Shown here: piece by piece, positions 1 through 64,000 of the stretch | Numbering within the stretch: the first letter of the stretch is position 1 | Layout of the letters: the number at the start of each line of letters is the position of its first letter | Virus record (IMG/VR): IMGVR_UViG_3300029791_000002 | Coordinates: 1-64,000 of that record | DNA: 64,000 nt | DNA from: a virus | Strand: one strand, 5' to 3' | Notes under the pieces: model-generated | Databases searched by the model: none | Told to the model about the DNA's origin: nothing | Seen by the model: the letters and a program-made list of their open reading frames with translations, nothing else | Translations under genes and position numbers: made by a program

Positions 1-11
1 ATTATGAATCT

Positions 12-326
12 ATGGTTTATAATCATAGCAATAATGGTATTTTTATATTAGGTGGAAATAAAATTGGTAATATAGAAGACCATATGCAAGATCTAACATA
101 TTGGTACGAATATGATCCGAGTCTTAATGAAAATTATTGTTATTATTATTATGAAGCTGATAATAGTGGAAATGCTATTAAGTTGAATGGTGAGTTTTGT
201 GATGTTAGCACTGTTTTTAACATTCCCAGTTTGAAGGTTACCACTCTTCGTGATGGCAGTTTGAGTTTTCCAGAGATTTATATAGAAGGAGTTTGGGATC
301 CGTCATTGTATAAGTCGATTTTATAA
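12..326 (+). CDS. hypothetical protein (possibly the 3' part of a gene that starts before the window)
   Basis: 104-aa ORF at the window edge, co-directional with the + block; no motifs recognised. Confidence 0.35.
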   Translation: MVYNHSNNGIFILGGNKIGNIEDHMQDLTYWYEYDPSLNENYCYYYYEADNSGNAIKLNGEFCDVSTVFNIPSLKVTTLRDGSLSFPEIYIEGVWDPSLYKSIL

Positions 327-352
327 TTAACTTTGCAAAAAAGTTAATTACA

Positions 353-2611
353 ATGGGTGTCAAATGTCAGATAGAAAAGAAGGAAAATAAAATAGAACGG
401 GTTGAGGCTCCTAACGGTGAGCCTTCCGTTCTTTACGAAAGTGCCTTAAAATTATTAGGAAATAGCGAACGAGCTCTTCAGGTATGGGCTAAGGCTTACA
501 CTCCTGGTTTTTTGTCGTATTACGGTCATTGGAACAACCCGGCTCCAGGGGAGATGTTTAATACCGATCCCAATGGCGAACCTCTTTTAGAAGACGTGCT
601 GTCGTATATGAAGCGTCAGACTTATTTTGCTGATCCTTTAACGGCTCAGGACATTAAGGATGTAAGGGATTTCCTTTTGTCTACTCATTATTTTTTCAAT
701 GCGTCTTCATTGTCTAATGCTATCCTCTTCGATTTTTATGTAGATGGCAGTTTGATACTGAATGAGCAGAAATTAAGGAGATCCGGTTTGTATGATGAAA
801 CAGAGATAAGTCGTATTTTATCCGATCCTTCTGTTTTAAACGAGGTTTTGACTTCCATGAGAAAGTTAATAGATTCTTCTATTAACGAACATGATAGGGA
901 AAAAGATAATTATTTTATGTCTATTGACTATCAGTATGGTCCTATTGTTTACAAGGAGGGAGTGTTTAACCAATTTGGTAAAAAGGTACCATATAATCCT
1001 TCTGAGCTTTATTATGCTATGCGTAAAACAGTAGCCGGCATAAAAAACTTTTCTGAATTTTCATCTGCTTTTGAATCGTTGAGAAATTCCTATCCTGAAC
1101 TGGTTGAGAAATTCGTTTCTGATAAAGAATTTGCCGAATCTATGTTTGATGAGTTCTCATCTACGAATAAGATTCCGGTAATAAACATAGAAGGGGATGA
1201 TGTGGTAGAAGGCAAGAGAAGATCCTTGTCTAAGTTACAAGATCTGTCTTATTACAATCCTGGCAAAATAGAGTTCCTAAGAGCTCGTATATCAGCTTAT
1301 TTACATAGGGCTAATGCCGACACCGAATCCGATTTAAGAAGCATGATATGGGATATAGAAGAGGCTTGTACGTGGTTTGGCATAGATATAATAGGGACAT
1401 CGGAAACTTATGATGGCACAGAAGAATCTTTGAATAAGATAGATAATTTGATGCTGGATCTTGATATTTATGTGGCCAGGCATAATGATGTAAATTATGC
1501 TCCAACGCTGGCATCTTCTATAGATGATGTTCTTGGTGATAGCACAGATTATTATTCTGAATTATTGCCGGAGTATATGGATAATTTGAATATCGTTTAT
1601 TCTGAATCCAATATAGACCCAGTAGAAGCGTTTGAGAAACATTCATTGCTTAAGGTAGGAGATAATCTATATCAAAGGATCAGCAAAGATGATATTAACG
1701 AGATGTATCAAATATCAACAGTGTTAGCCAAGGACAACCTAACTCATTTTTCTACTAAAATATATCCTGAATCTTGTTTTAAGAACGGCGTTTTGGATAA
1801 AGAGAAAGTACGGAACGTAGATAATAATACGCTCATGGCTTCCATTAAAAAACACGTCAGATCGTTCATGGATTCTCAGAACACGGAGGACATGATAATG
1901 ACCAGGATGGCGTTTGGACACCCGGCGGTACTTGACGTTCCTTACGTGGATGTGGATCGGGAGTATAGTCGATACATGAACAAAAAACAAGATAGCGAAA
2001 ACCCATTATCCTTATTCGATTTATACCAATCTTACCTTGACAACAAACTCCATAAAACAAAATTATATGATAATGCCTATAAGTATCTTGACTTCAAACC
2101 TGGTCCATCTTTGGGCCTTATTTCTGATGATCCTGATATTTTGAAATCAATAGAATTATCTTTATCTGGAAAAGACAGGTTGATGTTGTTTGATTATAGC
2201 ATGACCAGTACCGACCCTTCTTTATCAGAATTGTTTTATTTGGAGAGGTATGACCCTTCGTATGCTGGGAATGATTTTGAACACTATTTTTACACCAGGC
2301 ACCCGTATCTGTTAAAAGAAAAATCGGGCCCTAATATCGTAGAGCAAGATGGTGTTATAACAGCAGAAGGTATTTATGATAATTTTATAAGAGTAGGTAA
2401 TAAGATATGGTCTAAAGTAAGCGAGAGTAGTTCCGGCTCTATCTACCAAAATCTGACAGGAACCGAATCGGAGGTGAAATACGATTCTACTCAGAAGGCT
2501 AAGACGGTAGAAACTGATTACGCTCCATACCAAAACAGATCTGGCTTGACGCAAGATATGACCGTAAGCAAGTCTGAATTGGATGATCTTAACAAATTGG
2601 AATGCAGGTAA
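353..2611 (+). CDS. hypothetical 752-aa protein (possible virion/structural protein)
   Basis: Long uninterrupted ORF followed by a hairpin terminator at 2655-2685; no catalytic motifs recognised. Confidence 0.65.
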   Translation: MGVKCQIEKKENKIERVEAPNGEPSVLYESALKLLGNSERALQVWAKAYTPGFLSYYGHWNNPAPGEMFNTDPNGEPLLEDVLSYMKRQTYFADPLTAQDIKDVRDFLLSTHYFFNASSLSNAILFDFYVDGSLILNEQKLRRSGLYDETEISRILSDPSVLNEVLTSMRKLIDSSINEHDREKDNYFMSIDYQYGPIVYKEGVFNQFGKKVPYNPSELYYAMRKTVAGIKNFSEFSSAFESLRNSYPELVEKFVSDKEFAESMFDEFSSTNKIPVINIEGDDVVEGKRRSLSKLQDLSYYNPGKIEFLRARISAYLHRANADTESDLRSMIWDIEEACTWFGIDIIGTSETYDGTEESLNKIDNLMLDLDIYVARHNDVNYAPTLASSIDDVLGDSTDYYSELLPEYMDNLNIVYSESNIDPVEAFEKHSLLKVGDNLYQRISKDDINEMYQISTVLAKDNLTHFSTKIYPESCFKNGVLDKEKVRNVDNNTLMASIKKHVRSFMDSQNTEDMIMTRMAFGHPAVLDVPYVDVDREYSRYMNKKQDSENPLSLFDLYQSYLDNKLHKTKLYDNAYKYLDFKPGPSLGLISDDPDILKSIELSLSGKDRLMLFDYSMTSTDPSLSELFYLERYDPSYAGNDFEHYFYTRHPYLLKEKSGPNIVEQDGVITAEGIYDNFIRVGNKIWSKVSESSSGSIYQNLTGTESEVKYDSTQKAKTVETDYAPYQNRSGLTQDMTVSKSELDDLNKLECR

Positions 2612-2654
2612 TTTTTGTATATACACATAGTTTTTTCATAGTTATAATTTGGGA

Positions 2655-2685
2655 AGTGAGGCTTGTGAAAGTCTCACTTTTCTTA
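2655..2685 (+). terminator. intrinsic terminator (AGTGAG-12 nt loop-CTCACT + T-run)
   Basis: 6-bp perfect stem 2655-2660/2673-2678 followed by TTTTCTTATATAT. Confidence 0.5.
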
Positions 2686-3117
2686 TATATGCACGTATAT
2701 CAATAACATACAAGAAAAGTTAGATTTTCATTGTTTATGAATTATTTTTGTTAAGTTTGCAATATTAGTTTCAGGAAGGGATTATGGAAATAAGGAAAAA
2801 GTAAGAACCGAACGTAACTAATAACAGTAGGAAATGAGAATCAGTACCATCAAACGTAACAACAGCATTCATCTTATGTATAAAAACATTATGAATGATT
2901 TAGGTCAATTAAGAACTGTAGTTTCAAAATCCTATATTTATAATCTGATACAAAATCAAACCGGATTAAGTATCAGAACTATATCCCATGTACTTAACCA
3001 TACCAAAGAACAGGATACGGATTCTTTGTGAAAAGCATGTATTTTCATACATTTGTTCGTTCTTTAGTTTTAGTAGGGAAAAGTTTTTCATGGTATTTTA
3101 GTTTAGATTAGTTGAGG

Positions 3118-3150
3118 CAGGATTCGCAGTGATGCGGATCCTGTTTTGAT
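3118..3150 (+). terminator. intrinsic terminator-like hairpin
   Basis: CAGGATTCGC...GCGGATCCTG 10-bp stem (one G:U) followed by TTTTGATTT. Confidence 0.4.
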
Positions 3151-3200
3151 TTACAGCGCTTTACCCAAAAAAGGAAAAGCGAAAGTTGCTGATTATCAAT

Positions 3201-3222
3201 TTTTCCCCATAAATGGGGAAAA
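3201..3222. promoter_or_regulatory. perfect 9-bp inverted repeat TTTTCCCCA-TAAA-TGGGGAAAA upstream of the Gly-rich gene
   Basis: Exact dyad symmetry read directly; no flanking T-run, so operator-like rather than terminator. Confidence 0.35.
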
Positions 3223-3291
3223 CTACTCGTTGTATATTATATTTCCGTTTTTACTGAAAATCCTTCCATTTTATCGGAAACAAACTCAGCC

Positions 3292-4374
3292 TTGTTCCAC
3301 CCTGCAATCATGATCTTTGTTACGTGCTTCATGCACGTATGTTTAACAATTAAATACTATAAAATTATGGGTGGTGATAAAATCGTCCTTTTAGATGGAG
3401 CCGGGGCTAACGGTGGTGGTGCAGCCACTAACGGTCTTCTTTCAATGATTCCCGGCATGTTTGCTAATTTGATAGGTGGTAATAAAATGGATCCGAATCT
3501 GGTGGCGGCTTTGATGAACGGTCGTAACAACCAGGACGGTTTCGGTGGGGCTAACGGTTGGTGGCTCTGGATAATTGTTTTGTTCTGGCTGTGGGGTGGA
3601 CGCGGCTTCGGTAACGGTTTTGGAAATGGCGGTGATTGTTGCGCCAATGGTTTGCCGGCTCAGTTGAATAACGATTACGGTCGTGAACTTTTGATGCAGG
3701 CAATTCAAGGTAATCGTAGCGCCATAGATCAGATTGCTTCTGCTTTGAACTGTTCTACTACTCAACTTCAGAACGCTATCTGCAACGTACAGGGTGCTAT
3801 TGATAAAGTAGCTGGTCAGGTAGGTATGACTTCTCAGGCTGTTATCAACGCAGTTCAACAACAAGGTTGTGAAATAGGAAATCAAATCAGCTCTTGCTGC
3901 TGCAATCTGAGTTCGTTGATCAATCAAAGCACTTGCCAGACTCAGGGAATGATTACTCAGCAAGGTTTTGATAACCAGCTTCGCACGTTGGAACAAACCA
4001 ATATCTTGCAGAATGGTCTCAACCAAGGTCTGGCTAACAATCGTGAGCAAGCTACAAGCCAATTCAATATCTTGTCTGCGAAACTTGACGCCCAAACCGT
4101 TATGATCAACGACAAATTCTGTCAGTTGGAAATGAGGGAGATGCAGAACACTATTGCTCAACTTCGTGAAGAAAAAGCGGCTTTGACAGCTTCGGCATTA
4201 TCTCAGCAACAAACCCAGAATATCGTTGGTCAATTACGCCCGACGGCCGTCCCGGCCTACCCCTCTTGTTCTCCTTACCAGGCTTATACTTGGGGACAGG
4301 TATTCGGAGGAGGTTGCTGTAATAACGGATGCGGATGTAACAACGGATGTTGCAATAACAACGCTGCTGTCTGA
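3292..4374 (+). CDS. Gly/Asn/Gln/Cys-rich membrane-associated protein of unknown function (probable true start ATG 3367)
   Basis: GGxGNG-type glycine tracts, one Trp-rich TM segment (WWLWIIVLFWLWGG), Q/N-rich coiled-coil-like middle, C-terminal CCNNGCGCNNGCCNNN cysteine repeat. Confidence 0.55.
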   Translation: MFHPAIMIFVTCFMHVCLTIKYYKIMGGDKIVLLDGAGANGGGAATNGLLSMIPGMFANLIGGNKMDPNLVAALMNGRNNQDGFGGANGWWLWIIVLFWLWGGRGFGNGFGNGGDCCANGLPAQLNNDYGRELLMQAIQGNRSAIDQIASALNCSTTQLQNAICNVQGAIDKVAGQVGMTSQAVINAVQQQGCEIGNQISSCCCNLSSLINQSTCQTQGMITQQGFDNQLRTLEQTNILQNGLNQGLANNREQATSQFNILSAKLDAQTVMINDKFCQLEMREMQNTIAQLREEKAALTASALSQQQTQNIVGQLRPTAVPAYPSCSPYQAYTWGQVFGGGCCNNGCGCNNGCCNNNAAV

Positions 4375-4397
4375 TTTTATTAAGAAAGGAGGCTAAT

Positions 4398-4811
4398 ATG
4401 GCTTGTGTTTCTAAAATAGGATCGTTGTATGAGATGGTTACGAAGAATGTTATTGTCAGTACGACAAATACAGTCTTCGGTATTAACCCACGGGCTTGGA
4501 TCGCCCTTCCGTGTGAGGGTCTTATCCTTCTTAAGATAAGGCAAGTAGTCCCCACAGTCGGAAGTGCTCTACCGGTACAGATTGCGGTCCCGGCAAACAG
4601 CACAGTTTCAACAGTAGGAGCCGACACCTGTTGCCCGGTTACGGGAGTGAATGTCGTGAACCCTATTAACGTAGCTGTCACGGGTGCTGCTATGGTAAAT
4701 GGCACAGAACGCCTTCTGTACTTCAATAAAGTTCGTGGCGTGTTAAGATTAATGGATTGTTGTGTTCCAACAACAACAGCCCAGGCGTCTGAAGTTAAAG
4801 CAGGTAAATGA
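4398..4811 (+). CDS. hypothetical protein (137 aa)
   Basis: ORF preceded by a canonical AAGGAGG 7 nt upstream (4385-4391), unusual for this genome. Confidence 0.6.
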   Translation: MACVSKIGSLYEMVTKNVIVSTTNTVFGINPRAWIALPCEGLILLKIRQVVPTVGSALPVQIAVPANSTVSTVGADTCCPVTGVNVVNPINVAVTGAAMVNGTERLLYFNKVRGVLRLMDCCVPTTTAQASEVKAGK

Positions 4812-4861
4812 TTTCAGTAGGGTGATGGAGATCATCACCCTATTTTCACCTAACTAATATT

Positions 4862-5356
4862 TTGATCATGTTTTCAGATTTGAAGAAAGGGTTTCAGGTA
4901 CATACCCTTGATACTAATACAGTACCTAAATACGAATTGGGAAAGGTAGTAGCCGTATCCGAACCCAGGTATCTTCCTCCTCAGCCAGGTCAGTATCAGG
5001 CGATGCAGACCCGCGTGGTGGATCTGACGGTAGAGCTCACTGGCGAAACCAAGACCTACACGGTTCCGGAATCCCAGAATGTGGCTAAGGCTATGGGCAT
5101 AACATTATCTACCAGCATAGATCCGATTATGAACGAACTGAATGCCATAAAAAGCACCAGTCAGGAAATAATAGACAGCGTAGATGCCCATCGTGCCAAG
5201 ATAGAGGCTTGTGAATCTATATTAGAAGACATCAATCCGGCATTCAAACAAACGAGAGAGCAGGATCGTAAAATAGCTGGTATAGAAAATAAGGTGAATG
5301 ACCTTACTGATTCATTCGAAGATTTAAAGAAGTTAATTGTAGAACGTTTGAAATAA
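4862..5356 (+). CDS. hypothetical protein (164 aa, C-terminal coiled coil)
   Basis: ORF tiling in the + operon. Confidence 0.55.
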   Translation: MIMFSDLKKGFQVHTLDTNTVPKYELGKVVAVSEPRYLPPQPGQYQAMQTRVVDLTVELTGETKTYTVPESQNVAKAMGITLSTSIDPIMNELNAIKSTSQEIIDSVDAHRAKIEACESILEDINPAFKQTREQDRKIAGIENKVNDLTDSFEDLKKLIVERLK

Positions 5357-5363
5357 GTATAAT

Positions 5364-5732
5364 ATGATAGTATATGATTTAAATTCAGGACACAGAGAAT
5401 ATCCTGGATATGACGAGATAGAAGACAGACGAGGTGGAGGCAGAGGCAGAAGCCGCCGTTCTGATGGGACGTACATGGGGTACGGTGGTGGTATTTACGA
5501 CCATTACGGTATGCATGAGAAGATGAAGGAAATGGAAGAACGCGAAAACGAGCTGGAAGAAAGGGAAAGAAGGCTCGAAGAGCGCGAACGTCGTCATGAA
5601 ATGGAGGACCGGGAATACCGGAGGATGGGTTACGAATCCTACCCGATAGATTACTATGGAGACGACAGATACTACGGTGACGGGCCTCAGATGCGCAGAG
5701 GTCGCGGACGTGGCAGAGGTCGTTCTTATTGA
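5364..5732 (+). CDS. low-complexity RGG/Tyr- and Glu-Arg-rich protein (122 aa)
   Basis: RGGGRGRSRR and RRGRGRGRGRSY tracts flank an (E/R)-repeat helix ERENELEERERRLEERERRHE; many Tyr/Gly. Confidence 0.5.
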   Translation: MIVYDLNSGHREYPGYDEIEDRRGGGRGRSRRSDGTYMGYGGGIYDHYGMHEKMKEMEERENELEERERRLEERERRHEMEDREYRRMGYESYPIDYYGDDRYYGDGPQMRRGRGRGRGRSY

Positions 5733-5825
5733 GGAGCAGACGCAGAGGATCCAGCTTATCAGAAATATGTAGATACTTACGGCTACCATTTTTCTAATGC
5801 TCTCGCTGATGAGGCGGTAAAGAAG

Positions 5826-6119
5826 ATGGTCAACGTCGATGGATCCAAGAGGATCTGGAAGCAGCCGAAAATAAAAGATATTTTTGAAAAGTGCGGAGCG
5901 AAGAAGCCGGATAAAGCGACATGGGGCGATGTCCAATATGTCTTTGCAATGTACTATTCGGATGGTTTTCCGAAGGTCTTCAAATGTGAGAACGAGTTGG
6001 TGAAAGCTACGTTAATGTATTTGGATGATCCGGATGCTCCCGAAGGAGTAGCCTTTATAAGATGGCTTGCCGTGCAAGATTACCTCGGCGAAAAAATAAA
6101 CTGGAAGGATCTGACCTGA
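5826..6119 (+). CDS. hypothetical protein (97 aa)
   Basis: ORF in + operon. Confidence 0.45.
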   Translation: MVNVDGSKRIWKQPKIKDIFEKCGAKKPDKATWGDVQYVFAMYYSDGFPKVFKCENELVKATLMYLDDPDAPEGVAFIRWLAVQDYLGEKINWKDLT

Positions 6120-6282
6120 GATCCAGATCCAGGTCCTTCCGGTGGTGCGGGAGCCATAGTAAAAAATATGATTCCCGCATTCCCGTTTTTCCCGTTTGGA
6201 AAAAAAGAATAAAAATGTTATACCGGTCGGCGGGCAATAGAATACCCGTGGCCGGTTTGTTTCACATAACTTTTTTTTTGAC

Positions 6283-6459
6283 ATGAATATAGCACACGAA
6301 TCTAAATCGAATAAAACCCCATTGTATTTAATAGGAGAGTTGATTGGCGTACCGAATACGGTTATGGACTCAGCATTGCATGAACTGAAAGATAGAATAG
6401 ACAAAGACCCTAAATATAAAGATGTTAAAAATTGGCTCGAATCTTTACCCAAGATCTGA
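6283..6459 (+). CDS. small hypothetical protein (58 aa)
   Basis: Short ORF immediately before the terminator 6483-6517; below ORF-track cutoff. Confidence 0.2.
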   Translation: MNIAHESKSNKTPLYLIGELIGVPNTVMDSALHELKDRIDKDPKYKDVKNWLESLPKI

Positions 6460-6482
6460 ACCTATTTTTTTTCAATACCAGG

Positions 6483-6517
6483 CCCGATGCGATTTTAACG
6501 TATCGGGTTTTTATTTT
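6483..6517 (+). terminator. intrinsic terminator
   Basis: CCCGAT-13 nt loop-ATCGGG followed by TTTTTATTTT. Confidence 0.55.
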
Positions 6518-6587
6518 AATTCATATTGTTTTATTTTAAATCTAATTAATTCATAAATGTCGTACTTTTGTTGAAAAAGTATTTTTT

Positions 6588-6815
6588 ATGGAAAATAAGG
6601 AAGATTACGTTGGTTACGAAGATCAAGAACTGTGTAACCGGTATTACAAAGAGGCTGAAGCCATGAGGCAAAAGCAGGACTGGTCTCGGCTTAGGGCTGT
6701 CCCTGCTCCGGCCAAGGGAACGCCATCGCCCGGCTGGGGTCAGCTTGGACGTGGAAATGATGTCCGTGTTAAGTACGTTAGCATCAATTCAGGATTAGGA
6801 GGGGACAGATTATGA
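6588..6815 (+). CDS. hypothetical protein (75 aa)
   Basis: ORF; overlaps next ORF by ATGA. Confidence 0.35.
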   Translation: MENKEDYVGYEDQELCNRYYKEAEAMRQKQDWSRLRAVPAPAKGTPSPGWGQLGRGNDVRVKYVSINSGLGGDRL

Positions 6816-7027
6816 CTGTAGAAGAATTGGCTAATAAAAGATACAGTGGCGAATTTGTTTTCATGCTTGGTCATTTGGAAGGTATAACAAGATTCGTTTT
6901 TGAATGTTTTGATCCCAGACCTGATCACGAAGGTAAAAATACTTATATGGTTTCCTATTTTGATAAGGGACTTCGTAGAAGAGATGTGGTAGATGTGCCA
7001 TGTTATACGAATGTTTTAGCAAAATAA
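6812..7027 (+). CDS. hypothetical protein (71 aa)
   Basis: ORF translationally coupled (ATGA overlap). Confidence 0.4.
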   Translation: MTVEELANKRYSGEFVFMLGHLEGITRFVFECFDPRPDHEGKNTYMVSYFDKGLRRRDVVDVPCYTNVLAK

Positions 7028-7047
7028 ATTAAAATATTGTAAATATC

Positions 7048-7479
7048 GTGGTTAGAATCGCATATTTCGGAACCGATGGCCGTCCTGGTCATTACGCTAT
7101 TCCGATACGAGGTAAATTCACAGAAGAGGATATTAAGGTAATAGAATCTGTAGATTGTGATGATTTCTATAAGGTGTTTGACGTTATGCGTTTTAAGATA
7201 GCTGAGTTTAAAGGATGGACGATATTAGGAATCCCGGCAAGCTTAGACGATCATAGACCTGGAAGCAAAACCGTTATCTTCATAGAGGGTAAAGCTAACG
7301 AAACTGACTTTATGGAAGTTATACAAGAGTATTCTTTTCTTAAAAATAAGGTAAAGAAACTTGCCGAATTGTATCATGATGGAGAATGGCTTGCGACTGG
7401 TAAATTGAATCAAGATCCGCCTACTAACAAGGAGCGGTTTCAATTTACTATCTTTAACAAAGCCCCTGCTTTTAAGTAG
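7048..7479 (+). CDS. hypothetical protein (143 aa)
   Basis: ORF. Confidence 0.5.
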   Translation: MVRIAYFGTDGRPGHYAIPIRGKFTEEDIKVIESVDCDDFYKVFDVMRFKIAEFKGWTILGIPASLDDHRPGSKTVIFIEGKANETDFMEVIQEYSFLKNKVKKLAELYHDGEWLATGKLNQDPPTNKERFQFTIFNKAPAFK

Positions 7480-7580
7480 GAGATCAATGATTCTTTTATT
7501 CATATATGTATTCTTTAATAATTGATTCTGATATATGCCAAAAAGTTATTATTATATTTGTATTATAAATGTGGTTAAAA

Positions 7581-7938
7581 ATGATTTCATACAAATACAA
7601 CATCTATCATTCAAAGAAAACGAAGTATCTTGATAAGATGCTTCGCGAATGCTGTTTTGTATGGAATCATGCTTTAGCTCTACAACGTAGATATTACAAA
7701 CTGTTTGGGAAATACATCTAACGCTACCAAGATCCTCGTCAAGACCTTTAGAGGCAAGTTGTTCAAGAAAGCTTTTGGAAGAGCTCGTAGAGGAAAGGAT
7801 ATTAGTTCTTTTGAAAGACAGGAAAAAGAAAGTGGTTTCAATTTTCTACACAATCATAATAATGGTCGTATGCGAAGCGGTCATATTGTAATAAACGGAA
7901 TTGGTATGTTTAAACAAATAATGAAGTCGGGTACGTGA
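7581..7938 (+). pseudogene. tnpB: frameshifted remnant of a TnpB (IS200/IS605 OrfB) N-terminal region
   Basis: 46-aa ORF 7581-7721 MISYKYNIYHSKKTKYLDKMLRECCFVWNHALALQRRYYKLFGKYI matches the canonical TnpB N-terminus (YKYRIYP...G..RFVWNH.L). It continues in another frame (7705-7938) with TnpB-like segments (KLFKKAFGRARRGK, NGIGMFK ~ LPKLGWVK). No RuvC motifs follow. Confidence 0.55.
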
Positions 7939-8291
7939 GTTATCCGACTTTTTCGTATATTTGTGGCATGGCAAAAGGTTATTATTGGATACCACAAACA
8001 GATGAAACGTTAAATGGCATAAGCTATTACGTGACTAAGGTAGTAGGAGATATAGTGTTTGATACTAAACGAAAAAGAATAGTGTTTCAAACTACCAGGT
8101 ATTTCCCAGTAGGCTCCGTATTCCATTTTACTCACAACTGCTTTAAATACGTCATAACCTGCCGGCTCCGTAAGCCGGGGCTGTGGTATGAGGCAAGGAG
8201 GGAAGACTGCGGACCTATTGGACCGGATGATGTGGAAAGGTTCGAATCAGGAAGGTTTATTCATAGAAATGGGTACAAATATAATGCGTAA
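7935..8291 (+). CDS. hypothetical protein (118 aa), possibly a further degenerate part of the TnpB remnant
   Basis: ORF; weak resemblance only. Confidence 0.3.
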   Translation: MSYPTFSYICGMAKGYYWIPQTDETLNGISYYVTKVVGDIVFDTKRKRIVFQTTRYFPVGSVFHFTHNCFKYVITCRLRKPGLWYEARREDCGPIGPDDVERFESGRFIHRNGYKYNA

Positions 8292-8343
8292 GCGTAACTT
8301 GACGATTTACGTCAGATTATAATTATTTTTTCATATGTATATT

Positions 8344-8380
8344 AAGCCGTCAGACTGGGAAGTTAGACGGCTTTGTTTTT
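8344..8380 (+). terminator. intrinsic terminator
   Basis: AAGCCGTC-loop-GACGGCTT 8-bp stem followed by TGTTTTT. Confidence 0.5.
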
Positions 8381-8431
8381 ATCATGTGCCTGATTTTTAA
8401 TTACCTTTGTGTCAAAACAAAATAAATTCTT

Positions 8432-11400
8432 ATGGCGTCAACGTGTATTATTAAAAGAGATAATAAAAAGAAAGTTGTTTCTGTCTCTACCAGATCAGGG
8501 GACAGGTCTATGTTGTTTGATAAAATAGCATCTATTCCTCTTATGGAAAATAGGGAGCGGGCTACTACTGTTTTTAAAACCGTATTTTCTAATAAGTTCT
8601 TAAAGGCTTTTGGCGACTGGAGAAAGAGAGTGCCTATCAACAAACCGGCTTATAATAAGGTAAAATCCAACATCGATCTTATTCCGGAAGCCTATAGAGA
8701 AAGGGTGCTGGATAAGGCTTCTAAGATGAGTAATCCTGTTCTTGTGTCAAAATCAGATGCACCTTATGAAATCCGAGAATCGGGCTTTGGATTCTACAGC
8801 CAAGATCTGGGTGATAATATTATGTTGGTGGATGCTATGGTTCCGTCAAGTATTTCCGTACCGGAAGGACCTGGAATAGACGCCGGTCAGTATCTACAAG
8901 ATACTATATCTTCGGACTTCACCCCCGTATCTATGGTACAGGATAAGGGTGTTAATTATATGGTTATAAAAGACGGTCTTAAGATATTTAGCCCAGAAGA
9001 GTTACCACAGACAGATTCTAATCCTGTGGGTGTAACGTATCAGACCGGAGAGCCTCGTTTGTTTTTCATGAACGATCGTAATCAATTATTTGAAGATTAC
9101 GGAGAAGCTCTTCGCTCTGGCGGGAATGATATTAGAATAGGATTCTTGTCAGGCACCGTTCAAGAATCTGCCTGGGATGGCGTGGCAGACATTACTTACA
9201 AGGCTGGAAAGTATGTTCTTAATAATCCAAAATCTTTTATACCGGTCATGACCGCTTCTGCTTCCACTTCTTTATCAACAAAAGGTGGTATAATTAACTA
9301 CCTTATAAAGAAAGGTCTTTTGTCCGGATCTAAGATATTCGATCCTGAAACAAGAAGCTATTATCTTACAGGAGAAGGTCATACAGGACAAATTAGACTT
9401 TTCAATTCAGCCTTATCCTACACTGAGCTCCGTAATCATTTTGGTTCCGATGTTTCCATGAACGACCAAGGTATGATAACCATAAGCTCGTTGGATAACA
9501 GTAAGGTAACGATGAGACTCGCCACCGGAGGAACGGAAAGGGTTAGCAAAGAGCAGATAAAGAACGATCTTAAGTCAGGAAGATACAATGAATTGGACGC
9601 CAAGTACGATCATTTTGATGCGCTTGTAGTTTCATTCATATTAGAAGACAACGATCTTTATGCTGATACTAAAGCTAAGATCGTATCGGATTATAGCAGG
9701 CAGGAACGTGACCAACGAAATTCTATTGTCGAGATACTGAAAACTCTTGGCGTTAGTGTCATAGGTATGACCGACTATATAGAGAAGTACCAAACCAAAT
9801 ACGGGCATGAACCTTCTGCTAAGGCATTGGCGGATATTGCCAATAACGTAATAGCAGTTGGTGAAGATGCTACTTTATCCGATTTAGTAGAAGAAACAGC
9901 CCACTTCCTTGTAGAGGCATACAGAGATCAGAATGCTGTTGAGGCTGTTCTGCAAGATGTAGAAGGTACGGAAGAGTGGAACCAGTATGCAGGTCAGTAT
10001 TATAATACATACGGTAAGGTATATGAAGGATCTGAGCTTGATAATGCCGTTAGGAGAGAAATTCTTGGAAAGATCCTCGCCAGGGAGATGCAGACCGGCA
10101 CAGCGCAGGCGTCGGTAGAGCCCACCTCCTTCCTGGGGCGCGTCCGGCAGCTTCTCTCTGGAATCGTAAGCTGGCTTAAATCAGCTTTATCAACCCAAAG
10201 ACAAGATTTGAATAACGTTATTAAAAACATTCGTGATCTTGCCATTACTGACATAGATAAAGGATTTGACACCTCTCTGTTAAAGGATAATGACTTTACA
10301 TTATACTCCCTTTCTTCTATGAACAAGAACAAGTTTCTTGAGTCTAAGATCAGATCGCTAAGAAAAACATTAAGAGACTTACGTCAGATAAGCTCTGATA
10401 GGGCTGTAACTACGTCTATGACCCTTGCGCAGCTTAAGACCATAGAAGATAAGATAAATAAGGTAGAGACCGAAATAGACAAGAATGAGATGGCGGCTGC
10501 CATGAACAGCATGATCTCTACAGCCGAAGCTCAGGTCAGATACTTAAGCAATGTGGTGAACACCATCCTTCATGGTGATACCAAAGACGGCAAGCTTCAT
10601 TTCAATACCAATGATCGAAAGAACGTAGATATTATCAACAATCAGGTTCTTCCGATCATGAACGATCTTCGAGGATATATCCGTAACAGAAGTACCGAAT
10701 TTGATGAACGTGAAAAGCAGGATTATACAAATAGGATCAATACCGTCATTGCCGACATCAATGGTATTCAGTCTGATATTAAATCAGTACAAGACCTTGA
10801 TGAAAGCACGTTGCTTGATAAGTTAATGAACGAACTTCATGTGCCGGCAGATAAGGTAAAGAGAGTAAAAGAATTTTTCGACAAGGTTCAACACGATGTT
10901 TCTTGGATAAGTAGGTGGTTTGGTATATTAGAGCATTCTTCCAGTCCGTTCAATAACGCTCTTGGAGCTATGATTGCCAAAGACAATTACAATGCGATGG
11001 TGAATGCCCAGCCCGCCATATCCGATTTCCTGGCATATGCGAAAAAGCATGGTTTTAACAAATCTGAATTTGAAAAACTGCTTCAGAAAGTAGATGGCAA
11101 AACTTCTAATTACCTTCGTAGTGCTCTTGATATGGCTAAATACGATCGTAATAAGAAGCTGGCGCAGATGCGAGCGTTTGCGACTGCCATGAACATAGAG
11201 ATATCAGAAGAAGAAATTGGTGATGTGGTTGACAATAACCGTAATTACGTATTTAAAAGAGAAGTAGTTGACAAGGATGGAAATACGGTTACTGAAAACG
11301 CTAAATTCAAACCATCGTCTGATAGAGTTAATACCGATATTTTTACCATCGAGCAGGAAAAGATCTATACAGAGCAGATGGAAAAGTGGGATGCTGAAAA

Positions 11401-14400
11401 TTCGGAACTGGAATTTAGCGAAAGTTATGCCACAAGAATGGAATCCATATACAAAAAGGCTGAAGAAGAATTAGGGCATCCGGTTTCTCAAACAACCAAA
11501 GAATACCTTAATGCTCTATCCAGGCAAAAACGGATATTGAGGCAGCCTTTTATTGATAGCGGTGGTAATTTTGATGAGGTTGCCTATTTTAAAAGCAGCA
11601 ATTACGAAGAAGAAGGACTGCTTCGTAAACAACGTAAGGAAGCAGCTTCAGAATACATATATGTAGGAACCAGGAGAGTGGAAAAAACCGGCGACCAACT
11701 TAAGATGGCTAAAGAAATACAAGCTATAAATGAAGTTTGGAGAAAGGAATCAAATAATGTTACCAATGCCGTATCAGAATCGTTTTTGCAAAAATTAAGA
11801 ACGATTCAGAGCGAGTCGGGAGGAGAAGCTGCGCTGAAGACACTTATGTTGGGAGGTCACCTGTCGTTCAATGATCGGTTTTGGAATGAAGTAGAATCGG
11901 AACAGTCGGCGCGTACCGAATCAAATAACAAGGCTTCGTATCTTAAAATGGCGCATGATATCATTAGTTCTACGACAAGTGATAGAGATGCGACTGACGT
12001 GGATTCGATTGTGAAAGATATAGAAAAAAATAAGGCCATTATCAAGGAAATAATCGGAAACAACCGAGATGTGGCTGATATCGGAGAAATTAACGAAGCG
12101 ACATTTACCTCATCTGAAAGAGATGCTTTTAGGGCCGCATCTGAAGCTATTGAAGCTGATTACGCTATCTTAATAGATTATGCTAAGATGGTGGGTCTTG
12201 AAGATATTGATAAGTACCTTACTAAAAGCAGTAAGGCCGAAAACGAAGTAAATCAGTCTTATTTAAATGCTCTTGCTGACTCCAAGGAAGTGGAATGGAA
12301 GTTCGTACAACGTCATACTACGGCGAAGAAAGCAAAAAGGATTCAGGCTTTAAGGGATAAGCTGTTTAAGGCTGCTGATAACCGATATCTGTTTACCGTA
12401 TCTGAAACCAACTACCTGTCAGAAAAGCTTGGTATAAGCAAAGAATTAGACGGTAGAGATTTCAGGAATGCTGTTAATGCTAAGATGGCCAGCTTGTTTT
12501 TAAATAATACAAGAGAAGAGGGCATAGAAGAGACCAATGCTATTGTTAATGAATTTGCCAGGAGCCAGGTCTTTTCGTACTATAAACGCATGGCGCCTAC
12601 CGGATATGCGGCCATGATCGACAAAATAGGTCGAGGTGAGATAGATGTGGCGCAGATGGTTAAGGACGTACAAAACGGTACATCCACCCAAGATTATGGC
12701 ATGGACATATCGTACCTGTCTTTCGATCCTGCAAGGGCATGGGTGGCTGAATCTGAAGCCGAAAATAGCGGCCGTAATCCTGATTATGTAAAAGATCATG
12801 GGTATGGTCATCGAATGCCTAAGAAAAGCCTGTATCGTGATGAATCGTATTTCAATGACTTTGGTATCAAGTATGATGCTGACGGTAATGAAGTTGCTAC
12901 TAAAAACGTAGAGCAGTGGAATATGATTCAAAAACTCAAGGAAATAAAAAGACAATCGCTTGATCTATACAAAGAGCAGAGTCCTAATCTGTATGCTATT
13001 CCACAGATATCAAAACAAGACATAGAACGTGTAGAAGGATTGGGTATTAACTTCAAAAATACGGTTCGTAATTTTGTATCAGATCTGTGCCTGGACAGAG
13101 TAGACGATTCTCTATATGGTAAGACCAGGCAAGGGGAAGTATATGATCCGGAAGACAGACTTAGGTCTATACCTAAATACTACATATATGAGTTGGAGAA
13201 CCAAGATGATGTATCTCACGATTTTGGCTACTCTTATTCGATGCTTATGATGCAGTCATCGTTATATAACGAAAAGCAGAAGTCTATAGAGCTTGCCCAA
13301 GGACTGGAGCAGATGTTACTGAATAAACAATTTGAAGGCGGTAAGAAGGCTGAAGCAACCCAAGCATATCAGATGTTCAGGGACTTCTTCAACGATCATT
13401 ATTATGGCATTAGGATGAACACCAAAAAACTTACGGTGAACATCGGAGGATATACGGTAGACCTTACAAGAATTATGATGGCTGTTGAAAGATTTATGTC
13501 GGTTATGAACCTGGCACTGTCTCCGTTTGTGGCAGCTACCGGCGCCCTGACAGGTCATATCAACCTCATCATGGAATCTGCCGTAGGACAGTATATAAGC
13601 AAAGACTCCCTTAAATACGCATCGGCTGAGTTTTCACGTCTTGCGCCATCTTGTATAGCAGAAACCGGAGACATAGATAGGAAAAGCAAATTATATGTCA
13701 TAGGTGAGAGAATGGGGATATTCAATATCCGAAATCGTATGTATGGTGCCGGATACAATAGAGCGGCCAGGACCTTAATGCGTTCGCCTATGTATGCTTT
13801 TATGGAAATCCTGAACTACCCTCTTGATCCGCAGGTTATGATTGCTACTATGGACAATGTTCGTTATTACAAAGGCCGGTTCTACACGTTCCAAGATTTC
13901 AAGATGGAAAAAGAACGCAATAAAGAACAGAGTACCATAAAAAGAGAATGGAACGCATTAAAAGATCGTACTTTATGGAGTATGGTAGACGTCGTGGATG
14001 GGAAGGTGGTTGTAAAGCCAGGATCGGGTGTTACTGTTGAGGAAGTAGAAACCCAGATGGCTATAACCAGAAATCAAGTTCGTAGCTTGTCGCAGATATG
14101 CAACGGATCTTTGAATGAAGAAAACCGAACTGCCGCATCGCGCAACTGGATAGCCAGGTTCATGACCGCCCACCGAGGATGGTTGGTGCTGTCGGCTCAA
14201 CGTCTGTGGAAAAGACGTGGCTTCAATTTCCAGACAATGCAAGAAGAGGAAGGGTTGTCAATTACGTTAAAGAATATGATAGCCAAAACATTTAGCCTGG
14301 CTTCCGAGTCTGGTATGAAAAACATCATAGATGCCTGGAATGAAAATAAAGACAATATGAATGAGGTAGAAAAAACCAATCTCAAACGTCTCAGTGTCTA

Positions 14401-14854
14401 TGCCGGCACGTTCCTTATCATGCAGGCCGTATCTATGCTTCTTGCCGGATGGCGTGATGATGATGAAAACGAAGAAAGTTGGCTTACTCAATTTGGATCC
14501 TATGTCGGATTCAGAACCATAAACGAAATAGCTTCACAGATGCCGTTTATTATGGAGCTTAACGTGGTAGATATCATTAACGATCCGTTTGTTATGGGGC
14601 GAAAACTGAAGGATCTTACCGATCTTAGGAATTATTCACTTGATAAAGTAACATCCGGTACATACAAGGGAGAGTCTAAGTTATTTAGGCAACTCGCCAA
14701 ACAGACGTTTATCAAACAATGGTATAATATCAAGACGCCGGAAGACGTAGCGCGCGCCTATAATTGGTGGCAGCAGACGAACAACAAGTCAATGATGTTC
14801 TTCATCGGCGCTACTCCTGATTCGGAAGGGGACGATGATGTTAGCTACAAGTAG
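8432..14854 (+). CDS. giant 2140-aa protein of unknown function (candidate virion-packaged/ejected protein)
   Basis: Single 6.4-kb ORF ending at a strong terminator; mixed alpha/coiled-coil composition; no polymerase or enzymatic motif recognised by eye. Confidence 0.8.
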   Translation: MASTCIIKRDNKKKVVSVSTRSGDRSMLFDKIASIPLMENRERATTVFKTVFSNKFLKAFGDWRKRVPINKPAYNKVKSNIDLIPEAYRERVLDKASKMSNPVLVSKSDAPYEIRESGFGFYSQDLGDNIMLVDAMVPSSISVPEGPGIDAGQYLQDTISSDFTPVSMVQDKGVNYMVIKDGLKIFSPEELPQTDSNPVGVTYQTGEPRLFFMNDRNQLFEDYGEALRSGGNDIRIGFLSGTVQESAWDGVADITYKAGKYVLNNPKSFIPVMTASASTSLSTKGGIINYLIKKGLLSGSKIFDPETRSYYLTGEGHTGQIRLFNSALSYTELRNHFGSDVSMNDQGMITISSLDNSKVTMRLATGGTERVSKEQIKNDLKSGRYNELDAKYDHFDALVVSFILEDNDLYADTKAKIVSDYSRQERDQRNSIVEILKTLGVSVIGMTDYIEKYQTKYGHEPSAKALADIANNVIAVGEDATLSDLVEETAHFLVEAYRDQNAVEAVLQDVEGTEEWNQYAGQYYNTYGKVYEGSELDNAVRREILGKILAREMQTGTAQASVEPTSFLGRVRQLLSGIVSWLKSALSTQRQDLNNVIKNIRDLAITDIDKGFDTSLLKDNDFTLYSLSSMNKNKFLESKIRSLRKTLRDLRQISSDRAVTTSMTLAQLKTIEDKINKVETEIDKNEMAAAMNSMISTAEAQVRYLSNVVNTILHGDTKDGKLHFNTNDRKNVDIINNQVLPIMNDLRGYIRNRSTEFDEREKQDYTNRINTVIADINGIQSDIKSVQDLDESTLLDKLMNELHVPADKVKRVKEFFDKVQHDVSWISRWFGILEHSSSPFNNALGAMIAKDNYNAMVNAQPAISDFLAYAKKHGFNKSEFEKLLQKVDGKTSNYLRSALDMAKYDRNKKLAQMRAFATAMNIEISEEEIGDVVDNNRNYVFKREVVDKDGNTVTENAKFKPSSDRVNTDIFTIEQEKIYTEQMEKWDAENSELEFSESYATRMESIYKKAEEELGHPVSQTTKEYLNALSRQKRILRQPFIDSGGNFDEVAYFKSSNYEEEGLLRKQRKEAASEYIYVGTRRVEKTGDQLKMAKEIQAINEVWRKESNNVTNAVSESFLQKLRTIQSESGGEAALKTLMLGGHLSFNDRFWNEVESEQSARTESNNKASYLKMAHDIISSTTSDRDATDVDSIVKDIEKNKAIIKEIIGNNRDVADIGEINEATFTSSERDAFRAASEAIEADYAILIDYAKMVGLEDIDKYLTKSSKAENEVNQSYLNALADSKEVEWKFVQRHTTAKKAKRIQALRDKLFKAADNRYLFTVSETNYLSEKLGISKELDGRDFRNAVNAKMASLFLNNTREEGIEETNAIVNEFARSQVFSYYKRMAPTGYAAMIDKIGRGEIDVAQMVKDVQNGTSTQDYGMDISYLSFDPARAWVAESEAENSGRNPDYVKDHGYGHRMPKKSLYRDESYFNDFGIKYDADGNEVATKNVEQWNMIQKLKEIKRQSLDLYKEQSPNLYAIPQISKQDIERVEGLGINFKNTVRNFVSDLCLDRVDDSLYGKTRQGEVYDPEDRLRSIPKYYIYELENQDDVSHDFGYSYSMLMMQSSLYNEKQKSIELAQGLEQMLLNKQFEGGKKAEATQAYQMFRDFFNDHYYGIRMNTKKLTVNIGGYTVDLTRIMMAVERFMSVMNLALSPFVAATGALTGHINLIMESAVGQYISKDSLKYASAEFSRLAPSCIAETGDIDRKSKLYVIGERMGIFNIRNRMYGAGYNRAARTLMRSPMYAFMEILNYPLDPQVMIATMDNVRYYKGRFYTFQDFKMEKERNKEQSTIKREWNALKDRTLWSMVDVVDGKVVVKPGSGVTVEEVETQMAITRNQVRSLSQICNGSLNEENRTAASRNWIARFMTAHRGWLVLSAQRLWKRRGFNFQTMQEEEGLSITLKNMIAKTFSLASESGMKNIIDAWNENKDNMNEVEKTNLKRLSVYAGTFLIMQAVSMLLAGWRDDDENEESWLTQFGSYVGFRTINEIASQMPFIMELNVVDIINDPFVMGRKLKDLTDLRNYSLDKVTSGTYKGESKLFRQLAKQTFIKQWYNIKTPEDVARAYNWWQQTNNKSMMFFIGATPDSEGDDDVSYK

Positions 14855-14990
14855 ACGAAGAATATCGGACTTGCATTGTTTTTGTATGATTCCAATATGT
14901 TATATTAGCATCGTCAAAGAGTAGATTGTACGTTTTTTGTTCTTACTTGAAAGATTATGTAGGTTTAATTTTTTCTGAAATTGTTTTCCT

Positions 14991-15033
14991 ACCGGTTCTC
15001 AGTCAGAGATGATAGAGAACCGGTTTCTTTTGT
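14991..15033 (+). terminator. strong intrinsic terminator at the convergence point of the two blocks
   Basis: Perfect 10-bp stem ACCGGTTCTC/GAGAACCGGT with 13-nt loop followed by TTCTTTTGTT. Confidence 0.7.
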
Positions 15034-15065
15034 TATGAAAAAAAGGTATATAATTACCTAAGTCT

Positions 15066-15554
15066 CTAAGCATTAACTTCATGACCTTCCCTATCTGTGA
15101 AAACTAAACCAATACCTTCTATGATATATCCTACTACAGGAGCTTTGTCAAATTCCTCCTTCGTAGCCCAGGTAGCATTATCAGGCATCAGATCCTTAAA
15201 TGCGTCCGAAACATCACCTTGGCACCAGCAGTTATTTGATACAACAATGCCTTTCCCTTCGATATTGATATACATCTTTCTTCCACCGCATCCAAGGCTG
15301 TTCCATCCGCTCGGTACGTTTTTCACCATAGGCTTAAGCACCCAGCTTTTACCGTCTATCCTAACCCATCCAGGATCGTCTTTGTGCTTGTCGTACATAT
15401 TTTGCCAAAAAGAGCATTCGTAGCACCATCCCCTGTCTTCCATGACCGTTCTTATCTCACACCTTTCAAATCCATCTGCATCCATCGTGTGCGGAGAATG
15501 AGGCTGGTGAGGGGTGCCACATTTTGGACATACGAGTTTCAAATTATTTTTCAT
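15066..15554 (-). CDS. Cys-rich hypothetical protein (162 aa)
   Basis: ORF; CPKCG and several further Cys/His suggest metal binding. Confidence 0.5.
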   Translation of the reverse strand: MKNNLKLVCPKCGTPHQPHSPHTMDADGFERCEIRTVMEDRGWCYECSFWQNMYDKHKDDPGWVRIDGKSWVLKPMVKNVPSGWNSLGCGGRKMYINIEGKGIVVSNNCWCQGDVSDAFKDLMPDNATWATKEEFDKAPVVGYIIEGIGLVFTDREGHEVNA

Positions 15555-15555
15555 A

Positions 15556-15792
15556 TTATTTCACTTTTACGATTTTAATAGAATCTCCTATATTGTATTC
15601 CCCTTGGTATCCAACGAATTTTATAAGCCTATTATTATAAAATATTGAAATTCTTTCGTCTTCACCATAATACATTATACATCCATCTTCTAAAGGACGT
15701 AAATCATATATAACCCATCCGTTATTAACCTGACTATCATCATGCGAACATGATGATAACACAAGTGCCATCAATAAAACAAAATACCTCAT
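15556..15792 (-). CDS. small putative lipoprotein (78 aa)
   Basis: N-terminal signal MRYFVLLMALVLSSC with lipobox-like LSSC. Confidence 0.45.
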   Translation of the reverse strand: MRYFVLLMALVLSSCSHDDSQVNNGWVIYDLRPLEDGCIMYYGEDERISIFYNNRLIKFVGYQGEYNIGDSIKIVKVK

Positions 15793-15799
15793 GTTATTT

Positions 15800-15991
15800 T
15801 CAACATAAAAATTTATAACCTGGTTTTACTGCCTCTGCTTCTTCTCTCGTATCAAACATTAATGTAGTAGTTGATTCTGTACCTTCACAAATGTAAGATA
15901 CTTCCACCCACCACCTAAAAATCCCAGAGCCATAATCATCATAGTACGGCTCAGAAAGAACTTCTTCTACATACCCATCCAAATAATTCAT
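15800..15991 (-). CDS. hypothetical protein (63 aa)
   Basis: ORF tiling. Confidence 0.35.
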   Translation of the reverse strand: MNYLDGYVEEVLSEPYYDDYGSGIFRWWVEVSYICEGTESTTTLMFDTREEAEAVKPGYKFLC

Positions 15992-16734
15992 GATCGCTCC
16001 TCCTTATTTTTAGATTCTGATTCTTCGAGTATGCTAATTACCTTATCGACAATATCCGAATCAGACATTTTCTCAATAAAAACATCCATTGCCTTAGTTA
16101 TGTTATTGGCTTCTTTTTCTTCAAGAGCTATTTCTCCACCGGTAATAGCATCAGACAATGATGTAGATAAGTGTCTTATCTTATCAATGCTCATAAACGT
16201 AAATGGATTACCACCTTGACCTCCACCCATTTCTTTCATGATCTGATATCCACCTGAGATAAGTCTGCCTGATGTCGTAGCCAAGGAGGATACGATTAGG
16301 GACAGTACCGCCGCTTCCGTCCGCTCCTCGGACACACCCCTCGACCACACGGCTGCCCTTATAGCGCCGGCCAGGTCGTCTATGTATGGCATGAGGCAAT
16401 CTTCCATCGCTTGTGTTATATCAGCTATAACCTCACTACGCTCTTTATTTATGTAGTAGATAGAAGCATTGTACCTCTTTATCTCTTTGTCCATATCATT
16501 CAAAAATCGTTTGACATTATGTTTGTACATAGGACCACCCTTAATCACTTCCTTCAGCTTAAGAATGTAATTATAAGCCTGGTCGTTTACGAACAACGTC
16601 ATGGTTTCAACCGTCGAATGAAGCGTGTTGAGGCTGTTAAGAATCTTATCGAAATTGTTTATCAAATAAGCTCTTCTGGCTTTTGCTGCGTAGTTAATGT
16701 TATTAAAATTATTCATTTTATTCATTAGATTCAA
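15988..16734 (-). CDS. hypothetical protein (248 aa; annotated start is TTG, first ATG at 16725)
   Basis: ORF immediately downstream of tnpB; contains a ~90-bp GC-rich island (16296-16385). Confidence 0.55.
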   Translation of the reverse strand: MNLMNKMNNFNNINYAAKARRAYLINNFDKILNSLNTLHSTVETMTLFVNDQAYNYILKLKEVIKGGPMYKHNVKRFLNDMDKEIKRYNASIYYINKERSEVIADITQAMEDCLMPYIDDLAGAIRAAVWSRGVSEERTEAAVLSLIVSSLATTSGRLISGGYQIMKEMGGGQGGNPFTFMSIDKIRHLSTSLSDAITGGEIALEEKEANNITKAMDVFIEKMSDSDIVDKVISILEESESKNKEERS

Positions 16735-16741
16735 CCTTATA

Positions 16742-17932
16742 TCACAAAATATTTATTCTAACCGGATTAAACACAAATCCACTATCGATTATCTTTCCAA
16801 TGAAAGAATCACCGACTACTTTTCTTGCTATTCCTATAGCTCCATTAATATCAGCATTAATTAGCTTTCCAACGGAACTTTGGAATAATCCACGTTTCTT
16901 TCTTTTCCCTAAATAGGATTCTTGTTTCTTTAGAGGTTCAAAAGCAAGATGGTCAATCTTTGATGTGTAAGATTCCTCATGAGTAATTACCTCTATCCCT
17001 AAAAGATTTGCTTTGTAAACAATCTTATCAATCAATTTAGAATGAGGAATAGAAACAAAATGTTGGTTATTCCTTTTACCGATATTTATCTCGTTTTTCC
17101 ATTCTTTGTTTAATCCAATGATGATTGTTCCTATATTGTTAGATTTACAAAAGTCTACAATGTATCTACTGATTTTATGCAATTTGTCTTCTATCCAACA
17201 ATTTCTAAACAAAGTAATTTTTCTTATTCTATTTGAAGTTCCCTTATTACCAACAAAAGACATCAACTTAGCTTTCTTCTTATTGTACCACTGATTTACT
17301 GATTTCATAACCCGTCCGTTTATAATGAAAGAATTAGTTTCTACATTACTAATACATGAACATAAATTATTCAATCCTAAATCAATCGAAAGAAAATTGT
17401 CTTTGTTTAAACCAAGATCAGTTTCCTTTCTTTCATAAACTACCTCTACTACATAACATGTAGCTTGAGGGATTATTCTAACTTGTTTTAGTTCGTCTTT
17501 CTTTACATTTGTTTTGATAGGTTTGATTATATCTTTAACAAAATAAATACAATTATCACCCTTTACCCTACAATTGCAGTTGGTGAAAACAACCATGTTT
17601 TGTTTCTTACCTTGTTTGTATGATGGAAGGTGAGGTCTATGATTTCCGTATTTAGAAGGATTCTTTTCAAAATCCTTCTTGAGTTTTATCCAGGATTTTA
17701 TGTTTTTAAATACCTGTTTAATCACCTGTTGGGATACATGATTAGGTAAATTCCTGAAATCGAATTGGTTTTCTTTGCAAAGTTTGTTTGATAAATCAAA
17801 TTCCTTTAAATAGTTACCTGAAAAGATTCCTTGACGAATGTTGTAAAGAACATAATTATATAACAAGCCGGATTTGAAGCAAATATCCTCAAACCGGTTG
17901 TCTTTAACTATATGCCTTTCAACTAATCTCAT
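16742..17932 (-). CDS. tnpB: TnpB-family RuvC-like nuclease (IS200/IS605 OrfB / OMEGA effector), zinc-finger-less
   Basis: Collinear with ISDra2 TnpB. RuvC-I SIDLGLNN and RuvC-II LLGIEVITHEE are present, then ESYTSK (YTSQ motif) and RuvC-III NADINGAIGIARK. The expected CxxC...CxxC zinc finger between RuvC-II and RuvC-III is replaced by a Lys-rich Cys-less segment. Confidence 0.85.
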   Translation of the reverse strand: MRLVERHIVKDNRFEDICFKSGLLYNYVLYNIRQGIFSGNYLKEFDLSNKLCKENQFDFRNLPNHVSQQVIKQVFKNIKSWIKLKKDFEKNPSKYGNHRPHLPSYKQGKKQNMVVFTNCNCRVKGDNCIYFVKDIIKPIKTNVKKDELKQVRIIPQATCYVVEVVYERKETDLGLNKDNFLSIDLGLNNLCSCISNVETNSFIINGRVMKSVNQWYNKKKAKLMSFVGNKGTSNRIRKITLFRNCWIEDKLHKISRYIVDFCKSNNIGTIIIGLNKEWKNEINIGKRNNQHFVSIPHSKLIDKIVYKANLLGIEVITHEESYTSKIDHLAFEPLKKQESYLGKRKKRGLFQSSVGKLINADINGAIGIARKVVGDSFIGKIIDSGFVFNPVRINIL

Positions 17933-17985
17933 TTGAATGATTTATATCGTAAATGTAATCGTTATTTGTAAAATAATCAAATTAT

Positions 17986-18528
17986 TCAATCATCGCATTC
18001 AAATTTTAGATTTTCAAGTTCATGTATTTGTAACTTAAGAGACTTAATTAAATCCGTTCTCTGTTCCTCTGCATGTTTTAAAGCCTCTTCCTTGCTTTCA
18101 AAAGCACAATCCCCTATCTGATAAGGGGTGTAACGACCAGGAGTGTCGGCTAATAAAAGACCACCACAATCTTCTATTCTGGCTTTTACCTTTCTTATTT
18201 TCCCATCTTTTAGACACATGTCTGTAACCCATACGAATTTACCATATAATTTATCATACTCTTCTGATCTCTCTTCTTGCAATTCATACCATTTAGGCTT
18301 AGGAAATCTTAATGTGAATTTAACCTCAGTATCTTTTTCTAAGACATTAATATCGTATGCTTCCGGCCACAGCTCTTTTATGCTGTCTTCGTCTTCGGCA
18401 TACGCTACAAGTATGAATGAATCATCGGATTCACCACTACACCAATATGGATATTTTATAGGCCATTTGACTGGACGGTAGTCGTTACCGCAGTCGGATT
18501 TTTTAATGTAAAATCTTGCTCTAATCAT
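17986..18528 (-). CDS. hypothetical protein (180 aa)
   Basis: ORF. Confidence 0.55.
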   Translation of the reverse strand: MIRARFYIKKSDCGNDYRPVKWPIKYPYWCSGESDDSFILVAYAEDEDSIKELWPEAYDINVLEKDTEVKFTLRFPKPKWYELQEERSEEYDKLYGKFVWVTDMCLKDGKIRKVKARIEDCGGLLLADTPGRYTPYQIGDCAFESKEEALKHAEEQRTDLIKSLKLQIHELENLKFECDD

Positions 18529-18535
18529 ATCGTTA

Positions 18536-18847
18536 TTAATCTGATAATTTTTCTATTTTAATTAATTTTGATGATAGATACATATTCCATTTCCCTCTGC
18601 CTCTGTCACCTTTTTCGTTTTGTTTTTGGATTGTCAAGTACAGATCTCCGTCTTCACATACTTCAACTTTTTTCAAGAAGCCTATCATTTCATCTCCTGC
18701 TTCGTGTAAAATACGGATCTTATCTCCTTCTTTTAACCCATAATTGGAATCAAAATATTCTTTTTTGATTCTATCAATGTTGTCTTTATGGTTTTTTATA
18801 GCATAAAGCTCTTTTCTTAATAAATAATTTAGTTGTTCTATTGTCAT
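18536..18847 (-). CDS. hypothetical protein (103 aa)
   Basis: ORF. Confidence 0.5.
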   Translation of the reverse strand: MTIEQLNYLLRKELYAIKNHKDNIDRIKKEYFDSNYGLKEGDKIRILHEAGDEMIGFLKKVEVCEDGDLYLTIQKQNEKGDRGRGKWNMYLSSKLIKIEKLSD

Positions 18848-19389
18848 TTCTTTTCCTCCTTATTTAATGGTATTAATCCTTTCCCGTGCTTATCATACCA
18901 CAGCATAGCTATACAATTCCATGCACATTGTGCAAGATGAAAAGCTCCTGTATCTGAGTCTATTCTTTCCCCTTTCATGTATTCCATTAGGTGTCTGGCA
19001 GCCGCAGCACGATACCGTTCAAACCCGTTGTCAAGGTTCTGCCATTTATTGGGTCCGTACTTCTTTGCACCAGCATGATAGACTCTTACAATATCCTCAA
19101 TCTCTTCCATTGGAAGCAAATCCCATCGTAGTTTGTCGTCAATGATGTCATTCTTTACCGACTTACTTTCTTTATTTTCAAAAAGAGTATTATCACTCTT
19201 AGATATATATTCAACTGGTACATCGAACTCCATACGACCTTCGTATGACAGTGTAACTTCTGTATCTCCTTTTTTGATATCCTTTTCACATGCAACCTTA
19301 AGTCCTTTTCTGGCTACTGTTACTTCACGAACATTAAGATCTCTGTTAAGAACTACATCGGTTCCTTTTTTAATAATAATATCGTCCAT
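18844..19389 (-). CDS. hypothetical protein with C-terminal domain resembling phage dATP/dGTP pyrophosphohydrolase-like (DUF550-like) domains
   Basis: Motif WDLLPMEEIEDIVRVYHAGAKKYGPNKWQN; assignment from memory of the family, weak. Confidence 0.5.
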   Translation of the reverse strand: MDDIIIKKGTDVVLNRDLNVREVTVARKGLKVACEKDIKKGDTEVTLSYEGRMEFDVPVEYISKSDNTLFENKESKSVKNDIIDDKLRWDLLPMEEIEDIVRVYHAGAKKYGPNKWQNLDNGFERYRAAAARHLMEYMKGERIDSDTGAFHLAQCAWNCIAMLWYDKHGKGLIPLNKEEKK

Positions 19390-19450
19390 CTTTTATTTTG
19401 TTTTATCGTTGTTTTACCATATTTAGATAGTAATATAATTCATCTTCGTC

Positions 19451-19738
19451 CTATACCCTATCATTCCTGTTTTTCTCAAAATACTGTCTTACGGCTTCAA
19501 TCGCCTTATCGTCATCAAAAACCTCTACAAATTCCTCATAGAATCTATTTCGTTCCATAGAGAACGTGTTGCTTCCTTCCGGAATGGTCCTGAATACAAC
19601 TACTTTCTCTCCGTCTACGTTCGTTCCTATTATGTTATTGTGAAGAATAATAGAATAGCGCCCAGAGCTTTTGTTTTGGACGACACTATGTTCGAGATTG
19701 TAGAGTCTAAGTAGTTCTCTTATTTCTTTTACTCCCAT
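19451..19738 (-). CDS. hypothetical protein (95 aa)
   Basis: ORF. Confidence 0.45.
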   Translation of the reverse strand: MGVKEIRELLRLYNLEHSVVQNKSSGRYSIILHNNIIGTNVDGEKVVVFRTIPEGSNTFSMERNRFYEEFVEVFDDDKAIEAVRQYFEKNRNDRV

Positions 19739-19739
19739 A

Positions 19740-20507
19740 TTATTTTACGTTTTTAGAAGTTACAGCCTCTTCTCCCCATTTCTTTACATATATAGATCTC
19801 ATCATGTTCATTAAATTAGAGAAAGAAGAGATGGTTCCCATCTCTATGCAGAATGCAAGATTAGACTGTAGGGTTTCAAGTTCTTTCAACTGCTCCTGTG
19901 TAGCCCTATTTCTTATCATGCTTTCATGCTCATTAAATACAATCCAATTTAAGCCTTTAGCCATCTTGGAGTAATCGGCATCCGGAAATCTTGATATAGC
20001 TCTTGATAAGACATTGTATTTATCACCTGCCTCTATTCGGTTTAAGATAAGCTTATCTGTCAACCACGTAACAACCTCAGCGTACAACATAGGGTTCAGT
20101 TCCATAGCTACAAGCACCCATATATATGGATTACACATAGTCCTTCTATTCTCTCCTCTACCCATTGTTTTATAGGCTCCCATCTTTTTCATCACTTTTA
20201 TAAGTGATTCTTTTTCAACAGATTGTATAAAACCAGGAAATCCTGATTCTATCTTATATCCCTGTTTTTCAAGGATATAGTAAACCCGTTCCGCACTCTC
20301 CTTATTAGATAGGATATTCTCTATTCTCTTTTCATTCCACCCCATCTCAACCCTCTTCTTCGTGTAGGCTTCCTGAAGGTCTGTTAAGGACATAAACGAA
20401 GTTTTAGTGTCCTGCTTAATTATTACGCCAAATAATTCTCGGTCTTTTGATACCATTGTGACATTCGTTTTCATAAAATATAACACATAAAAAATAATAC
20501 GATACAA
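19740..20507 (-). CDS. hypothetical protein (255 aa)
   Basis: ORF. Confidence 0.55.
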   Translation of the reverse strand: MYRIIFYVLYFMKTNVTMVSKDRELFGVIIKQDTKTSFMSLTDLQEAYTKKRVEMGWNEKRIENILSNKESAERVYYILEKQGYKIESGFPGFIQSVEKESLIKVMKKMGAYKTMGRGENRRTMCNPYIWVLVAMELNPMLYAEVVTWLTDKLILNRIEAGDKYNVLSRAISRFPDADYSKMAKGLNWIVFNEHESMIRNRATQEQLKELETLQSNLAFCIEMGTISSFSNLMNMMRSIYVKKWGEEAVTSKNVK

Positions 20508-20572
20508 AAATATGTATCGTATTATACCTATACAAATATACTGTGTTAAATTTTATTATTGTATTTTTTATA

Positions 20573-20935
20573 CTATGCGCCTATGGCTGCCTCTAAATTT
20601 CCTATAATATCAGTTTCTATCTCATCGATTTTATCATCAATGGTTGAAACCGCATTCTCTAAATCCCCTACAATACTTTCCATATCATCAACAACCGCCT
20701 CCATATTAGCTACAGCCTCATCTGATTGATAATATCTTTCTGTATCTTGTAACGACTCCGGCATATTGTCTCTTGCTTCTGTCTCCTCGTCTAAAATCAT
20801 ATCAACATCATCCTTGGCTGAATCCAGATTATGCCTGACCTCTGACAGCTTTGATTTGATAAACTCAAGATCTGTTTTATGCTTTTCCAAATTGGAAATA
20901 ATATCCTCTATTTTCTTACGTCTTTTGCTGTTCAT
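20573..20935 (-). CDS. highly acidic coiled-coil protein (120 aa)
   Basis: About one-third Asp/Glu after a basic N-terminal KRRKK. Confidence 0.5.
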   Translation of the reverse strand: MNSKRRKKIEDIISNLEKHKTDLEFIKSKLSEVRHNLDSAKDDVDMILDEETEARDNMPESLQDTERYYQSDEAVANMEAVVDDMESIVGDLENAVSTIDDKIDEIETDIIGNLEAAIGA

Positions 20936-22353
20936 GCTTTTATCCTATTATAATATTCGATAATCTTTTCTTTCCTATCTCCCGGTTTTACTGCCATATT
21001 CTCAGCCAAGAACCTAAAATACGACACCGGTATGTCTTTGAATCTAATTCCTTCATATTTTCCAAACCACATTATTATGCTGTCAAGATCGTCCTCTCTC
21101 CTACCATCTCCATTTACGGATTTAAGCGAGGCTGCCCGGCGAAGGATTTCGTCTTTGGTAATAATATCACCCATCCTTATATTGGACAGAAGTTGATCGC
21201 CGGCAAACATACACCATCCCTTAGAAGGAAATTGTTCGATCGTTAAATCTTCTATCCGGCCGAAACGCCTCATGTTGTCGCAGCAATCAACTATCAGCGC
21301 CTCTTTCTTGTCAGGATGGATGCGGACGGCTCGACCTACAATTTGGTAAAATACTGAATATGAGAACGTTGGTCGTCCAAACATCACACAATCAAGTTCA
21401 GGAAAATCAAATCCGGTAGCAAGCGTTGAATAATTAAACACGACCTTTAACTTACCTTCTTTGAAATCGGATATGATTTGCTCTCTTTTCTTTTTGGTTG
21501 TTAGCGATGTTACGACACCTGTTATGGCTCCCATCCTGGCATTCATGAACTCGGATATTCTATTACATGATTCGATAGAATCCATGCAAACCAAAATGGC
21601 CTTACGCTCGTTCATAAGCTGAAGAAGACGCTTATAGATAGAGTTGTTTAAGCCGTTTCGTACAATGCTTTCTTTGATAGATTCGTTGGTGTATTCGGCT
21701 CCGGTACTGTTTAACATCAGAGCCGATTCATCAAACGACCATCGTTCGTACTTAAGTGGACACCAAAAACCTTGAGAAGTTAGCTCTTGTATTTGTATTA
21801 CATGAACTATTTTCTTGAAGAAGTTATGTTCGTCTTTCGTCAGCATATTAAGTTTGCTGTAGTTTCCTTCCAGCATGGAGCTGTAGGTCCGGAGGCGGCA
21901 GGGCGTGGCGGTGAAGCCCAGCACCTTCGCCTCGGGAAACTCGCTCATAAACTCCATAAATTCAGAACCTTCCTCAGGGGAATACCCCGAGTGGCATTCG
22001 TCCACCAATAAGGTGTCTATCCCTATATCTTTCAACCTTGCTACGTCTTTCTTTATGCTTTTAAGTGTAGCATAAGTCATAGCCGATAATTCCTTTACGC
22101 CACATGAGGCAGAGTATATGGTAGGTTTAGCTCCAAATGATATGGCTTTCGCATAATTCTGTTCCAGAATCTCTTTTGATGGCTGCAATACTAACGTCGG
22201 TCTATTTATCTCATGCGCTATCTTGGATATCAGAAGGCTCTTACCTGCTCCGCATGGGGCCACTATTATGCCAGGCTTCTTAGATTTTCCTGTAAGAAAC
22301 TTAAGCCCGGCATCTACGGCCTCTTTTTGGTAAGGTCTAAGTTCAAAGCCCAT
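20932..22353 (-). CDS. superfamily-2 DEAH-box DNA helicase
   Basis: RPYQ (Q-motif), Walker A APCGAGKS, DECH (LLVDECHSG), motif III FTATP, motif VI QIVGRAVR. Confidence 0.85.
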   Translation of the reverse strand: MGFELRPYQKEAVDAGLKFLTGKSKKPGIIVAPCGAGKSLLISKIAHEINRPTLVLQPSKEILEQNYAKAISFGAKPTIYSASCGVKELSAMTYATLKSIKKDVARLKDIGIDTLLVDECHSGYSPEEGSEFMEFMSEFPEAKVLGFTATPCRLRTYSSMLEGNYSKLNMLTKDEHNFFKKIVHVIQIQELTSQGFWCPLKYERWSFDESALMLNSTGAEYTNESIKESIVRNGLNNSIYKRLLQLMNERKAILVCMDSIESCNRISEFMNARMGAITGVVTSLTTKKKREQIISDFKEGKLKVVFNYSTLATGFDFPELDCVMFGRPTFSYSVFYQIVGRAVRIHPDKKEALIVDCCDNMRRFGRIEDLTIEQFPSKGWCMFAGDQLLSNIRMGDIITKDEILRRAASLKSVNGDGRREDDLDSIIMWFGKYEGIRFKDIPVSYFRFLAENMAVKPGDRKEKIIEYYNRIKA

Positions 22354-22729
22354 CGCAATCTATTTTACTGTTTTTTGAAAGTTCTATTATCGCCTCCTTT
22401 AGCATTTCTCTCGCTTTATTCTCATTATCTTCAAACAGACATACACTGCATGTAGCACCTTTGGAGGGGTAGTCTCTGTAGGCTTCTGCTCTTTCTACAA
22501 CGTATTCACAACAATAGTCGTGACTCATGTCTTTTGCTATACTTATAAAATGATCTTCTCCATCCATCAACACGCAATATTCAGCATCGTTTTCACATGC
22601 AATAACACCTTTGTTTTTTAAAATGGATAGCACTTTATTTCCAAAAAGTCCAATATAGACCCATATATCTTTCCCTGCATTTTTGTAAAAAATATCCATC
22701 CCTTCTTTGATTGTGACTTTCTTTTCCAT
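22343..22729 (-). CDS. hypothetical protein (128 aa)
   Basis: ORF. Confidence 0.5.
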   Translation of the reverse strand: MEKKVTIKEGMDIFYKNAGKDIWVYIGLFGNKVLSILKNKGVIACENDAEYCVLMDGEDHFISIAKDMSHDYCCEYVVERAEAYRDYPSKGATCSVCLFEDNENKAREMLKEAIIELSKNSKIDCDGL

Positions 22730-22735
22730 AACCCC

Positions 22736-23086
22736 TTATTTTATATCAGTAATTAAAATATATTTTTTAACAATATATTCAAGACTCTCAGAAGAACGTA
22801 TATATAGTTTTTCTTCGTACTCATATAGAGCGTACCCTTCTTTTATGTCTAATATCTTAATCACATGCTTGCCTCTTTCAAATGGATCCTCAAAGTAGTT
22901 CTTATGTTCGTATCTTTGACCGACTTTTATTTTGTCAGTTTTCTTCTTCATCTTATAACGCTCTACTGCTCTACCTGTTTTTATGAAAGCTGTCGTGAGT
23001 AAGTATAATAAAACTAAATACAAAAGGATCGCTACTCCACATATTAGATCTTCTTTCATTACACTCCTTTTAAATAGTTGAACCAT
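22736..23086 (-). CDS. small membrane protein (116 aa)
   Basis: One hydrophobic TM helix (ILLYLVLLYLLTTAFI). Confidence 0.45.
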   Translation of the reverse strand: MVQLFKRSVMKEDLICGVAILLYLVLLYLLTTAFIKTGRAVERYKMKKKTDKIKVGQRYEHKNYFEDPFERGKHVIKILDIKEGYALYEYEEKLYIRSSESLEYIVKKYILITDIK

Positions 23087-23225
23087 ATATCCTCCAGCTT
23101 CTCCTGAATCTCAAACGCTTTCTTGAAATTCCCGCATCGTACAGCAACGTCTCTCATGTATGTCAAGTTTATAACTTCCGGATCTTGCCGGTATTTTGTT
23201 CTTAACTTTTGAACATCCTCGTATT

Positions 23226-24245
23226 TCATCGTTTTATCTTTTTAGACGGATCCCAATCCGAAGAGAAAGGGCATTCGTTTTTGTTATGTAATCCAAAGTC
23301 ACAATAATAACACAGTGCTGACGGGCAGGGCAGCTTGTTTTGCGGAACAGGCTGGCTTAGGGTGGCGCGCCGCTTGCTATACCTGGCTCCTTCTGCCCCC
23401 TGGATGTACGCTTGAAATGTTTTTACACTATTATCTTCAAAATCATACATTTTGGATAAAGTGTCATTTAGCATTTCTATAGATTTTGTTTTACGTTCCT
23501 CATCAACTTTAACCTTTTGGTATTGTCTGGTCCTGGTAAAGAAATAGATGTTCATATCTGGCAGAACTCCACCATATTTTCTATAGATGTAAAACGAATA
23601 TATAGGATGCTGTAAATTCGTTTCCAACTTCTTAGAATCAAAAACCTTATTACCTGATTTCCAATCTATGACATAATGGTGAACTACGTTCTTGCTCTTT
23701 ATAGCCAGATGAAGGTCTACCGATCCTACTATGTACACATGAGTATGAACGTCACCATTTATATCAACAGGCTTAGGAAGACGGTACGGCAGCACAAAAT
23801 CTTCTTCGACTCCAACTATAGCGCCGTGTCTGATAAGTTTCTCACAGGGATTAAGATCACTATCAGCTATCATAAACCTATTCCCGTCTTTTTTAAACAG
23901 ATCCACAATCCAAGCAAGAAGCTCCCCAGATTGTTTCATGGCTATCATCATATTTTCCGGTGATAGCCAAGGTATGTCTTCTTGGTAAGCATAGTAACTT
24001 ATTGCTTCTCCAAGGTCTTTACCAGAAGGCTGTCTTCCGTTCTTAAAGAAGTATTCCAGTGTCTTATGGATAACCGTACCATAAGACGTAGCTTCTTGTT
24101 TTTCCGTAGACCTTTTGCCCTCTACGTAAGTCTTATACCATTTCATTGGACAGGCAAGAAACGTATCTATCTGGGAATAAGATATGGCAAGACGTTTCAC
24201 ACCATTAAACTCCTTATATAGCAAATGCGTTTCTGGGACCATCAT
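23226..24245 (-). CDS. Cas4/RecB-like PD-(D/E)XK nuclease with 4-Cys cluster
   Basis: GSVDL (motif II), IDWKSG (D-x-K), QHPIYSFY (QxxxY); N-terminal Cys plus C-terminal CPSALCYYCDFGLHNKNEC, as in Cas4/AddB Fe-S nucleases. Confidence 0.7.
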   Translation of the reverse strand: MMVPETHLLYKEFNGVKRLAISYSQIDTFLACPMKWYKTYVEGKRSTEKQEATSYGTVIHKTLEYFFKNGRQPSGKDLGEAISYYAYQEDIPWLSPENMMIAMKQSGELLAWIVDLFKKDGNRFMIADSDLNPCEKLIRHGAIVGVEEDFVLPYRLPKPVDINGDVHTHVYIVGSVDLHLAIKSKNVVHHYVIDWKSGNKVFDSKKLETNLQHPIYSFYIYRKYGGVLPDMNIYFFTRTRQYQKVKVDEERKTKSIEMLNDTLSKMYDFEDNSVKTFQAYIQGAEGARYSKRRATLSQPVPQNKLPCPSALCYYCDFGLHNKNECPFSSDWDPSKKIKR

Positions 24246-24601
24246 AAGCTATCGTCTTTAAATCCTTCCGGGTAATATACGACATACTTTTTACCGTCTT
24301 CTGGTGTCATAGCAAACTGCATGTAGTTATTACGATTACGATGCTTGCCATCTAATCCTCGCTTCCAATACAGAATCCCGTCTATATCCACATAAGACCG
24401 TCCGCGTTCGGCTCTAACTACGTCCGTGTGTAGCAGATACCCGTCGGAAGACACAATCCATACTTTATCCCCTTTGTTTAAATAAGATATTCTTTTTCTT
24501 ACAACAACCTTTTTCTTATTATCCAATACAAATTCCTCATCAGTCATACTCTTCATCCTCCTCTTCTTCTGTTTCAAAATCAATTCCATAACACTGATCA
24601 T
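24242..24601 (-). CDS. hypothetical protein (119 aa)
   Basis: ORF. Confidence 0.5.
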   Translation of the reverse strand: MISVMELILKQKKRRMKSMTDEEFVLDNKKKVVVRKRISYLNKGDKVWIVSSDGYLLHTDVVRAERGRSYVDIDGILYWKRGLDGKHRNRNNYMQFAMTPEDGKKYVVYYPEGFKDDSL

Positions 24602-24764
24602 AATGCTTGGTCAGTTCTTCTGGTTCTAAATCTTGTCCAAAATCCATGTTAAAAATATCGTAATTAGTAAAGCACTTAAAAGCACTATCCCAGCCGGCAG
24701 GAAATCTATGAATGCTGCTTTTATTTCTTCAATTAGGCCCAAGTGTAACCTTGGGCCATTGTAT

Positions 24765-26465
24765 TTATTTTTTGTCATCTCCCTTTAACTTCTTTAAAGT
24801 ATCTGCAATCGGAAGCTGATCAATGACTCCCAATGCCGGAGCGACGGTCTTGACAACATTGTTAAGGAAATTACCGGTACTGTTCTGACCGCCGTCAAAT
24901 ACCGTGATATTTCCGAGGTTAATGTGCTCAAATGCCTTAACCTGTTCTCCGGCAATTTCTTTCCACTGATTAACCATCTTGTACTGGATGGCGATCTGAG
25001 GATTGGATTCTGCTGCTTCCACCATAGCCTTAAATCCGTCGGCTTCTGCCATCAACGATTTTTTCTTACCTTCGGCTTCTGCCTCCAGCTTCATCTGAAT
25101 AGCTTTTGCCTCCGCCTCAGCTTTTGCCAAATGTGCTGCTGCCTCTGCCTCAGCCCGGCGTTTGATCTTCTCTGCCTCAGCATCAGCTTGTAATATAGCC
25201 TCTTCCTTCTGGGTTTCAGCCGGCACAATCTTTTCAGCCTTAAGCGCAGCCTGAACTTTCTTAGCCTTAGCTTCTTCCACTTCTTTGTCGGCAAGCTCTT
25301 TTGCTGTTTTTACAGCCGCTTCCGATTTAACTTTTTCTTCTCCGGCCTTCTTCTCTGATTGAGCTTTGATGATCTGTAGTTCTGATACTGACACAGCAAC
25401 CTCCTTCTGGGCATTGTTGTATCCTATAGACGCATTTTTCTCAGCCTCAGCCTTCTTAATCTGAGCTTCAGAGTCTTGTATTGCTATAGCTGCTTCCTTG
25501 TCAGCTTCAGCCTTATTCTTTCCGACTTCTTCCATCCTTTCAGCCTCGGCTTTATTTACTTCAAGTTCTGCCTTAGATCTTACAATCGCCGATTCCTTGT
25601 CGGTTAAAGTTTTTGCGATAACCGCAGCCCTGTCTCTATCTGCTTGAGCTACGCCGATCTGTTTTTCTTTATCGGTTAAAGCCAAGGCTATTTCTTTTTC
25701 TTTCTTCGTTTCAGCTACTATCGTTTCCTTTTCTTTTTCAGTACAAGCAATTTGAATCTCTTGCTCTTTTTTGGTATTAGCCACAGCCGTTTCTTTCTCC
25801 TTCTGCTGTACAGCAATCTTAATAGCACCCAGCTTCTCCTGTTCTTCGATATTAGCCTGTGCCTCGTTCAGAGCCCTACTTTCAGCCTCCTTACCAAGGT
25901 TCATAATATAACCAGCTTCGTCTCTGATGTCACTGATGTTGATGTTCAGGAGGTAAAGACCTAACTTGTTAAGCTCGTTGTCAATGTTCTTTCTTGCCTT
26001 ATCCAAAAACTCATCCCTGTCAGAATTAAGTTTTTCGATTGTCATTTCAGCAATAATCAAACGCATCTGACCGTAAACAATGTCCGTAATAAGATTTTCA
26101 GTAGATTCGGTATCCATCTCCAAAAGTCTTTCTGCCGCATTTTGCATGATTTCGGGATTTGTACTGATAGCTACTGTAATGGTCGTAGGTACATCTACTC
26201 TAATATTCTGAGATGATAAAGCACCGGTAAGCTTGCAATCTATTTGCATAGGCTCCATTGACAAAACATCATAGCTTTGAATAATAGGCAAGACAAATGC
26301 CGCTCCACCATGATATAATTTCGCCGATTTCTTTTCCCCACCTGTCTTACCATAAACGACCAAGACCTGATTAGGCTTACATCTACGATACCTTGATAAG
26401 ACTCCGATGATTGTCAAAATAATCACTACAGCTAAGATAGCTGACACGTACATGATTGTTGTCAT
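24765..26465 (-). CDS. flotillin-like SPFH/Band-7 membrane protein
   Basis: N-terminal TM helix, SPFH core (VLVVYGKTGG...HGGAAFVLPIIQSYDVLSMEPMQIDCKL) and a long KEKE/EA-rich repeat coiled coil (KEKETAVANTKKEQEI x several). Confidence 0.85.
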   Translation of the reverse strand: MTTIMYVSAILAVVIILTIIGVLSRYRRCKPNQVLVVYGKTGGEKKSAKLYHGGAAFVLPIIQSYDVLSMEPMQIDCKLTGALSSQNIRVDVPTTITVAISTNPEIMQNAAERLLEMDTESTENLITDIVYGQMRLIIAEMTIEKLNSDRDEFLDKARKNIDNELNKLGLYLLNINISDIRDEAGYIMNLGKEAESRALNEAQANIEEQEKLGAIKIAVQQKEKETAVANTKKEQEIQIACTEKEKETIVAETKKEKEIALALTDKEKQIGVAQADRDRAAVIAKTLTDKESAIVRSKAELEVNKAEAERMEEVGKNKAEADKEAAIAIQDSEAQIKKAEAEKNASIGYNNAQKEVAVSVSELQIIKAQSEKKAGEEKVKSEAAVKTAKELADKEVEEAKAKKVQAALKAEKIVPAETQKEEAILQADAEAEKIKRRAEAEAAAHLAKAEAEAKAIQMKLEAEAEGKKKSLMAEADGFKAMVEAAESNPQIAIQYKMVNQWKEIAGEQVKAFEHINLGNITVFDGGQNSTGNFLNNVVKTVAPALGVIDQLPIADTLKKLKGDDKK

Positions 26466-26496
26466 AACTTTTAAAATTTAATTGTTGATAAAAAAA

Positions 26497-26991
26497 TTAG
26501 ATACCTAATTCTCCTTCTTCATATTTTATATTCACCTTGTCACCGTTTTTGTAGGTTTTTCCAGACAAGCATCTTACTCTCATTTGCTCCTGTCTTCCAT
26601 TTTTTGAAATATTTACCATATAATGATTCTTCCCTGATCTAAACACTATCTCCACTTCTCTTCCATTTAAATCTTCCGGACATTCGTATACCATTTCTTG
26701 CTTTAACTTAAGAAGTAACTTATATACGTAAAACAAAACGATAAAGAAAAACGACCCTATCACAACCCCTACTAAATGGGAACCCGAAAAGTAGGTAGTC
26801 CAGCTATATCCAAGAATAAAATGTGTTATGCCCTTGAATGATATGATATCCGACAAAGACATGCTTAAATCAGAAGCACTGTCAATGTCAATATCCGTAT
26901 CCAGATCAGATCCTAATATCGACAACAAAAACTGTATAACAAAAGCAAATGACGCTATTAAAGCCATGCATAAAATTATGTCACTTCCCAT
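26497..26991 (-). CDS. NfeD-like membrane protein (partner of SPFH proteins)
   Basis: Two N-terminal TM segments plus C-terminal beta-rich domain (EVEIVFRSGKNHYMVNI...GDKVNIKYEEGELGI) typical of NfeD OB-fold; directly upstream of the flotillin gene. Confidence 0.65.
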   Translation of the reverse strand: MGSDIILCMALIASFAFVIQFLLSILGSDLDTDIDIDSASDLSMSLSDIISFKGITHFILGYSWTTYFSGSHLVGVVIGSFFFIVLFYVYKLLLKLKQEMVYECPEDLNGREVEIVFRSGKNHYMVNISKNGRQEQMRVRCLSGKTYKNGDKVNIKYEEGELGI

Positions 26992-27232
26992 ACCCTTCTG
27001 TTATTATTTTGTAAACAAGATCAGTCATATCTTTGATGGTCTCCATATCATAATCAATAATAACAATATTGAATTTTTGTTCCACCATCACTTCCAGTTC
27101 AATTTGATCAACAGAATCTAATCCAAGTTCTTTAAACGTCACATCTTCTTCATGAATTATATCTATTTCCGAATTAAGAAACTGAGTAATAATTATATCC
27201 TCTATTATCTTTCTGATTCTTACTTTTTCCAT
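26981..27232 (-). CDS. acyl carrier protein-like (83 aa)
   Basis: Carrier-protein signature ELGLDSVDQIELEVMVEQKFNI (cf. ACP LGADSLDTVELVMALEEEF), with Ser in the phosphopantetheine position; four-helix size. Confidence 0.65.
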   Translation of the reverse strand: MEKVRIRKIIEDIIITQFLNSEIDIIHEEDVTFKELGLDSVDQIELEVMVEQKFNIVIIDYDMETIKDMTDLVYKIITEGYGK

Positions 27233-27933
27233 TGCTTTCTAATTTTGTTAAATAAATACGTTTTTATGTTTTTCAATCGCTCTTTGTCTGTTTCAGAACT
27301 TCCGGTAAACAAATAATCCGGATTGCCTTTAGCCGGAGGCGTAGGCAATTTAGATACGGCAAACAACCAATCCATTTCCTTATTCTTCTTAGACTCCAAA
27401 TAAGGCTCGGTAGCGATCTTAAATTTTTCAGCTATTAAGTCAAAGAGCTTTGAATTTTTAAGGTTCATATGAACTGAAAAAGTCTGAGAAGGCGGTTTCC
27501 ATATGAAGTTACATAAGCTCATTGTATAATCTCCTGACTCTGCTATATAAGATTCCGTTACCTGAAGTATGACCTCTTTCTTGAATGAGGTGTTACCCAT
27601 AAACCAACACAATCTGGATTCTGCTTCTTTTCTGCTGACACCTATGTCTTTTGAATATGATTCGTACATTCCTATCATAATCTTCAACGTTTCCAGAACC
27701 TCGTCTGTCATTTCCGGTGTCTCTATATAATTCACAAAAGACGTTCCCTTGTTGGTCAATCTCATCACGCCTGATTTTAATTTCTCAACCAGGCCAAGCT
27801 CTATATACCTCCCAGCATCTTCTTCCGGCATGGCTTCGATCATAACCGAATCCTTCTGTCTTATGGCAAGAAGATTGGCAAGATCATTAGGAGTCATGTC
27901 TGATGCTGCAAGTTGTCTGAAATTGATGTACAT
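27220..27933 (-). CDS. hypothetical protein (237 aa)
   Basis: ORF overlapping the ACP start, same operon. Confidence 0.55.
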   Translation of the reverse strand: MYINFRQLAASDMTPNDLANLLAIRQKDSVMIEAMPEEDAGRYIELGLVEKLKSGVMRLTNKGTSFVNYIETPEMTDEVLETLKIMIGMYESYSKDIGVSRKEAESRLCWFMGNTSFKKEVILQVTESYIAESGDYTMSLCNFIWKPPSQTFSVHMNLKNSKLFDLIAEKFKIATEPYLESKKNKEMDWLFAVSKLPTPPAKGNPDYLFTGSSETDKERLKNIKTYLFNKIRKQWKK

Positions 27934-27935
27934 TC

Positions 27936-28133
27936 TTAATCAGCTTTAATAAAAATAACATTCTTGTTATCTTGTCTATCAACATGTCCACATGGACCAA
28001 TAATTATGTCTGTACATGAACAAGAATCGTAATCTTCGAATATACATCCATCGCATGTATCACCTTCCACACATTTTAATCTTACAAGTCCGGCAGTAAA
28101 TACTTCTCCTACTTTAAATTCCTTCTTTTCCAT
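27936..28133 (-). CDS. small Cys-rich protein (65 aa)
   Basis: CVEGDTCDGC...CSCTDIIIGPCGH. Confidence 0.4.
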   Translation of the reverse strand: MEKKEFKVGEVFTAGLVRLKCVEGDTCDGCIFEDYDSCSCTDIIIGPCGHVDRQDNKNVIFIKAD

Positions 28134-28148
28134 ATTCCCTCCTTGTTT

Positions 28149-28751
28149 TTAACTGTTGTACCCTTCTTTAATAATCGAATTTCTACCGGTAGATACCGAC
28201 TGTCGAAGATCGTCATGTACAGAATCTACCGTAGAATACTTGTTTCTGGTTGTAAAAATCACTTCCAGCATCTCCTTGTAATCACCTAAAGCTACTTCGT
28301 ATCTCGGATCTACTTTGGCTTTTCTTTCGGCCTCGGCATTACTTTTAGCCAGTTCTCGATCAAGAAGGTCTTCTTTGATTCGGTCAGCAATCATATCAAG
28401 TTCTTTTTTAATAACTTCTCCTGCTGCCCGAAGTTGACCTTCTACGTCACCAAGCTGGTCTTGGACGGTACCTATTTCTTTCTTTAGACGATCGTATTCG
28501 TTAATCATACCCATATCACCTGCATAGCCGGAAAAGTCCTTGATTATTCTGGTTCCTTCTTTAAGGAGCTCAATGACTCGTCTTTTACGTTCTCTGCTTA
28601 TTAAAGACGGAAGACGATAATTCATATCCGCCACCGCCTTATCATGTATGGAGTTGATTAAAAACATCTCTCTTTCATCCCCTGCAAATTCAGTAAGAAC
28701 CAAAAGGAACTTACTTATCAGGTATTCGTTTTCTTCTACTGTTAGTCTCAT
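28149..28751 (-). CDS. hypothetical protein (200 aa)
   Basis: ORF. Confidence 0.55.
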   Translation of the reverse strand: MRLTVEENEYLISKFLLVLTEFAGDEREMFLINSIHDKAVADMNYRLPSLISRERKRRVIELLKEGTRIIKDFSGYAGDMGMINEYDRLKKEIGTVQDQLGDVEGQLRAAGEVIKKELDMIADRIKEDLLDRELAKSNAEAERKAKVDPRYEVALGDYKEMLEVIFTTRNKYSTVDSVHDDLRQSVSTGRNSIIKEGYNS

Positions 28752-28766
28752 GGTTCTTATTTTTTT

Positions 28767-29900
28767 TTAATACAATGACTGTTCTTCTTTTGTCTCTTGT
28801 TCTTGTTCCTGATTGTCCGTAACATCTTCCACAGTATAGAGCTTGGGCGGCGTCGGCGGCTGGTTGGGGTTCACGAACTTCGTCCCGCCCTCCCCGTACA
28901 TCCATCCATGTCCCGGCAGGATCTCTGGGTGGATTGTATTAGTAAGCTCTTCCATACTAACTTGCCTTACCTTCAGTATATGATGAAACACAAGTCCGGC
29001 TGTCCTGAATGATGTTTTGTTTTCAGTTTTAAACCTATCAAGAGTCTGATACCAATCTTTCCCAAATATCATATACTTATCCAGCCCGTACCTACGAGGA
29101 TTGTGCAAACCTATCATTAACGTACATAACTGACCCAGCGTATCAGATTGGTAAAAATCAGAAAGACGCGGAGGCTGCTCTTGTGGGCTTTTTATCCTTC
29201 CTTCTATTTCTCTGTTGAATTGGGATATGATGAGGAAAAATATGTTTTTATATACTAATTTAGCTTCGTTCATAACCGCCACCAAATCATCTATAGCCGA
29301 CTTAGGATCTAACCCCATTCTTTTTATCAAAGCAATATGATCGACTTTAAATATTATAAGACGTTTGTCTTTGTGTTTGGTAGCTATATGATACACAGCC
29401 GCCTCAAACTCTTTTACCGTACACGGAGCATCGATGTATATTATATTATTCCTGATTTCACCTTGAAGGATTTCAAACATCCTCATCTCTTCTACTGTAT
29501 TAGAATCTTGCCTTCTTAATATTTCAGGAGCTCGCTTTTTCATATCCTGGCTCATTCTGCGAAGAAGAAGATCTTGAGGATTCATTTCGAACTCGCAATT
29601 AACAAGAAAATAATCTTCTGCTTGCGGGTTGATCATCGGATTCATCACATTTTCCAATATCTTTTGGGCCACATACGATTTACCTACAGATGGCCGGGCT
29701 CCTATGGCAATAGCGTGCTGAGGAAAAATACCTCCAAGCAAAGCCTCATCAATATAATCGTATCCGGTTTTAGCGGGGATAAGCTCTCCCCGCCTGTATT
29801 TCAAGATATTCTCATACGCCTCTTCCATAACCTGTTTAGAGGTCTTGAATATCCTTCTTATATCTATTTTATTTTTCAGATCCTCTTGCATTTTTGTCAC
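28767..29900 (-). CDS. DnaB-family replicative helicase (C-terminal RecA-like domain)
   Basis: LGGIFPQHAIAIGARPSVGKS (Walker A, cf. DnaB AARPSMGKT), LIIFKVDHIALI (cf. LIMIDYLQLM), IISQFNRE (cf. ALSQLNRSLE). Confidence 0.7.
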   Translation of the reverse strand: MTKMQEDLKNKIDIRRIFKTSKQVMEEAYENILKYRRGELIPAKTGYDYIDEALLGGIFPQHAIAIGARPSVGKSYVAQKILENVMNPMINPQAEDYFLVNCEFEMNPQDLLLRRMSQDMKKRAPEILRRQDSNTVEEMRMFEILQGEIRNNIIYIDAPCTVKEFEAAVYHIATKHKDKRLIIFKVDHIALIKRMGLDPKSAIDDLVAVMNEAKLVYKNIFFLIISQFNREIEGRIKSPQEQPPRLSDFYQSDTLGQLCTLMIGLHNPRRYGLDKYMIFGKDWYQTLDRFKTENKTSFRTAGLVFHHILKVRQVSMEELTNTIHPEILPGHGWMYGEGGTKFVNPNQPPTPPKLYTVEDVTDNQEQEQETKEEQSLY

Positions 29901-30147
29901 CTTTCGTATCCGATTTGGATCCCCTATTAGCTTTTACTGATTTATACCTAAGACCGTTCTTGGTATGAGAACAATCCTTTCCTTTTCTCCAGCCCTTACC
30001 CTTCTTCTTGTCCGTTTCGTAGTTTTTACGACCAAGCTCTCGGCGTTTGGCTTTCTGTTCCGGTCTGGCATTTATCTCCTTGTCCTTTTTAGCCTTTTTC
30101 TTCCTGGCTTCGGGATGAGTCCTGTAGTACTCTGTCGATCTACCCAT
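29869..30147 (-). CDS. very basic Lys/Arg-rich small protein (92 aa), possible nucleic-acid binding
   Basis: Roughly 40% K/R. Confidence 0.4.
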   Translation of the reverse strand: MGRSTEYYRTHPEARKKKAKKDKEINARPEQKAKRRELGRKNYETDKKKGKGWRKGKDCSHTKNGLRYKSVKANRGSKSDTKGDKNARGSEK

Positions 30148-30199
30148 GTGCTTATATTTTTTTTGATTAATAATAGCACAAAGATAGGCAATTCACGCC

Positions 30200-30766
30200 C
30201 TATTTCAACCTGCCGTAGCTCATATCAGGATCACACCAGACATACCCGTCTTTCTCATCATGAAGATACTCAGGACATCCTCTACATGCGCTACTGCCTG
30301 ACACTATTTGATTGTTTTTATTAGGGCACTTATCTCCAGGTTTATGCCATTCTATTCTCGAACCTGATCGTTCTTTGTTTACATGACAGAACTGAAAGAC
30401 TTTTCCCATCGTCTTCTCGCCAAACATACCTATATGTGTGTACTCTTCCGGTATAGAGAGAAATTCAGATAAATCTTTATACATCCTTTTCCGTTCCTCC
30501 GGCGTAGACCATAGTCTATCAAGTTCGGCATGGACTCTTATCTTAAGAGACCTCAGTGATGGCCCCGCAAGCCGGCCTTTAGCTTTTCCCTTATTCGGCC
30601 CTGATTCATGAACACCGACATAAGCATTGCATGGTTTACACATCATAACCATCCCTAAGCCTTTTCTGCTATATATTTTATCGGCATTGACCAACTCGGT
30701 TTCTCTTCCACAATAAGGACAAATTTCGCCTCTTAAAACCCGTTGTTGGCGCTCATTAAGTTCCAT
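30200..30766 (-). CDS. zinc-ribbon protein (188 aa)
   Basis: CPYCG...CKPCN and C-terminal CRGCPEY...C motifs. Confidence 0.5.
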   Translation of the reverse strand: MELNERQQRVLRGEICPYCGRETELVNADKIYSRKGLGMVMMCKPCNAYVGVHESGPNKGKAKGRLAGPSLRSLKIRVHAELDRLWSTPEERKRMYKDLSEFLSIPEEYTHIGMFGEKTMGKVFQFCHVNKERSGSRIEWHKPGDKCPNKNNQIVSGSSACRGCPEYLHDEKDGYVWCDPDMSYGRLK

Positions 30767-30990
30767 ACCCTATTCTTTTGTTTTTCTTTAAACTTTTCAT
30801 ACAAACTGCTCTCAGTTTCCATTTCCGAAATCTCTACCTCTACGTCCTCTCTTTTGAAAATTACTTTCTTGGCTGTCGGATACGCACATTTAGAGATACG
30901 AATAGCATTACGAATAGCGTAAACAAAATACGTTTCTGGTGATGATTCGATCACCACTACCTCATTTAAAGTGTTTTTATAATTTTCCAT
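30733..30990 (-). CDS. hypothetical protein (85 aa)
   Basis: ORF. Confidence 0.4.
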   Translation of the reverse strand: MENYKNTLNEVVVIESSPETYFVYAIRNAIRISKCAYPTAKKVIFKREDVEVEISEMETESSLYEKFKEKQKNRVWNLMSANNGF

Positions 30991-30991
30991 A

Positions 30992-31345
30992 TTATCTACT
31001 TGCTTTAATTATATAACCCGGATGATCTTCACACGCCTCTTTGTATTTGATAAGAAACTTAAGAAATGAATCATAAGACCCCCATCCGTTTTCCGGCTCG
31101 TATCTCAAAAGACTTTTTCTCTTGGAGATCATAATACATATACCTTTTGTAAGTACATTCTTCATCTCATTGGTATATATTTCTCTACACAATTCTTCTG
31201 GTCTCCAAACATAATCGTACAGCGTTTCTTTATTTTTTGATACGAATATTCTTTGTGCCATCTTGTTCATGTTGTGGGTGATGTTTGCAACCCATCTACA
31301 ATCCTCTTCTTTCTTCTTGTTCTTAATATAAACATCCAGGCTCAT
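30992..31345 (-). CDS. hypothetical protein (117 aa)
   Basis: ORF. Confidence 0.5.
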   Translation of the reverse strand: MSLDVYIKNKKKEEDCRWVANITHNMNKMAQRIFVSKNKETLYDYVWRPEELCREIYTNEMKNVLTKGICIMISKRKSLLRYEPENGWGSYDSFLKFLIKYKEACEDHPGYIIKASR

Positions 31346-32336
31346 GATATTTTTCTTTTACCTTGTTACTAATTATCAGATCTGCCACATCATCTCCGTC
31401 TCCTACATTTTCAACATTTTGAAGATAGTCCGATACTTTTATCCTTGACTTCATCATCATCCCATCTATCTTTTTACTCCATGTCTCAAATGCTTGTCCT
31501 TTGTCCGGAAAAGCTACGGTCTTTCTATCTTTTAAAACATCTATCACTTCCGGCCTTAGATTCTGCAACCCACCGGTAGCTACAAATAACTCATCCGGTT
31601 TATTCACAGCGCATATAATAGCCGTCTTTTCTGATTCCACCAAATTAACCACCTTATCCGGATACTGGCTTAGAAGATGCTCTCCGAACAGGCATTGTCT
31701 AAACAAGAAGTCTCTTGCATGCAACGAGTGATAAAACATAACATGAGGCCGCTCATTGTCACCGTCTTTTTCCTTCACTCTTTTTACATCAATCTCATTC
31801 CCCTGGCCGTCGGTTTTTATATAAAAGTCCATGATCTTGCCGGTTCTACATACAAAATCTTTGTCTATCTGCCAGAATATACAACATCCTTTCCATCCCC
31901 ATAAGTCCATTGTTCCTACATGATACCTCCTGAATACATCAGACACCCTTTCTTTTCCCCATAGAGACGATAAAAATCTAAATACAGTGTTTCTATCGTC
32001 TGGAACCACAGTCCTCTCAAACTCGCTAAAAGGTATGTAATTTACAACGTCAGGATTTACAGGAGGGCGATAAGCTCTTATACACTTGTTTCCTGAAATC
32101 CAAAGATCTTTGTCACCTACATCCTTACCAGTAGGTCGTTTATCGTAACCGCAAGTCCGTTCATGATCGCATCTTCCGAACTCGTTGCCAACAACCTGAC
32201 CTGTTGCCACATCAATATAAGGAGTGAGGCACCGGCTTTTTCCGCAAGCCGGGCAGGTTAGCTTCAGTCGGCTCCTTCCGGGCCTGCGGTCAAGTTGAAA
32301 CCGAGGTACGTTTTCGTATCTTCTGAAATCAAGCAT
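31323..32336 (-). CDS. primase-like protein: N-terminal zinc ribbon plus Toprim-like domain
   Basis: CPACGKSRC...CDHERTC zinc ribbon; VESEKTAIIC (Toprim Glu) and VGDGDDVADLI (DxD). Confidence 0.55.
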   Translation of the reverse strand: MLDFRRYENVPRFQLDRRPGRSRLKLTCPACGKSRCLTPYIDVATGQVVGNEFGRCDHERTCGYDKRPTGKDVGDKDLWISGNKCIRAYRPPVNPDVVNYIPFSEFERTVVPDDRNTVFRFLSSLWGKERVSDVFRRYHVGTMDLWGWKGCCIFWQIDKDFVCRTGKIMDFYIKTDGQGNEIDVKRVKEKDGDNERPHVMFYHSLHARDFLFRQCLFGEHLLSQYPDKVVNLVESEKTAIICAVNKPDELFVATGGLQNLRPEVIDVLKDRKTVAFPDKGQAFETWSKKIDGMMMKSRIKVSDYLQNVENVGDGDDVADLIISNKVKEKYHEPGCLY

Positions 32337-32679
32337 TTTGAACTCCTCTCATTGCTTCTATGATTCTATCTGCTATAGTTATAGACCATGACACCACATC
32401 TGGTACATATACTCCGCAATCTATCTCTCCTTTTCTATGCAGTGTTTTGATAAACTCAATAGAATAAGCCTTAACAAGATCGAATCTACGTTGTTCCCAA
32501 TCCACGTCTTTGTTTTCATCATCCACAGGAAGGGTATCGAGATAATAATTTAAACTCTCATTTATCACACTTCCTTTGCTGTCATAGAATTGTATTTTGT
32601 CACAGTCGCTTCTTGTAGTTGAGCCGCTGAAGGTGATTATGTCTATTATCTCCCCGGTTCTTCTAATTTTTCTTTTCAT
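32329..32679 (-). CDS. hypothetical protein (116 aa)
   Basis: ORF. Confidence 0.5.
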   Translation of the reverse strand: MKRKIRRTGEIIDIITFSGSTTRSDCDKIQFYDSKGSVINESLNYYLDTLPVDDENKDVDWEQRRFDLVKAYSIEFIKTLHRKGEIDCGVYVPDVVSWSITIADRIIEAMRGVQNA

Positions 32680-32909
32680 ACTCTTCTTGTGTTTCTAACC
32701 AGTATAGGCATTATCACATTAACAGTCTTGCCATATTTCTCGTAAGATGTAAGTATGCATATTGCATACTTATCCCCTATTTTCAAATCTTTCGATAATC
32801 TTAATCTTGAACCCCTTTTGATGTTAATAAAATAATCACCAAAAGGATTGATACATATCGGTTTTACGATTTCCACATAATCTCCTTTAGGAATAACAAT
32901 ATCACTCAT
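32676..32909 (-). CDS. hypothetical protein (77 aa)
   Basis: ORF. Confidence 0.4.
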   Translation of the reverse strand: MSDIVIPKGDYVEIVKPICINPFGDYFINIKRGSRLRLSKDLKIGDKYAICILTSYEKYGKTVNVIMPILVRNTRRV

Positions 32910-34222
32910 ATTACGAATCTTTTAGACATTTCCTCAGCAATATCATATACAACAATATGATCCTCTTCATTGTAAGGCTTATTGATATTCAGCACTCCTT
33001 TTCTCACTTTGAACCTCTTGTCTTTTCTAAGGTGATTCAACATCCCTTGTTGGAACACACAGTCCGCCTTTTCAAGTGCTACACTATCTTCTGTCCATTC
33101 TTTCAGCGTATATCCTTTACTGCTCGTGCTTTTTGGAGAAAAGTTCATAATACGCGCGTCAATTCCGTACCATGCTTTAACCATTCTTCTTTCAGCTTCT
33201 AATTGGAATGCGTATGATTCCCATATACCTCCCGATTTAAAGTCAAGAATGACCACTTCTTCCTTCTCCACTTCTCTTACTTCCTTCTTCGGATCGCCTT
33301 TTTTGAACTGCCCTGTAGCCCTTTGATATACGGCTCCAAAATAACCTTCTTCTTTGTATTTGAATGTCATTTTAACCATCGCATCAATAGGTGTTGCTAC
33401 AAGGTAATCCTCTAAAGAAAGGATTCTTTCTATCATCATCGGTTTCACCTTGTAATCAGAACAGAATTTGGCAAACTTCATGACCCTGACAATCATATCG
33501 TCAAGATCATCTATGCTGTTAAAAAATCGGTCAAGATTTTTCTTCGATATCTTCAGCTTACCTTCTTGCACTGTCTTAACTATAAAATTTCGATTTAAGA
33601 CCATATCTCTACCTGTCAAGTACAATCCGTATAGGTAGTGCATGATCGTTCCCTTATCGGCTTCATACTGCGCTATCTCTTCTGGATTGCGACCAAGCAT
33701 CTTTATCTCTTGCTTCCATTCCTGAAGTGCTGTCTTATCATCTACATATCCGTCTTTGATTAAGGTCGTTACCGAAGCATATATCTTGGCTGTCCCATCA
33801 TCCATCTTCCTTACATAAAAACGATTGTCGTCTAATGTCAATCTTACGAATTTGGGAGTCTCAATCTTCTTTAACTCATCACAGATATAAAACGGTTCTA
33901 ACGTTTCCTGATTTTCTGTAAACGGATTCGAATCCTCTTCTCCAGGGTTAGGAGCGGCTTCCTCCGCCGGAGCTTCCGGTTCCTCCTTCTGGGCCTGCTC
34001 TGTCTCAGGCGCCGGCTCTTCAACTACTGGAACCTGTCCGCCTCTTTCTGCTATGTCTCTGTTCTTTATTAAAGACATAACCTCCTTCTTCAACTGCTCT
34101 GGTGTTTGGTTAGGATCTGACACCGACATCACAACATCGTTCATTCTAAACAACGTATTTCCTTCTCCTTCCACCATAGGGACAAATCCTAAATCTGTCA
34201 ATATTTTTATTTTCTCTTTCAT
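32906..34222 (-). CDS. second PD-(D/E)XK (RecB/YqaJ-like) nuclease with acidic Pro/Glu-rich N-terminal linker
   Basis: ASVTTLI, IDAMVKM (motif II), VVILDFKSGG (D-x-K), FQLEAERRMVKAWY (QL...Y); same core pattern as 23226-24245. Confidence 0.5.
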   Translation of the reverse strand: MKEKIKILTDLGFVPMVEGEGNTLFRMNDVVMSVSDPNQTPEQLKKEVMSLIKNRDIAERGGQVPVVEEPAPETEQAQKEEPEAPAEEAAPNPGEEDSNPFTENQETLEPFYICDELKKIETPKFVRLTLDDNRFYVRKMDDGTAKIYASVTTLIKDGYVDDKTALQEWKQEIKMLGRNPEEIAQYEADKGTIMHYLYGLYLTGRDMVLNRNFIVKTVQEGKLKISKKNLDRFFNSIDDLDDMIVRVMKFAKFCSDYKVKPMMIERILSLEDYLVATPIDAMVKMTFKYKEEGYFGAVYQRATGQFKKGDPKKEVREVEKEEVVILDFKSGGIWESYAFQLEAERRMVKAWYGIDARIMNFSPKSTSSKGYTLKEWTEDSVALEKADCVFQQGMLNHLRKDKRFKVRKGVLNINKPYNEEDHIVVYDIAEEMSKRFVI

Positions 34223-34404
34223 GATCTTCCTCTAATCAATTCTTCTTTAATACAATGTAACACTGTTTCCACTTCATCTTTATCTCTATCTTTCACTGCG
34301 ATAGCTATATCCTTACCATAACTTTCTCTCTGTATGTGAGCATAAAAGATAGTTTCATCGTCAGCTTCTATTCTTATTTTATAAAGTTTTCTCATATCTG
34401 TCAA
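34219..34404 (-). CDS. hypothetical protein (61 aa)
   Basis: ORF. Confidence 0.3.
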   Translation of the reverse strand: MTDMRKLYKIRIEADDETIFYAHIQRESYGKDIAIAVKDRDKDEVETVLHCIKEELIRGRS

Positions 34405-34903
34405 TTATTTCAATAATTAATCTACCTCTTTCTTTAATCATTCCCCTGCTTTCCATATCCAGCACCTTCTTTACCGCATACTTCCACACAAAAGGAAATT
34501 CTGTTTCAAGTTTATCAAATTCCATCCGGTCGAGATACATGTCGAATATCGTATGCTCCGATTCATGTAGGAAAACTATGTTATCCCTGCAAGTAGCAAC
34601 CGACTTATATATCCTTTTCGGAAGTATGTGACAGACGTTACATACTGTAGGAAAATGAATAGCCTTACCGGTCATAGACATCCGACTATTATTTAACTCT
34701 TCCAGCATAAGACGAAAAAACCCGGATAAATCCGGGTTCTCTAACTTTTTCTTCTTGCTGCTGTTTTTAATGGATGTAATTCTGTCTTTTTTCTTCGGAG
34801 TCAACTCTTTACTCCTGCAAGCCTGGCATAAGCCATGACTTCTTATCATCACTTTTCGTCCACATCGTTCGCAGACGTATAGCTTCTTTTCCTTGCTTTC
34901 CAT
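34379..34903 (-). CDS. zinc-ribbon protein (174 aa)
   Basis: CERCGRK...CQAC at the N-terminus. Confidence 0.5.
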   Translation of the reverse strand: MESKEKKLYVCERCGRKVMIRSHGLCQACRSKELTPKKKDRITSIKNSSKKKKLENPDLSGFFRLMLEELNNSRMSMTGKAIHFPTVCNVCHILPKRIYKSVATCRDNIVFLHESEHTIFDMYLDRMEFDKLETEFPFVWKYAVKKVLDMESRGMIKERGRLIIEIIDRYEKTL

Positions 34904-35088
34904 TCGAATAATAATGATATTATTGAAAAGAACAATCCCGCTGAAGCCAGTAGATAAGGTACGTTCATTAATAATTTAGATACCTCGTCTGTCTTAATCA
35001 CTATCAGAAGGAAAGCGCCTGCTGAAAGCAATGATATTATCGCCACAACAAGCGCTATGTTGGAAACTACATCAGCCTTACTCTTCAC
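34849..35088 (-). CDS. small membrane protein (2 TM, 79 aa)
   Basis: Two hydrophobic helices. Confidence 0.4.
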   Translation of the reverse strand: MKSKADVVSNIALVVAIISLLSAGAFLLIVIKTDEVSKLLMNVPYLLASAGLFFSIISLLFEWKARKRSYTSANDVDEK

Positions 35089-35548
35089 TCTTCTTCTCGC
35101 CTAATTTTTCAGCTCCCTTCTGAAGATCGTATTTAAACACTTCAATGATTTTCGTTTCCACAATAGACTCGCAATTCCAGTCTCCTAACGTACCCTGCAT
35201 ACCTTTAGTCAACACAGCTTCGGCATCCTTAGGATTTCCGGCCTGGATATACATATAGCATGGAGTTTTCTTTTCTTTACCTTTCTTTTCATCCAGTGTA
35301 ATGTAATTCACCTTACACTTATACCAGTACTCAGCTTCTCCGTTGAAGAAGATTTCCGACACTTTAATAGGATTAATTTTTACAACCTCGAAAGAATTGT
35401 ACAAATCCTTGAAGATCTCCAACGATCTTGATTCTGCCTCTGTGTAAGACAAGGCATCCACCAAATACTTTTCAGTTACTTTCTTTTTTTTGCCGTTCTC
35501 GATATTATCAATCTCGGCTTTTACCGTAATTTCAAACCAGCGATTCAT
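35078..35548 (-). CDS. hypothetical protein (156 aa)
   Basis: ORF. Confidence 0.55.
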   Translation of the reverse strand: MNRWFEITVKAEIDNIENGKKKKVTEKYLVDALSYTEAESRSLEIFKDLYNSFEVVKINPIKVSEIFFNGEAEYWYKCKVNYITLDEKKGKEKKTPCYMYIQAGNPKDAEAVLTKGMQGTLGDWNCESIVETKIIEVFKYDLQKGAEKLGEKKSEE

Positions 35549-35559
35549 TGTATTAATAT

Positions 35560-35814
35560 TTAATTAGTTGATTTCTTTCCTTTCTCTATACTATTTTTAA
35601 ATCTTTCAGAACACCACTGCAAAACGTCCATCATCATCATCTCATTATTAGATAAGATACCTTTTATAACTAACGCCAATTGATGCTGTGACATTCTTTG
35701 GCTCATATCAAATCTTCTTTCCTCTTCATTTACTATCGTAGCCACGAAATACTTACACCCCTCTAAGTGCGTCAGGGCTTCAATCATAGCTTCTTTTATC
35801 TCTTTTTCTTCCAT
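35560..35814 (-). CDS. hypothetical protein (84 aa)
   Basis: ORF. Confidence 0.45.
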   Translation of the reverse strand: MEEKEIKEAMIEALTHLEGCKYFVATIVNEEERRFDMSQRMSQHQLALVIKGILSNNEMMMMDVLQWCSERFKNSIEKGKKSTN

Positions 35815-36317
35815 TCTGTTTGTTTTTTTTTGGACAAAGATATGTCTTTTGATAATAAAAAAGATTCAAATTGACCGAACATTAAATTGAAAAGTGATTC
35901 CAATGATAACACCACTTTCTCTCCATAAGATCTTCTAATATTATTCACATACAAATCTAAGTTGCTGATGTTTTTCAATACACTATCTCGATTCATCTCC
36001 GCCGATGGCAATAAACGGAATACTTTCCCTGCATAATCGGATGATATGTCAATCCCATCAAGAACCTTGTCATCATCATCAAATATAGGTGGAAAATCCA
36101 GTGCCTCGATCGGTATTTCAGAGCACATGGATTTCTCGCATAACGCATACATTGATATGATGTTAAGCAAAGTTGATTTTCCACTACCGTTTTTACCTAC
36201 AATCACATTCACTCCTGGCTTGAAAATAAATTCTCTACTATTTTCAAACGCTTCTATGTCAGAAGCATATTCAAAAGGAGTTTTTGTATTGTCTTTTATT
36301 TTTACTGATGTTATCAT
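35796..36317 (-). CDS. miniature P-loop ATPase (173 aa) related to SMC/RecF/OLD-type ABC ATPase N-termini
   Basis: GVNVIVGKNGSGKSTLLNIIS Walker A; signature-like SYGEKVVLSL; no Walker B/D-loop follows, and the protein ends about 60 aa later. Confidence 0.6.
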   Translation of the reverse strand: MITSVKIKDNTKTPFEYASDIEAFENSREFIFKPGVNVIVGKNGSGKSTLLNIISMYALCEKSMCSEIPIEALDFPPIFDDDDKVLDGIDISSDYAGKVFRLLPSAEMNRDSVLKNISNLDLYVNNIRRSYGEKVVLSLESLFNLMFGQFESFLLSKDISLSKKKQTEWKKKR

Positions 36318-36328
36318 TGTAATCCTTT

Positions 36329-37183
36329 TTAAAAATCAATTACCGCCCGAACCATGTCTCCGATGTGCTTGTTGCCGGTGCCCGTGAGGCCACTGGAGAA
36401 GACCACGTACCACGCGACGGCCTGGCTGCTCTCAGTACTGGACCAATACCACGTCGAGGAGAGGGGAGATGCCGAAACATAAGTGAATGCTTTGTTTAGT
36501 TCGTCCATATAATGGGCCATTAAATTTAATTGACCAAGAGATGGTATATACTCGCCATCTTCCAGCAGATTTCTCAATTTTGGATTTCTGGCTACAAGGC
36601 GTTCCGTATTGCCGCGTCCGTCAATGTCAAACAGCGCATCACATTCACGTTCGTAATATGTTCCACTTCCGGATTCTTCACGGCTATCATCGTCAAGCAA
36701 TTGTACGATATCATGTTCCGTCAGTGAGATTGCAAATGACATGTATCTGTGCTTCAACCCAATGTATCGTACACAATCTTTGGAGTTATCGCCGGTAAAC
36801 GGCTCTGCATGTCCATCTTTGTAGATTATATACAGTCCGTCAGTTGACTCTTTCTTATCCTCTTCGGATGGTACTCTGTTTTCACATGTACATTTCTCAC
36901 TTTTGGATCTTACGATTATATTCAACTCATTTAATACATGATCCCTGATGACGCTCTCGCATGCTCTTCTTACAAAATCATGATCTCTTTGTTTGAGTTC
37001 ATCATTCACCATGCATCTGATCCAGTTTTCTATCTGGTTGTCACCTCCATATGTATTAACCATGTACCGTTTTACGTGTTTCTCTAATAACGGCTCTATG
37101 TTTTTGATTATATCTTCTTTGGTAAGGTGAAGTTCATTTAATATACAGTTCCTTACTGCCCTGTATTCTTTACTTGTGCTCAT
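36329..37183 (-). CDS. hypothetical protein (284 aa) adjacent to the mini-ATPase
   Basis: ORF; C-terminal about 45 aa encoded by a 130-bp GC-rich island (36342-36475). Confidence 0.6.
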   Translation of the reverse strand: MSTSKEYRAVRNCILNELHLTKEDIIKNIEPLLEKHVKRYMVNTYGGDNQIENWIRCMVNDELKQRDHDFVRRACESVIRDHVLNELNIIVRSKSEKCTCENRVPSEEDKKESTDGLYIIYKDGHAEPFTGDNSKDCVRYIGLKHRYMSFAISLTEHDIVQLLDDDSREESGSGTYYERECDALFDIDGRGNTERLVARNPKLRNLLEDGEYIPSLGQLNLMAHYMDELNKAFTYVSASPLSSTWYWSSTESSQAVAWYVVFSSGLTGTGNKHIGDMVRAVIDF

Positions 37184-37194
37184 GATATGCCCAT

Positions 37195-37554
37195 TTAATA
37201 CTGTGAATCATATTTTCTTTCTCTCCCGCTGTCTTCCCCTATAGGATTATCCCATCCTAAACAAGAATCTAAATGTGAAATAAAAATTGTAGCTCCCTTA
37301 TTTTCTTCTACAGTAGGATACTCTACCTCATAATAGTCAAATTCAGAGCTCTCTAATCCGACCCTATCTTCACCCCATCCATTTTTGGTTCCATCCTCTG
37401 CCATTTCTTTAAGCTTTTCCAAAGCCTCTTCTGGTGTTTCTGCTTCAATGGATAATCTATCTTTCATCCATCCATAAACCCTTCTTTCTACTTCAAATAT
37501 AAATTCTTTCATTTCGCTATTTTTTTGTTTATTATATTTCACATCTTGTATCAA
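37195..37554 (-). CDS. hypothetical protein (119 aa)
   Basis: ORF. Confidence 0.5.
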   Translation of the reverse strand: MIQDVKYNKQKNSEMKEFIFEVERRVYGWMKDRLSIEAETPEEALEKLKEMAEDGTKNGWGEDRVGLESSEFDYYEVEYPTVEENKGATIFISHLDSCLGWDNPIGEDSGRERKYDSQY

Positions 37555-37871
37555 ACAACCTCCTTGGAAGCATTATTTAATGGTGATTCCTTCAATCTCT
37601 TTAGATTAAATCCTATCATATTCCCACACTGTGGACACCTAAAACCATAAGGTTCACTAACCATCCTGTCACTTCTGTTGCACATCATACAGTATGGGCG
37701 CCATCCGTCATACCATGTCCCTCCCTTGGCTTCCTTCAATCTTCTCAACTTTTCTTTTTCTGGAAGATCTATATTCTGTTTTAGTGTTTCCATTAATCTG
37801 TTGTTTACCTTGATAATATCAATATCTGAGACATCAAAACATAATACGGCTATTTTGATTTTCGCTTCCAT
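37551..37871 (-). CDS. zinc-ribbon protein (106 aa)
   Basis: CMMCN...CPQCG. Confidence 0.5.
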   Translation of the reverse strand: MEAKIKIAVLCFDVSDIDIIKVNNRLMETLKQNIDLPEKEKLRRLKEAKGGTWYDGWRPYCMMCNRSDRMVSEPYGFRCPQCGNMIGFNLKRLKESPLNNASKEVV

Positions 37872-38059
37872 GATTGTTTATTGTTCTACATCAATAATCC
37901 CATACTCTGCTACTTCCAACACATCCTGCACTATTTCCGGATAGTCAGTCGTATCTAACGAAGCATCTTGAACGTATGCTTCCGCTAATTTCTTGGCTTC
38001 TTCAAACGATTCGGCTTGTATATATAAATCAAGCGTTAATGAAAACGGATATAACATAG

Positions 38060-38374
38060 CTAATCTGTTATTCTGTAATAATAATCAAGTTCTTCTCCCT
38101 TAAAATTGTTCATGGCATACTCGTCAGCTTCTTGCCATAACCGGTCATACAATGCAGCCAGTTCACGATTGCTTTTATAATGTTGCCATATTTTATGATT
38201 CAACACAATCACCAATTCTGTGAAGAACTTATAATTACCTTTCCATTCATCAAACGCACGTTTGTAGGTATCTTTGACACCTGCTATACCATACTTGTCG
38301 GCTATGCTGAAATCTTCCCAAAAGGTAGTCATTAGGTTATAGCCCACTTCTTTCATAAATTCTTTGAATGTCAT
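38060..38374 (-). CDS. hypothetical protein (104 aa)
   Basis: ORF. Confidence 0.5.
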   Translation of the reverse strand: MTFKEFMKEVGYNLMTTFWEDFSIADKYGIAGVKDTYKRAFDEWKGNYKFFTELVIVLNHKIWQHYKSNRELAALYDRLWQEADEYAMNNFKGEELDYYYRITD

Positions 38375-38405
38375 AAGCTATTATTTTAGGTATATAATTA
38401 CCTCA

Positions 38406-38696
38406 TTAAATTTTTGAATTGTCATATAATTCCCCTGAATATGGACTGTATATTGTTCCGGCTTCCACCGCTCCAGGTTCTACCGCCATCAGTCCTACAC
38501 CTACTTCATAATACAGTTCAAGATCTATTGGCTCCATCGCCATCCTCTCAGCTTCTTTCTTGCTAAGACCTGAAAGCATTAAACATTTCACCTTATTTGC
38601 GTACGCAATAGGATACTCTTCTGGAGTTAATCTTATTAAGACTACTTCTGCTTCTTCTGCGCTGTTAAGTTTTAATTCGTTTCCCATTTTATGCAT
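38406..38696 (-). CDS. hypothetical protein (96 aa)
   Basis: ORF. Confidence 0.45.
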   Translation of the reverse strand: MHKMGNELKLNSAEEAEVVLIRLTPEEYPIAYANKVKCLMLSGLSKKEAERMAMEPIDLELYYEVGVGLMAVEPGAVEAGTIYSPYSGELYDNSKI

Positions 38697-38779
38697 TGTT
38701 TTCGCTGTTCACTATCTGACTAATGTACGGTCCTGGTCACGAACAGCCAGGCCGACCTCATGGCAGGGCAGGCGTCGCC

Positions 38780-38968
38780 TTACCCTGGCTGTTCTACCCA
38801 CTCCCTGTACCCTACATTAAAACCAATAGGATCATACCTTTTGATCATAGTGCCATAATTCTCTCTACCGCAATACCTGTTCTTTCCTCCAATAACCCAT
38901 GCTTCATCGTCTCTATCTGGAGATATGGAGTTAAGAAACTTCTCATAATCTTTTCTACTCTTTCCCAT
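38780..38968 (-). CDS. hypothetical protein (62 aa)
   Basis: ORF; 3' end overlaps the GC-rich hairpin. Confidence 0.3.
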   Translation of the reverse strand: MGKSRKDYEKFLNSISPDRDDEAWVIGGKNRYCGRENYGTMIKRYDPIGFNVGYREWVEQPG

Positions 38969-39323
38969 CTTTGTCTTGATTTAAACAATAGTTAATAAAA
39001 TAAGCAACCTGTTCATTTTCCCCTGTATTATCATAATCACCTAAAGTCATATCATCATAATCCAGCAGAACTATACGAAAATCGTTTTTTTTGACATACA
39101 CTTCCGTTAAATACATAGGAATCCCAGCAATTTCTATTATCACCGGAAACTGATCATCGAAGTCAAACGCATCATTAGTTTCTTTAAACTCTTTAAATTC
39201 TTTGAATTTTAGCTTTATACTTCCACCGTTCTCCACTAATGCCTCTTTGATGTACTTTAATCTTTTTGCATTCAGATCAACCTCTGCTTTTTCTATTTCT
39301 TTGTACAATTCATTCAGATCCAT
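38955..39323 (-). CDS. hypothetical protein (122 aa)
   Basis: ORF. Confidence 0.5.
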   Translation of the reverse strand: MDLNELYKEIEKAEVDLNAKRLKYIKEALVENGGSIKLKFKEFKEFKETNDAFDFDDQFPVIIEIAGIPMYLTEVYVKKNDFRIVLLDYDDMTLGDYDNTGENEQVAYFINYCLNQDKDGKE

Positions 39324-39825
39324 ATTCCACTATATTTATGTTGTCAAATTTTTCTTTTATAACATCCAAGGCACCACACTCGTTTGTTACCATAACATAC
39401 TTTCCTGGCTTCATTCTCCACAGATTGAAATACCTTGTCACATTTATAATGTTATTAAATAATGATATTTCGTATCTTGTGTTCCCATTTTCATCATGTC
39501 CCGCTTTTTTAAAATAACATAGGGTCGGCTTGTATTTGAAATAATTAAAAAGCCTATACCATCCCTTCCCGTTACATGTTTCACGATTCCATATTCCAGT
39601 AAGCTTCCTATATCCCCTTACCGGTATTTTCTCTATTTTTTTTGGTACGATCTTGACATACTCTCCTTCTCCGATTGGTATAGTCATATTACCTGTCTCT
39701 TCCGTGCAAAAGTATTCTATTTCAGATGCCATGTCTTTATATACATAGAACCGGTATAGGTTCCCGTCAGGGTCTACCCGATCCATGTAATATAATATCA
39801 CTTTGTCTACTTTTATCTTTTTCAT
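39310..39825 (-). CDS. hypothetical protein (171 aa)
   Basis: ORF. Confidence 0.55.
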   Translation of the reverse strand: MKKIKVDKVILYYMDRVDPDGNLYRFYVYKDMASEIEYFCTEETGNMTIPIGEGEYVKIVPKKIEKIPVRGYRKLTGIWNRETCNGKGWYRLFNYFKYKPTLCYFKKAGHDENGNTRYEISLFNNIINVTRYFNLWRMKPGKYVMVTNECGALDVIKEKFDNINIVEYGSE

Positions 39826-40133
39826 TCCTTTATTCTCCTTATCTTTAAATCGTTATTCCCACAGTATTCCTTCAACCAACTATCCGTTAGATAACGATTA
39901 ACTCTATCGTATTTCTTTTTCGGACCCTTGCTCCAGAATTTCCATTCGTTTGTGATATTGTACCCATATTTATCAAACCAATGGATATAATACACTACGT
40001 TACCGTACAAATCCACTCTTTTTCTTTCCTGTATGACTACCTCGTAAGGTATCTTCTTGTCTCTTTTCTCCATCTTTGTCCTCCTTTCTTGAATAAAAAA
40101 ACGGCACCTATCTTCGCAGACCAGTGCCGGCAA
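39822..40133 (-). CDS. hypothetical protein (103 aa)
   Basis: ORF. Confidence 0.5.
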   Translation of the reverse strand: MPALVCEDRCRFFIQERRTKMEKRDKKIPYEVVIQERKRVDLYGNVVYYIHWFDKYGYNITNEWKFWSKGPKKKYDRVNRYLTDSWLKEYCGNNDLKIRRIKE

Positions 40134-40150
40134 CTAACTCGCATGGAAAA

Positions 40151-40561
40151 CTACTTAACCTCAACTAATTCTACAGAGCTGTAGAATTTAGTGAAGCTAC
40201 CAACAAATTCTCTTATATCTTTATATTCTTCTGGTCGTTTTCTGTTACCGTCTTTTATATAATTTACCCACAGTCTATCTTCTATGCTCTTAATCGCATT
40301 TTCTATAGTAAATTCGTCGCTGACACACATTAAACACGAAGACCCTGTTTTCTTATGCGGTTTATATATCCTTGAAAAAGACCACATTTTTATCCTGTCG
40401 TATATATATCCGTTGTTGGGATAAACGAATCCTATTCGGCTGTCACCTTCTTTAGCGTAAAACACACCTGGCTCCTTCCCGCCCTTTCTATATACTACGA
40501 ATCCTTTTTCTTTTAGGATCTTAACCACTTTATTTAATTTATTTTCTACGTTCATTTTCAT
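40151..40561 (-). CDS. hypothetical protein (136 aa)
   Basis: ORF. Confidence 0.5.
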   Translation of the reverse strand: MKMNVENKLNKVVKILKEKGFVVYRKGGKEPGVFYAKEGDSRIGFVYPNNGYIYDRIKMWSFSRIYKPHKKTGSSCLMCVSDEFTIENAIKSIEDRLWVNYIKDGNRKRPEEYKDIREFVGSFTKFYSSVELVEVK

Positions 40562-41012
40562 GCAAAAATTTAAAAACGACCTTCATTACATTTCCAAAGT
40601 TCTCCACCTTAACCCACTCGTGAGCTACTGCTCTAAGTACGGATGTTTCGTATGTCGGAATATCGTCTTCTTCAACCACCTTACAAGAAGCCAGAACTCC
40701 TTCAGTCGGCTTTAGTCCGAGGTCATGCAGCTCGCAGAGACCGCCCGGCTGGCGGAATGCGCACCACCCGTCTTTCTCTGTTGGCTGGATCATCGCTATT
40801 GGTTTTTCTTTCACTGCAAGATACCCTACCATCCACATTGTTTCTTTTAACCTGTCAGCGTATCCGGCATCTATGATAGCCTCTATGTCTTTTGGCGTAC
40901 CAATACAAGGAACTTTACACATGTTTTTACATTTATCACATGTACAAGGTTGCTCCCATCTGTTATGATCTATGCCTACCAACTTCTTTATCCGTTCTAC
41001 TTCTTCTTTCAT
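40539..41012 (-). CDS. Cys-rich putative metal/Fe-S-binding protein (157 aa)
   Basis: CTCDKCKNMCKVPC cluster plus three further Cys. Confidence 0.5.
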   Translation of the reverse strand: MKEEVERIKKLVGIDHNRWEQPCTCDKCKNMCKVPCIGTPKDIEAIIDAGYADRLKETMWMVGYLAVKEKPIAMIQPTEKDGWCAFRQPGGLCELHDLGLKPTEGVLASCKVVEEDDIPTYETSVLRAVAHEWVKVENFGNVMKVVFKFLHENERRK

Positions 41013-41013
41013 A

Positions 41014-41295
41014 TTATACTATCTCTGTTAGTTTTTCATAATACAACTTCATTTCCGGTGAAGCATATTCCATGAATGCTTCGAATAAGTAGGGTACCTC
41101 TATTATCATATTCACATTACAACCTTCTGCCTGTGAAAGAGATTCAAGATCATTGCTGTATGAACACGTTACATGAGCTCCTACATTAAACACATGTAAA
41201 TCTAATCTTACATATTCCATACATAAATCTAACGCTTTAAACAAGTTTTCTACCTCAATCTCCTGAAATAGGTCTATAAACATCCTTAAATCCAT
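41014..41295 (-). CDS. hypothetical protein (93 aa)
   Basis: ORF. Confidence 0.45.
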   Translation of the reverse strand: MDLRMFIDLFQEIEVENLFKALDLCMEYVRLDLHVFNVGAHVTCSYSNDLESLSQAEGCNVNMIIEVPYLFEAFMEYASPEMKLYYEKLTEIV

Positions 41296-41678
41296 TATTT
41301 TACTACCCTTTCTATGTGTTTAATTAATACTACTGCCATCCCCTTACCTGTTTTTATCGCACATTCCGATCCTTTTATCCATTCTACACACCCTACATAC
41401 TTTTCTGTAGAATGAAATCCGGGATTGTATTTTCCAGATGTACTGAACTCTACCGTATCCCCTACCTTCAGATCATCAAAAGCAATAGACCATGTGGTCC
41501 AAATTCTATCATGTCTCCCAGGCTGAATGGCTCCGATTACGCCTTTTTTACGACCGTTTTTTATTGCCCTTAGTATTATCTTCCTATCACCTTCGATAAG
41601 GCTGCAAAAGCGCCCGTAAAAGGTCAAATCAACCTGTTTTCCTCCTATTTCTTCTCTTATTTTTGTTATTCTGTTCAT
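41295..41678 (-). CDS. hypothetical protein (127 aa)
   Basis: ORF. Confidence 0.5.
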   Translation of the reverse strand: MNRITKIREEIGGKQVDLTFYGRFCSLIEGDRKIILRAIKNGRKKGVIGAIQPGRHDRIWTTWSIAFDDLKVGDTVEFSTSGKYNPGFHSTEKYVGCVEWIKGSECAIKTGKGMAVVLIKHIERVVK

Positions 41679-41922
41679 TTTCTGATTTTGTTTTATTTTT
41701 TTCTTTGTTTTTTCTATCTTCTATAGAAGATGATAATAACATTATCTTTTCTATGTTACTTTTTGACTGTAAAAAAGAATCGCATTTCATTACTACTACC
41801 ACCTTCTTAAGTTCCCCATTATCGTATAGCGATACACGCATCATGTTTTGCACCTCGTCCACTATCAGACCTGGAGTAGTCTTAGCCATTTTGCGTAGCT
41901 TATTATACTCCGGTCTTTCCAT
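41629..41922 (-). CDS. hypothetical protein (97 aa), basic C-terminal tail
   Basis: ORF. Confidence 0.4.
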   Translation of the reverse strand: MERPEYNKLRKMAKTTPGLIVDEVQNMMRVSLYDNGELKKVVVVMKCDSFLQSKSNIEKIMLLSSSIEDRKNKEKNKTKSENEQNNKNKRRNRRKTG

Positions 41923-42187
41923 TTCCTCTGTTTATTACTCTATAGTATTTATCCTTATCCCCTTCTTTCAACTTCTCCAGATAGAAAATTCCATCATGTA
42001 AATGAGACAAACAAAACCTGTATCCGTATTTCTGTACTCTTCTTACATGATCCCGCAGTCTTATCTCTTCACTTTTGTCTTGTACTTTGATTTTAATACT
42101 GTCTCCTTCTTTGATTGTGTATAAAATAGTTTGAATCTCTTCTTTTTTCATCTTATAAAATATTTTAACGGCAGCACCTATACTCAC
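41903..42187 (-). CDS. hypothetical protein (94 aa)
   Basis: ORF. Confidence 0.45.
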   Translation of the reverse strand: MSIGAAVKIFYKMKKEEIQTILYTIKEGDSIKIKVQDKSEEIRLRDHVRRVQKYGYRFCLSHLHDGIFYLEKLKEGDKDKYYRVINRGNGKTGV

Positions 42188-42214
42188 GCACCACTACTGC
42201 CTTATGTTTAACAA

Positions 42215-43024
42215 TTAAATACTTAACTCTTCAATGGTCAAGCCTTTTTCTTTTGCCCACTTTAGCATCGCGCATAATTCTGTTTCTGACTTATATTTCG
42301 GATCACGCCACGCCCATCCGAATTTATCCAGGACATGATGATATAATTCGTCGGCCTTTGCCGTGTAAATGTCTTTGAATAAATGCTCCGAACCTTCCGG
42401 TATAAGCATCTCTGTTGTTGCAAAATCGGAATACGATAAACATCCGTAAGCATATTCTGTTATTTCACTCCATGCTTCTCCGGCTTTAAATCCAAATTCT
42501 TTTACAAAAGCCAAAGTTAGATACATATTTAATAATATTGTTACATCATATCCGGAATCCGACTTTCTTTCTATTATTTCCTTTTCAAATTCCTTTAAAT
42601 CTTCAGGCCCTAAAAAGATGTATCCTGATACCGACCGGTAATTAGTCTCCGCATACTTCTTGCATTTATCATCATTGACAATCTTACTAATGTTAGATAA
42701 CATCTTTTGCCTCCATTCATCACAAAACTCTACCTCTACGTTCATCCAATCAGTACCATAATTATATTCTTTCGGATATCCGACCGATGTTACCTTTATA
42801 CTATTCACGCCATATCCGTAAAGGCGTTCACTTACCTCATTCGCCCATTCCTGTACAAAAGGAATAAACTTATTGTAATAAGAATCAAAATCAAAATCCG
42901 ATTCCTCCTCATATTCTGGCATCTCTTCATAATCCTGTTCAAAGAAATGACGAGGATCTGCTATTGTTTCGTAGAAACTTACGTTAATGAAACAAAACTC
43001 GTTGGTTGTCGTTTTTAATATCAT
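42215..43024 (-). CDS. strongly acidic protein (269 aa)
   Basis: DYEEMPEYEEESDFDFDSYY and overall high D/E content. Confidence 0.6.
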   Translation of the reverse strand: MILKTTTNEFCFINVSFYETIADPRHFFEQDYEEMPEYEEESDFDFDSYYNKFIPFVQEWANEVSERLYGYGVNSIKVTSVGYPKEYNYGTDWMNVEVEFCDEWRQKMLSNISKIVNDDKCKKYAETNYRSVSGYIFLGPEDLKEFEKEIIERKSDSGYDVTILLNMYLTLAFVKEFGFKAGEAWSEITEYAYGCLSYSDFATTEMLIPEGSEHLFKDIYTAKADELYHHVLDKFGWAWRDPKYKSETELCAMLKWAKEKGLTIEELSI

Positions 43025-43275
43025 AACTTTTTGTATTTACGTACATTTTTCTTGCCATAGAATCTACACATGGCACGAATCTGACTATAAAATACTTTTG
43101 TCCTCCTGGCCTCAAAGTATTTAAACATTTCTTCATTCTTTGTTTCCCAAACGTAATCCGTTTGGGAACTCATGCGATCTTTCTCCTTGCGTGAATAATG
43201 GTAATATGATACCACAACACGTTTCATACCATTCTTTACAGGTACGATATTTACGTCTATACTATTCTCTGTCAT
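43021..43275 (-). CDS. hypothetical protein (84 aa)
   Basis: ORF. Confidence 0.45.
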   Translation of the reverse strand: MTENSIDVNIVPVKNGMKRVVVSYYHYSRKEKDRMSSQTDYVWETKNEEMFKYFEARRTKVFYSQIRAMCRFYGKKNVRKYKKL

Positions 43276-43384
43276 ATTATTATTGTTTTATGCATTATAC
43301 AAATACAAAGAGCGCATACCTTCACAGGCCGGCGCTCCTTTCAATAAAAATGAAAAAACTAACATTAACATAAAAATCCGTTTT

Positions 43385-43612
43385 CTACTTCTTATGTTTT
43401 AATCTTTTAATGGCATCCTTTCTTGAGTATGCCATTACTTTAGTGCCATTAATATCAAATTCTTTTTCTGTTCTGACAATCTTTTCTCTTCTATATGTAG
43501 ATTGCATTCCTTTTCCCCTTTTAGTATTTAGCACAAAGGCATCATCTCCGCACATTGCAACTAATATCATAGGGAGCAACAGACCTCTGTATTTCATATT
43601 TTTCCTCCACAA
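43385..43612 (-). CDS. small putative secreted/lipoprotein (75 aa)
   Basis: Signal-like LLLPMILVAMC. Confidence 0.35.
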   Translation of the reverse strand: MWRKNMKYRGLLLPMILVAMCGDDAFVLNTKRGKGMQSTYRREKIVRTEKEFDINGTKVMAYSRKDAIKRLKHKK

Positions 43613-43824
43613 TTATTATATCTACCATATTCGTTTCTTCCATCATTCCGTATTTCAAAAACCATCTTCTTGTGATCTTCGTTTGGTAACCTATCCTTAA
43701 CAGCCGATATTACGCCCGCTATAGACGTAAAGCCTGAATCTGTTATTGAACACAGCAACACGCCTCTGTCGGCTCCGGTGCTTATTGCTGACGCCTTTAT
43801 AATATCATTCTTATATATTCTCAT
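43594..43824 (-). CDS. hypothetical protein (76 aa)
   Basis: ORF. Confidence 0.4.
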   Translation of the reverse strand: MRIYKNDIIKASAISTGADRGVLLCSITDSGFTSIAGVISAVKDRLPNEDHKKMVFEIRNDGRNEYGRYNNCGGKI

Positions 43825-43999
43825 AACTTTTTTGTTTTATTGTTTGTGAGATGCCCAGAATCGAACCAGGACCGGCACATACGCACCGGCACGCCGCGTC
43901 ATCCCCTCTATGATGCAGAAATAGGCATGCCTATCCTCACGAACCGACATGCCAAAACCCAAAACTTAATTTGATGAATAAAATAGATTAACAAAAATA

Positions 44000-44266
44000 C
44001 TATTCTAATTCTTTTATAATATCTTTCACAATATTCAGCCTTACCTCCTTCGTTTCTGGATTAAGACAACCAAACCACCCATAAAACGTTCTTGTTTCCT
44101 CTGGTTCTGTGGCCATACTTATCTTCTCCTCCAATTCCGGGAAATATATTCTCACCATTTCGTCTGAACGAAACTCATAGATATTTTTATGTGTTTTGAA
44201 ATACATAAACACTACATTTCTTAACGCAACACATATGTATTCCCCATCCTCTAACCTATCAATCAT
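44000..44266 (-). CDS. hypothetical protein (88 aa)
   Basis: ORF. Confidence 0.45.
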   Translation of the reverse strand: MIDRLEDGEYICVALRNVVFMYFKTHKNIYEFRSDEMVRIYFPELEEKISMATEPEETRTFYGWFGCLNPETKEVRLNIVKDIIKELE

Positions 44267-44328
44267 CTCATATACCTTTTTCCATATGAATAATCGCTCT
44301 TCTTTTGTAAATATATCTTTCTTTATTT

Positions 44329-44670
44329 TTATGGTATTATTTGACTGTACGCAGACTTTTCCATGTACACAATACTATGCTCCTGTCCAAGTATTTTCTT
44401 TGCTGCTTCTTTCTTTATCGCGCAATATCTCCCTGTACGATACGGATTCTTTTGATCTGATCCATCCTCAACTTCGATAATAAAACAACCTCCGTCATCT
44501 ATTATCTTTTTGCAATTGTCACATATTTCTCCCGTGCATATATGATGCGGCGCCTGCCCTTTGATGTTATTCCCTAATAAAGCAATCCCCATCTCTTCAC
44601 CGCATACTATGCATAGTTCTATGGATGGATTCAACCCATGCTCTGGATGCAATACAATACCGTCTTTCAT
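44329..44670 (-). CDS. zinc-binding protein (113 aa)
   Basis: CIVCG...HHICTGEICDNC. Confidence 0.5.
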   Translation of the reverse strand: MKDGIVLHPEHGLNPSIELCIVCGEEMGIALLGNNIKGQAPHHICTGEICDNCKKIIDDGGCFIIEVEDGSDQKNPYRTGRYCAIKKEAAKKILGQEHSIVYMEKSAYSQIIP

Positions 44671-45218
44671 TTTCTATCCTCCTTTATTAATTCTATTATA
44701 AACTTTTTATCTTGTTCCCACAATGGCAGCCCTTCTTTTACTGTGTATGCCACTGTTTCCCTCTCTCCTATTAATCGCACGGCAATCTCTCTTGCTTTCA
44801 AGTCATCCTCCTCATGCGATTTGTTTATTAAATCATAGGCACATGATTCCACCTTTTGCCTTTCGATTATTATCGAACCCATTAACTCGCTTATATGCGA
44901 TCCTAAAAACGATAAGACATTAATAGCTTTCCCAATATCATTTGAAATAGCACTTGCTAAATACATCTTATCCATATACTCCGGCAAAGCCTCGTATGCC
45001 GTTTCTATGTTTTTATACTGATTTTCGTTTACCTCCCTTTTAATCAGTTCTTCAAATTCTTCTTTTAACATGTTCTTCCCTATTTTAATGTTGTGTGAGA
45101 TCGCCGGAATCGAACCGACTTGCTGCACCATGAATCCCATAAAGCAAATGCTCCGATCTTCGCAGATGGGAGCATTCTGTCTAAAGCATAAGAAAATTAA
45201 TGAAGAAATTTTTCTCAC
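44667..45218 (-). CDS. hypothetical protein (183 aa)
   Basis: ORF. Confidence 0.5.
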   Translation of the reverse strand: MRKISSLIFLCFRQNAPICEDRSICFMGFMVQQVGSIPAISHNIKIGKNMLKEEFEELIKREVNENQYKNIETAYEALPEYMDKMYLASAISNDIGKAINVLSFLGSHISELMGSIIIERQKVESCAYDLINKSHEEDDLKAREIAVRLIGERETVAYTVKEGLPLWEQDKKFIIELIKEDRK

Positions 45219-45406
45219 TTACGCCATAACATCTAAAATAGCTATCAGCACTATTTCTATGACAAACATAATAGAAAATATCTTAAATGCCTTTTTCATA
45301 TCGCTATCTCCTCCTTTTTATTTTTTTTAGTTCCACAATAAACTGTTCCGGCTCTGCTCCGACCTACGTTCCACCTACAACCGCAGGCCTTAGCCCAAGG
45401 CGCCGC

Positions 45407-45676
45407 CTACTCCCCCTCTATGGCAGCCTGTTCGTACCTACAAATCCAATCTCCATCTATACAACTATCACTACGCGATAATAAACATTTATCCTTATAA
45501 CAATCATAAAAAATACACCTATCACAACTGTAATCCTTAACGTCTACACAGCTAACTACCTTAGCATATACTATTCCATCACTGCCTTCTATTCCTTTTA
45601 CCCCGAAAATAGAACCTTCTACCTCCTTACTCAAATCTAAGTCAGGCGCAAAGTCATATACGTTCATACCATCCAT
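45407..45676 (-). CDS. Cys-rich hypothetical protein (89 aa)
   Basis: ORF with 7 Cys. Confidence 0.4.
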   Translation of the reverse strand: MDGMNVYDFAPDLDLSKEVEGSIFGVKGIEGSDGIVYAKVVSCVDVKDYSCDRCIFYDCYKDKCLLSRSDSCIDGDWICRYEQAAIEGE

Positions 45677-45786
45677 ATTTTAATTGTTAAACATCCCGCT
45701 TAAAAAAAAATACTCACATAATGCAGTCCTCAACCCTTAATCTGTTGGAAGGAACCTATATAATGCTGTTTTAAACCCTTATCATA

Positions 45787-45984
45787 TTGAATTTTGTGGA
45801 AATGATCTACAGAACACTGTTTTAAAACGCTTATCTATTGAATTTTGTTGGTAGGGAGTTGAATTTTGTTGGTAGGGAGTTGAATTTTGTTGGTAGGGAG
45901 TTGAATTTTGTTGGTAGGGAGTTGAATTTTGTTGGTAGGGAGTTGAATTTTGTTGGTAGGGAGTTGAATTTTGTTGGTAGGGAG
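45787..45984. repeat. tandem array of 7 perfect 21-bp direct repeats (TTGAATTTTGTTGGTAGGGAG) plus one degenerate upstream copy
   Basis: Copies at 45838-45984 are read directly and identical; a partial copy TTGAATTTTGTGG lies at 45787-45799. Confidence 0.9.
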
Positions 45985-46705
45985 TGCCCTCCCTCTCCCC
46001 CTCTCCAACCCCGGCTAATCCTCCGGCTTTCCGCATAGAACCTGCGCTCTCACACCTCGCTACAGGCATACGAAGAGCGCTACAAGCTTATACTCTGGCA
46101 TGGAGTATGGGGGATTTGGAGATAATATCATTCCATAGAGAGAATAGAGAGACTTCAGCCCACGCCCTACCGCCTGCTCCTCCTATCAAGATAGATATTC
46201 AGACCTATAATCAAAGCCAAAAACGAAAAGCAAAAAACCATCACAATATTATACTGATCTGGTCCGTACTCTAACATAGACCTTACTCCAACCGATAAAA
46301 AATACAGGTCAGCTACTAATAAAAACCACCACATAAAATAAAAAATTTACAATAAGTGTGTCCGAAAATACGGGTATCATAAAACCTAACTAATTGATAA
46401 TCAAGCATACCTTATTTTTAAGAAAAGTACAATAAGCCTAATTTTCAATCCATAGAGACGAAAAAGGCGGCATCCGACGCCCTATTTTGGGCCAGAAAAC
46501 CGCCTTAAGTTTCGTTTTAAACCAATTTTAACGACATGATATAGACAAAATACCGGCATTATATCCGAACTCTCATATTTTAGTTTCGTTTTAGACCAAT
46601 ATAGCACACATCCGCCGTTCACTCTCAGAATATCTTACCCTTAAATAGAAAGGGTAGGATACGAAAATAGGGCTGCTCCGATATTCGGAACAACCCTATC
46701 CCTAT

Positions 46706-46912
46706 TTAAATACTGTTTATGTTTTCTTTCACGTATGTTCGTGATGTATGGACTTTACGTTTGCATTTGTCCTTTCCTGTATCGGCATGATACGCTTCTT
46801 TGAGATCACGATACAACATAAATTCCCGATACGCTCTTTTCCGCTTTTCTTTAGCTTCTTTCCTGGACAGACCGCGGACGTCTACCATATGAGATTTAAA
46901 TTTCCTTTCCAT
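46706..46912 (-). CDS. small basic protein (68 aa)
   Basis: ORF in a poorly coding region; K/R-rich. Confidence 0.35.
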   Translation of the reverse strand: MERKFKSHMVDVRGLSRKEAKEKRKRAYREFMLYRDLKEAYHADTGKDKCKRKVHTSRTYVKENINSI

Positions 46913-46934
46913 TTTCTTTATGCTTTAATTATGA

Positions 46935-47105
46935 TTAACTCCAGCGGTTAAGTGCTTCGATATAGAAACCTTCCGCCTCTTTGTACTCACTTTCGCTCAA
47001 TGTTTCCACCGTCTCGATATAGTTACGCAATGTTATTTTTACGCAACTGTTTTTAGATTTATTGAACGCTTCAATTAAAGCGTTGATCATTTCTTTCTTT
47101 CCCAT
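46935..47105 (-). CDS. small hypothetical protein (56 aa)
   Basis: ORF below track cutoff: MGKKEMINALIEAFNKSKNSCVKITLRNYIETVETLSESEYKEAEGFYIEALNRWS. Confidence 0.3.
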   Translation of the reverse strand: MGKKEMINALIEAFNKSKNSCVKITLRNYIETVETLSESEYKEAEGFYIEALNRWS

Positions 47106-47632
47106 GTTATTGTATTGTTTATAATTTAGAGGTTGCTCCGGAATCGAACCGGACGCGCATTCCTATCCTGTACGAATTTTATGCTACAACCAACAGCCCG
47201 TAATTAGTACGTAGTTCTTGTGTACAGGCCCGTACTATGTTGTTATTATATTTTCCGTCTGCTACACAACTTAGCCACAAATAAAGGCGATTGTGTCCTT
47301 GCGTTTTGATACGACACGTCCCTACATGGTAGGCTACATGCTTGTACCCTGTAATTTAATCTACAGCCTTGTTCTATTTTTTCGTGTAAGCAAGTAAGAC
47401 ACGTTTCGATCTGGAGACAAACCTCGTACAACGGCATGTTTTCCAAACTGTAATCACATACCTAACATAAACCGCGCTTATTCAACGTAGTTCATGCAGT
47501 AATACCAACCCTTTGATTGCCAACGGCAAGGGCAACGGTATATTTGCCTTCCAATATGTAAAATAACTCTCTGCTTGTCAGCTTCAGTCTAAAGCATACG
47601 CGGGACGTGCACCCACTGACAATGGCGTACAG

Positions 47633-47666
47633 GCGCGTTTAACGGTACGCGCCTAACCTTTTTTTA
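47633..47666 (+). terminator. +-strand intrinsic terminator-like hairpin at the end of an ORF-less region
   Basis: GGCGCGT-TTAACGGT-ACGCGCC, then TAACC and TTTTTTT. Confidence 0.4.
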
Positions 47667-48203
47667 CTGCTGGTTGCTTTCGTGCGCCAAATATTCACTC
47701 ACACACTTTGCAATGGTACGGATTGAATAAGATTTGATCTTAACAGCCACATAAGTAGCTTTATACTCGTCGTTTTCTTTTATCAACCATTTAGTGCTTT
47801 TTTTGGTCTCCAATGATTCGGCAGTAGTAAAACCAAATGATTTATATTCGCTACCGTAAACCACATTCTCAGCGCACCAATCAGCCGTTTTAGCCTCAAC
47901 GCCTTTCTCTTTGTCTGCATTGGTATCCTTATACACTTTAGAGTATAAAGCAAATTTAACAAATGTATCGTCAACTTTCGGTAACATTTGGCTACACACA
48001 GCTACCAGGCGTTTTTTATCCTTGGCGAGGGCTGCTACCTTTACAGCGTATTCTGCCGGTATTTCCAAAGCCTTGCAAATGGATTTCAAATCAGATCCAT
48101 TTGAAAATAGAGCGTTGTACAGTTTAACAGCACCTACCAAATTTGCGGCATTCTCTTTAATAACAGCGTTTTGCAGCTTGTTTACATTTTTTTTCGTAAT
48201 CAT
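47664..48203 (-). CDS. hypothetical protein (179 aa)
   Basis: ORF. Confidence 0.6.
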   Translation of the reverse strand: MITKKNVNKLQNAVIKENAANLVGAVKLYNALFSNGSDLKSICKALEIPAEYAVKVAALAKDKKRLVAVCSQMLPKVDDTFVKFALYSKVYKDTNADKEKGVEAKTADWCAENVVYGSEYKSFGFTTAESLETKKSTKWLIKENDEYKATYVAVKIKSYSIRTIAKCVSEYLAHESNQQ

Positions 48204-48531
48204 ATCCCAATATATTTTAATTGTTAAATCAAATTAATGACCCACAACGCGGGCAATTACAGATACATATATAGTTAGCCCAACGGGTACACTATATAGG
48301 TTCATCATGTTAACTTGCGATCTCTCTCGATCACGACGCAAATATACGAAATTTGTTGTTGCTACAAATATATATGCTATCTTTTTTTTGTTAACTTGTA
48401 TTAATTTCGATTCTATCGTCTGATTATCAGCAATTTATAAAACGAACGAGAGCGGTATTACACGCGTACATTAATATGTAGGATATATGCTTATTTAAGT
48501 GGCTTATAATCAATAATTTATAATAATACAT

Positions 48532-48568
48532 TGATTATCAATAATTTAAATAAGTTATTGATAATCAG
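48532..48568. promoter_or_regulatory. perfect 13-bp inverted repeat TGATTATCAATAA-11 nt-TTATTGATAATCA, with a nearby direct copy of ATCAATAATTTA
   Basis: Exact dyad read directly in an AT-rich intergenic region. Confidence 0.5.
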
Positions 48569-48670
48569 CGAGTTTGTAGGTTTGAGATAAAAACGCGTTT
48601 CCGATTTTCCAGCGAAGGGGGTGTGGGGGAGAAAACGCGTTTCGGGGGCGGGAGGTTCGTGATAGGTACC

Positions 48671-48857
48671 CCCTCTCTCCCATCACATAAACATCTTTCA
48701 TATCCCTCATTACATAAACATCTTTTACCCTCTCTCCCATCACATAAACATCTTTCATATCCCTCATTACATAAACATCTTTTACCCTCTCTCCCATCAC
48801 ATAAACATCTTTCATATCCCTCATTACATAAACATCTTTTACCCTCTCTCCCATCAC
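48671..48857. repeat. 3.3 tandem copies of a 57-bp unit (each containing two ACATAAACATCTTT cores), preceded by G-rich tracts (48611-48660)
   Basis: Copies at 48671-48727, 48728-48784 and 48785-48841 are identical, followed by 16 nt of a partial copy. Confidence 0.9.
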
Positions 48858-48930
48858 CCACCCACCTCACACACAACAAGAAAATAGGATTGATAGAAAC
48901 CAATCCTATTTAAAACACGACCTTATTAAT

Positions 48931-49890
48931 TTATTTAATTGAAGTAAGTTTATGGTTTTCAAGGAAGTCCTTAAACTGGTCACTTGATACATCTATAACA
49001 AATCCAGCAGCACCAGCATGTCCTCCACCACCGAATCTCTTACTTACCTCACAGCAATCTACGCTGTCTTCCACGCATTCATAAAGAGAGAACCTAACCT
49101 TACCACCTGGCATGATACAAAATGGCATAAGGGCTTTAATTTTTCTACCGTCTAACCAGTCTCGTGTAAGAGAATCAAATACTTTAGAACTAAATTCTGT
49201 AGTATTCATCGCCACGACCTTAACCTCGTCGACGTAAGCTTCGAACGAGTACCTACTTACCTCATCTTCGTTTTTACCAGCCATGTAGTTAATTATAGCA
49301 CGTCCTTCTTTAGCAAGATCATAAAAAATAAGATCAATTTCATTGTCTTTCATATTTTCTTTAAAGTGATCATATAAATACGACAATGCAATCAATACAT
49401 TGAGTCTTATTTTTGATCTCAAGGCATACTGGACAGCTACTACCGTATCCCAGCCTAAACCGGATTCTTTATTCCACACATCGTAGTCTGACAAGCACCG
49501 GACGATCGCAGGCACCTTCCCCATCAGCAGGTCGGCGGCAAGTGCGCACGCACCGACACCGACTCTCCTCAACCCTGGAACAGTGAACCCCCATGTCTTA
49601 CTATCTTCGATAATTCCCTTATGATGATCTATCCACATCAGGCCCTTTCCTTCATCAAGCCACTTTTTGAAAACCGTTTTAGAATCGGCTCCGAAAGACA
49701 CGTCAAGAACATAAACAACATCTAAATCACGCACCTTGCTGGTAACTTTCTTAACATCATCTTCATACGAATACGGGATATAAACAACATCCCTGTCTTT
49801 ACTGTTTTCGTACATGGTTGCGATAGCTGCCGATACAACGCCATCCAAATCCGATTTATGATAAACTATTGCTGTATTCTTTACTTTCAT
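48931..49890 (-). CDS. DHH/DHHA1 phosphoesterase (NrnA-like nanoRNase / pAp phosphatase family)
   Basis: HKSDLDGVVSAA (motif I), LMWIDHHKG (DHH), C-terminal GGGHAGAAGF (DHHA1 GGGH). Confidence 0.8.
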   Translation of the reverse strand: MKVKNTAIVYHKSDLDGVVSAAIATMYENSKDRDVVYIPYSYEDDVKKVTSKVRDLDVVYVLDVSFGADSKTVFKKWLDEGKGLMWIDHHKGIIEDSKTWGFTVPGLRRVGVGACALAADLLMGKVPAIVRCLSDYDVWNKESGLGWDTVVAVQYALRSKIRLNVLIALSYLYDHFKENMKDNEIDLIFYDLAKEGRAIINYMAGKNEDEVSRYSFEAYVDEVKVVAMNTTEFSSKVFDSLTRDWLDGRKIKALMPFCIMPGGKVRFSLYECVEDSVDCCEVSKRFGGGGHAGAAGFVIDVSSDQFKDFLENHKLTSIK

Positions 49891-49899
49891 AATATGAGA

Positions 49900-50478
49900 T
49901 TATAAATTTAAATCAAGATCCTTACCAACAAACCGAGTAACATCCATATAGTCAATACCAGCATTCTCAGCACATACCTTATCCGAATCAGAGAACTGCC
50001 CTGGTAGGCCACTGGCGTCCCCGACCATCAACGAACATTCCTTAAGTTGACTAAAGTTCATACCGTGCATTACAGTGTCTTTACATTCCATAAGGACATC
50101 ATCAATCATGCCAGTGTTAGGCTTCCTCATCGGATCTTGTTTATCATTGGAATAACATAGTCGCTTTTCATATATCACGCCTCTTATGCCACGTTTTACC
50201 GCCAAATCATGTACGGACCTCAGTACGTATTCTATCTTAGCTTCAATATCAGCTCCAGAAACAAACCCAGCTTCTACTCCTCCTTGATTGCTTACGATAG
50301 CAAATACCTTAACACCGTTCTCCTGCATGAGGTCAAGAGCCTTATTCACCACATCCATCTTAATCCTCATATCTGTCAAGTCTGTAGCGAACGTATTCCC
50401 AGAAGCGGTTTCTATAAGCGTCCCGTCAAAATCAAATAGCAGTATTCTTTTATTTTTAATATCTATATCGTTCATCAT
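49900..50478 (-). CDS. HAD-superfamily phosphatase (polynucleotide 3'-phosphatase-like)
   Basis: LLFDFDGTLIET (DxDGT), FAIVSNQGGV (motif II), DASGLPG (motif IV). Confidence 0.65.
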   Translation of the reverse strand: MMNDIDIKNKRILLFDFDGTLIETASGNTFATDLTDMRIKMDVVNKALDLMQENGVKVFAIVSNQGGVEAGFVSGADIEAKIEYVLRSVHDLAVKRGIRGVIYEKRLCYSNDKQDPMRKPNTGMIDDVLMECKDTVMHGMNFSQLKECSLMVGDASGLPGQFSDSDKVCAENAGIDYMDVTRFVGKDLDLNL

Positions 50479-50885
50479 TTTTCACTCCTACTCTTTTTTA
50501 TTACCCTAAGCTGAAGACGGAATAGATTACTGTCTTCTTTTATAATATCATACACAGCATAAGAATTTTCTCCTATATCCCATCCAAGATAATCGAGCAG
50601 GTCTTTTAAGTAAACCCTCTTGTATTTTACACCAAGGTTATTTACCTTAAACGATCTCTCGTCTTCAACATCAGAAGCAGCCAGATAAAAGACCGTATTT
50701 TCAACTCCTTCAAATGCCTTCCCTTCTTCTAAGCCGATAACAACCGCATCCGTTACCCCCATCCAATTCAAATTATAGACAGAGATAGTCATTATCTTAC
50801 TTTTGCTGATTGACAACTTCCGGATCTTGCTTTCTTTAGTTTTAGATCCTAAAAAATCCTTACTGTTAAAAAAATCTACTTTCAT
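50475..50885 (-). CDS. hypothetical protein (136 aa)
   Basis: ORF. Confidence 0.5.
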   Translation of the reverse strand: MKVDFFNSKDFLGSKTKESKIRKLSISKSKIMTISVYNLNWMGVTDAVVIGLEEGKAFEGVENTVFYLAASDVEDERSFKVNNLGVKYKRVYLKDLLDYLGWDIGENSYAVYDIIKEDSNLFRLQLRVIKKSRSEK

Positions 50886-50965
50886 GGCTATAATATTTTA
50901 TATTGATGTTGCAAACATACATAATAATATCAACAATACTATTTAAAAACAGTTAAAATATGATA

Positions 50966-52165
50966 TTATAATGCTGGTAATTTTTTAAACTGCTCCGGAC
51001 TTACTTCGGATATGGTTCCACGAAAAGCGAGACGCGAACCGTAGTATGGATACATGCTTGAGGCATCGTAAAACGCATCCACAAACGCCACACCGTCATA
51101 CGAATACGAGTCGTAAGCGGAGCGCGCCAAAACAAGGTTGACGTCCGATGATTGATCATAGTGATCTGAATAATGTGTCGTTTCGCTGCCACCTACATTC
51201 GTTGGTACCATATCGAAAAAAGGACCGTTTTCGGCTGCGATGTTCGTTATCCAGCCGTCGGAAGTCGCGGCGTTCACGTTGCGAGTCGAACCGTCAGGAT
51301 CGGTTATTTTCCAAACTCGGTTATTGATTTCCACACCGTCCACCCATTCGAAGATACCGCCGAAAACACCTTCCAAGCCTAAGCCTGAAACGTATTTAGA
51401 GTTTTCGTTTTTGGTATCCACATTACCGATCTCGTTACTGCTGCCAGTTGTTGTAGCCGGATCAGAGATTGCTCCACCGGTTCCTAATACAGCTTGCGTG
51501 TTTCGTGTTTTGTACTTAGCATACAACATCATAGCAATCACGCAATGTTGCTGGAAATCTATCACCTGGTATCCGGTACCACGTGCTTTTGCGTAACTTC
51601 TGAAATCAGATAATGATACGTTCGTCGTAGGAGTAACATCACTCCAGCTATATAATCTATTCAAAGATACATATCCTTTATATGCTCCAACAAGAGATTG
51701 CGGGACATGGATGTAAGTGCCATCGATATTATGATCAGCAAAATGATAAAGAAATCTATTATCATCCACCTTATACCATTTATACCAAAATTCTAAGAAA
51801 ACGACCATCACATCACCTTCTTGTCCGGTAAGAACAGCCCTACTGCCATCAAGATATAAGTTGCTGTCATTATTTCCCAATCTACATACAAAAACCTCTC
51901 TTCCTCCCGCAGCGCTCTTGCAAAGAACTCTATAAAAGCCACTGGTAATCAAACGATATAAAAAATCACTGTCTTCGCTTATTGTTATATTAGCCGGATC
52001 TGATACTGATTTATCAAAAACCATAAAATTATCAGTAGGGAGATCGCCCCCTATTTTGTCAAAAAATCTTCTTCTCATAATTGTCTTATATTTTAGGTCA
52101 AATATAGCTTTTAATTTATAAACATGAATAATATGATTTTCGTGTAATAAATATATCTTTGTCAA
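50966..52165 (-). CDS. hypothetical protein (399 aa)
   Basis: ORF. Confidence 0.6.
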   Translation of the reverse strand: MTKIYLLHENHIIHVYKLKAIFDLKYKTIMRRRFFDKIGGDLPTDNFMVFDKSVSDPANITISEDSDFLYRLITSGFYRVLCKSAAGGREVFVCRLGNNDSNLYLDGSRAVLTGQEGDVMVVFLEFWYKWYKVDDNRFLYHFADHNIDGTYIHVPQSLVGAYKGYVSLNRLYSWSDVTPTTNVSLSDFRSYAKARGTGYQVIDFQQHCVIAMMLYAKYKTRNTQAVLGTGGAISDPATTTGSSNEIGNVDTKNENSKYVSGLGLEGVFGGIFEWVDGVEINNRVWKITDPDGSTRNVNAATSDGWITNIAAENGPFFDMVPTNVGGSETTHYSDHYDQSSDVNLVLARSAYDSYSYDGVAFVDAFYDASSMYPYYGSRLAFRGTISEVSPEQFKKLPAL

Positions 52166-52196
52166 GATATTAATTAACTACAAAATTATTTATGTC

Positions 52197-52853
52197 ATGG
52201 CAGAAATGAAAATAGGTTTTGTAACCTTCAATCCGGGATCAGGTGACGGTGATCAGGCGGTTACCGTATCAGGTGAAAAATACGAAGGTCGTGTACAGCG
52301 TACGTTACAAGTAGAATTTGGTGCCGAATCCGGGGATGTTAAGAAAAGTGCTACCATCAACCAATCTCCGGTAGCTGAGTTCGTAAAAATAGATCCTACT
52401 GCATCTGTAGGGAAAGAAGGTGGTACTGTAACAATCAACGGTACAAGTAACTCAACTAAATTAACGTTCTCCTTAACTCCGGACGGAACTCATCCTCTGA
52501 CGTTGGAAATACCTACCTCCTATCAGGCGGCAGGTAAGGCTACCAACAACGGCGCTGTTATCGCCGACGACCCTGGTGCAACAGGAGCCTTTGCTTTCAG
52601 TATCGTATTCTCCGATATTGCTGCGAACACTAATATAAACGATCTGGTAAATACTCTTAAGGTGACGGCCGCTGGTGGTCAGGCAGCTAATACGGTTATT
52701 ACCCAGACAGCAGGTGATCCGTTCTTGGAGATAGACAAGGAGGTAATTAACTTGGATGCAAACGGTACTCCTCAGACTATCAATGTTAATGCAAACATCA
52801 GGTGGACTATCACGCAAGCTGTTTCTAAGTTGGTAAGGAAAGTAATGAAATAA
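52197..52853 (+). CDS. Ig-like/BACON-like beta-sandwich repeat protein, encoded antisense to the surrounding block
   Basis: Two repeats of the Thr/Asn/Gly-rich beta-strand pattern (TVTINGTSNSTKLTFSLTPDG; TINVNANIRWTITQA); an isolated + gene with its own terminator. Confidence 0.55.
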   Translation: MAEMKIGFVTFNPGSGDGDQAVTVSGEKYEGRVQRTLQVEFGAESGDVKKSATINQSPVAEFVKIDPTASVGKEGGTVTINGTSNSTKLTFSLTPDGTHPLTLEIPTSYQAAGKATNNGAVIADDPGATGAFAFSIVFSDIAANTNINDLVNTLKVTAAGGQAANTVITQTAGDPFLEIDKEVINLDANGTPQTINVNANIRWTITQAVSKLVRKVMK

Positions 52854-52869
52854 CAATTACTTACAGAAA

Positions 52870-52905
52870 AAGAAAAGGGGCGTCTATTTGGCGTCCCTTT
52901 TTTCT
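52870..52905. terminator. bidirectional intrinsic terminator
   Basis: A-tract, then GGGGCGTC-TATTTG-GCGTCCC, then TTTTTTC; serves the + gene and the converging − ORF. Confidence 0.55.
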
Positions 52906-53153
52906 ATGCATTGTATGTAGTATTTATCTTTTTGCCTACTGACAAAAATCTTTTTTAAAATCATCTGTTTTCTGATATGGACTCTTTTCCCGTCATCTAA
53001 TTCCCTCCATATTTCATTAAAGATCAAATTTATTAATTCCATGACCTTCTTATCAGAGACAAGATTCTTCCTACCGGGGCTGACCCATCCATCATCAGTC
53101 ATCTTACCGGCTATCCTATTAGCTATCCTGCTTAATTCACGTGGGGTGCTCAT
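52884..53153 (-). CDS. hypothetical protein (89 aa)
   Basis: ORF. Confidence 0.45.
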   Translation of the reverse strand: MSTPRELSRIANRIAGKMTDDGWVSPGRKNLVSDKKVMELINLIFNEIWRELDDGKRVHIRKQMILKKIFVSRQKDKYYIQCIEKRDAK

Positions 53154-53842
53154 TTTAATTTGTTTTTAAATATTCTACCTTTTTCACACTGAAGTATGCA
53201 GTCTCTCATGGGATGATCTTGTTCGTGATCGTCACACATCGGAAATTCTTTTCCATAGGGGAAAGCAATGTGCGGGCACTGCGCCCTGAACGCATCCCAG
53301 GCCGACTTCCTCACAGCCTCAGCTCCGGCACGCACGCCTTTCTCTCTTTCCTTGGCTGGGTCAGCATACACGTTTGAAATAGCTCTTTTCTTCCAAGTAA
53401 GCATATTGTAGTAAAACTTATCCACCAGTTTCCTACCCACTACATCAAACTTCTGTCTATGAATTAAAGGTGCTACCTTAACGACGTTCTTCCTATTTTT
53501 ACTAACATCGACATAAATCAGCCCGGCATAAGAAGGGACTTCACTTACGTCAATCATATTAGGCGGACAGGCGTAGTAGAAATAGTTTGGAGGATAGCTT
53601 ATGACACCACCTACCTTAATAATGCCGTCTTTAAGAACCTTATGTTTTTTATCCTTTTTGAAGTCGTTAAAGAAATCTTGTTTAGACATCTTGACCTCTA
53701 CTTCATAAGCGTACAATGATCTTGTTATGGCCAGGAAGTCAGATTCCCAATCATATATATGAAGATTGTTAATAACATACATCGGATTACTTAACAGATC
53801 CCTATTAAGGATCTTAAGCATTTGTTGCTCTGGGTAGTTCAT
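53150..53842 (-). CDS. hypothetical protein (230 aa)
   Basis: ORF. Confidence 0.55.
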   Translation of the reverse strand: MNYPEQQMLKILNRDLLSNPMYVINNLHIYDWESDFLAITRSLYAYEVEVKMSKQDFFNDFKKDKKHKVLKDGIIKVGGVISYPPNYFYYACPPNMIDVSEVPSYAGLIYVDVSKNRKNVVKVAPLIHRQKFDVVGRKLVDKFYYNMLTWKKRAISNVYADPAKEREKGVRAGAEAVRKSAWDAFRAQCPHIAFPYGKEFPMCDDHEQDHPMRDCILQCEKGRIFKNKLK

Positions 53843-53859
53843 TGTCTTACTTTTTTTAG

Positions 53860-53931
53860 AGGCTTGTGGCGGAATCGAACCGCCCTACGAGATTTTGCAG
53901 ATCCCTGACTAAACCACTCATCCAACAAGCC
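53860..53931 (-). tRNA. tRNA-Cys (GCA)
   Basis: Cloverleaf folded by hand: acceptor GGCTTGT/ACAAGCC, D-stem GATG, anticodon stem GGGAT/ATCTC with loop CTGCAAA, T-arm GGCGG-TTCGATT-CCGCC; no encoded CCA. Confidence 0.75.
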
Positions 53932-53934
53932 ATG

Positions 53935-54006
53935 TAGCCCATGCCTGAATCGAACAGGCAACTTTTGATTAGGACTCAAAGGTTTTATCCGTTAAACTAA
54001 TGGGCC
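53935..54006 (-). tRNA. tRNA-Arg (CCU)
   Basis: Acceptor GGCCCAT/ATGGGCT (G1:U72), D-stem GTTT/AAAC, anticodon stem TTTGA/TCAAA with loop GTCCTAA, T-arm GCCTG-TTCGATT-CAGGC. Confidence 0.7.
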
Positions 54007-54075
54007 GTTTAATGTTTGCTATGTTCACACACCGCAAACACTGAGATAATTAACATTTCCACAAAAACTTAATCG

Positions 54076-54146
54076 TTATCCAAGGAGGATTCGAACCTCC
54101 GATAACAGAACCAAAATCTGTTGTGTTACCACTACACCATTGGACA
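54076..54146 (-). tRNA. tRNA-Gln (UUG)
   Basis: Acceptor TGTCCAA/TTGGATA, D-stem GTGT/ACAC with loop AGTGGTA, anticodon stem ACAGA/TCTGT with loop TTTTGGT, T-arm GGAGG-TTCGAAT-CCTCC. Confidence 0.7.
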
Positions 54147-54147
54147 G

Positions 54148-54220
54148 TGGTCCCGGAGGGATTTGAACCCACGATCTTGCGGTTATGAGCCGCCTGCTTT
54201 CACCACTAAGCTACAGGACC
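54148..54220 (-). tRNA. tRNA-Met (CAU) (elongator Met, or Ile2 if lysidinylated)
   Basis: Acceptor GGTCCTG/CGGGACC, D-stem GCTT/AAGC with loop AGTGGTGA, anticodon loop CTCATAA, T-loop TTCAAAT. Confidence 0.7.
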
Positions 54221-54368
54221 TTAAAAATATGCAGGAGCCTTCACAGACGCCTGCATATATCAGCTAAAATTTTCAACCAAATAATTTATCCTAAAAACTC
54301 TCTCAACGCAAAGTTAAGTACTAACCCATAATATGGCAAACATTAAAATATAAAAAGGATTAAAATAC

Positions 54369-55109
54369 CTACTTCTTTTTTTTCTTCTTCTTTTTAGTGT
54401 CTTTTACTCGTTCAGCTTCGTTTTCGGGCTCCACAATATCACCGGCTTCTTCCTGAATCACATCCGTCTCAGGAACAACATCGGACTTCTCTGGTTCTGC
54501 CACATCCTTATCTGCCTCCTCATCTTTATCCAATTCCGGCTCAGCGACATCATTTTTGTCTTTACCGATTATACCTATCTGGTAGCCTCTTAATTCTACT
54601 TGCATTAATTTCAGCTTCGATTCTAACTCTTGTATTGTTTTGGACCCAACAGAAACCTCGTTTTCCAAATCTCCGATTCTGATCCTGGCTTCAATCAACG
54701 CATTTGATTTCTTTTTTAATTCATATGATATACTGTTTTTCTTTTCTTCCAAGTTACTGATTTTGTAATTAGCCTCATCAAGATCAGACTTAGCTTTGTC
54801 AAGATCAGCCTTGACCGAATCAAGTTCTTCCGTTTTCTTCTTGACGCTTTTTATCAGCTTTTTCTGATTTTCCTTCAAGGCGTCAATCTTTTCCTTAGAC
54901 TCAGAAAGATCTTTGCCAATAGATAAAATCTCTTTATCCTTTGAAGCGATATCTGACTTAAGTTCGGAAAGCCTTTCCTTGTAAAAATCAGCCTTATCCT
55001 GCATTTCCTCAATTTCTTTTGCAAGATTTTCGGATTTAATAACTTTCTCCCTGTACATTGACAGCTTGCTGTCTGTGATGAATGTAAAACCTAACATGCT
55101 CATTTTCAA
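54369..55109 (-). CDS. coiled-coil protein with poly-Lys C-terminus (246 aa)
   Basis: Heptad-rich sequence ending in KKKKKKKK. Confidence 0.55.
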   Translation of the reverse strand: MKMSMLGFTFITDSKLSMYREKVIKSENLAKEIEEMQDKADFYKERLSELKSDIASKDKEILSIGKDLSESKEKIDALKENQKKLIKSVKKKTEELDSVKADLDKAKSDLDEANYKISNLEEKKNSISYELKKKSNALIEARIRIGDLENEVSVGSKTIQELESKLKLMQVELRGYQIGIIGKDKNDVAEPELDKDEEADKDVAEPEKSDVVPETDVIQEEAGDIVEPENEAERVKDTKKKKKKKK

Positions 55110-55121
55110 AATATTTAAACA

Positions 55122-55793
55122 TTACTTAACTCCAGAACTACCAAGACCTTTTTCTCCACGTTCATTTCCGTCTTCTACCTCAATATCTGTCACCTCTTCC
55201 AATACCATTTTGTATTGTGGAACTATTTCCATCTGAGCTATTCGATCGTTTTTATGGATTACGGTCGGTTTTTTATTGATTTTAGTAAGATTAACCATAT
55301 ACTCTCCTTTGTAGGTAAATTCGCATTTACCGGGTGCGTTAGTAACTACCACTCCCTCGTCAAAAGAGAATCCTGATCTTCCTTCTACATTCGCACACCA
55401 TCCTTCTGGGATATTCAACTTGAAGCCGGTTCCGATTCTAACAGAATAACCTTGATATAAGGTAATTGATTCAAAATCGGAAGGAACATCTATTTCCACT
55501 CCCATGTCATTCACCATCTTCACCACTCTATATGCACGAATATCACAACATGCATCTCCATCATGTTTGTATTCAGGTACCACTACATCAGGATAAAGTT
55601 TCTTAATACCTACCTGCACAGTCTTCTGATAACCTGGAGTCAAATAAGATTCAGGTATTTTATTAACAACCTTATCTTCTTTTTTATGTTTGTTGTTCTT
55701 TTCAGAAACAGTATCCTTCTTGCTATCTTCTTTTTCAGAAAGAAGTCTTTCAATATCTTCCAACTTGTCCATAATTATATTTTTATAGTACAA
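55122..55793 (-). CDS. dut: dUTPase (dUTP pyrophosphatase) with N-terminal extension
   Basis: Motifs GDACCDIRA (I), GRSGFSF (II), TYKGE (III, cf. DYRGE), DRIAQMEI (IV, RIAQL). Confidence 0.75.
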   Translation of the reverse strand: MYYKNIIMDKLEDIERLLSEKEDSKKDTVSEKNNKHKKEDKVVNKIPESYLTPGYQKTVQVGIKKLYPDVVVPEYKHDGDACCDIRAYRVVKMVNDMGVEIDVPSDFESITLYQGYSVRIGTGFKLNIPEGWCANVEGRSGFSFDEGVVVTNAPGKCEFTYKGEYMVNLTKINKKPTVIHKNDRIAQMEIVPQYKMVLEEVTDIEVEDGNERGEKGLGSSGVK

Positions 55794-56032
55794 TAAACAA
55801 TACCTTCTTTTTTTATATCCTTCGTTGATTCATAGCACTCACGAAAAGTACTTATGTCTGCATCATTAGGATCATCGACCCACTCATCTCCTTGCTTATA
55901 TTTTTCTCTGGTTTCTGAGTAGATCATACATAATTTATCCCCATGCTTCGCCATAATCCTTTCTTCTGTCACTTTCCTACGAAGTTTAATAAGGGGAAAT
56001 CTTGTAACTATTTCTACTATCATTCTACACAA
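55775..56032 (-). CDS. hypothetical protein (85 aa)
   Basis: ORF. Confidence 0.45.
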   Translation of the reverse strand: MCRMIVEIVTRFPLIKLRRKVTEERIMAKHGDKLCMIYSETREKYKQGDEWVDDPNDADISTFRECYESTKDIKKEGIVYCTIKI

Positions 56033-56078
56033 TCTTTAAAAGCCCAAGAGATGTTATTCTCCTGGGCTGATGTTTATA

Positions 56079-57026
56079 TTAAAATGGAAGGTCTTCTTCT
56101 TCCATAGGAGGGAAGTTCGGCATCTGTGCTTGCGGCTGTGGCTGCGTCTGATGCTGAGGCTTGGTGCTCCTTGTAGTAGGCGCCTGGGCAGGTGCAGCAG
56201 GCTGAGCCGGTGCCTGATACTGTGCTGGCTGTTGAGCAGGCTGTTGGTAATTTTGATACGGAATAGCACTCGGAACAGACTGAGGTTGTTGAACCTGTTG
56301 AGGCGCGGCCGGCTGCTGGGTATAAGTCTGAGGGGCTGTAGGCTCTTGCTGAGTATTTCCTCCTAAACCTAATTTAGCCATTATACCTGCTCTGATATCT
56401 TTAATAGAAGCATTGAACCTGTTTGAATATTCAGTAATCTTCTGATAAGTAAAGTTGTTTTGAGCTGAATAATCGAGGCTTTTCTTGCCATCAAATCCTG
56501 TAACTTCAACAGGGTCAGGCCAACCATTTACGCCTTTTTTATAAAAACGTTCAACAAGCTGATCTTTTTCTCCGTCTACTCCGGCATATGCGATAATAAG
56601 TTCCGAAGATCCAAACTCGTCATCTTTCTTCTTCTTAAAGACATTGAAATAAATTTCACGACTGAAATCGATGTTTTCGTAGTATTTTACGAAGCTCTTA
56701 ACAAAGCCCTTGATATTTCCTTTTTGATTGACGAGAGGTATGGAAATACAATAGTTTTCATTAAGTTCGTAATCTTTTAATACGATAAGGAAATTAGTAA
56801 CAGTATTTCCATTAGAGAAAGTGCTTGACTTTAACCCGATGTAGTTAATGTATCCAACTACTCCATTATAATACTCTTTCCAATATCCCGCCGGCTGACC
56901 GCTATTAGGATTTATGTGCTGAACAAAACCTTCTTTTGGTTCGTTACTTTTTTCATACAAGTTACCATCTGAATTAATATACAGATAATAAGTTGTACCA
57001 AAACTTCTGTTTTCTCTAAAAGCCAT
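56079..57026 (-). CDS. putative single-stranded DNA-binding protein
   Basis: Pro/Gln/Ala-rich disordered linker ending in the acidic tail EEEDLPF, the hallmark SSB C-terminus (D-[IL]-P-F); the N-terminal OB fold was not verified. Confidence 0.45.
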   Translation of the reverse strand: MAFRENRSFGTTYYLYINSDGNLYEKSNEPKEGFVQHINPNSGQPAGYWKEYYNGVVGYINYIGLKSSTFSNGNTVTNFLIVLKDYELNENYCISIPLVNQKGNIKGFVKSFVKYYENIDFSREIYFNVFKKKKDDEFGSSELIIAYAGVDGEKDQLVERFYKKGVNGWPDPVEVTGFDGKKSLDYSAQNNFTYQKITEYSNRFNASIKDIRAGIMAKLGLGGNTQQEPTAPQTYTQQPAAPQQVQQPQSVPSAIPYQNYQQPAQQPAQYQAPAQPAAPAQAPTTRSTKPQHQTQPQPQAQMPNFPPMEEEDLPF

Positions 57027-57038
57027 ATTATTATTTTT

Positions 57039-58154
57039 TTATAGATTATACAATGTTTGATTTAAGACGTATGTTGATTCGTATTTAGGATTGAACATCT
57101 TTATCATCTTATACTGATCAGACCAATCCATGACAACATCTCCTTTTATAAGTGATTTTACGGAAGACAGTATATTTTCCTTACCGATAGAAAAATTAAA
57201 ACACGGGCCTTCAAGCGCATTCAAAGGCATTGATTCCATTATCTTTTTTCTATTTCCAAAATCCTCAGACATTACTGTTATGCCGCTTTCTTTATCTACC
57301 TTAACATTGACAACATTATCCACTAAAGTCATAGAATTAAGAACAGATATAAGCAAATCCCTGTCGAACTTAACCCTTGAAGATTTTTCGAATTTATTAC
57401 ATACGTATTCGTAGTTAGGATACTGTTGTTCTACGTTCATATCCGATATAATTACATTATCAAAGCATAAGAACGTTCTAACGCCATCTGTGGAAATACT
57501 GATCTCCGTATCTTTATCATATAGAAAGCGGTATAAGATGGAAGCCGCAACCTCACTTAGCATAATCGACCTTTCTTCTACTGCATTAGCATACTCTTTC
57601 CTGTTTATAAACAGACGGAACATATCAGTAGAAACAATGTCAATATAGTCTTTCTTCACATTAAGAAGAATCGAGCATATAGCCGGTCTAAATTCATCCG
57701 ATCCAACAAACGCAAAAGATCTTTTCATAGACTGAATGAAAGACGAGCTCATAACACGAATACCATCACCTACAGGATAAAAGAAATCAGGGAAAGCCTT
57801 ATCCTCAATCCAAATAGAAGAAAAAGATCCTCTATCGTATTTAAAAACGATACTGTAATCGTTTTTAATCTCTATCTCTATCTCTATATCCTGGTTATGA
57901 TTTTTAAAAAACGAAATAAGAGTCCCGGCATCTACTAAAAGAGAAAACTTATGGTCACAAGAAATATCAGTATTCACATCGAAAATATCATCCGTATATG
58001 TTATACGTTCGTTCATGGCTTGTATCCGGATATGATCAAAATATAAAGTAATTTTTATATTCGATGTGACACAATCCTTTAGAACCTTATCAAACATCTT
58101 TGAAATGTTTGAAAGTTTCTCATTCATTAGTATGCCAGGAACTCTTACTTTCAT
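57039..58154 (-). CDS. hypothetical protein (371 aa; size compatible with a sliding-clamp-like protein, unverified)
   Basis: ORF between SSB-like and RuvC-like genes; no motif evidence. Confidence 0.5.
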   Translation of the reverse strand: MKVRVPGILMNEKLSNISKMFDKVLKDCVTSNIKITLYFDHIRIQAMNERITYTDDIFDVNTDISCDHKFSLLVDAGTLISFFKNHNQDIEIEIEIKNDYSIVFKYDRGSFSSIWIEDKAFPDFFYPVGDGIRVMSSSFIQSMKRSFAFVGSDEFRPAICSILLNVKKDYIDIVSTDMFRLFINRKEYANAVEERSIMLSEVAASILYRFLYDKDTEISISTDGVRTFLCFDNVIISDMNVEQQYPNYEYVCNKFEKSSRVKFDRDLLISVLNSMTLVDNVVNVKVDKESGITVMSEDFGNRKKIMESMPLNALEGPCFNFSIGKENILSSVKSLIKGDVVMDWSDQYKMIKMFNPKYESTYVLNQTLYNL

Positions 58155-58251
58155 TTTTTTAAAACTTACGATTATGACTATCTAACACTGCAAATGTATT
58201 ATTTTAAAATCTAATTACGAATTAATCTATTTTAAAATGATTTAAAATAGA

Positions 58252-58785
58252 TTAAATGGTTCTTCTTGCTGCTTCTGCTATAAGCATCGCATCAACTATA
58301 CCGTCATGGGCTGTCTTACATCTTTCGTTTTTAACGAACGTATCGTTTGGCCACAGCCTTTTAGCGCAAGCCAATGACGTTTTCTTAGTATTTACCTTAC
58401 TGGCTTCCATGACCTTATCAGAATGCGTCCAAACCAATTTCTGCCATGTTTTAGGGGCTATGAAATTAACGGAGCAACTTATGTCCGTAAATGCCATGCA
58501 GAGGGAGAGGAACAGCCCATGCAGTTGGCCTTTGTTCTCCATGAGGGAGGCTGTAGAGGACGTGCTGACCCCGTACAGTGCGTGTACGTCCTCTATGACA
58601 AATACTACCCTATCAGGATTGTTTTCTACGATCGTATCCCGGCAAAAAACATATTCTTTAGTCAAGTCTACTGGTCCTGAAGCTGATATTCTTGGAGTGG
58701 AGATTCTTGATATTAGTTTACTGTCCTGATCGATGCAGGCTATGGCTCCATCTTTTCCCGGATCTGCTGCTATATATAATACCAT
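58252..58785 (-). CDS. RuvC-like Holliday junction resolvase
   Basis: N-terminus YIAADPGKDGAIAC (cf. ILGIDPGSRVTGYGV) and C-terminus HDGIVDAMLIAEAA (cf. ADAADALAIA). Confidence 0.65.
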   Translation of the reverse strand: MVLYIAADPGKDGAIACIDQDSKLISRISTPRISASGPVDLTKEYVFCRDTIVENNPDRVVFVIEDVHALYGVSTSSTASLMENKGQLHGLFLSLCMAFTDISCSVNFIAPKTWQKLVWTHSDKVMEASKVNTKKTSLACAKRLWPNDTFVKNERCKTAHDGIVDAMLIAEAARRTI

Positions 58786-58791
58786 AATGTA

Positions 58792-59226
58792 TCAATTTAG
58801 ATTCATGTCGATTTTACCAATACTATCATCATTTTCAAAACCTCCATTGTCTGTAAGTTCATAATCGATAGCCACAGCACCATTACTAAGAATGTAAAAT
58901 CCTTTAAACTTCTTTCCTATTTCAATAGGATACACTACATTTACATCCCTTCCAATATCCTCAAACGGCATAGCAATATCTTCTGTTTCAGCTTCTTTTT
59001 GTTTTGCTAATACACCAACAGGTATATTTTTACCTTTTATAGAGGCGTATGTAACCATATACAGAATATCGTTATTGACAAACGCCCTATCACTACTTAC
59101 CTTATCCAAGCTGACATATATAATGTGTTTTATAAAACTATCGATATCTCCACATATGTTAATAGCTTCTACTTCTTTAGGAATAACGACTTCCACTTCT
59201 TCTGGTTTTATATTTTTCTTTTTCAT
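58792..59226 (-). CDS. hypothetical protein (144 aa)
   Basis: ORF. Confidence 0.5.
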   Translation of the reverse strand: MKKKNIKPEEVEVVIPKEVEAINICGDIDSFIKHIIYVSLDKVSSDRAFVNNDILYMVTYASIKGKNIPVGVLAKQKEAETEDIAMPFEDIGRDVNVVYPIEIGKKFKGFYILSNGAVAIDYELTDNGGFENDDSIGKIDMNLN

Positions 59227-59501
59227 TGCATTAATCTTTTCGTGTTTTGTTTCACTTCTTCAACAAGATCCTGATCTTTCATCATCTCTTGCTTAAGTTT
59301 CTCATTCTCCTTAATTCTTTTCACCCTATCGGCAAGAATCTTCTTATATTTCTTATCCGATATTTTAATAAACCAAGGACAGTTCCTTGATGGAATCCTT
59401 TTACATGGATAGTCAGTGAGACCGTTCGGTCCAAACTGCTCGCATCGGTTACATTTTTCTTCGCCTGTCATTGTACTATATTTTAGGGAAATATTCTTCA
59501 A
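59223..59501 (-). CDS. Cys-containing small protein (92 aa)
   Basis: CNRCEQ...C...C. Confidence 0.45.
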   Translation of the reverse strand: MKNISLKYSTMTGEEKCNRCEQFGPNGLTDYPCKRIPSRNCPWFIKISDKKYKKILADRVKRIKENEKLKQEMMKDQDLVEEVKQNTKRLMQ

Positions 59502-59778
59502 GTTCTCTATAAGAGCACTCTACTACAACAGAATCTCCTTTAGGGAGAAATACTAAAATAGAATCGATAGAAAAAACACTATCTACTTTCCTTACAAGTT
59601 GGCCATGCTTATAAGAAGATATGACCAACCTAATTCCATACGCATCTGAATAAGATCCTTTCCTACATGGAGTTATGCTTTCAACAATATAATCAAAGCC
59701 TCCGATATTAACTTCATCGCCGGCACTGATTTCCATAATAGGAATCATTTTGGCTCTTCTATCTATGCTTATTTTCAT
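59476..59778 (-). CDS. hypothetical protein (100 aa)
   Basis: ORF. Confidence 0.45.
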   Translation of the reverse strand: MKISIDRRAKMIPIMEISAGDEVNIGGFDYIVESITPCRKGSYSDAYGIRLVISSYKHGQLVRKVDSVFSIDSILVFLPKGDSVVVECSYRELEEYFPKI

Positions 59779-60647
59779 TTCGCAATCTCAAATTTTATTT
59801 GCTCCTTCGGTTCATAATTCCATACCTCAAAATCATCAGCTACAAAATCATAAAACCCTTTCCCTTCCATACGAGATGAGATAGTAACCTGCGGAACCGG
59901 TCCGAAGAGAGAGCGACGGAGGAGCTCGTTTGCCTGCTCTTCGTGCCGGTCATATACGTGCATATCTTGAATGAAGTGCGTAAAAATAGCCGGCTTCAGG
60001 CCTGCGTCGTGAGCGAACATCATCATAAGTGCAGCGTACTGTGCTACATTCCATAGGCCGGCAACAATAGCATCCTGGCTGCGCTGATAAAGCGTCATAT
60101 ACAACTCATCTCCTTTAACAGATAAATTTACCTGAAACGCACATTCTTGAAGAGGTTTTAGTCCATTGGTTTCAGGATCAAACATAGATGCTACGATCCT
60201 TCTTGATGAACGATCATTCTTGAGTGACCAAAGAATGAAGTCTGTTTGGTTAAGAAAACCGTAAAGACCATCATGGATGTCTATCATACCCTCTGGAGCT
60301 TTTCCGGTTCCCATATAAACATGTCTGTTCACCATATCTCCATAACATCCTTCGATCTTTCCATTATCATCAGCCCACTGATCCCATATATGAAGACCAA
60401 GATCTTTGATATCTACCGATCTTTTTTGCCAAATCCACAAAATTTCTTTTATGGAGTTTTTAAGATTAGTAGGTCTAAGCGAACCAAGAGGAAATTCCCG
60501 GCGAAGATCGTACTGGTTGCATACTTGCAGGATACGCTTCACCTTTACGCCTGTCCCGTCACCGTAGACCGGTCGCCTTACCTCTTCCCATGGCTGGCTC
60601 ATTATAAGAGCCAAATTGTCTTGAAATATTTTATCTACTCTTGCCAT
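59775..60647 (-). CDS. thyA: thymidylate synthase (ThyA family; could be a pyrimidine hydroxymethylase paralogue)
   Basis: IWDQWADDNG (cf. IWDEWADENG), SSRRIVASMFD (cf. DSRRIIVSAWN), LQECAFQ with conserved nucleophile Cys (cf. LAPCHAFFQ), YQRSQDAIVAGLWNVAQYAALMMMFA (cf. [26 protein letters not shown]). Confidence 0.8.
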   Translation of the reverse strand: MARVDKIFQDNLALIMSQPWEEVRRPVYGDGTGVKVKRILQVCNQYDLRREFPLGSLRPTNLKNSIKEILWIWQKRSVDIKDLGLHIWDQWADDNGKIEGCYGDMVNRHVYMGTGKAPEGMIDIHDGLYGFLNQTDFILWSLKNDRSSRRIVASMFDPETNGLKPLQECAFQVNLSVKGDELYMTLYQRSQDAIVAGLWNVAQYAALMMMFAHDAGLKPAIFTHFIQDMHVYDRHEEQANELLRRSLFGPVPQVTISSRMEGKGFYDFVADDFEVWNYEPKEQIKFEIAK

Positions 60648-60722
60648 ATTCTTATTAGGTACTTATATACTATAGTATCACCATCTCAAGGTTATGCCAA
60701 CAAACAAGGATCATTGAAAATT

Positions 60723-60944
60723 CTAAGAGGAATGGTTATAAAGACGATTAATTTCTTCTTGTTCTAAACACGGACCACCTACAACTTTCTCTGTCGCTTT
60801 TCTTTGTCTAACAAAATCTTCAGCTTCGGAAAAAGTTGTAGCATAAATATATCCGCCATACTTTTCTCCATTGATTTCAAATTCTGTCACAAACTTCTTT
60901 TGTTTTTCTTCTTTTGTTTCCATAACTGTAATTTTTAAAAGCAA
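60723..60944 (-). CDS. hypothetical protein (73 aa)
   Basis: ORF. Confidence 0.4.
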   Translation of the reverse strand: MLLKITVMETKEEKQKKFVTEFEINGEKYGGYIYATTFSEAEDFVRQRKATEKVVGGPCLEQEEINRLYNHSS

Positions 60945-60995
60945 ATAATTGATTGATTTATAAAAAGAAATAAAGCGGTGATAAACTAAGTTACC

Positions 60996-61307
60996 TTAAC
61001 CAACTACCATCCAATCATCAGCCAACATATCTGATTGAGAAGCTAACCATCCATTTACAATATTATTGTTAGCATCTTTCATGCACAGATAAGAACAAAA
61101 TTTAATCATGTTGGTTTCATCTATGTCATAATAATCGTTTACGTATTTTTTAAACGAATCCGGCAATGACTTTACTTTATTAACTATCATATCAGTAGAC
61201 AACCAATCTTCCGGTCGCTGGAATACGAACATTCCTTTACCATTCCATCCTGAACGAGCAATTAACTTACCTTCTTTTACTGCCTCTAAAGCTTCTCCAA
61301 ATTTCAT
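60996..61307 (-). CDS. hypothetical protein (103 aa)
   Basis: ORF. Confidence 0.5.
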   Translation of the reverse strand: MKFGEALEAVKEGKLIARSGWNGKGMFVFQRPEDWLSTDMIVNKVKSLPDSFKKYVNDYYDIDETNMIKFCSYLCMKDANNNIVNGWLASQSDMLADDWMVVG

Positions 61308-61321
61308 AACTATATTTTTTT

Positions 61322-63805
61322 TTATAAATTAAACTCTGCAAAATCTATTTCAGATCCGGTTGACAAATTAATCATTGACTTTTCAAGCTCTTCCATTGGA
61401 ACCGGTTTCACAATACCTCCATTACCAAGAGTCCTTTTATAGAAGTTTATCACCACCTGATCGCTGGTTTTTACCGTCTTAGGAATAGGTTGACGAAGAT
61501 ATAATCCATCAAGAGACTTTACTCTTGAAAGAGCCGTATATAGCTGTCCTGTTTCAAAAGAATTAGATACGTCCATCATAGCCGCATCCAATGTCAGGCC
61601 TTGGGCTTTATGGATCGTGATAGAATAACCTATTTTTATAGGATACTGAATAATAGCTCCTACTACTTCAGATTCTATCTTATATCCGTTTCTTACGTAT
61701 TTTACTTTCTCAAACGAACATGGTGTTATAACAACCTTAGTATGCTCATCATCTTTCGGTTTATCAAGGACTACTTCAATCTCACCCTTTTTTATAGATA
61801 ATACAGTACCAAGAGAGCCATTGAAGTACTCTCCTCCGTTTCTTGTTATCATAACTCTTGATCCTTCTTTCAAGAAAAGAGTTTTTTCAACCGGAGCATC
61901 TTTAGGATAATCACCGTTTATAACAGCTTCTAATTTTCTTAAAGAGCCTGGTAACGATGATATTCTCATTTCGTTAATAGCCGTAGCTTTTGAGTTGGTA
62001 GTTACAATCTCAACATATCCTTGATTATTATCAGACTGAATACATCTGCTGTTTATTGTATCAAATACATCATCATCCATCTGCCCTTCACGCACCTTAT
62101 TAAGGACACTAATAAACTTCTCATCTTTCTGACGGTATATTTTTTCAAAAGAAACCATTTCCATACCAGAAGCCATTAGAGACTTGGAGCTAAAGAAGTA
62201 AGATGTATCGTATATTTCTCTAAAAAAATCCTCCTTAATTACTGGCGGAAGTTGAAATAAATCACCTACCATAATAAGTTTCACGCCGCCAAACGGGTCC
62301 TTGTCTCCTCTTGCATGACGAAGTATATCAGCTACGTTGTCAAGAAGATCAGGGCGAACCATAGAAATCTCGTCTATGATAAGATACTTTATATTCTGTA
62401 AAATCTTTTCCGAACCTCCGTTGAATTTATATTCGCAGTTATCCATAAACGCGCCTTTTCGTATTTCAGGTATATACGGCTGCATTCCTATTCTAAAAAA
62501 TGAATGAATGGTTTGACCACCTGCATTAACAGCAGCAACACCTGTAGGAGCTACAACAACCGCATTTTTTAATGCCGGTATAATACGCTTAAGGAAAGTA
62601 GTATTATGAGTTACAATATAATTATCTGTTATATACAACTCGTCTTTATTTGATACTTTTATACATACGCATTCAGAATCATCTACCTTTTCCACGCTTT
62701 CTATATACCTTGAAACTCTTGCCGGATTAGGAACATATCTTTCTTTTTTTCTTTTTAATGTAAATACATTATCGTACATTTTTATTCTTACGGTATATTC
62801 ATACACGTATTTCTTATCAGGTCTAAAAAGCGTATTTATCTTAGCTATTCCACCTAACGACTGTACAAGATCAACAATGTCTTCAGCCAATCTCTTGCTT
62901 GTAGTAGAATACGTCAATCTATTTCTTTCTTTCGAGCATGTTCCATCGGTGTCCATTAAACCATTTAACAAATGCATTCTCTGATCGATACTGCCAAGTT
63001 TATATTCTTCTGGTATAAATTTATACCCAGACGTAACATTTAGTCCTAAATCCTTTATCCTATTTATAAACCCACCACCTTTTGTATGATTTTTTTGAAT
63101 CACACTGTATTGAGGACATGTGATGGCTGGATGTTCCTTTTTTTTACTCAATAGAAAATCTTCTCCAAGAAATGACTCTACTCTATTTCTTATTTCTACA
63201 TCAGAATCAGAACAAGAAAAAATAGCCATATTACCATTTAAACTCCCATCACCTATAAGAACTCCCAATACATACGGATGTATAGAAAATTTCTTTTCTT
63301 CATATTCTATAGGTCGGCACACTGGAATTTCATATCTTAACGGCTGTTTTTCACCATTTTTTATTTTAACATTCTTCCTGATACCTGTACTTATAATTTC
63401 TTTTAGTGTACTGCATCTCGAAAATGGAGTTTTACCATAATGACTGGATAATCTATATGACCACAAATGCTCTTCATCGCAATATGTAAAATAACCATCA
63501 TTCATAGTTACCTTATATACAGGTCTAATTCCCTGTGGATACACACCCAATACAGTCTGTTGTTTACCATCTGCGCCCATAACTTTATCACCAACCTTTA
63601 TATCCCCCATATTCTTAAAACCATCTGGCGTTAAAATTTTAGCATACAAAGGCTGTGCTTTTCCACTTCCTCCTTTACCGGTTATAAACAGCGGTTTTGG
63701 TGACTTACAAATAGACTTAATAGCCTTTCCCTGGGCGACATTACCTTCGGACATAACTGAACGAAGAACGCACTCCATGATTTTTTTGTCGTAACTTATA
63801 GCCAT
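61322..63805 (-). CDS. Pif1/RecD-like SF1 helicase interrupted by an intein
   Basis: Extein reads ITGKGGSGK|...|TTFLKRIIPALKNAVVVAPTGVAAVNAGGQTIHSF, then LIIDEISMV (Walker B) and MVGDLFQLPPV, all Pif1/RecD motifs. A 352-aa insertion splits the Walker A. Confidence 0.9.
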   Translation of the reverse strand: MAISYDKKIMECVLRSVMSEGNVAQGKAIKSICKSPKPLFITGKGGSGKAQPLYAKILTPDGFKNMGDIKVGDKVMGADGKQQTVLGVYPQGIRPVYKVTMNDGYFTYCDEEHLWSYRLSSHYGKTPFSRCSTLKEIISTGIRKNVKIKNGEKQPLRYEIPVCRPIEYEEKKFSIHPYVLGVLIGDGSLNGNMAIFSCSDSDVEIRNRVESFLGEDFLLSKKKEHPAITCPQYSVIQKNHTKGGGFINRIKDLGLNVTSGYKFIPEEYKLGSIDQRMHLLNGLMDTDGTCSKERNRLTYSTTSKRLAEDIVDLVQSLGGIAKINTLFRPDKKYVYEYTVRIKMYDNVFTLKRKKERYVPNPARVSRYIESVEKVDDSECVCIKVSNKDELYITDNYIVTHNTTFLKRIIPALKNAVVVAPTGVAAVNAGGQTIHSFFRIGMQPYIPEIRKGAFMDNCEYKFNGGSEKILQNIKYLIIDEISMVRPDLLDNVADILRHARGDKDPFGGVKLIMVGDLFQLPPVIKEDFFREIYDTSYFFSSKSLMASGMEMVSFEKIYRQKDEKFISVLNKVREGQMDDDVFDTINSRCIQSDNNQGYVEIVTTNSKATAINEMRISSLPGSLRKLEAVINGDYPKDAPVEKTLFLKEGSRVMITRNGGEYFNGSLGTVLSIKKGEIEVVLDKPKDDEHTKVVITPCSFEKVKYVRNGYKIESEVVGAIIQYPIKIGYSITIHKAQGLTLDAAMMDVSNSFETGQLYTALSRVKSLDGLYLRQPIPKTVKTSDQVVINFYKRTLGNGGIVKPVPMEELEKSMINLSTGSEIDFAEFNL
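62603..63658 (-). mobile_element. intein (residues 50-401) with double-motif LAGLIDADG homing endonuclease, inserted in the helicase P-loop
   Basis: Hint N-block AQPLYAKILTPDGFKNMGDIKVGDKV; LAGLIDADG motifs YVLGVLIGDGS and LLNGLMDTDGT; C-terminal IVTHN followed by +1 Thr. Removal restores GKGGSGKTT. Residue 1 is Ala, not Cys/Ser. Confidence 0.8.
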
Positions 63806-64000
63806 CTTTTTTCTGATTTTGTTCTACAAAACAAAAGTATGAAAATAAAATAAAACATAAAATATAAAATGAATTAATTAGGATTAAAAAGAAATAATAA
63901 GTTGGATAAGTTTCTTTGTGACAGACAGTAATGTGGTTTAGTATGGGTGCAGTAATGGCATAGTAGTGGCTAACGGGTGTTTACGTCGATGTTCTACGAG

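Follow-up and report, generated by a model that had tools for sequence, protein, structure and literature searches.

The genes encoding an acyl-carrier-protein (ACP)-family protein, a NfeD-like protein and a flotillin, which follow one another in the window (the whole 64,000-nucleotide stretch of viral DNA that was analysed), belong to two evolutionary units, which adjoin each other within a variable cargo slot of a replication-gene block (Table 1). One unit is made of p237 and the ACP, and the other of the NfeD-like/flotillin operon, followed by p50. The first-pass annotation had presented the three genes as a membrane module in which a NfeD-flotillin pair is coupled to a carrier protein. We found instead that the triad is an adjacency within the variable cargo slot, and no module.

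The window is 97.7% identical to the GenBank phage csAssE-Sib (OR575929), and its source is an abundant crAss-like phage of the human gut, of about 151 kb, the host of which is presumably a member of the Bacteroidales, as judged from gene similarity. The genes are phage-borne, as had been claimed, and the phage is a very common one, with over 2,400 sequences in the dominant flotillin cluster and over 160 IMG/VR contigs bearing the flotillin gene. That such a gene set is unusual in a phage is true in part only, since the same genes, flotillin and ACP included, are already annotated in OR575929, other flotillins occur in the Vibrio phage KIT04 (LC487410), where the gene is annotated as such, and in MT835492, an unverified 121-kb gut phage scaffold, and SPFH proteins form PHROG 200. 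A tblastn search with the ACP, the NfeD-like protein and p237 against 50,697 GenBank phages retrieved csAssE-Sib alone, plus one unannotated fragment for NfeD. In the literature we found no paper on this phage and none joining crAss-like phages with flotillin; one paper mentions a SPFH-type lipoprotein in another phage, with no known role given.

Table 1. Features of the cargo slot and of its downstream flank (window positions)
Feature	Positions	Strand	Basis or remark
p237, MarR-like winged-helix protein	27220-27933	minus	237 aa ORF
ACP-family protein	26981-27232	minus	83 aa ORF with ELGLDSVDQ
Short NfeD-like (YuaF/NfeD2-type) protein	26497-26991	minus	164 aa ORF
Flotillin (SPFH2/FloT-YqiK type)	24765-26465	minus	566 aa ORF
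p50, small protein with a C-terminal membrane helix	24626-24778	minus	50 aa ORF, just beyond the interval of the first-pass annotation
G+C-rich 8-bp hairpin	24736-24757		inside the p50 ORF
p119, conserved backbone gene, downstream bound of the cargo slot	24242-24601	minus	homologues in relatives
PD-(D/E)XK exonuclease, backbone gene downstream of the slot	23226-24245	minus	counterpart labelled exodeoxyribonuclease in OR575929; PF12705 matched in relatives

The ORFs of p237 and the ACP overlap by 13 nt, those of the ACP and the NfeD-like protein by 11 nt, and those of flotillin and p50 by 14 nt, the p50 start lying over the flotillin stop; a 31-nt gap separates the NfeD-like gene from the flotillin gene downstream of it. 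Such overlaps are the norm throughout this gene block. Homologues of p119 occur in the sister clade (98-100 aa) and in genomes devoid of flotillin.

Family assignments of the flotillin and NfeD-like proteins

The gene calls and the three family assignments (ACP-like, NfeD-like and flotillin/SPFH) of the first-pass annotation were borne out, the Band_7, Flot and PP-binding profiles all scoring above their Pfam gathering cut-offs. The flotillin comprises an N-terminal hydrophobic anchor (residues 4-24, IMYVSAILAVVIILTIIGVLS, read from the sequence), a SPFH domain (Band_7, PF01145; 91.6 bits for a cut-off of 23.6; 7.9e-26; residues 30-211), a Glu/Ala/Lys-rich coiled coil (about residues 215-450, also read from the sequence) and a C-terminal Flot domain (PF15975; 38 bits for a cut-off of 27; 2.1e-9; residues 450-559). 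The structures of human flotillin-2 and flotillin-1 matched it at 9e-22 and 5e-18, respectively, and its score with the NCBIfam FloT equivalog NF058507 was 140 bits, below the cut-off of 700. By these profile scores the phage protein is a flotillin, yet no orthologue or equivalog of the Bacillus subtilis FloT. What had been described as a long KEKE repeat is a degenerate Glu/Ala/Lys-rich region, with no tandem repeat at the DNA level, the length of which is typical of the bacterial homologues (524-612 aa). Among the phage flotillins the coiled-coil length is unstable (404-577 aa), the deletions keeping the reading frame, and the SPFH and C-terminal domains are the parts best conserved relative to the host protein.

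The assignment of the 164-aa protein required a structure, because no sequence profile of Pfam, NCBIfam or PHROG matched it as a NfeD (nothing at E<=1 for PF01957 in Pfam). At the family level, PF01957 was matched by three of 72 members of the NfeD-like family (best 6e-5), and the profile built on the 72 sequences found a marginal match to YuaF in the PDB (E 0.4), where a shallow five-sequence profile had retrieved nothing. Structure prediction was run on the 164-aa and 237-aa proteins. The former has three N-terminal membrane helices (not the two transmembrane segments noted earlier), a C-terminal beta domain of OB-like type and an acidic DxDxD loop that is conserved. Hinderhofer et al. 2009 (PMC2636767) described NfeD homologues as having three hydrophobic stretches ahead of an all-beta domain. 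Furthermore, the gene adjoins a SPFH gene not only in the phage but also in nearly all the bacterial loci considered below.

Origin and maintenance of the NfeD-flotillin pair

In 79 of 80 chromosomal loci of Bacteroidales, a NfeD-like gene lies directly upstream of the flotillin gene, in agreement with the earlier view that NfeD-SPFH pairs form a conserved bacterial operon. This pair is a core chromosomal operon of Bacteroides, Parabacteroides, Phocaeicola and Prevotella, with the same content and order as in the phage; the operons of Bacteroides xylanisolvens XB1A (NC_021017) and Phocaeicola vulgatus, for instance, share with it the two genes, their order and spacing, and the length and domain layout of the flotillin. 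From these sequence comparisons, the phage evidently captured its pair from such a Bacteroidales host. The phage proteins are 62-67% (flotillin) and 30-41% (NfeD) identical to those of 80 Bacteroidales genomes. In a comparison that also covered pairs of bacterial genera, the phage-to-bacterium values were 67-70% and 34-44%, for 71-93% and 41-81%, respectively, between the genera; the ratio of flotillin to NfeD identity matched in the two cases and was counted in favour of an operon origin. The phage copy diverges from every bacterial copy about as much as do the bacterial genera furthest from one another. The search brought up no close donor, the bacterial flotillins all being about equally distant (62-67%), so that the capture is either old or from an unsampled lineage, and base composition bears no mark of a foreign origin (G+C of 0.426 for the flotillin gene, 0.381 for the window and 0.423 for the neighbouring helicase gene).

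Unlike the chromosomal operons, the phage copy stands among replication genes, is followed by a small membrane-protein ORF and is polymorphic in its presence. SPFH2-NfeD2 pairs are known to co-evolve and to be transferred together (Hinderhofer et al. 2009, PMC2636767). Compared with the SPFH2-NfeD2 operons yuaF-floT (yuaG) of B. subtilis and yqiJ-yqiK of Escherichia coli (PMC2636767), the phage pair shows a marginal similarity to YuaF and a flotillin below the FloT cut-off, and it lacks a yuaI-like gene. As here, KIT04 and MT835492 carry a Band_7 flotillin-like gene among the non-structural genes of a large lytic phage, but these flotillins are only 26-29% identical to ours and thus represent independent acquisitions. 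The partner in KIT04 is an 82-aa protein with two helices and no beta domain, and KIT04 has no ACP, while MT835492 has neither NfeD nor ACP. Among the loci compared (these two phages, 82 bacterial loci and five sister-phage loci), none has the triad, which was seen in one phage lineage only.

To follow the fate of the pair, we used 74 near-identical phage genomes (metagenome assemblies) sampled through p237, hence independently of flotillin. The flotillin gene was full-length in 53 of them, absent from 17 and reduced to partial remnants in four, and p50 was missing from all 17 flotillin-less genomes, i.e. it was lost together with flotillin. These absences are deletions, as indicated by their several distinct junctions and by the retention of the last 22 nt of p50; furthermore, independent assemblies encode NfeD-flotillin fusion proteins generated by internal deletions. 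Flotillin and p50 are therefore dispensable, being deleted in about a quarter of near-identical genomes. By contrast, the 21 genomes devoid of an intact flotillin all kept the 83-aa ACP ORF, and 20 of them an intact NfeD-like gene. In the genomes that carry them, flotillin and NfeD show strong purifying selection (pN/pS of 0.04, at a pS of 0.17, and 0.058, respectively), and the ACP is under a weaker constraint (0.38). In the genomes wholly devoid of flotillin, the pN/pS of NfeD was 0.08-0.12, and this maintenance under constraint argues for a NfeD function independent of the phage flotillin. The NfeD-flotillin cassette is common to clades that have diverged by 18% in flotillin and by 37% in NfeD, which indicates that it is old, and the 82% clade and a coiled-coil-deletion variant both preserve the ACP-NfeD-flotillin gene order.

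The ACP-family protein and its link to p237

The 83-aa protein matched PF00550 PP-binding (27.0 bits for a Pfam cut-off of 20.8) and the PHROG 5934 'acyl carrier protein' (1.7e-8), and scored 28.5 bits with the AcpP equivalog TIGR00517, below its cut-off of 70.45. The profile of the phage ACP family matched 128 solved ACPs (best 9e-17) over almost its full length, which suggests that the protein adopts the ACP four-helix bundle. Its Ser39 (GLDS) aligns with the serine of the D-S-L motif at the start of helix II, as the first-pass annotation had anticipated. It has the DSL-type serine and the acidic helix II in common with AcpP, the mitochondrial ACP (both of type II fatty-acid synthases) and the phage ACPs of PHROG 5934. 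Unlike the type II fatty-acid-synthase ACPs, however, it is encoded by a lone carrier gene, with no partner enzymes in the genome. As neither a phosphopantetheinyl transferase nor an acyl-handling enzyme is annotated anywhere in a 151-kb relative, its phosphopantetheinylation would need the host AcpS. The papers found on phage ACPs leave their role uncharacterised. In the clade of the window, 83 of 84 genomes retain the GLDS serine and about 10% of the ACP alleles are disrupted; the ACPs of the sister clade have an aspartate in place of the carrier serine (five of five genomes).

The ACP is a unit linked to p237 and separate from flotillin. No ACP gene was found within 4 kb of the NfeD-flotillin genes in 82 Bacteroidales loci, and the p237-ACP pair occurs without NfeD or flotillin at five loci of sister phages (L171 and L174-L177). 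In these phages the slot holds a Dcm-type methylase gene and radical-SAM genes, and it holds other genes in L172 and L173. Together with the retention of the ACP in flotillin-deficient genomes, these data speak against the proposed coupling of the pair to a carrier protein, which is further weakened by the much weaker constraint on the ACP and by the loss of the phosphopantetheine serine in the sister clade.

The p237 gene belongs to the conserved backbone of the replication block (pN/pS of 0.057), and its product comprises an N-terminal MarR-like winged-helix domain and a C-terminal helical domain. It lies inside the interval covered by the first-pass annotation, which left it undescribed. 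Its Sfp-like size, its place before the ACP and a 'SRKEA' string made p237 a candidate phosphopantetheinyl transferase, which was rejected, as its predicted fold is an all-helical winged helix and no ACPS profile matched it.

Possible roles in infection, and minor features of the slot

Little is as yet understood of bacterial flotillins and their NfeD partners. We propose, as a rather probable reading, that the pair is a host-derived and conditionally useful membrane-scaffold cassette with a role in infection. During infection, the N-terminal hydrophobic segment of the phage flotillin would insert it into the inner membrane, after which the coiled coil and Flot domain would drive its oligomerisation into a dome or cage of the kind that SPFH proteins typically form; the NfeD-like protein would serve as its membrane partner. 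This assembly would supplement or re-tune the host's own flotillin microdomains, and thereby keep membrane proteins stable and the membrane intact until lysis, in an infected cell that is under stress and drained of energy. The cassette would thus operate as a conditional fitness factor, like an auxiliary host-maintenance gene, and the ACP-like protein would stand outside the flotillin machine. The only tested mechanism drawn on here is that of the FloA-NfeD pair of Staphylococcus aureus, which stabilises unfolded membrane proteins in an ATP-independent manner and is required under stress conditions (PMC11222466); it is the same kind of pair, although FloA is a different flotillin subtype from the phage flotillin.

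The one-module model of the first-pass annotation, in which the carrier brings an acyl or lipid cargo to a phage-built microdomain, appears very improbable. It would account for three contiguous genes on one strand with overlapping stop and start codons, for the order kept in the 82% clade and the coiled-coil-deletion variant, and for the near-invariant GLDS serine in the clade of the window; but overlaps are the norm in the block, the bacterial loci have no ACP nearby, sister phages carry p237 and a serine-less ACP without flotillin, and the ACP outlives flotillin in every deficient genome. Moreover, its pN/pS stands at 0.38 for 0.04-0.06 in the others, with a tenth or so of its alleles disrupted, and the 151-kb relative has no annotated enzyme to load it or to handle its cargo. 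A neutral passenger, i.e. recently acquired host DNA on its way to being lost, is hardly credible in spite of the roughly 28% of sampled genomes that lack all or part of flotillin and of the unstable coiled coil, in view of the low pN/pS at a pS of 0.17, which points to long-standing purifying selection inside the phage, of the age of the cassette and of the in-frame nature of the coiled-coil deletions.

Flotillin and NfeD could be conflict genes altering the membrane against superinfecting phages or membrane-acting abortive-infection effectors; polymorphic presence with several independent deletions and strong constraint is typical of conditionally useful conflict genes, and the slot lies in the replication-gene block, not among structural genes, and holds DNA methylase and radical-SAM genes in sister phages. 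We nevertheless regard this role as rather unlikely, since none of six proteins of the block matched a PADLOC defence model, no precedent for a SPFH protein in phage exclusion or counter-defence was found in the literature, and the flotillin gene differs little from the housekeeping host gene of which it is a copy. Alternatively, though this is somewhat more doubtful, the phage flotillin might co-assemble with the host flotillin, or the phage NfeD bind to it, so that microdomains are redirected or poisoned, for example by releasing or sequestering their clients. The high identity to the host flotillin, greatest in the SPFH and C-terminal domains, makes mixed oligomers plausible, and the NfeD that persists under constraint without phage flotillin seems at least as compatible with a role alongside the host flotillin, or with an independent one, as with a phage pair sufficient in itself; yet the phage flotillin has no obvious domain loss expected of a poison subunit, and purifying selection over its whole length fits an ordinary functional flotillin. 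Less likely still is a combination in which NfeD would dock on the host flotillin cage and the phage flotillin co-assemble with it, so that the host scaffold serves the phage, for example as an anchor for replication or assembly, or as a means to neutralise suicide defences that act on the membrane. In the same reading, p237 and the ACP-like protein, which lacks the serine in sister phages, would be a separate pair of regulator and ACP mimic, recalling FabT with acyl-ACP.

A host flotillin operon kept under strong selection in a phage is a natural experiment, as natural variants with and without flotillin circulate in human guts. Their comparison could reveal under which conditions a membrane scaffold pays off for a phage infecting Bacteroidales, and whether the host flotillin is a target of NfeD. 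The attractive idea of a carrier protein feeding lipid cargo to a phage-built raft is unsupported and hereby corrected, and the serine-less ACP-like protein of the sister phages is a separate question.

As for the minor features of the slot, Rfam gave no match on the block of the window, and a sigma-70 promoter scan remained near the shuffle expectation, with a model that is not meaningful for a Bacteroidales phage. The hairpin starts 8 nt downstream of the flotillin stop codon and may be a terminator or an RNA-stability element; bacterial flotillin genes are also followed by hairpins. The p50 ORF, which is weakly constrained (pN/pS of 0.35), is likely, though not certain, to be coding, and has a 52-aa counterpart of the same architecture in the 82% clade.

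A host-derived flotillin operon in a gut phage

Using a combination of profile searches, structure modelling and comparison of bacterial and phage loci, we showed that the crAss-like phage of the window carries a cassette that is a host-derived SPFH2-NfeD2 operon, under selection yet dispensable. The minus strand at 24626-27933 comprises five tightly packed ORFs (see the table); the only gap, of 31 nt, lies ahead of the flotillin gene, and all other neighbours overlap by 11-14 nt. The first-pass annotation, which spanned 24765-27933, had described three of these ORFs correctly as neighbours; it did not mention p237, a MarR-like winged-helix protein lying within that interval, nor p50, a membrane protein with a C-terminal helix lying just outside it. 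The block is 97.7% identical to GenBank OR575929 ('phage csAssE-Sib'), a 151-kb human-gut phage annotated in crAss-phage vocabulary, where the genes are labelled 'flotillin family protein', 'transmembrane protein' and 'acyl carrier protein'. This phage is very common; flotillin is carried by >160 IMG/VR contigs, and the main flotillin cluster comprises 2,433 sequences.

Coordinates of the features discussed (in the window unless a compared contig, L-number, is named)
Feature	Location	Strand	Remark
p237	27220-27933	-	ORF
ACP-family protein, 83 aa	26981-27232	-	ORF
NfeD-like protein, 164 aa	26497-26991	-	ORF
Flotillin, 566 aa	24765-26465	-	ORF
p50, 50 aa	24626-24778	-	ORF
p119	24242-24601	-	backbone gene
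p65, 65 aa	27936-28133	-	Cys-rich ORF
Switch of GC skew and coding strand	~14000		
Site corresponding to the ~370-nt insertion	~24601-24626		insertion absent
~370-nt insertion	L021 7877-8121	+	HEARO RNA
ACP gene with in-frame TGA	L013 5234-5482		codon 43
Serine-less ACP-like ORF	L171 5675-5938		Asp for Ser
Serine-less ACP-like ORF	L174 4563-4826		Asp for Ser
Serine-less ACP-like ORF	L175 5175-5444		Asp for Ser
Serine-less ACP-like ORF	L176 5175-5438		Asp for Ser
Serine-less ACP-like ORF	L177 5175-5444		Asp for Ser
Dcm-type methylase and two radical-SAM proteins	L171 5929-8946		equivalents in L176 and L177
NAMPT/NAPRTase-type or TnpB (OrfB_IS605) gene	L086 12880-13707; L085 13180-13707		82% clade

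The reading of the 566-aa protein as a flotillin was borne out by profile searches, in which the Pfam domains Band_7 (7.9e-26) and, at the C terminus, Flot (2.1e-9) both exceeded their curated thresholds; the solved structures of human flotillin-2 (9e-22) and flotillin-1 (5e-18) matched as well. The B. subtilis FloT equivalog was ruled out (140 bits vs a cut-off of 700). Bacterial flotillins are 524-612 aa long, and the long coiled coil was therefore not invented by the phage.

An exhaustive profile search placed the 164-aa protein in a family whose 423 clusters comprise proteins of 160-180 aa. PF01957 was matched by three of 72 family members (best 6e-5), YuaF was found weakly by the family profile, and a 35%-identical viral relative bears the name NfeD-like in BFVD. 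The AlphaFold2 model of the 164-aa protein (pLDDT 74) has three helices at the N-terminal end, a beta domain at the C-terminal end and an acidic loop that is disordered, an architecture shared by NfeD homologues and YuaF/YqiJ (Hinderhofer et al., PMC2636767). Generic OB folds, among them ribosomal protein S17, reach nearly as high a score; the original NfeD-like call therefore draws jointly on the fold, the membrane architecture and the position of the gene, not on any match of its own in Pfam, NCBIfam or PHROG, and the helices number three instead of two. The acidic D-x-D-x-D loop (residues 29-41), modelled at low confidence, sits between membrane helices 1 and 2; D31 and D33 are nearly invariant family-wide, bacterial members included, and the loop may bind cations or serve in interactions.

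The pair had been described as a conserved bacterial operon, and this is what we found in Bacteroidales. Scanning a single genome of each species yielded 80 loci from Bacteroides, Parabacteroides, Phocaeicola, Prevotella and relatives with flotillins 62-67% identical to the phage copy; an NfeD-like gene (30-41% identical) stood immediately upstream of flotillin in 79/80 loci. In the exception, the upstream sequence is just 50 nt long. A 165-aa homologue directly upstream of flotillin, with no ACP, was also seen among housekeeping genes on two metagenomic contigs. The global identities between phage and bacteria are 67-70% for flotillin and 34-44% for NfeD, as compared with 71-93% and 41-81%, respectively, among bacterial genera; both genes therefore diverged proportionately, as would be expected for the capture of a whole operon. 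No close donor of the flotillin operon was found in the sample of 80 bacterial loci, and base composition is uninformative on the origin of the cassette.

Matches to the phage flotillin occur in 11 of 50,697 GenBank phage records, most of them small unannotated fragments. In Vibrio phage KIT04, an annotated flotillin follows an 82-aa two-helix protein, a Band_7+Flot protein with no NfeD is encoded on an unverified 121-kb gut scaffold, PHROG 200 comprises SPFH-domain proteins, and one paper reports an SPFH-domain gene in another phage, with no role given; our literature search found no paper connecting crAss-like phages with flotillin. Phage ACPs are known in the literature, where they are uncharacterised. 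As other phage flotillins and SPFH proteins are already on record, the kind is known and this member is new: it is a well-populated case of an accessory gene taken from the host, in this instance a whole SPFH2-NfeD2 operon, and its annotation is already in GenBank. What we add is the identity of the annotated 'transmembrane protein' as an NfeD homologue, the arrival of the NfeD-flotillin pair as an operon, the lack of a relation between this pair and the ACP, and the polymorphism of the cassette.

The ACP-family protein and the cargo slot

The 83-aa protein is ACP-like, as first described: it matches PP-binding (27.0 bits vs a cut-off of 20.8) and PHROG 5934, and the profile of the phage ACP family matches 128 solved ACPs (best 9e-17) over nearly their full length, Ser39 of ELGLDSVDQ being aligned with their DSL serine. 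The AcpP equivalog was tried and rejected. The annotation of OR575929, examined over all but ~7 kb of the genome, lists neither a phosphopantetheinyl transferase nor an enzyme that handles acyl groups. About 10% of the ACP alleles are frameshifted or truncated; GLDS is retained in 83/84. The in-frame TGA at codon 43 in one near-identical genome, in place of the CAA or CGA of others, reflects either a pseudogene allele or an error in sequencing.

The proposed coupling of ACP, NfeD and flotillin into one membrane module did not survive the co-occurrence analysis. Our ACP profile, built in this analysis, found no ACP within 4 kb in 82 bacterial loci, and sister phages possess the ACP-like protein without NfeD or flotillin. 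In this sister clade (L171, L174-L177), the gene order is DnaB, p199, p121, p236, ACP-like, Dcm-type methylase, p119 homologue, two radical-SAM and PD-(D/E)XK exonuclease, with neither NfeD nor flotillin in the slot. Members of the p237 family with identity as low as 36% occur in other phages of ~150 kb; in another two clades, p237 is followed by neither ACP nor flotillin. These differing gene orders lead us to conclude that a variable cargo slot extends from p237 to the exonuclease. The ACP goes with p237, and only one lineage, which also takes in an 82%-identical clade, has the NfeD-flotillin-p50 cassette.

In L171, L176 and L177, the Dcm-type DNA methylase and the two radical-SAM proteins replace the NfeD and flotillin of the window. 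Further downstream, in the 82% clade, a NAMPT/NAPRTase-type gene in one phage occupies the same place as a TnpB gene in another. In the sister clade, the carrier serine of the ACP-like protein is replaced by Asp (GFDDLD) in 5/5 contigs, which differ considerably among themselves in sequence; lacking the phosphopantetheine serine, this protein cannot be a usual acyl carrier, and it may be an ACP mimic.

Selection on the cassette and its repeated loss

All presence/absence and selection data are assembly-based, not read-based. The pooled pN/pS values of the window genes against 80 near-identical contigs are 0.04 for flotillin, 0.057 for p237, 0.058 for NfeD, 0.35 for p50 and 0.38 for ACP. The presence/absence sample was drawn through p237, and is therefore blind to flotillin; the latter is full in 53 of the 74 contigs with both flanks, absent from 17 and reduced to remnants of 26-233 residues in four. 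The gap between NfeD and p119 has several distinct lengths among the flotillin-less contigs, and the commonest deletion junction, with a short T/A-rich microhomology, retains the last 22 nt of p50, so that repeated deletions, not ancestral absence, account for the loss. Independent assemblies also contain NfeD-flotillin fusion proteins arising from internal deletions. The genomes without intact flotillin retain the 83-aa ACP ORF (21/21) and the NfeD ORF (20/21), and NfeD pN/pS is 0.08-0.12 where flotillin is wholly absent. Flotillin length is itself polymorphic in near-identical genomes (566 aa commonest, in-frame variants of 404-489 aa common, few longer); the variation maps to the coiled coil (residues ~215-450), and the 425-aa variant cluster comprises 348 sequences.

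Proposed role and neighbouring elements

From knowledge of the family, the phage flotillin would anchor in the inner membrane and oligomerise into an SPFH dome with its NfeD partner. By analogy with the S. aureus FloA-NfeD (PMC11222466), we propose as its most likely role that this assembly would help to maintain membrane proteins, and the membrane itself, in working order in the stressed, energy-depleted infected cell. What fits least well with the simple reading of a self-contained pair is that NfeD is kept without phage flotillin. That the cassette acts in phage-phage or phage-defence conflict appears unlikely to us, and that it interferes with the host's own flotillin less likely still; for a cassette under selection, neutrality is highly improbable.

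In a subset of near-identical genomes, with and without flotillin, ~370 nt are inserted between p50 and p119. This insertion is a HEARO RNA (Rfam RF02033, IscB-type omega RNA; 95.2 bits vs a gathering score of 83) with no IscB ORF beside it, and may have been left behind alone by an IS200/IS605-type element; OR575929 has TnpB genes annotated at other positions. The p65 ORF occurs in two allele classes (~95% and ~64% identical) and has the top pN/pS of the block (0.66). Finally, GC skew and coding strand flip together, the skew being positive upstream of the switch and negative beyond it, and this coincides with the boundary between structural (plus strand) and replication (minus strand) genes in an annotated relative.

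What the first reader, a model, noticed from the sequence alone, without database searches (positions are those of the whole stretch)
45787..45984. Seven perfect 21-bp iterons (about two helical turns each): candidate replication origin or protein-binding array
Seven copies of TTGAATTTTGTTGGTAGGGAG are identical to the base, with a degenerate eighth upstream. Perfect identity over seven copies means strong constraint or recent expansion. The array sits at the edge of a ~2-kb ORF-poor region and is followed immediately by an unusually GC/CT-rich tract (CCCTCCCTCTCCCCCTCTCC). The overlapping ORFs are repeat artefacts (STPYQQN heptads).
Basis: seen in the sequence. Interest (0 to 1): 0.65.

Follow-up and report, generated by a model that had tools for sequence, protein, structure and literature searches.

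The report
Unstable tandem repeat near phage genome end
The seven identical 21-base repeats are real, but they are one recently expanded version of a highly unstable non-coding repeat region in a common human-gut (epsilon crAss-like) phage. Most close relatives carry a single copy, so this is not a fixed set of replication-origin sites.

Summary
The array is real: 7 × TTGAATTTTGTTGGTAGGGAG at 45838-45984, found nowhere else in the window.

The window is an epsilon crAss-like phage, about 96% identical to crAssE-Sib (OR575929). crAssE-Sib and most of about 80 IMG/VR relatives have only one copy of this 21-mer.

What is conserved is an array of 1 to at least 9 bipartite units of about 51 bp: Box A TGTTTTAAA, a spacer, then Box B T(T/G)AATTTTGT(T/G)GG. 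The array lies between two minus-strand genes and ends at a quasi-palindrome and homopyrimidine C-run tract.

Relatives show many independent amplifications with different units (12, 15-17, 19, 21, 22 and 51 bp). About 30% of their contigs break inside the region. "Seven" (147 bp) also fits an assembler k-mer floor, so it may be a lower bound.

No ORF is conserved across the array. GC skew does not change there. No initiator, ParA/ParB or small-terminase (TerS) gene is adjacent.

The published PhageTerm genome start of crAssE-Sib maps 640 bp to the right. A second array with the same behaviour (48671-48857) lies in inverted polarity on the other side of that start.

Best reading: a slippage-prone variable-number tandem repeat (VNTR) inside a conserved, probably protein-binding, control region. 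An origin role is unsupported but not excluded.

The parts
45838..45984 (+). Seven perfect 21-bp copies of TTGAATTTTGTTGGTAGGGAG. Each copy is Box B plus the 7 bases that precede the C-tract. This is the expanded allele of the VNTR. The + strand contains no C; the 151-nt C-free run here is the longest in the window.
45755..45858 (+). Two ancestral bipartite units of about 51 bp: U1 at 45755-45805 and U2 at 45806-45858. Box A (TGTTTTAAA) lies at 45767-45775 and 45818-45826. Box B lies at 45787-45800 and 45838-45851. The last 21 bp of U2 are copy 1 of the array.
45713..45754 (+). Degenerate proximal unit (U0), beginning about 37 bp from the ATG of the downstream minus-strand gene.
   Evidence: (family D8)
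45979..45994 (.). Quasi-palindrome at the array/tract junction: AGGGAG-TGCC-CTCCCT. The C-tract further on (…CTCTCCAAC) is a degenerate inverted copy of GTTGG..GGGAG in the unit.
   Evidence: hairpin -10 to -11.5 kcal/mol, z about -2.3; the junction is present in relatives
45987..46012 (-). Homopyrimidine C-run tract on the + strand, which is a G-run (G4-type) motif on the minus strand. Its length varies between relatives. It is one of only four such motifs in 64 kb.
45985..46166 (-). Strongly conserved non-coding block (92-99% column identity). It folds better as minus-strand RNA, and its variation is mostly of the G-U-compatible type.
46167..46334 (-). Conserved 55-aa hydrophobic small ORF upstream of the array in the minus-strand sense.
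45407..45676 (-). 89-aa Cys-rich gene directly downstream of the unit array in the minus-strand sense. It is the first of a long row of small minus-strand genes of unknown function.
46623..46624 (.). Position homologous to the end and start of the crAssE-Sib record. The authors set that start with PhageTerm (p = 1.5e-22). Two 22-bp direct repeats (46505-46526 and 46579-46600) lie just to its left.
   Evidence: family D7; PMC11054128
48671..48857 (-). Second perfect array (57 bp × 3.3, built from sub-units of about 27 bp). It has no G on the + strand and opposite polarity to array 1. A G-run tract (48617-48652) abuts it. It is equally variable in relatives and is also a contig breakpoint.

Best explanation
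**What it is (shown).** The 7 × 21-bp array is one recently expanded allele of a hypervariable, non-coding tandem-repeat locus (a phage minisatellite or VNTR).

**The conserved element (shown).** It is an array of bipartite units of about 51 bp: Box A TGTTTTAAA, then 11-13 variable bases, then Box B T(T/G)AATTTTGT(T/G)GG. The array fills the intergenic space between a small membrane-protein gene and the first of a long row of small minus-strand genes. It lies 640 bp inside the mapped genome start of this phage genus. It always ends at a quasi-palindrome (AGGGAG-TGCC-CTCCCT) plus a homopyrimidine C-run tract.

**How the variation arises (inferred).** New copies come from slipped-strand or template-switch events at short microhomologies (TTTT, TTGR, GGGAG|T) next to this structure-prone tract. 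Unequal exchange between existing units adds or removes whole units. Copy number therefore drifts from 1 to at least 9 units and at least 7 sub-units.

**Function (inferred, low confidence).** The conserved Box A/Box B units are most likely binding sites for a sequence-specific DNA-binding protein. The sites sit close to one face of the helix (21 bp = 2.0 turns, 51 bp = about 4.9 turns) on DNA bent by phased T4 tracts. Together they would form a nucleoprotein or architectural control region at the head of the minus-strand small-gene cluster near the genome end. One to three sites would be enough, so extra copies would be tolerated or would only tune the strength. The perfect identity reflects recency, and partly assembly collapse, not constraint.
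For: **Real and unique.**

**Copy number is polymorphic.** crAssE-Sib has one copy. The 80 relatives have 0/1, 2, 3, 5 or 7 exact copies. Among 54 complete regions there are 36 distinct versions, 141-387 bp long.

**Independent amplifications with different registers and units.**
- 21 bp: the window, L006, L012, L040.
- 22 bp: TATCTATTGAATTTTGTTGGTA × 7 in L053; TGTGAATTTTGTTGGTAGGGAG × 5 in L038.
- 17 bp: L037.
- 19 bp: L031.
- 12 + 19 bp: L030.
- 15-16 bp: L058.
- 50-51-bp whole units: 6 perfect units in L262; 9 units as a 101-bp higher-order repeat in L288.

**Assembly behaviour.** About 23 of 78 relatives' contigs end inside the array. Several of these are whole-genome-length contigs with both ends in it.

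**Unit conservation.** The unit logo shows near-invariant Box A and Box B and variable spacers. Both boxes occur only at this locus in the 151-kb relative.

**Non-coding.**

**Structure-prone neighbourhood.** There is a junction hairpin, and the array itself is structure-free. Array 1 and array 2 are the longest C-free and G-free runs in the window. Three of the four G4-type motifs in 64 kb abut them.

**Parallel locus.** Array 2 shows the same behaviour.

**Genome start.** PMC11054128, mapped onto the window through.
Against: - No binding protein is identified. All neighbouring genes are of unknown function.
- Some amplified segments in relatives lack a complete Box B (L030, L036, L062). Amplification therefore need not be selected, and some odd junctions may be assembly chimeras.
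- Units of 17, 19 and 22 bp break strict helical phasing.
- The slippage and non-B-DNA mechanism rests on sequence features and general knowledge, not on a test.
- No reads were available, so true copy number, within-sample heterogeneity and physical ends could not be checked.
- Homogenisation among units could inflate the apparent conservation of the boxes.
Confidence: 0.45

Rival explanations
1. Iteron-type replication origin. The repeats (the 21-mers, or the Box A/B units) bind a phage initiator that melts nearby DNA and loads the phage DnaB-like helicase. The host polymerase would then replicate the genome, because this phage group encodes no DNA polymerase.
For: - Unit length and spacing (21 bp, two helical turns) and the direct orientation match classical iterons.
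- It is a single locus per genome, in a conserved non-coding region.
- Epsilon crAss-like phages lack a DNA polymerase and have a minimal replication set (PMC7886860; PMC11054128).
Against: - Copy number, unit size and register are not conserved among near-identical genomes, and most have a single 21-mer.
- No GC-skew change occurs at the array. The whole-genome extremes are 18 kb and 40 kb away, at the gene-block junctions.
- No Rep/O-like initiator was detected nearby or in the replication module.
- There is no DnaA-box cluster.
- The adjacent AT-rich stretch is the coding sequence of the 55-aa gene.
Confidence: 0.17
2. Tandem promoters on the + strand. Box B acts as the Bacteroides sigma-ABfr -7 element (TAnnTTTG), with transcription starting at GGGAG. 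The promoters would drive a non-coding RNA through the conserved C-rich block. This could be a long non-coding RNA like those of crAss-like phage phi14:2, or a primer/R-loop RNA.
For: - Box B is TAATTTTG, a perfect -7 consensus, in about half of the units of relatives, and GAATTTTG (7 of 8) in the window.
- The consensus is as cited in PMC7366714.
- The distance from Box B to GGGAG is fixed.
- In phi14:2, long intergenic regions near the genome end give abundant early non-coding RNAs.
Against: - There is no TTTG -33 element at the proper spacing.
- No gene lies downstream on the + strand.
- The conserved block folds better, and varies more compatibly, as minus-strand RNA.
- The motif is used nowhere else in the genome.
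- The sigma-70-type scan finds nothing in the array.
Confidence: 0.1
3. Packaging signal. The repeats are recognition sites for the small terminase (or an IHF-like protein), which assembles the packaging complex that cuts at the nearby genome start.
For: - The PhageTerm-defined start of crAssE-Sib maps to 46623|46624, 640 bp from the array.
- Two repeat arrays of opposite polarity flank it.
- crAss-like phages encode IHF-like proteins.
Against: - 640 bp and about 2 kb are far from the cut compared with known pac/cos sites.
- A closer pair of 22-bp direct repeats (46505-46526 and 46579-46600) is a better candidate.
- The terminase genes are about 20 kb away.
- The paper reports only a 'starting point', not the end type.
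Confidence: 0.1
4. A functionless mutational hot spot. The units have no role, the region is tolerated junk next to a structure-prone tract, and similarity among units is kept by repeated duplication and homogenisation.
For: - There is extreme length and register polymorphism.
- Some amplified segments lack a full box.
Against: - Box A and Box B are near-invariant, while the spacers vary, across divergent unit types and genomes.
- The region is retained in all relatives, including more divergent ones.
Confidence: 0.13
5. An assembly artefact or a coding repeat. Either the array does not exist in the real genome, or it encodes a heptad-repeat protein.
For: - The 148-bp perfect run sits at a typical k-mer floor.
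- ORFs of 57-95 aa overlap it.
Against: - The same 21-bp array appears in independent assemblies with different flanks (L006, L012, L040, L013, L015).
- A k-mer floor implies at least 7 copies, not zero.
- No ORF is conserved across relatives, and many length changes are not multiples of 3.
Confidence: 0.04

Closest known systems
Iterons of plasmid and phage origins (R6K gamma ori, seven 22-bp repeats; P1 oriR, five 19-bp repeats; lambda ori, four 18-bp repeats). Recalled from general knowledge.
   Same: Direct repeats of about 20 bp spaced two helical turns apart, in a non-coding, bent, single-copy locus.
   Different: Here the number, length and register of the repeats vary freely between near-identical genomes. 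No cognate initiator gene, DnaA-box cluster or skew signal accompanies them.
Hypervariable minisatellites/VNTRs whose instability is tied to G-quadruplex or quasi-palindromic sequence (for example human CEB1 studied in yeast; quasi-palindrome template-switch hot spots in E. coli). Recalled from general knowledge.
   Same: Head-to-tail units of 12-57 bp; extreme copy-number polymorphism among close relatives; strand-asymmetric G/C content; G-run and quasi-palindromic sequence directly adjacent.
   Different: This one sits in a lytic-type phage genome. Its units carry two conserved boxes that look functional. Structure formation and instability rates have not been measured.
F-plasmid sopC centromere (twelve 43-bp tandem repeats, of which one suffices). 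Recalled from general knowledge.
   Same: A tandem array of protein-binding units of about 40-50 bp whose copy number exceeds what function needs, so it can drift.
   Different: No ParA/ParB-type genes were found next to the array or in the annotated relative. An episomal lifestyle for this phage is unproven.
Long intergenic regions near the genome end of crAss-like phage phi14:2 that give abundant early non-coding RNAs (bioRxiv 10.1101/2020.03.07.982082).
   Same: Same phage order; ORF-poor, conserved region close to a genome end, next to small early-type genes.
   Different: No transcript data exist for epsilon phages. The accessible text of the phi14:2 paper describes no repeat arrays, and no sequence homology was tested.

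Membership tests
Iteron-type replication origin | Three or more direct repeats of about 17-22 bp at about two-turn spacing | tested here: met
   7 × 21 bp, perfect
Iteron-type replication origin | Repeat number and arrangement conserved among close relatives | tested here: not met
   There is one copy in crAssE-Sib and 0-7 in 80 relatives. The region has 36 distinct versions, with units of 12-51 bp.
Iteron-type replication origin | Cognate initiator (Rep/O-type) gene adjacent to, or containing, the repeats | tested here: inconclusive
   No Pfam or PHROG initiator match was found in 10 neighbours or in replication-module ORFs. Several neighbours are small proteins of unknown function.
Iteron-type replication origin | Adjacent AT-rich unwinding element and/or DnaA boxes | tested here: not met
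   There is no DnaA-box cluster. The AT-rich stretch to the right is the coding sequence of a conserved 55-aa gene.
Iteron-type replication origin | Compositional (GC-skew) switch at the site | tested here: not met
   Cumulative skew is monotonic through the array. The whole-genome extremes in crAssE-Sib are at 17,716 and 110,658. This is weak evidence, because skew follows gene orientation.
Iteron-type replication origin | Origin activity (replication initiates there) | not testable with these tools
   This needs read-depth profiles or replication assays.
Variable-number tandem repeat (minisatellite) | Head-to-tail units with copy-number polymorphism among closely related genomes, and non-coding | tested here: met
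Bacteroides sigma-ABfr promoter | -7 TAnnTTTG, plus -33 TTTG about 19-21 bp upstream, and a transcribed gene downstream on the same strand | tested here: not met
   The window units have GAATTTTG (7 of 8); relatives often have TAATTTTG. There is no -33 TTTG at the right spacing and no + strand gene downstream.
Partition centromere (sopC/parS type) | A tandem binding-site array with adjacent ParA/ParB-type genes | tested here: not met
   The array is present, but no ParA/ParB match was found among the neighbours. None is annotated in the 151-kb relative.
pac/cos terminase recognition site | Repeated terminase-binding boxes immediately flanking the mapped cleavage site | tested here: inconclusive
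   The published genome start maps 640 bp away. Nearer 22-bp repeats exist. No read data were available.

The most novel reading that the evidence does not exclude
The many independent amplifications, nearly all keeping Box B, may be selected rather than merely tolerated. Under this reading, epsilon crAss-like phages tune the dosage of a cis-acting site by rapid repeat expansion and contraction at two mirror-image arrays that flank the packaging start. The site could be a transcription- or R-loop-primed origin for a phage without its own DNA polymerase, a centromere-like element, or a decoy that titrates a host or rival DNA-binding protein. This would be a contingency-locus-like mechanism in a virus.
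Probability: 0.15. Interest if true: 0.7.

Novelty: new member of a known kind. Interest (0 to 1): 0.38.

Why it matters
**Practical value.**
- The two arrays explain why about a third of metagenomic assemblies of this abundant human-gut phage genus break at the same two places.
- They explain why thousands of public short-read assemblies yield a fragment of about 2.75 kb between them.
- They warn that repeat counts in such assemblies are lower bounds.
- They offer a ready strain-typing marker.

**Biological value.** They mark a conserved, so far undescribed control region next to the mapped genome start of a phage group that lacks its own DNA polymerase. This is the obvious place to look experimentally for the origin, the packaging signals and early regulation. 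The papers I could read on this group do not mention the arrays.

Tried and rejected
- **Known RNA families.** Rfam at gathering threshold over the window, and at E-value threshold over 43.5-49 kb, found only four tRNAs elsewhere and one chance hit.
- **Dispersed regulatory motif.** The 21-mer, Box A and Box B were searched through the window and the whole crAssE-Sib genome. They occur only at this locus, so this reading is rejected.
- **Neighbouring genes.** Pfam and PHROGs gave no function for the adjacent genes apart from a DHH phosphoesterase.
- **Replication-module ORFs.** PHROGs matched a DnaB-like helicase, an exonuclease and dUTPase, but no initiator.
- **Distant homologues of the 179-aa gene between the arrays.** The 120 hits listed, of 334, are all at least 86% identical. 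No deeper comparison was possible.
- **Bacterial genome scan for a host or prophage state.** It returned only two short, mis-binned contigs.
- **GenBank phages.** Only crAssE-Sib matches, even in distant mode.
- **CRISPR-repeat, DGR and IHF-site resemblances.** These were judged by eye and dropped, because the sequences do not fit the consensus features I recall.
- **Hairpin promoter of the N4 virion-RNA-polymerase type in the unit.** The ACAG/CTGT stem is not conserved across unit variants.
- **Rho-loading (rut) reading of the G-free minus-strand RNA.** Only the amplified 21-bp sub-unit is G-free, not the ancestral units.

Full report
**1. Observation**

The sequence at 45838-45984 is seven head-to-tail, base-identical copies of TTGAATTTTGTTGGTAGGGAG. 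With up to three mismatches the 21-mer occurs only at these seven places in the 64-kb window. The chance expectation is 0.01.

The 'degenerate eighth' copy at 45787-45807 matches 14 of 21 bases. It starts 51 bp upstream of copy 1, so it does not adjoin the array. The homopyrimidine tract CCCTCCCTCTCCCCCTCTCC follows directly at 45987-46006.

All credible genes for about 49 kb around the array are on the minus strand.

**2. Which genome this is**

The region is 95.7% identical to phage crAssE-Sib (GenBank 'csAssE-Sib', OR575929, 151,256 bp, human gut). That phage is an epsilon crAss-like phage (PMC11054128). The group has no DNA polymerase and a minimal replication gene set.

The crAssE-Sib record ends and restarts at window position 46623|46624. 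The authors chose that start with PhageTerm (p = 1.5e-22) on a pseudo-circular assembly. The array therefore lies 640 bp from a read-supported genome start. It sits inside a continuous block of about 58 kb of minus-strand genes.

**3. The array is one allele of a hypervariable locus**

crAssE-Sib has no 21-bp array. It has three degenerate units of about 51 bp and a single 21-mer equivalent before the same C-tract.

- *Copy number.* In 80 IMG/VR relatives the exact 21-mer occurs 0/1 (most), 2, 3, 5 or 7 times.
- *Length.* The stretch between the downstream gene and the C-tract has 36 different versions among 54 complete cases, 141-387 bp long.
- *Independent events.* The amplified units differ in length and register: 21, 22 (two registers), 19, 17, 15-16, 12 and 50-51 bp. 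One relative has six perfect 50-bp units. Another has nine units arranged as a 101-bp higher-order repeat. These cannot all descend from a single event.
- *Contig breaks.* About 23 of 78 relatives' contigs end inside the region. Some are genome-length contigs (142-155 kb) with both ends in it.

**4. The number seven**

Perfect periodic runs in the window and its relatives cluster at 148-154 bp and 106-118 bp. This gives 7.0 or 5.0 copies of 21/22-bp units, and never 4 or 6. That pattern is expected if de Bruijn assemblers with maximal k of about 141 or 99 traverse a repeat loop once.

I infer that 'seven' is probably a lower bound. The perfect identity may also be partly a product of assembly collapse. 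The second array in the window (187 bp, period 57) fits the same floor.

**5. What is conserved**

Aligning 44 distinct full units gives this consensus:

cCTAcAnaatgcTGTTTTAAAaCgCTgatctntTgAATTTTGTtGGaAgana

- Box A (TGTTTTAAA) and Box B (T(T/G)AATTTTGT(T/G)GG) are nearly invariant. The spacers vary.
- Both boxes occur only at this locus in the complete 151-kb relative.
- The units start about 37 bp from the ATG of the 89-aa gene (45407-45676, minus strand).
- The units always end at AGGGAG-TGCC-CTCCCT. This is a modest hairpin (-10 to -11.5 kcal/mol, z about -2.3), followed by the C-run tract.
- The tract is also a degenerate inverted copy of GTTGG..GGGAG in the unit, so the junction is a quasi-palindrome.
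- The array itself has no self-structure.

**6. Not coding**

Stop-free stretches over the region are only 36-56 codons in unexpanded relatives. They change frame and length with the repeat structure, and many length differences are not multiples of three.

The surrounding region is not empty, however.

- A 55-aa hydrophobic ORF (46167-46334, minus strand) is intact in 29 distinct relatives. Its substitutions are biased to codon position 3.
- The 180-bp block between that ORF and the array is 92-99% conserved. It folds better as minus-strand RNA (-41.9 versus -24.6 kcal/mol), with mostly G-U-compatible variation. I rate this as weak evidence that the region is transcribed in the gene sense.

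**7. Origin test**

- *Skew.* Cumulative GC skew is monotonic across the array. In the whole crAssE-Sib genome its minimum (17,716) and maximum (110,658) fall at the divergent and convergent gene-block junctions. The array lies mid-slope.
- *DnaA boxes.* There is no cluster near the array.
- *Initiator.* No Rep/O-type initiator, ParA/ParB or small terminase was recognised among the neighbours. None was recognised in the replication module either.

Together with the non-conserved repeat number, the classical iteron-origin reading lacks support. Skew in this phage tracks transcription, so I keep the origin at about 0.17 rather than zero.

**8. A mirror-image second array**

At 48671-48857 there is a perfect 57-bp × 3.3 array made of sub-units of about 27 bp.

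- It is equally variable in relatives, and 11 of 80 contigs break in it.
- Array 1 is the longest C-free run in the window (151 nt). Array 2 is the longest G-free run (213 nt).
- Three of the only four G4-type motifs in 64 kb abut the two arrays.
- The arrays have opposite polarity and flank the 2.7-kb segment that contains the mapped genome start.
- Many Logan contigs carrying the 179-aa gene between them are about 2.75 kb long, which is the inter-array distance. Clusters of up to 2,680 member sequences are represented by such contigs.

**9. Mechanism**

*Shown.* This is a non-coding, single-locus array of conserved bipartite units with rampant, recurrent copy-number change.

*Inferred from sequence and general knowledge.* The changes arise by slippage or template switching at short microhomologies next to a quasi-palindromic tract that can form G4 or H-DNA, and by unequal exchange between units.

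*Inferred with low confidence.* The boxes are protein-binding sites close to one helical face, on DNA bent by T4 tracts recurring every 21 bp. They would form a control or architectural complex at the head of the minus-strand small-gene cluster near the genome end. Extra copies would be tolerated or would tune its strength.

*Rivals kept open.* Origin (0.17), functionless hot spot (0.13), + strand promoter array (0.10), packaging signal (0.10), artefact or coding (0.04).

**10. Novelty and score**

Tandem, variable binding-site-like repeats in phage and plasmid control regions are a known kind of feature. This locus is a new, undescribed example in an abundant gut phage group. The epsilon crAss-like papers I read mention no such repeats.

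Its practical value lies in assembly breakpoints, strain typing and showing where to look for the origin, the packaging site and early control. As evidence for an origin it is weak. Interest: 0.38.

Noticed in passing
window 48671-48857 (flanks 48590-48670 and 48882-48911): A second perfect tandem array (57 bp × 3.3, sub-units of about 27 bp, core CATCACATAAAC) has no G on the + strand and opposite polarity to array 1. It is hypervariable in relatives and is a contig breakpoint. It is preceded by a very conserved G-run block that holds two AAACGCGTTT palindromes and a G4-type motif (48617-48652). On the right it is followed by a 13-bp-stem terminator-like hairpin.
   Followed up: partly
window 46623|46624; repeats at 46505-46526 and 46579-46600: This position is homologous to the PhageTerm-defined start of the crAssE-Sib genome. 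Two 22-bp direct repeats (AGTTTCGTTTTARACCAAT core, 91% alike, 74 bp apart) lie just to its left. A hairpin at about 46660-46700 lies just to its right. These repeats are better candidates for terminase recognition than the 21-bp array.
   Followed up: partly
window 46167-46334 (-): A conserved 55-aa hydrophobic ORF (MWWFLLVADLYFLSVG…DRRSRR) is intact in 29 distinct relatives. Its substitutions are third-position-biased. It is probably a real small membrane-protein gene inside the 'ORF-poor' region.
   Followed up: yes
window 45985-46166 (-): This 180-bp non-coding block is 92-99% conserved. Its predicted consensus fold is much better on the minus strand (-41.9 versus -24.6 kcal/mol). A G-rich arm pairs with CUCUCUAUUCUCUCUAU, and the variation is mostly G-U-compatible. 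It may be a structured RNA element, but the pairing is low-complexity, so the evidence is weak.
   Followed up: partly
window 48420-48575 and 46387-46404: There is an AT-rich cluster of a repeated motif, TGATTATCAAT(A/T)A, in both orientations. It includes 32-nt inverted arms, and one more copy lies at 46387-46404. It sits just upstream of a canonical TTTG…TAnnTTTG promoter-like site (about 48368, minus strand) for the 179-aa gene. It is conserved in relatives and could be an operator or an unwinding region.
   Followed up: no
window 43846-43954 (-), about 45095-45170 (-), about 47129-47272 (-): Three sequences look like tRNA fragments, with clear T-arm and acceptor 3' halves (…GGTTCGATTCCGG…). 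Default ARAGORN and Rfam both miss them. The other two appear only at relaxed thresholds. They may be intron-containing or decayed tRNA genes.
   Followed up: partly
Logan/ENA contigs carrying homologues of the 179-aa protein (47664-48203): Many of the listed protein clusters, some with 1,000-2,700 member sequences, sit on contigs of about 2,740-2,840 bp. That is the distance between the two arrays. Short-read assemblies of this phage worldwide seem to break at both arrays.
   Followed up: partly
window about 14,900; crAssE-Sib 17,716 and 110,658: The cumulative GC-skew maximum and minimum coincide with the convergent and divergent junctions of the two gene blocks. If skew reflects replication, the origin would be near crAssE-Sib 17.7 kb, just beyond the right end of this window.
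   Followed up: partly

Follow-up and report, generated by a model that had tools for sequence, protein, structure and literature searches.

A hypervariable 57-bp minisatellite with proposed iteron-like cores beside a conserved control region of an epsilon crAss-like phage

The DNA analysed here (the window) is a stretch of 64,000 nucleotides, positions 1 to 64,000 of the IMG/VR record IMGVR_UViG_3300029791_000002, and belongs to an epsilon crAss-like phage with 88.7% identity to crAssE-Sib (OR575929) across the array region. The tandem array sits in a 727-bp gap separating two minus-strand genes. One of them encodes an NrnA-like phosphodiesterase of 319 aa (48931–49890, minus strand; assigned from the list of open reading frames and the crAssE-Sib annotation), which served as the anchor for gathering relatives, and the other is an unannotated gene for a 179-aa protein (47664–48203, minus strand). 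The intrinsic terminator of the phosphodiesterase operon was located at 48882–48911 on the minus strand by a terminator scan and as an inverted repeat. Its T run measures 7–10 nt among relatives, and on the minus strand the array starts about 25 bp past it. On the gene strand, the terminator is followed by the array, the invariant flank, the GC block, the AT-rich stretch, the ACGCGTACATTAATATGTA element, the −7 box and the 179-aa gene, which is the first gene downstream of this non-coding region. The array lies at the far upstream edge of a conserved control region of about 470 bp, which heads the last operon, of about 2 kb, ahead of the genome end estimated by PhageTerm. Elsewhere in the window, four tRNA genes (Cys-GCA, Arg-CCT, Gln-TTG and Met-CAT) are clustered at 53859–54220 on the minus strand, as in the crAssE-Sib annotation. 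Gene orientation and GC skew flip at about 15000, a convergent point, and the 2140-aa open reading frame at 8432–14854 on the plus strand may encode the giant virion RNA polymerase-like protein of crAss-like phages.

TRF called the array at 48671–48857 with a period of 57 bp, 3.3 copies, 100% matches and a score of 374, together with a nested period of 27, and a direct-repeat scan returned three 73-nt copies at a 57-bp offset with an identity of 100%. The array has six copies of the core CAYCACATAAAC (written as an oligonucleotide, CATCACATAAACATCTTT), at 48681, 48708, 48738, 48765, 48795 and 48822, with steps alternating between 27 and 30 bp. Outside the array, a single match with one mismatch was found across the 64 kb; the chance expectation for the core was 0.73, and none of 100 shuffles reached seven. 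The array can therefore be described as six sub-units of about 27 or 30 bp, each composed of the core, MTYTTT and a CT-rich linker, in which a conserved 18-nt head CATCACATAAACMTYTTT is followed by the CT linker, prone to indels, and a TCTCTCC tail. Within the units, ACAT..ACAT occurs in direct orientation only, and an inverted repeat is absent. Because the left flank ends like a unit and the right flank starts like one, the 16-mer CCCTCTCTCCCATCAC brackets every 57-bp copy in the window. The composition confirms the C/T strand asymmetry noted in the original prediction, as G is entirely absent from the plus strand of the array and the GC skew is −1.000 over 48680–48859; the G-rich tracts followed by 3.3 copies of a 57-bp repeat with six cores were likewise found exactly where that prediction had placed them. 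Head-to-tail 57-bp units (27 + 30 bp) within invariant flanks are the organisation of a VNTR or minisatellite. When the array was examined as a possible CRISPR or CRISPR mimic, unique spacers were absent and the inter-core segments were themselves repeated.

The DNA adjoining the array on the side of the 179-aa gene is strongly conserved. The invariant left flank TTCGTGATAGGTACCCCCTCTCTCC (48656–48680), which terminates like a repeat unit, has a column conservation of 0.996–0.999 among 58 distinct relatives. It is followed by a GC block (48590–48655), delineated by reading the sequence and by motif and repeat searches, in which two identical 12-bp palindromes AAAACGCGTTTC at 48590–48601 and 48632–48643 lie 42 bp apart from start to start. 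This pair, missed by the original prediction, constitutes the sole two AAACGCGTTT sites in the window. The palindromes frame G5-TGT-G5, and G5-C-G3-A-GG comes next; the G tracts are GGGGGTGTGGGGGAG at 48617–48631 and CGGGGGCGGGAGG at 48643–48655. Motif searches and composition define an AT-rich stretch at 48420–48570 with TGATWATCA boxes and IHF-like matches, 100–250 bp from the array. The GC content drops to 13–23% over 48470–48589, and the E. coli IHF consensus WATCAANNNNTTR is matched four times inside 56 bp (48508–48563). A palindromic TACAT..ATGTA element with ACGCGT, ACGCGTACATTAATATGTA, at 48462–48480 shows a conservation of 0.97. The Bacteroidetes −7 consensus is TAnnTTTG, and a box of this type, TATATTTG, could be read on the minus strand at 48365–48372 as a putative promoter of the 179-aa gene, in a region (48360–48420) with a conservation of 0.95–0.98. 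Over the 58 distinct sequences, column conservation reaches 0.96–1.00 at 48580–48680, compared with 0.79–0.97 per 20-nt block, mostly 0.80–0.93, in the coding sequence of the 179-aa protein, which indicates that the GC block is more constrained than most coding DNA. A near-identical leader, TTTAACAATTAAAAT(AT)ATG, precedes on the minus strand both genes that follow arrays in this region, at 48204–48230 and 45677–45700.

The original prediction proposed copy-number variation among isolates as a check, and the outcome was positive. The phosphodiesterase retrieved 159 relatives in IMG/VR, from which 80 loci with at least 92% amino-acid identity were taken. The 79 relative loci carry 0–15 cores (mode 4) in units of 22–35 bp, mostly 27–33 bp, and copy numbers from short-read MAGs are to be taken as lower bounds because the arrays break short-read assemblies. 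Short-read MAGs may also collapse arrays; the order and type of units still differ between genomes. In total, 98 distinct unit variants were observed, with the unit order shuffled between genomes and the flanks invariant over the 79 loci. The 18-nt head is kept better than the linker over these 98 variants. Nearly all relatives have at least one core beside the invariant flank, and a single perfect core is present in one group of relatives (L040). Exactly one copy of the 57-bp segment of the window was found in two genomes whose flanking kilobases diverge from those of the window by 5–14%, and this, together with the 100% identity of the copies in the window, indicates that the threefold expansion in the window is recent. 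The open reading frames called over the array are repeat artefacts, as had been suspected, because the length of many units is not divisible by three and none of the frames stays open consistently. We consider it firmly established that the 57-bp array is a minisatellite, hypervariable and without coding function, and that it adjoins a control region under strong constraint.

More divergent loci were reached via contigs encoding homologs of the 179-aa protein; a locus search in IMG/VR with the distant homologs P0126 and P0129 gave nothing. In L203, whose 179-aa homolog is 43% identical, we found a GC inverted repeat with GGGGTACC, which is also part of the left flank in the window, and two palindromes of the AACGCGTT type with the same spacing of 42 bp as in the window, as well as a TATCAATAATTTA box, a TACGCGTACAT element and a −7 box. 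At the position of the array, L203 has only two short T/G-rich motif copies, and further on it has four TTGGTTTAAAtCGAAAC copies, a G-rich block and an array of 42 bp × 4.2. In L212 (36% identical), about four degenerate purine-rich units stand beside GAGAGGGAGGGGGTACCCCC and one AGAACGCGTTCT palindrome, the GGGGTACC of the flank is retained as in L203, and an array of 41 bp × 3.4 is homologous to the second array of the window described below. In L213, five direct GGCAACGCGC repeats take the place of the palindromes, and L208 is a 2.57-kb Logan contig that starts in a GC block. WATCAATAATTTA-type boxes also occur in L203, L208 and L212, TACGCGTACATTATATA elements related to ACGCGTACATTAATATGTA in L203, L207, L212 and L213, and TAyATTTGCA lies upstream in every divergent homolog. 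The layout common to the lineages with 36–43% identity thus comprises short direct repeats, a GC block with GGGGTACC and AACGCG, AT/IHF-like boxes and a −7 box. The architecture is thus old, and the repeat motif beside the GC block differs between lineages. A repeat motif that changes with the lineage is what would be expected for a co-evolving pair of protein and site. When viral contigs were scanned for the paired palindromes, matches were confined to this phage group and two unrelated high-GC phages (L103 and L127), which we regard as chance matches.

The 179-aa protein has an orphan fold. Its AF2 model (pLDDT 91.4, pTM 0.81) consists of an N-terminal five-helix bundle and a C-terminal beta domain, for which a structural neighbour was absent in both PDB and BFVD, and no family could be assigned. 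Neither sequence nor fold revealed similarity to Rep, winged-helix, ParB or HTH proteins. A full-library search found homologs with 21–43% identity in metagenomes only. Pfam and PHROGs searches with ten neighbouring open reading frames gave as informative matches only PNK3P, a tail-like protein and domains of unknown function, and no Par-like match was found by the same searches among the genes flanking the array.

A second hypervariable array lies about 2.7 kb from the first, at 45750–46012. It consists of about two 51-bp basal units, a 21 bp × 7 repeat (45838–45985) and a C-run block. The 21-bp repeat is a local expansion within the basal unit of about 51 bp, CTACAGAATGCTGTTTTAAAACGCTG..TTGAATTTTGTTGGAAG, which is present in 2–9 copies in relatives, together with other sub-unit expansions. 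The resemblance between the two arrays that the original prediction had remarked on is borne out: the motif CCCTCTCYCC recurs directly after the 21-bp array, at 45991, and both arrays are hypervariable, carry a block of G/C runs at one edge and coincide with assembly breaks. Of 41 IMG/VR contig ends nearby, 20 fall in the 57-bp array, 18 in the region of the 21-bp array (45758–45943) and three elsewhere. About one-third of the clusters of the 179-aa protein, among the matches listed, are encoded on Logan contigs of about 2.5–2.85 kb, including the largest clusters with thousands of members. One such contig (L215) that was read starts with one unit of the 57-bp array and finishes with the first unit of the other array. 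The inter-array segment (45986–48670, about 2.7 kb) is a separate contig of about 2.75 kb in many Logan short-read assemblies. The two arrays thereby explain a systematic artefact, in which genomes break at two fixed points and an orphan contig of about 2.75 kb recurs. A scan of 185,579 species-representative bacterial genomes with the invariant flank gave one match, on a 3.9-kb contig (L083, NZ_DXLG01000138.1) in a Veillonella MAG. This contig is a fragment of this phage ending at the array, and its place in the bin is almost certainly due to misbinning and not a sign of the host, so the lone match provides neither a prophage nor a clue to the host.

Several further features were observed in and near the inter-array segment. 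A 560-bp, GC-richer non-coding stretch between small minus-strand genes (47106–47663) may be a non-coding RNA. Within it, an acceptor and T-arm resembling those of a tRNA, GGTTCGATTCCGG, lie at about 47131–47195 on the minus strand, called by neither ARAGORN nor Rfam, and a terminator-like hairpin lies on the plus strand at 47631–47654; the minus-strand fold of the stretch has a z of −1.8, and a similar T-arm-like element is found at the same position in L203. A second tRNA-like T-arm, GGTTCGATTCCGGC, at about 45095–45170 on the minus strand, precedes the true start (about 45071) of the open reading frame at 44667–45218 and is also negative by ARAGORN.

The original prediction also pointed to potential G-quadruplexes in the G tracts. 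The G-rich block is indeed exceptional for this genome, as G4Hunter ranks the tracts among its top three peaks in the window, and the potential is real. The quadruplex on the plus strand would be non-canonical, since the block at 48617–48652 passes the pattern only if one loop of 14 nt, formed by the palindrome, is allowed, and the arrangement of the G runs is lost in distant relatives. A pattern scan for the canonical motif (G3+N1-7 × 4) found only two in the window, both on the minus strand at the right edge of an array (48842–48863 and 45987–46012). Many relatives have just three G3 runs at the right edge of the array, and the canonical motif is specific to the subgroup of the window.

How could such a variable array be maintained at the edge of a constrained region? 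We tentatively favour, with somewhat less than even confidence, the interpretation that the cores are candidate iteron-like protein-binding sites at the distal edge of the origin or control region of a phage without its own polymerase. Replication slippage or unequal recombination between short direct repeats would add and remove repeat copies, a process probably aided at the array edges by mirror repeats of polypurine/polypyrimidine and by G/C runs. The conserved cores would serve, in the manner of iterons, as reiterated sites for a phage-specific DNA-binding protein. If one or two sites suffice for such a protein, the extra copies would drift freely or could tune its loading or titration. 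The whole module would most likely be an origin or control region from which the phage recruits the host replisome; the genome encodes a beta clamp, an SSB and a helicase, and epsilon crAss-like phages lack a DNA polymerase (PMC7886860).

This interpretation is supported by three observations, namely the occurrence of the module at one place in the genome, the deep conservation of its architecture and the dependence of its repeat motif on the lineage. The core, the palindromes and the motif of the 51-bp unit are confined to the array region within the genome of about 151 kb, and other sizeable arrays are absent. This confinement to one region suggests a cis element acting at a single locus rather than a dispersed operator or regulator. 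Iteron systems include the pSC101 origin, P1 incC/incA and the lambda origin, with phased repeats of a period of about 22 bp. The array resembles them in its tandem direct repeats with a conserved core, adjoined by an AT-rich stretch, IHF-type boxes and a GC-rich segment, and in its position upstream of a gene, its uniqueness in the genome and a motif that changes with the adjacent protein between lineages. Irregular spacing, a free copy number and the lack of a recognisable initiator weaken the case. Iteron origins have direct repeats of about 17–22 bp at regular, helically phased spacing; in the arrays here, the period is mostly 27–33 bp (22–35 bp overall) and irregular, and a spacing that varies between 27 and 33 bp would not hold the sites on one helix face. 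Copy numbers from about 1 to 15 among close relatives would be unusual for the essential iterons of an origin. In contrast to iteron arrays, a DnaA-box cluster is absent near the array and no recognisable Rep was found, the adjacent 179-aa protein, although confidently modelled, matching no family, PDB entry or fold; it may still be an initiator of an unrecognised type. There is also no GC-skew inflection at the array locus, although the skew tracks gene orientation in this genome, and the conservation within the units may reflect only a recent common descent of the copies.

In a rival explanation, the array is a neutral VNTR, a by-product of slippage in a pyrimidine-rich spacer with mirror repeats that separates the terminator from the actual control region, and function begins only from the GC block onward. 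The array does behave like the VNTRs used in strain typing, which also have head-to-tail units of tens of base pairs between unique flanks, polymorphism in copy number and order, and a tendency to collapse or break when assembled from short reads. The number, length and order of the units vary freely, down to the one perfect core of the L040 group, the core spacing has no phase lock, and the distant L203 retains only two short motif copies at this position. The very recent expansion in the window, with its identical copies, also fits, and the G-quadruplex and mirror-repeat motifs at the edge could foster the instability. Neutral drift does not readily account for the retention of at least one core beside the invariant flank in nearly all relatives, nor for the persistence of the 18-nt unit head beyond that of the linker across the 98 variants. 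Moreover, lineages whose repeat sequences are unrelated also have short direct repeats at this position, and two independent arrays are kept in the region over deep divergence. Unlike plain VNTRs, the array adjoins DNA more conserved than the neighbouring genes and keeps its core, which suggests more than junk. On balance, we consider neutrality rather unlikely.

The iteron-like interpretation can be extended to both arrays. With their blocks of G/C runs, they could be the cis handles of a sub-terminal module of about 2.7 kb that acts as an origin and/or in episome maintenance, which we regard as improbable. If this were true, the arrays would load or tether a lineage-specific protein of orphan fold, for example the adjacent one of about 180 aa, and the copy number would tune replication or persistence, analogous to iteron/incA and the oriP family of repeats (FR) and built from unrelated parts. 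The F plasmid sopC is composed of 12 units of 43 bp, and the family of repeats of the EBV oriP of about 20 units of 30 bp. The arrays are similar to these in being long arrays of units of about 30–43 bp, of which few copies are enough and whose number varies between isolates, and in having a second cis element about a kilobase off. Unlike sopC, the units lack an inverted repeat for a dimeric binder, and there are no ParA/ParB-like genes next to the locus. A partition centromere of the sopC/parS type was rejected on these two grounds, the units having no inverted repeat and the flanking genes no Par-like matches. Another crAss-like phage has been suggested to live as a phage-plasmid (PMC10983915).

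Packaging was another function suggested by the original prediction, and the comparison with crAssE-Sib disfavours it. In this explanation, the array would be a packaging or sub-terminal repeat close to the genome end, in which terminase or an accessory protein would recognise repeated sites. Base 1 of crAssE-Sib was set by PhageTerm with p = 1.5e-22 (PMC11054128), and this start in a relative is the sole estimate of the terminus for the phage group. By alignment, it corresponds to position 46624 of the window and falls between the arrays, 2047 bp from the 57-bp array and 0.64 kb from the other. Such a location, the restriction of the motifs to one place in the genome, the cluster of IHF-like boxes and the many contig ends at the array speak for packaging. 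IHF-type boxes are also found in lambda cosB; the repeat arrays of T7 adjoin its terminal repeat, and herpesvirus 'a' sequences carry DR arrays and reiterations. As in T7 and the herpesvirus 'a' reiterations, variable arrays with G/C runs lie a few kilobases from the inferred end and flank it. Unlike in those viruses, the end, as estimated by PhageTerm in the relative, is 2 kb away and has a separate repeated motif of its own. A pac or cos element would be expected within about 100–200 bp of the terminus, and the published estimate for the relative places it 2047 bp off the array. Two copies of GTTTCGTTTTARACCAAT are found at 46509–46526 and 46583–46600, the second of which ends 24 bp before 46624, so that a different conserved repeat lies 24–115 bp from the estimated terminus. 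No further GTTTCGTTTTARACCAAT occurs in the genome, and in L203 the motif is present four times (TTGGTTTAAAtCGAAAC on the gene strand). We therefore consider GTTTCGTTTTARACCAAT a better candidate for pac than the 57-bp array. The contig ends are fully explained by tandem repeats that break de Bruijn graphs, and none of the 41 falls at 46624. In crAssE-Sib, a minus-strand gene block spans the region, and the divergent strand switch and the terminase genes are 15–20 kb off (about 20 kb for the latter); the variable copy number is also at odds with packaging, for which we see only a slim chance.

It is just as doubtful that the array acts as part of a non-coding RNA, either a G-less, CU-rich transcript of the plus strand starting near the first palindrome or a purine-rich one of the minus strand, functioning as a sponge for protein or RNA. 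Long intergenic regions of the crAss-like phage phi14:2 are transcribed very highly from the earliest time point (bioRxiv 10.1101/2020.03.07.982082), and these abundant early RNAs offer a precedent. The strand purity of the array is complete, with a plus strand devoid of G, and a TAGGTTTG box on that strand at 48576–48583 resembles the Bacteroidetes −7 element. This box is only moderately conserved and missing in L203, which makes a plus-strand promoter a weak rival, and on the minus strand the array comes after a good intrinsic terminator. Rfam had no match at E ≤ 1 in 45000–50000 and only chance-level matches at E ≤ 10, and lax scans of 47050–47700 and 48200–48940 likewise returned only chance-level matches. 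Folding of 48575–48700 on both strands, as RNA and as DNA, was not above that of shuffled sequences (z of +0.4, −0.5 and +0.6), and neither strand gave a folding signal.

Finally, a phase-variable promoter, as raised in the original prediction, or a repeat-containing coding gene is very improbable and was rejected on the comparative data: the copy number is variable and 57 bp, a multiple of three, leaves three frames open across the array of the window, but units of 28, 29, 31 and 32 bp are frequent, an open frame is absent in 10 of the 13 arrays with at least seven cores and differs in strand and phase in the others, the array lies at least 300 bp upstream of the conserved −7 box rather than between promoter elements, and its units of 22–35 bp are much longer than those of contingency loci, typically 1–8 bp.

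In kind the arrays are ordinary, because viruses are well known to carry variable tandem arrays close to control regions and termini. They are not described in the crAssE-Sib paper (PMC11054128) or by Yutin et al. 2021, who defined the epsilon group (PMC7886860). Epsilon crAss-like phages account for about 13–18% of crAss-like reads in human gut viromes (PMC7886860), and the array offers a VNTR marker with which strains of an abundant gut phage can be tracked. Beyond this use, the locus points to a compact non-coding module, conserved over deep divergence, which is the foremost candidate for the origin or control region in this uncultured group.

Follow-up and report, generated by a model that had tools for sequence, protein, structure and literature searches.

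A probable class 3 intein with an apparently intact LAGLIDADG homing endonuclease in the Walker A loop of a PIF1/RecD-like phage helicase

Overview

We analysed a window of 64,000 nucleotides (positions 1 to 64,000 of IMG/VR virus record IMGVR_UViG_3300029791_000002), which very probably carries a class 3 intein with an apparently intact LAGLIDADG homing endonuclease, inserted in the Walker A loop of a PIF1/RecD-like helicase. Judged by its residues, the intein belongs to the familiar class 3 family as an ordinary case, and not to the rarer type that the initial annotation had inferred. The DNA comes from an AT-rich phage of the human gut that is closely related to csAssE-Sib, at ~97% identity. 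The features are collected in Table 1.

Table 1. Features of the helicase precursor, its intein and the target sites; ↓ marks the intein-extein junction or the insertion point.
Feature	Position	Strand	Residues and remarks	Basis
Precursor gene	61322..63805	-	827 aa, PIF1/RecD-like SF1B helicase plus intein	ORF list; stop codon 61322..61324
N-extein	63659..63805	-	residues 1-49, ending in the first Walker A half GKGGSGK (63659..63679)	translation
Intein	62603..63658	-	residues 50-401, 352 aa, predicted Hint domain split by LAGLIDADG homing endonuclease	translation, presence/absence, PDB matches, model and Foldseek
C-extein	61325..62602	-	residues 402-827, remaining Walker A (TT) and helicase core	translation, Pfam
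Block A	63620..63658	-	AQPLYAKILTPDG, Ala50 = intein residue 1, without N-terminal nucleophile	translation
Block B	63455..63496	-	GYFTYCDEEHLWSY, Cys109 (B:6), Asp110 (B:7), His113 (B:10), Trp115 (B:12)	HMMER alignments
Homing-endonuclease domain, LAGLIDADG	62759..63301	-	intein residues ~120-300, approximate limits	Pfam, PDB match, Foldseek
LAGLIDADG motif 1	63239..63277	-	PYVLGVLIGDGSL, catalytic-position Asp186 = intein D137	translation
LAGLIDADG motif 2	62936..62974	-	HLLNGLMDTDGTC, catalytic-position Asp287 = intein D238	translation
Block F	62630..62674	-	ECVCIKVSNKDELYI, Cys381 at F:4 (codon 62663..62665), proposed initiating nucleophile	HMMER alignments
Block G plus +1	62600..62623	-	NYIVTHN↓T: Thr399 (G:5), His400 (G:6), Asn401 (G:7), Thr402 (+1)	translation
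Empty target site, csAssE-Sib-type			…GGAAGTGGAAAA↓ACAACGTTCCTT…, also given as GGAAGTGGAAAA↓ACAACGTTCC	
Diverged target site, P0130-type			GGAACAGGAAAA↓AGTTTTTTCA	

The host helicase and the boundaries of the intein

The precursor matches Pfam PIF1 at 1.5e-25, above the cut-off and over residues 396-578, as well as AAA_30 at 2.3e-10 and, below its cut-off, NCBIfam RecD2 at 3.8e-16. PF05970 scores 90.6 bits on the host protein against a cut-off of 25.9, which points to a PIF1 family member whose Walker A motif is predicted to be restored by splicing. The host is, as far as sequence tells, an accessory-type SF1B helicase of the PIF1/RecD/Dda-like kind, encoded in a gene module for replication and nucleotide metabolism; the role of replication helicase given to it in the initial annotation is putative. 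The identical precursor is deposited in NCBI as UWI29718.1 and DAL92106.1 and is present on 355 contigs of up to 160 kb, and the NCBI labels for the helicase-intein gene are 'hypothetical protein' or 'Hom-end-associated Hint'; the name should read intein-containing PIF1-like helicase, with a predicted mature protein of 475 aa.

On the minus strand, 62603..63658 translates in frame to exactly 352 residues, AQPLYAKILTPDG…YITDNYIVTHN, flanked by …GKGGSGK before and TTFLKR… after, with the site between Lys49 and Thr402. Taking out residues 50-401 in silico gives the Walker A motif GKGGSGKTT, and the spliced product agrees at 475/475 residues with WOZ57240.1, the natural intein-less helicase of csAssE-Sib (OR575929.1); the N-extein is identical to residues 1-49 of that protein and the C-extein to residues 50-475. 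Precise excision of the in-frame insert gives an uninterrupted host sequence, as for an intein. Compared with OR575929.1, the insertion is exactly 1056 bp, the junctions are unambiguous in protein and DNA, and no target duplication was seen at the insertion in this DNA comparison. The initial annotation had placed an intein at these very positions, in the P-loop of a Pif1-like helicase, and both the translation and the csAssE-Sib allele confirm it to the residue, with the insert between the Walker A Lys and Thr. It had also considered that residue 1 might be miscalled owing to a different start. A miscalled start or boundary is ruled out, since the annotated intein-less orthologue begins at the same ATG and the junctions are unambiguous; Ala50 is fixed by the empty allele.

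The exteins differ from OR575929.1 at 26 nucleotides, of which 26 are synonymous and 0 non-synonymous. This synonymous-only divergence is mostly older than, or independent of, the insertion, and it weakly supports a helicase function of the window allele. The GC content is 32.8% in the intein versus 36.9% in the exteins, a weak signal of a foreign origin of the intein.

Sequence homology and predicted fold

In a PDB sequence search, the best match of the intein was the gp41-1 variant 6riz (C1A, F65W, D107C) at 1.9e-13, with further matches to wild-type gp41-1 (1.7e-10), MchDnaB1 (6.8e-10) and PI-SceI (1.2e-9). A profile of the intein homologues hit the window ORF at 6e-133; searched in six frames, it matched only the helicase ORF, and no further copy of the family was found in the window. 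The nearest relatives, at 52-54% identity, reside in AAA_24 ATPases of Bacteroides-type phages. The AlphaFold2 model of the intein has a pLDDT of 93.3 and a pTM of 0.92, and its best whole-model structural match in Foldseek is PI-SceI (E 8e-20, TM 0.71); the Hint part also matches MchDnaB1, gp41-1 and Msm DnaBi1, the endonuclease domain TliVMA and I-DmoI, and Prp8 inteins are among the hits as well. The model is that of a Hint fold.

Splicing blocks and their conservation

Blocks A, B, F and G were all recognised in the sequence, with His at B:10, a C-terminal His-Asn and Thr at +1, as would be expected of an intein. The Ala at residue 1, the terminal His-Asn and the +1 Thr noted in the initial annotation are all present, and Thr402 serves as both the +1 residue and the Walker A Thr. 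In HMMER alignments, His113/Trp115 correspond to His63/Trp65 of 6riz and His65/Trp67 of 6rix, and W115, C381 and T399 to Trp67, Cys124 and Thr143 in the crystal structure of the class 3 intein MchDnaB1; Cys381 also aligns to the engineered Cys107 of gp41-1_WCT (6riz). The block B His and the terminal Asn, whose absence would have spoken for a non-splicing domain, are thus both in place (H113 and N401) and aligned to solved inteins. A non-splicing inserted domain as the main reading is ruled out by the four conserved splicing blocks together with the terminal Asn.

The same residues are almost invariant in the family. Across 100 aligned homologues, His B:10 and Cys F:4 are each found in 100/100 and Trp B:12 in 99/100, block G has T in 99, H in 100 and N in 100, the +1 residue is Thr in 90 and Ser in 10, and block A has Ala1 in 81, Gln2 in 89 and Pro3 in 86. 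The 120 best homologues, with 113-119 of them counted per position, agree with this: His B:10 in 114/115, Trp in 113/115, Cys F:4 in 118/119, Thr G:5 in 117/119, the terminal His in 119/119 and Asn in 118/119, with +1 being Thr in 108, Ser in 10 and Cys in 0. Nearly all of their insertions lie at GxxxxGK↓T/S. Ala1 occurs in 93/113 homologues with the N-terminus present, and so is, by these alignments, the rule in the family and not an oddity.

Class and splicing mechanism

Previous studies describe class 3 inteins by a non-nucleophilic residue 1, Trp B:12, Cys F:4, Thr G:5 and Thr/Ser at +1, find them mostly in P-loops of helicase-like proteins, and show Cys F:4 to be obligatory for their splicing (PMC2807308, PMC5222942, PMC7664689). 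Here residue 1 is Ala50 and not Ser/Thr/Cys, the Trp/Cys/Thr (WCT) triplet is complete (W115, C381 and T399), the +1 residue is Thr402, and block B contains DxxH-x-Trp, with DxxH as in Msm DnaBi1 (PMC6195587). The class itself is defined biochemically, by a branched thioester on Cys F:4 of block F and by N-cleavage without the +1 nucleophile (PMC2807308, PMC5222942). W, C and T grafted onto gp41-1 did not alone yield a working class 3 intein (PMC7664689), so the triplet is to be read as a signature and not as proof of mechanism.

The MP-Be DnaB, Msm DnaBi1 and Mch DnaB1 inteins have been studied by experiment, and homology with them suggests the following as the likely splicing route. After translation, the thiol of Cys381 (F:4) would attack the Lys49-Ala50 peptide bond, assisted by His113 and Trp115 of block B, so that a branched thioester forms at block F. 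The N-extein would then be transferred to the hydroxyl of Thr402 (+1), forming the usual block G ester branch; cyclisation of Asn401 would release the intein, and an O-to-N acyl shift would create the Lys49-Thr402 peptide bond and rebuild GKGGSGKTT. Because splicing rebuilds this motif, the ATPase site would be complete only afterwards.

The initial annotation had taken Ala1 to imply that the +1 nucleophile attacks first, which is the class 2 (KlbA-type) route: Thr402 would directly attack the Lys49-Ala50 amide in one step, to a block G branched intermediate. An Ala at residue 1 is indeed shared with archaeal KlbA inteins (PMC2807308). However, class 2 is defined by the absence of the Trp/Cys/Thr triplet (PMC2807308), and here W115, C381 and T399 make up a full triplet that hardly varies among the homologues, in an intein with Cys at F:4 and Thr at +1. 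No KlbA chain appeared in the PDB sequence search (E<=10), and none is in the Foldseek list of 50 matches, whereas class 3 DnaB inteins do turn up in these searches. Chemically, no route is less favourable than the attack of a Thr hydroxyl on an amide that has not been activated. Attack by the +1 residue first is not supported by W115, C381, T399, Thr+1 and DxxH, which speak for class 3; we give the class 2 reading next to no credence and reject it, as the triplet contradicts the defining feature of that class.

The homing endonuclease domain

The endonuclease with two LAGLIDADG motifs that had been proposed inside the intein was recovered in full. The motif cores are LIGDGS (D186) and LMDTDGT (D287), each with an acidic residue. 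The aligned homologues, 100 in number, keep G in 99, D in 95 and G in 100 at motif 1, and D in 98, T in 92, D in 97 and G in 99 at motif 2. Pfam LAGLIDADG_3 (1.4e-9) and Hom_end (2.5e-5) match the intein above their cut-offs, and Hom_end_hint (7e-6, 26.6 bits) lies below its curated cut-off of 32.1 bits. The two LAGLIDADG helices with acidic residues are predicted to form a pseudo-dimeric alpha/beta fold, as seen from the structural matches to PI-SceI and I-DmoI. Near-invariant endonuclease residues other than the motifs are also intact in the window, and the LAGLIDADG homing endonuclease is, from its residues, apparently intact.

Alleles, mobility and decay

The polymorphism expected among related phages is borne out: csAssE-Sib is without the insert, and both empty and occupied alleles are abundant among close relatives, with protein clusters of 3864 members for the empty allele versus 923 for the occupied one. 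Public assemblies carry empty, intact, endonuclease-frameshifted and endonuclease-degenerate alleles. In two sibling genomes (L002 and L003), frameshifts of -1 and +4 in the endonuclease of the same intein break the ORF; broken versions do persist, as these show, and this frameshifted allele might in effect work as a split class 3 intein. A 70.7% identical helicase (P0135) has a same-site intein that has kept W, C and THN↓T but lost both LAGLIDADG Asp residues. Only with selection on splicing would one expect the splicing residues to outlast the endonuclease.

These alleles bear on whether the window copy still splices. Its insert might no longer do so, the helicase then being a pseudogene or dispensable; the ORF-breaking frameshifts in the sibling genomes, and the fact that some cluster members are fragments, would fit such a case. 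The window ORF, however, is intact over 2484 nt with all catalytic and near-invariant residues present, the identical protein recurs on the 355 contigs mentioned above, and in the 71%-identical helicase the splicing residues of the intein persist despite a decayed endonuclease. A splicing-dead intein is highly improbable.

We propose that the endonuclease of the freed intein would cut empty helicase alleles in co-infection, and that repair would then copy the intein in. In three genomes that vary at 5-6 extein sites, the intein has 0 nucleotide differences. Two synonymous changes directly at the junction are closely associated with it, being present in 4/4 occupied and 0/3 empty alleles; these linked changes are consistent with recent copying of the intein into the site along with a short tract of co-conversion. 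Together with the occurrence of empty and occupied alleles, they are indirect population evidence for site-specific cleavage of the intein-less allele. A class 3 intein with an inactive endonuclease, passed on vertically or by general recombination between co-infecting phages without current homing, is the less probable account. Homing endonucleases often decay once fixed; the P0135 intein is without both catalytic Asp residues, the endonuclease is frameshifted in both siblings, and related phage genomes have a mosaic structure, with both identical and diverged stretches, which means that recombination by itself could spread the intein. Arguing the other way are the intact pair of LAGLIDADG motifs and other near-invariant endonuclease residues in the window, the nucleotide identity of the intein across genomes with differing flanks, and its tight linkage to the junction changes.

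Comparison with known inteins

The closest likeness in kind is to the class 3 prototype, the MP-Be DnaB intein of mycobacteriophage Bethlehem (Tori et al. 2010, PMC2807308). Both have a non-nucleophilic residue 1, a LAGLIDADG endonuclease inside the Hint domain (341 aa in total versus 352 aa here) and an insertion in the P-loop of a phage helicase-like ATPase, the junction being GK↓T/S in this intein as in its family. They also have in common Trp B:12, Cys F:4, Thr G:5, the His-Asn end and Thr+1. They differ in residue 1 (Ala versus Pro), in host protein (SF1B PIF1/RecD-like helicase versus DnaB) and in phage (AT-rich human-gut phage versus actinophage).

DnaB intein 1 of M. chimaera and M. 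smegmatis (6rix, 6riy, 6bs8) is homologous in sequence (6.8e-10 and 1e-6) and shares the DxxH-x-W block B, Cys F:4, the THN end and a helicase P-loop site; these are ~140-aa mini-inteins without endonuclease in a bacterial replicative helicase, in contrast to the endonuclease-bearing intein here, and Cys48, which acts as redox partner in Msm DnaBi1, lies at a position without conservation. The cyanophage-like gp41-1 (6qaz) has the EEHL(W/F) block B and THN end in common with the window intein but is naturally split, with Cys1, Asp at F:4 and a class 1 route, and its WCT graft (6riz) gave no productive splicing (PMC7664689). PI-SceI of yeast VMA1 has the same two-domain architecture, Hint with an inserted LAGLIDADG, and an endonuclease sequence match of 1.2e-9; unlike the window intein it is class 1 (Cys1, Cys+1), eukaryotic, about 100 aa larger and placed in a V-ATPase. 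The class 2 KlbA intein of Methanocaldococcus jannaschii shares the Ala at position 1, but KlbA inteins are archaeal and without the WCT triplet, and in Mja KlbA Asp147 is at F:4 and Cys+1 attacks directly (PMC2807308).

Significance

The intein may also be a conditional switch and not merely a selfish passenger, with redox- or metal-gated splicing and hence a gated helicase ATPase, although we consider this unlikely. In Msm DnaBi1, oxidative stress reversibly traps the class 3 catalytic Cys in a disulfide (PMC6195587), and zinc is reported to inhibit mycobacterial DnaB splicing reversibly (PMC7360933). Two more cysteines lie in the blocks adjoining catalytic Cys381, namely Cys109 (B:6), kept in 85% of homologues, and Cys379 (F:2), kept in 48%. 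The gut host of the phage is anaerobic, which is the proposed setting for such gating.

A limited literature search returned no published description of an intein in a PIF1-type phage helicase. The helicase intein leaves the current understanding of inteins unchallenged. With it, the hosts of class 3 inteins come to include a PIF1/RecD-like helicase from an abundant lineage of human-gut phages, within a family that very strongly prefers GK↓T/S P-loops across unrelated ATPases, namely PhoH, AAA_24, DnaC-like proteins, terminases and helicases. Near-identical genomes from hundreds of metagenomes include the empty site, the intact intein, an endonuclease broken by frameshift, one with dead active sites and a diverged target site, and the lineage thereby offers a natural series for the homing-cycle model and for target-site resistance in gut phages.

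Helicase Gene and Insert Boundaries

The helicase precursor is a single ORF in which Pfam recognises a PIF1-like helicase domain at residues 396-578 (1.5e-25), with AAA_30 and AAA_19 also matched, as well as a LAGLIDADG_3 domain at residues 276-339 (1.4e-9), Hom_end (2.5e-5) and Hom_end_hint (7e-6, under threshold). The insert occupies residues 50-401, between GKGGSGK and TTFLKRIIP in the translation; the coordinates and residue numbers of the initial annotation are exact, and so is its placement of the insert in the P-loop. The whole protein is already in NCBI as an exact match (UWI29718.1 and DAL92106.1), labelled "hypothetical protein" or "Hom-end-associated Hint"; 355 contigs carry it, the longest of them 160 kb.

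Coordinates of the helicase gene, its intein and neighbouring features in the window
Feature	Position	Strand	Description
Helicase precursor ORF	61322..63805	-	827 aa
Intein	62603..63658	-	exactly 352 residues, AQPLYAKILTPDG … DELYITDNYIVTHN
Site of a second intein in relatives	about 61604..61612		residues 732-734 (HK↓AQG), unoccupied
ORF directly downstream of the helicase	60996..61307	-	103 aa; Pfam PF11195 "Thoeris anti-defense 2-like" (formerly DUF2829), 2.5e-24

When phage genomes were searched by tblastn, the window protein matched phage csAssE-Sib (OR575929.1, human gut, 151 kb) in two pieces that together span only 1425 bases. The csAssE-Sib gene is annotated as an ATP-dependent DNA helicase of 475 aa, and the window protein minus the insert is identical to it at 475/475 positions. 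The surrounding 6 kb are ~97% identical except for a block of the insert size; this indel is exactly 1056 bp, and its junction carries no duplicated bases. The spliced match and the exact indel leave no room for a wrongly called start or a displaced boundary, and because this empty allele fixes the boundaries, residue 1 of the insert is truly Ala. Over the 1428 nucleotides of the exteins there are 26 differences, all synonymous. These differences (61322..63805 compared with 6001-7428 in the csAssE-Sib sequence) are strongly clustered, 17 of them within spliced nt 464-617, which suggests a recombination patch within the helicase gene, not related to the intein. The downstream 103-aa ORF lies in the replication module and is possibly an anti-defence gene, Tad2-like.

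Intein Fold and Homing Endonuclease

Among PDB sequences, the insert matched the gp41-1 intein variant 6riz (C1A, F65W, D107C; 1.9e-13), the MchDnaB1 intein (6.8e-10), the Msm DnaBi1 intein (1e-6), and PI-SceI (1.2e-9), the last over residues 127-352. The AlphaFold2 model, built with 100 homologues for the insert with flanks of 7 and 9 residues, has a mean pLDDT of 93.3 and a pTM of 0.92. In Foldseek, the whole model resembles PI-SceI (E 8e-20, TMq 0.71) and also matches the TliVMA and PhoVMA inteins and I-DmoI, and its Hint part matches MchDnaB1, gp41-1, and Msm DnaBi1. Both acidic residues are kept in the LAGLIDADG motifs, LIGDGS (D186) and LMDTDGT (D287), at positions conserved at 95-100% in homologues. 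The sequence matches, the model, and the two motifs bear out an intein with a LAGLIDADG endonuclease, the latter of PI-SceI-type architecture.

Splicing Class and Proposed Mechanism

Class 3 inteins are defined by a non-nucleophilic residue 1 and the co-varying Trp B:12, Cys F:4, and Thr G:5 (the WCT triplet), of which Cys F:4 is absolutely required; their +1 residue is Thr or Ser, and they reside mainly in the P-loops of helicase-like proteins. [quoted passage not shown] A THN ending is reported to be prevalent in class 3 (PMC12245125). In the window intein, block B (C-D-E-E-H-L-W) contains D110 (B:7), H113 (B:10), and W115 (B:12), sharing its DxxH form with Msm DnaBi1; block F (E-C-V-C-I-K-V) contains C381 (F:4); and the C-terminal end is T399-H400-N401, followed by T402 (+1). 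In HMMER alignments, the H, W, C, and T correspond to His63, Trp65, Cys107, and Thr123 of WCT-grafted gp41-1 and to His65, Trp67, Cys124, and Thr143 of MchDnaB1.

Among the best 120 database homologues of the intein (113-119 counted per position), the conserved residues are His B:10 (114/115), Trp B:12 (113/115), Cys F:4 (118/119), Thr G:5 (117/119), His G:6 (119/119), and Asn G:7 (118/119). The +1 residue is Thr in 108 and Ser in 10, and never Cys. Nearly all occupy the site GxxxxGK↓T/S, in PhoH, AAA_24, DnaC/IstB-like, AAA, terminase, and helicase proteins. Residue 1 is Ala in 93/113, the rest being Asp, Glu, Pro, Ser, Cys, or Met; given the near-invariant triplet, Ala1 is thus usual in this large class 3 family. 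The initial annotation had read Ala1 as a sign of the less common mechanism in which +1 attack comes first, which is the class 2 route. That reading does not hold, since W115, C381, and T399 are present and Ala1 is usual among class 3 homologues; class 2 membership fails on its defining feature. By every criterion testable in sequence, the window intein is a class 3 member.

By homology, we infer the class 3 route: the Lys49-Ala50 bond would be attacked by Cys381, the acyl group would be passed to Thr402, and cyclisation of Asn401 and an O-N shift would follow. The triplet by itself is no proof of this mechanism, as its graft onto gp41-1 failed (PMC7664689). It is quite improbable that splicing is conditional, redox- or metal-gated via the cysteines adjoining the catalytic Cys. 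The window intein would work like that of the mycobacteriophage Bethlehem DnaB, the first class 3 intein described. It differs in its host protein, here a PIF1/RecD-like helicase of SF1B, in its phage lineage, here AT-rich and from the human gut, and in having Ala instead of Pro at position 1; none of the three differences is surprising. For this host, the "replication helicase" of the initial annotation is a putative role.

Empty, Occupied, and Decayed Alleles

A database search with the intein-less helicase returned empty alleles of 475 aa in two clusters, P0121 (99% identity, n=3864) and P0130 (88%, n=1177), and an occupied allele of 827 aa (P0122, n=923). The window and two other occupied genomes (L014, L015) show 0 nucleotide differences across the 1056-bp intein, and their exteins differ at 5-6 sites. 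The identical intein in differing exteins, beside empty and occupied alleles, upholds the earlier proposal of mobility among related phages. The +1/+2 codons are ACT ACT in 4/4 occupied alleles and ACA ACG in the 3/3 closest empty alleles, a pattern that would fit a co-conversion tract of short length; the association could also be simple linkage.

In the empty P0130 lineage (L007-L012:501-1928; window 63620..63680 and 62576..62602), the first 105 nt are those of csAssE-Sib, and the homing-site P-loop is heavily diverged (GRAGTGK↓SFFIKR versus GKGGSGK↓TTFLKR), with 7 of 58 amino-acid differences inside 16 residues at the P-loop (post hoc hypergeometric p ≈ 0.001). The divergence may make this target site resistant to the endonuclease, or it may be a recombination patch.

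In the distant orthologue P0135 (exteins 70.7% identical), this site is likewise occupied by an intein (49.7% identical) that retains W, C, and THN↓T, and both endonuclease Asp are gone from its motifs, LIGSGDL and LMDSLGG. The retention of splicing residues despite this loss argues that splicing is under selection, and the sequence is that expected of a late stage of the homing cycle. Two near-identical 155.7-kb sibling genomes from different samples (L002:3143-5629, L003:1-1763; window 61322..63805) carry the same helicase and intein with a broken endonuclease domain. An A-run at gene nt 661 has lost 1 nt (checked in L002 only), and the 4 nt GAAA are inserted at gene nt 872 (in both), net +3, with stop codons between the two lesions; because of the frameshifts and stops, the gene is called as ORFs of 234 and 542 aa. 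Endonuclease decay with a dead helicase, an assembly error at homopolymers, and a de facto split intein are all possible readings.

Two further relatives, P0134 and P0137 (97% and 76% identical to the window helicase), carry a second intein distinct from the first, with Cys1 at its start (CIDGDSPIF) and a LAGLIDADG motif of its own. It sits after SITIHK, in the conserved helicase motif HK(A/S)QG, where the would-be +1 residue is Ala in the window and Cys in the empty P0130 lineage (HRCQG). In P0128 (629 aa, 2.1-kb contig), 200 N-terminal residues resembling a type II/IV secretion ATPase (PF00437) are joined to the C-extein exactly at Walker A (GGGTGSGK↓TTFLKR), the intein homing site; this is most likely a metagenome misassembly via a shared P-loop k-mer.

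The closest cultured-phage relative of the window intein (53% identity) lies in the P-loop of gp36 of Bacteroides phage BS-TP3 (L004:2447-4414, PQ571276.1), annotated as "terminase large subunit" and in fact an AAA_24-family ATPase (PF13479, 1e-36). Since the nearest relatives of the intein (52-54% identity) reside in AAA_24 ATPases, gp36 included, their distribution points to movement of this intein family from one P-loop protein to another among gut phages.
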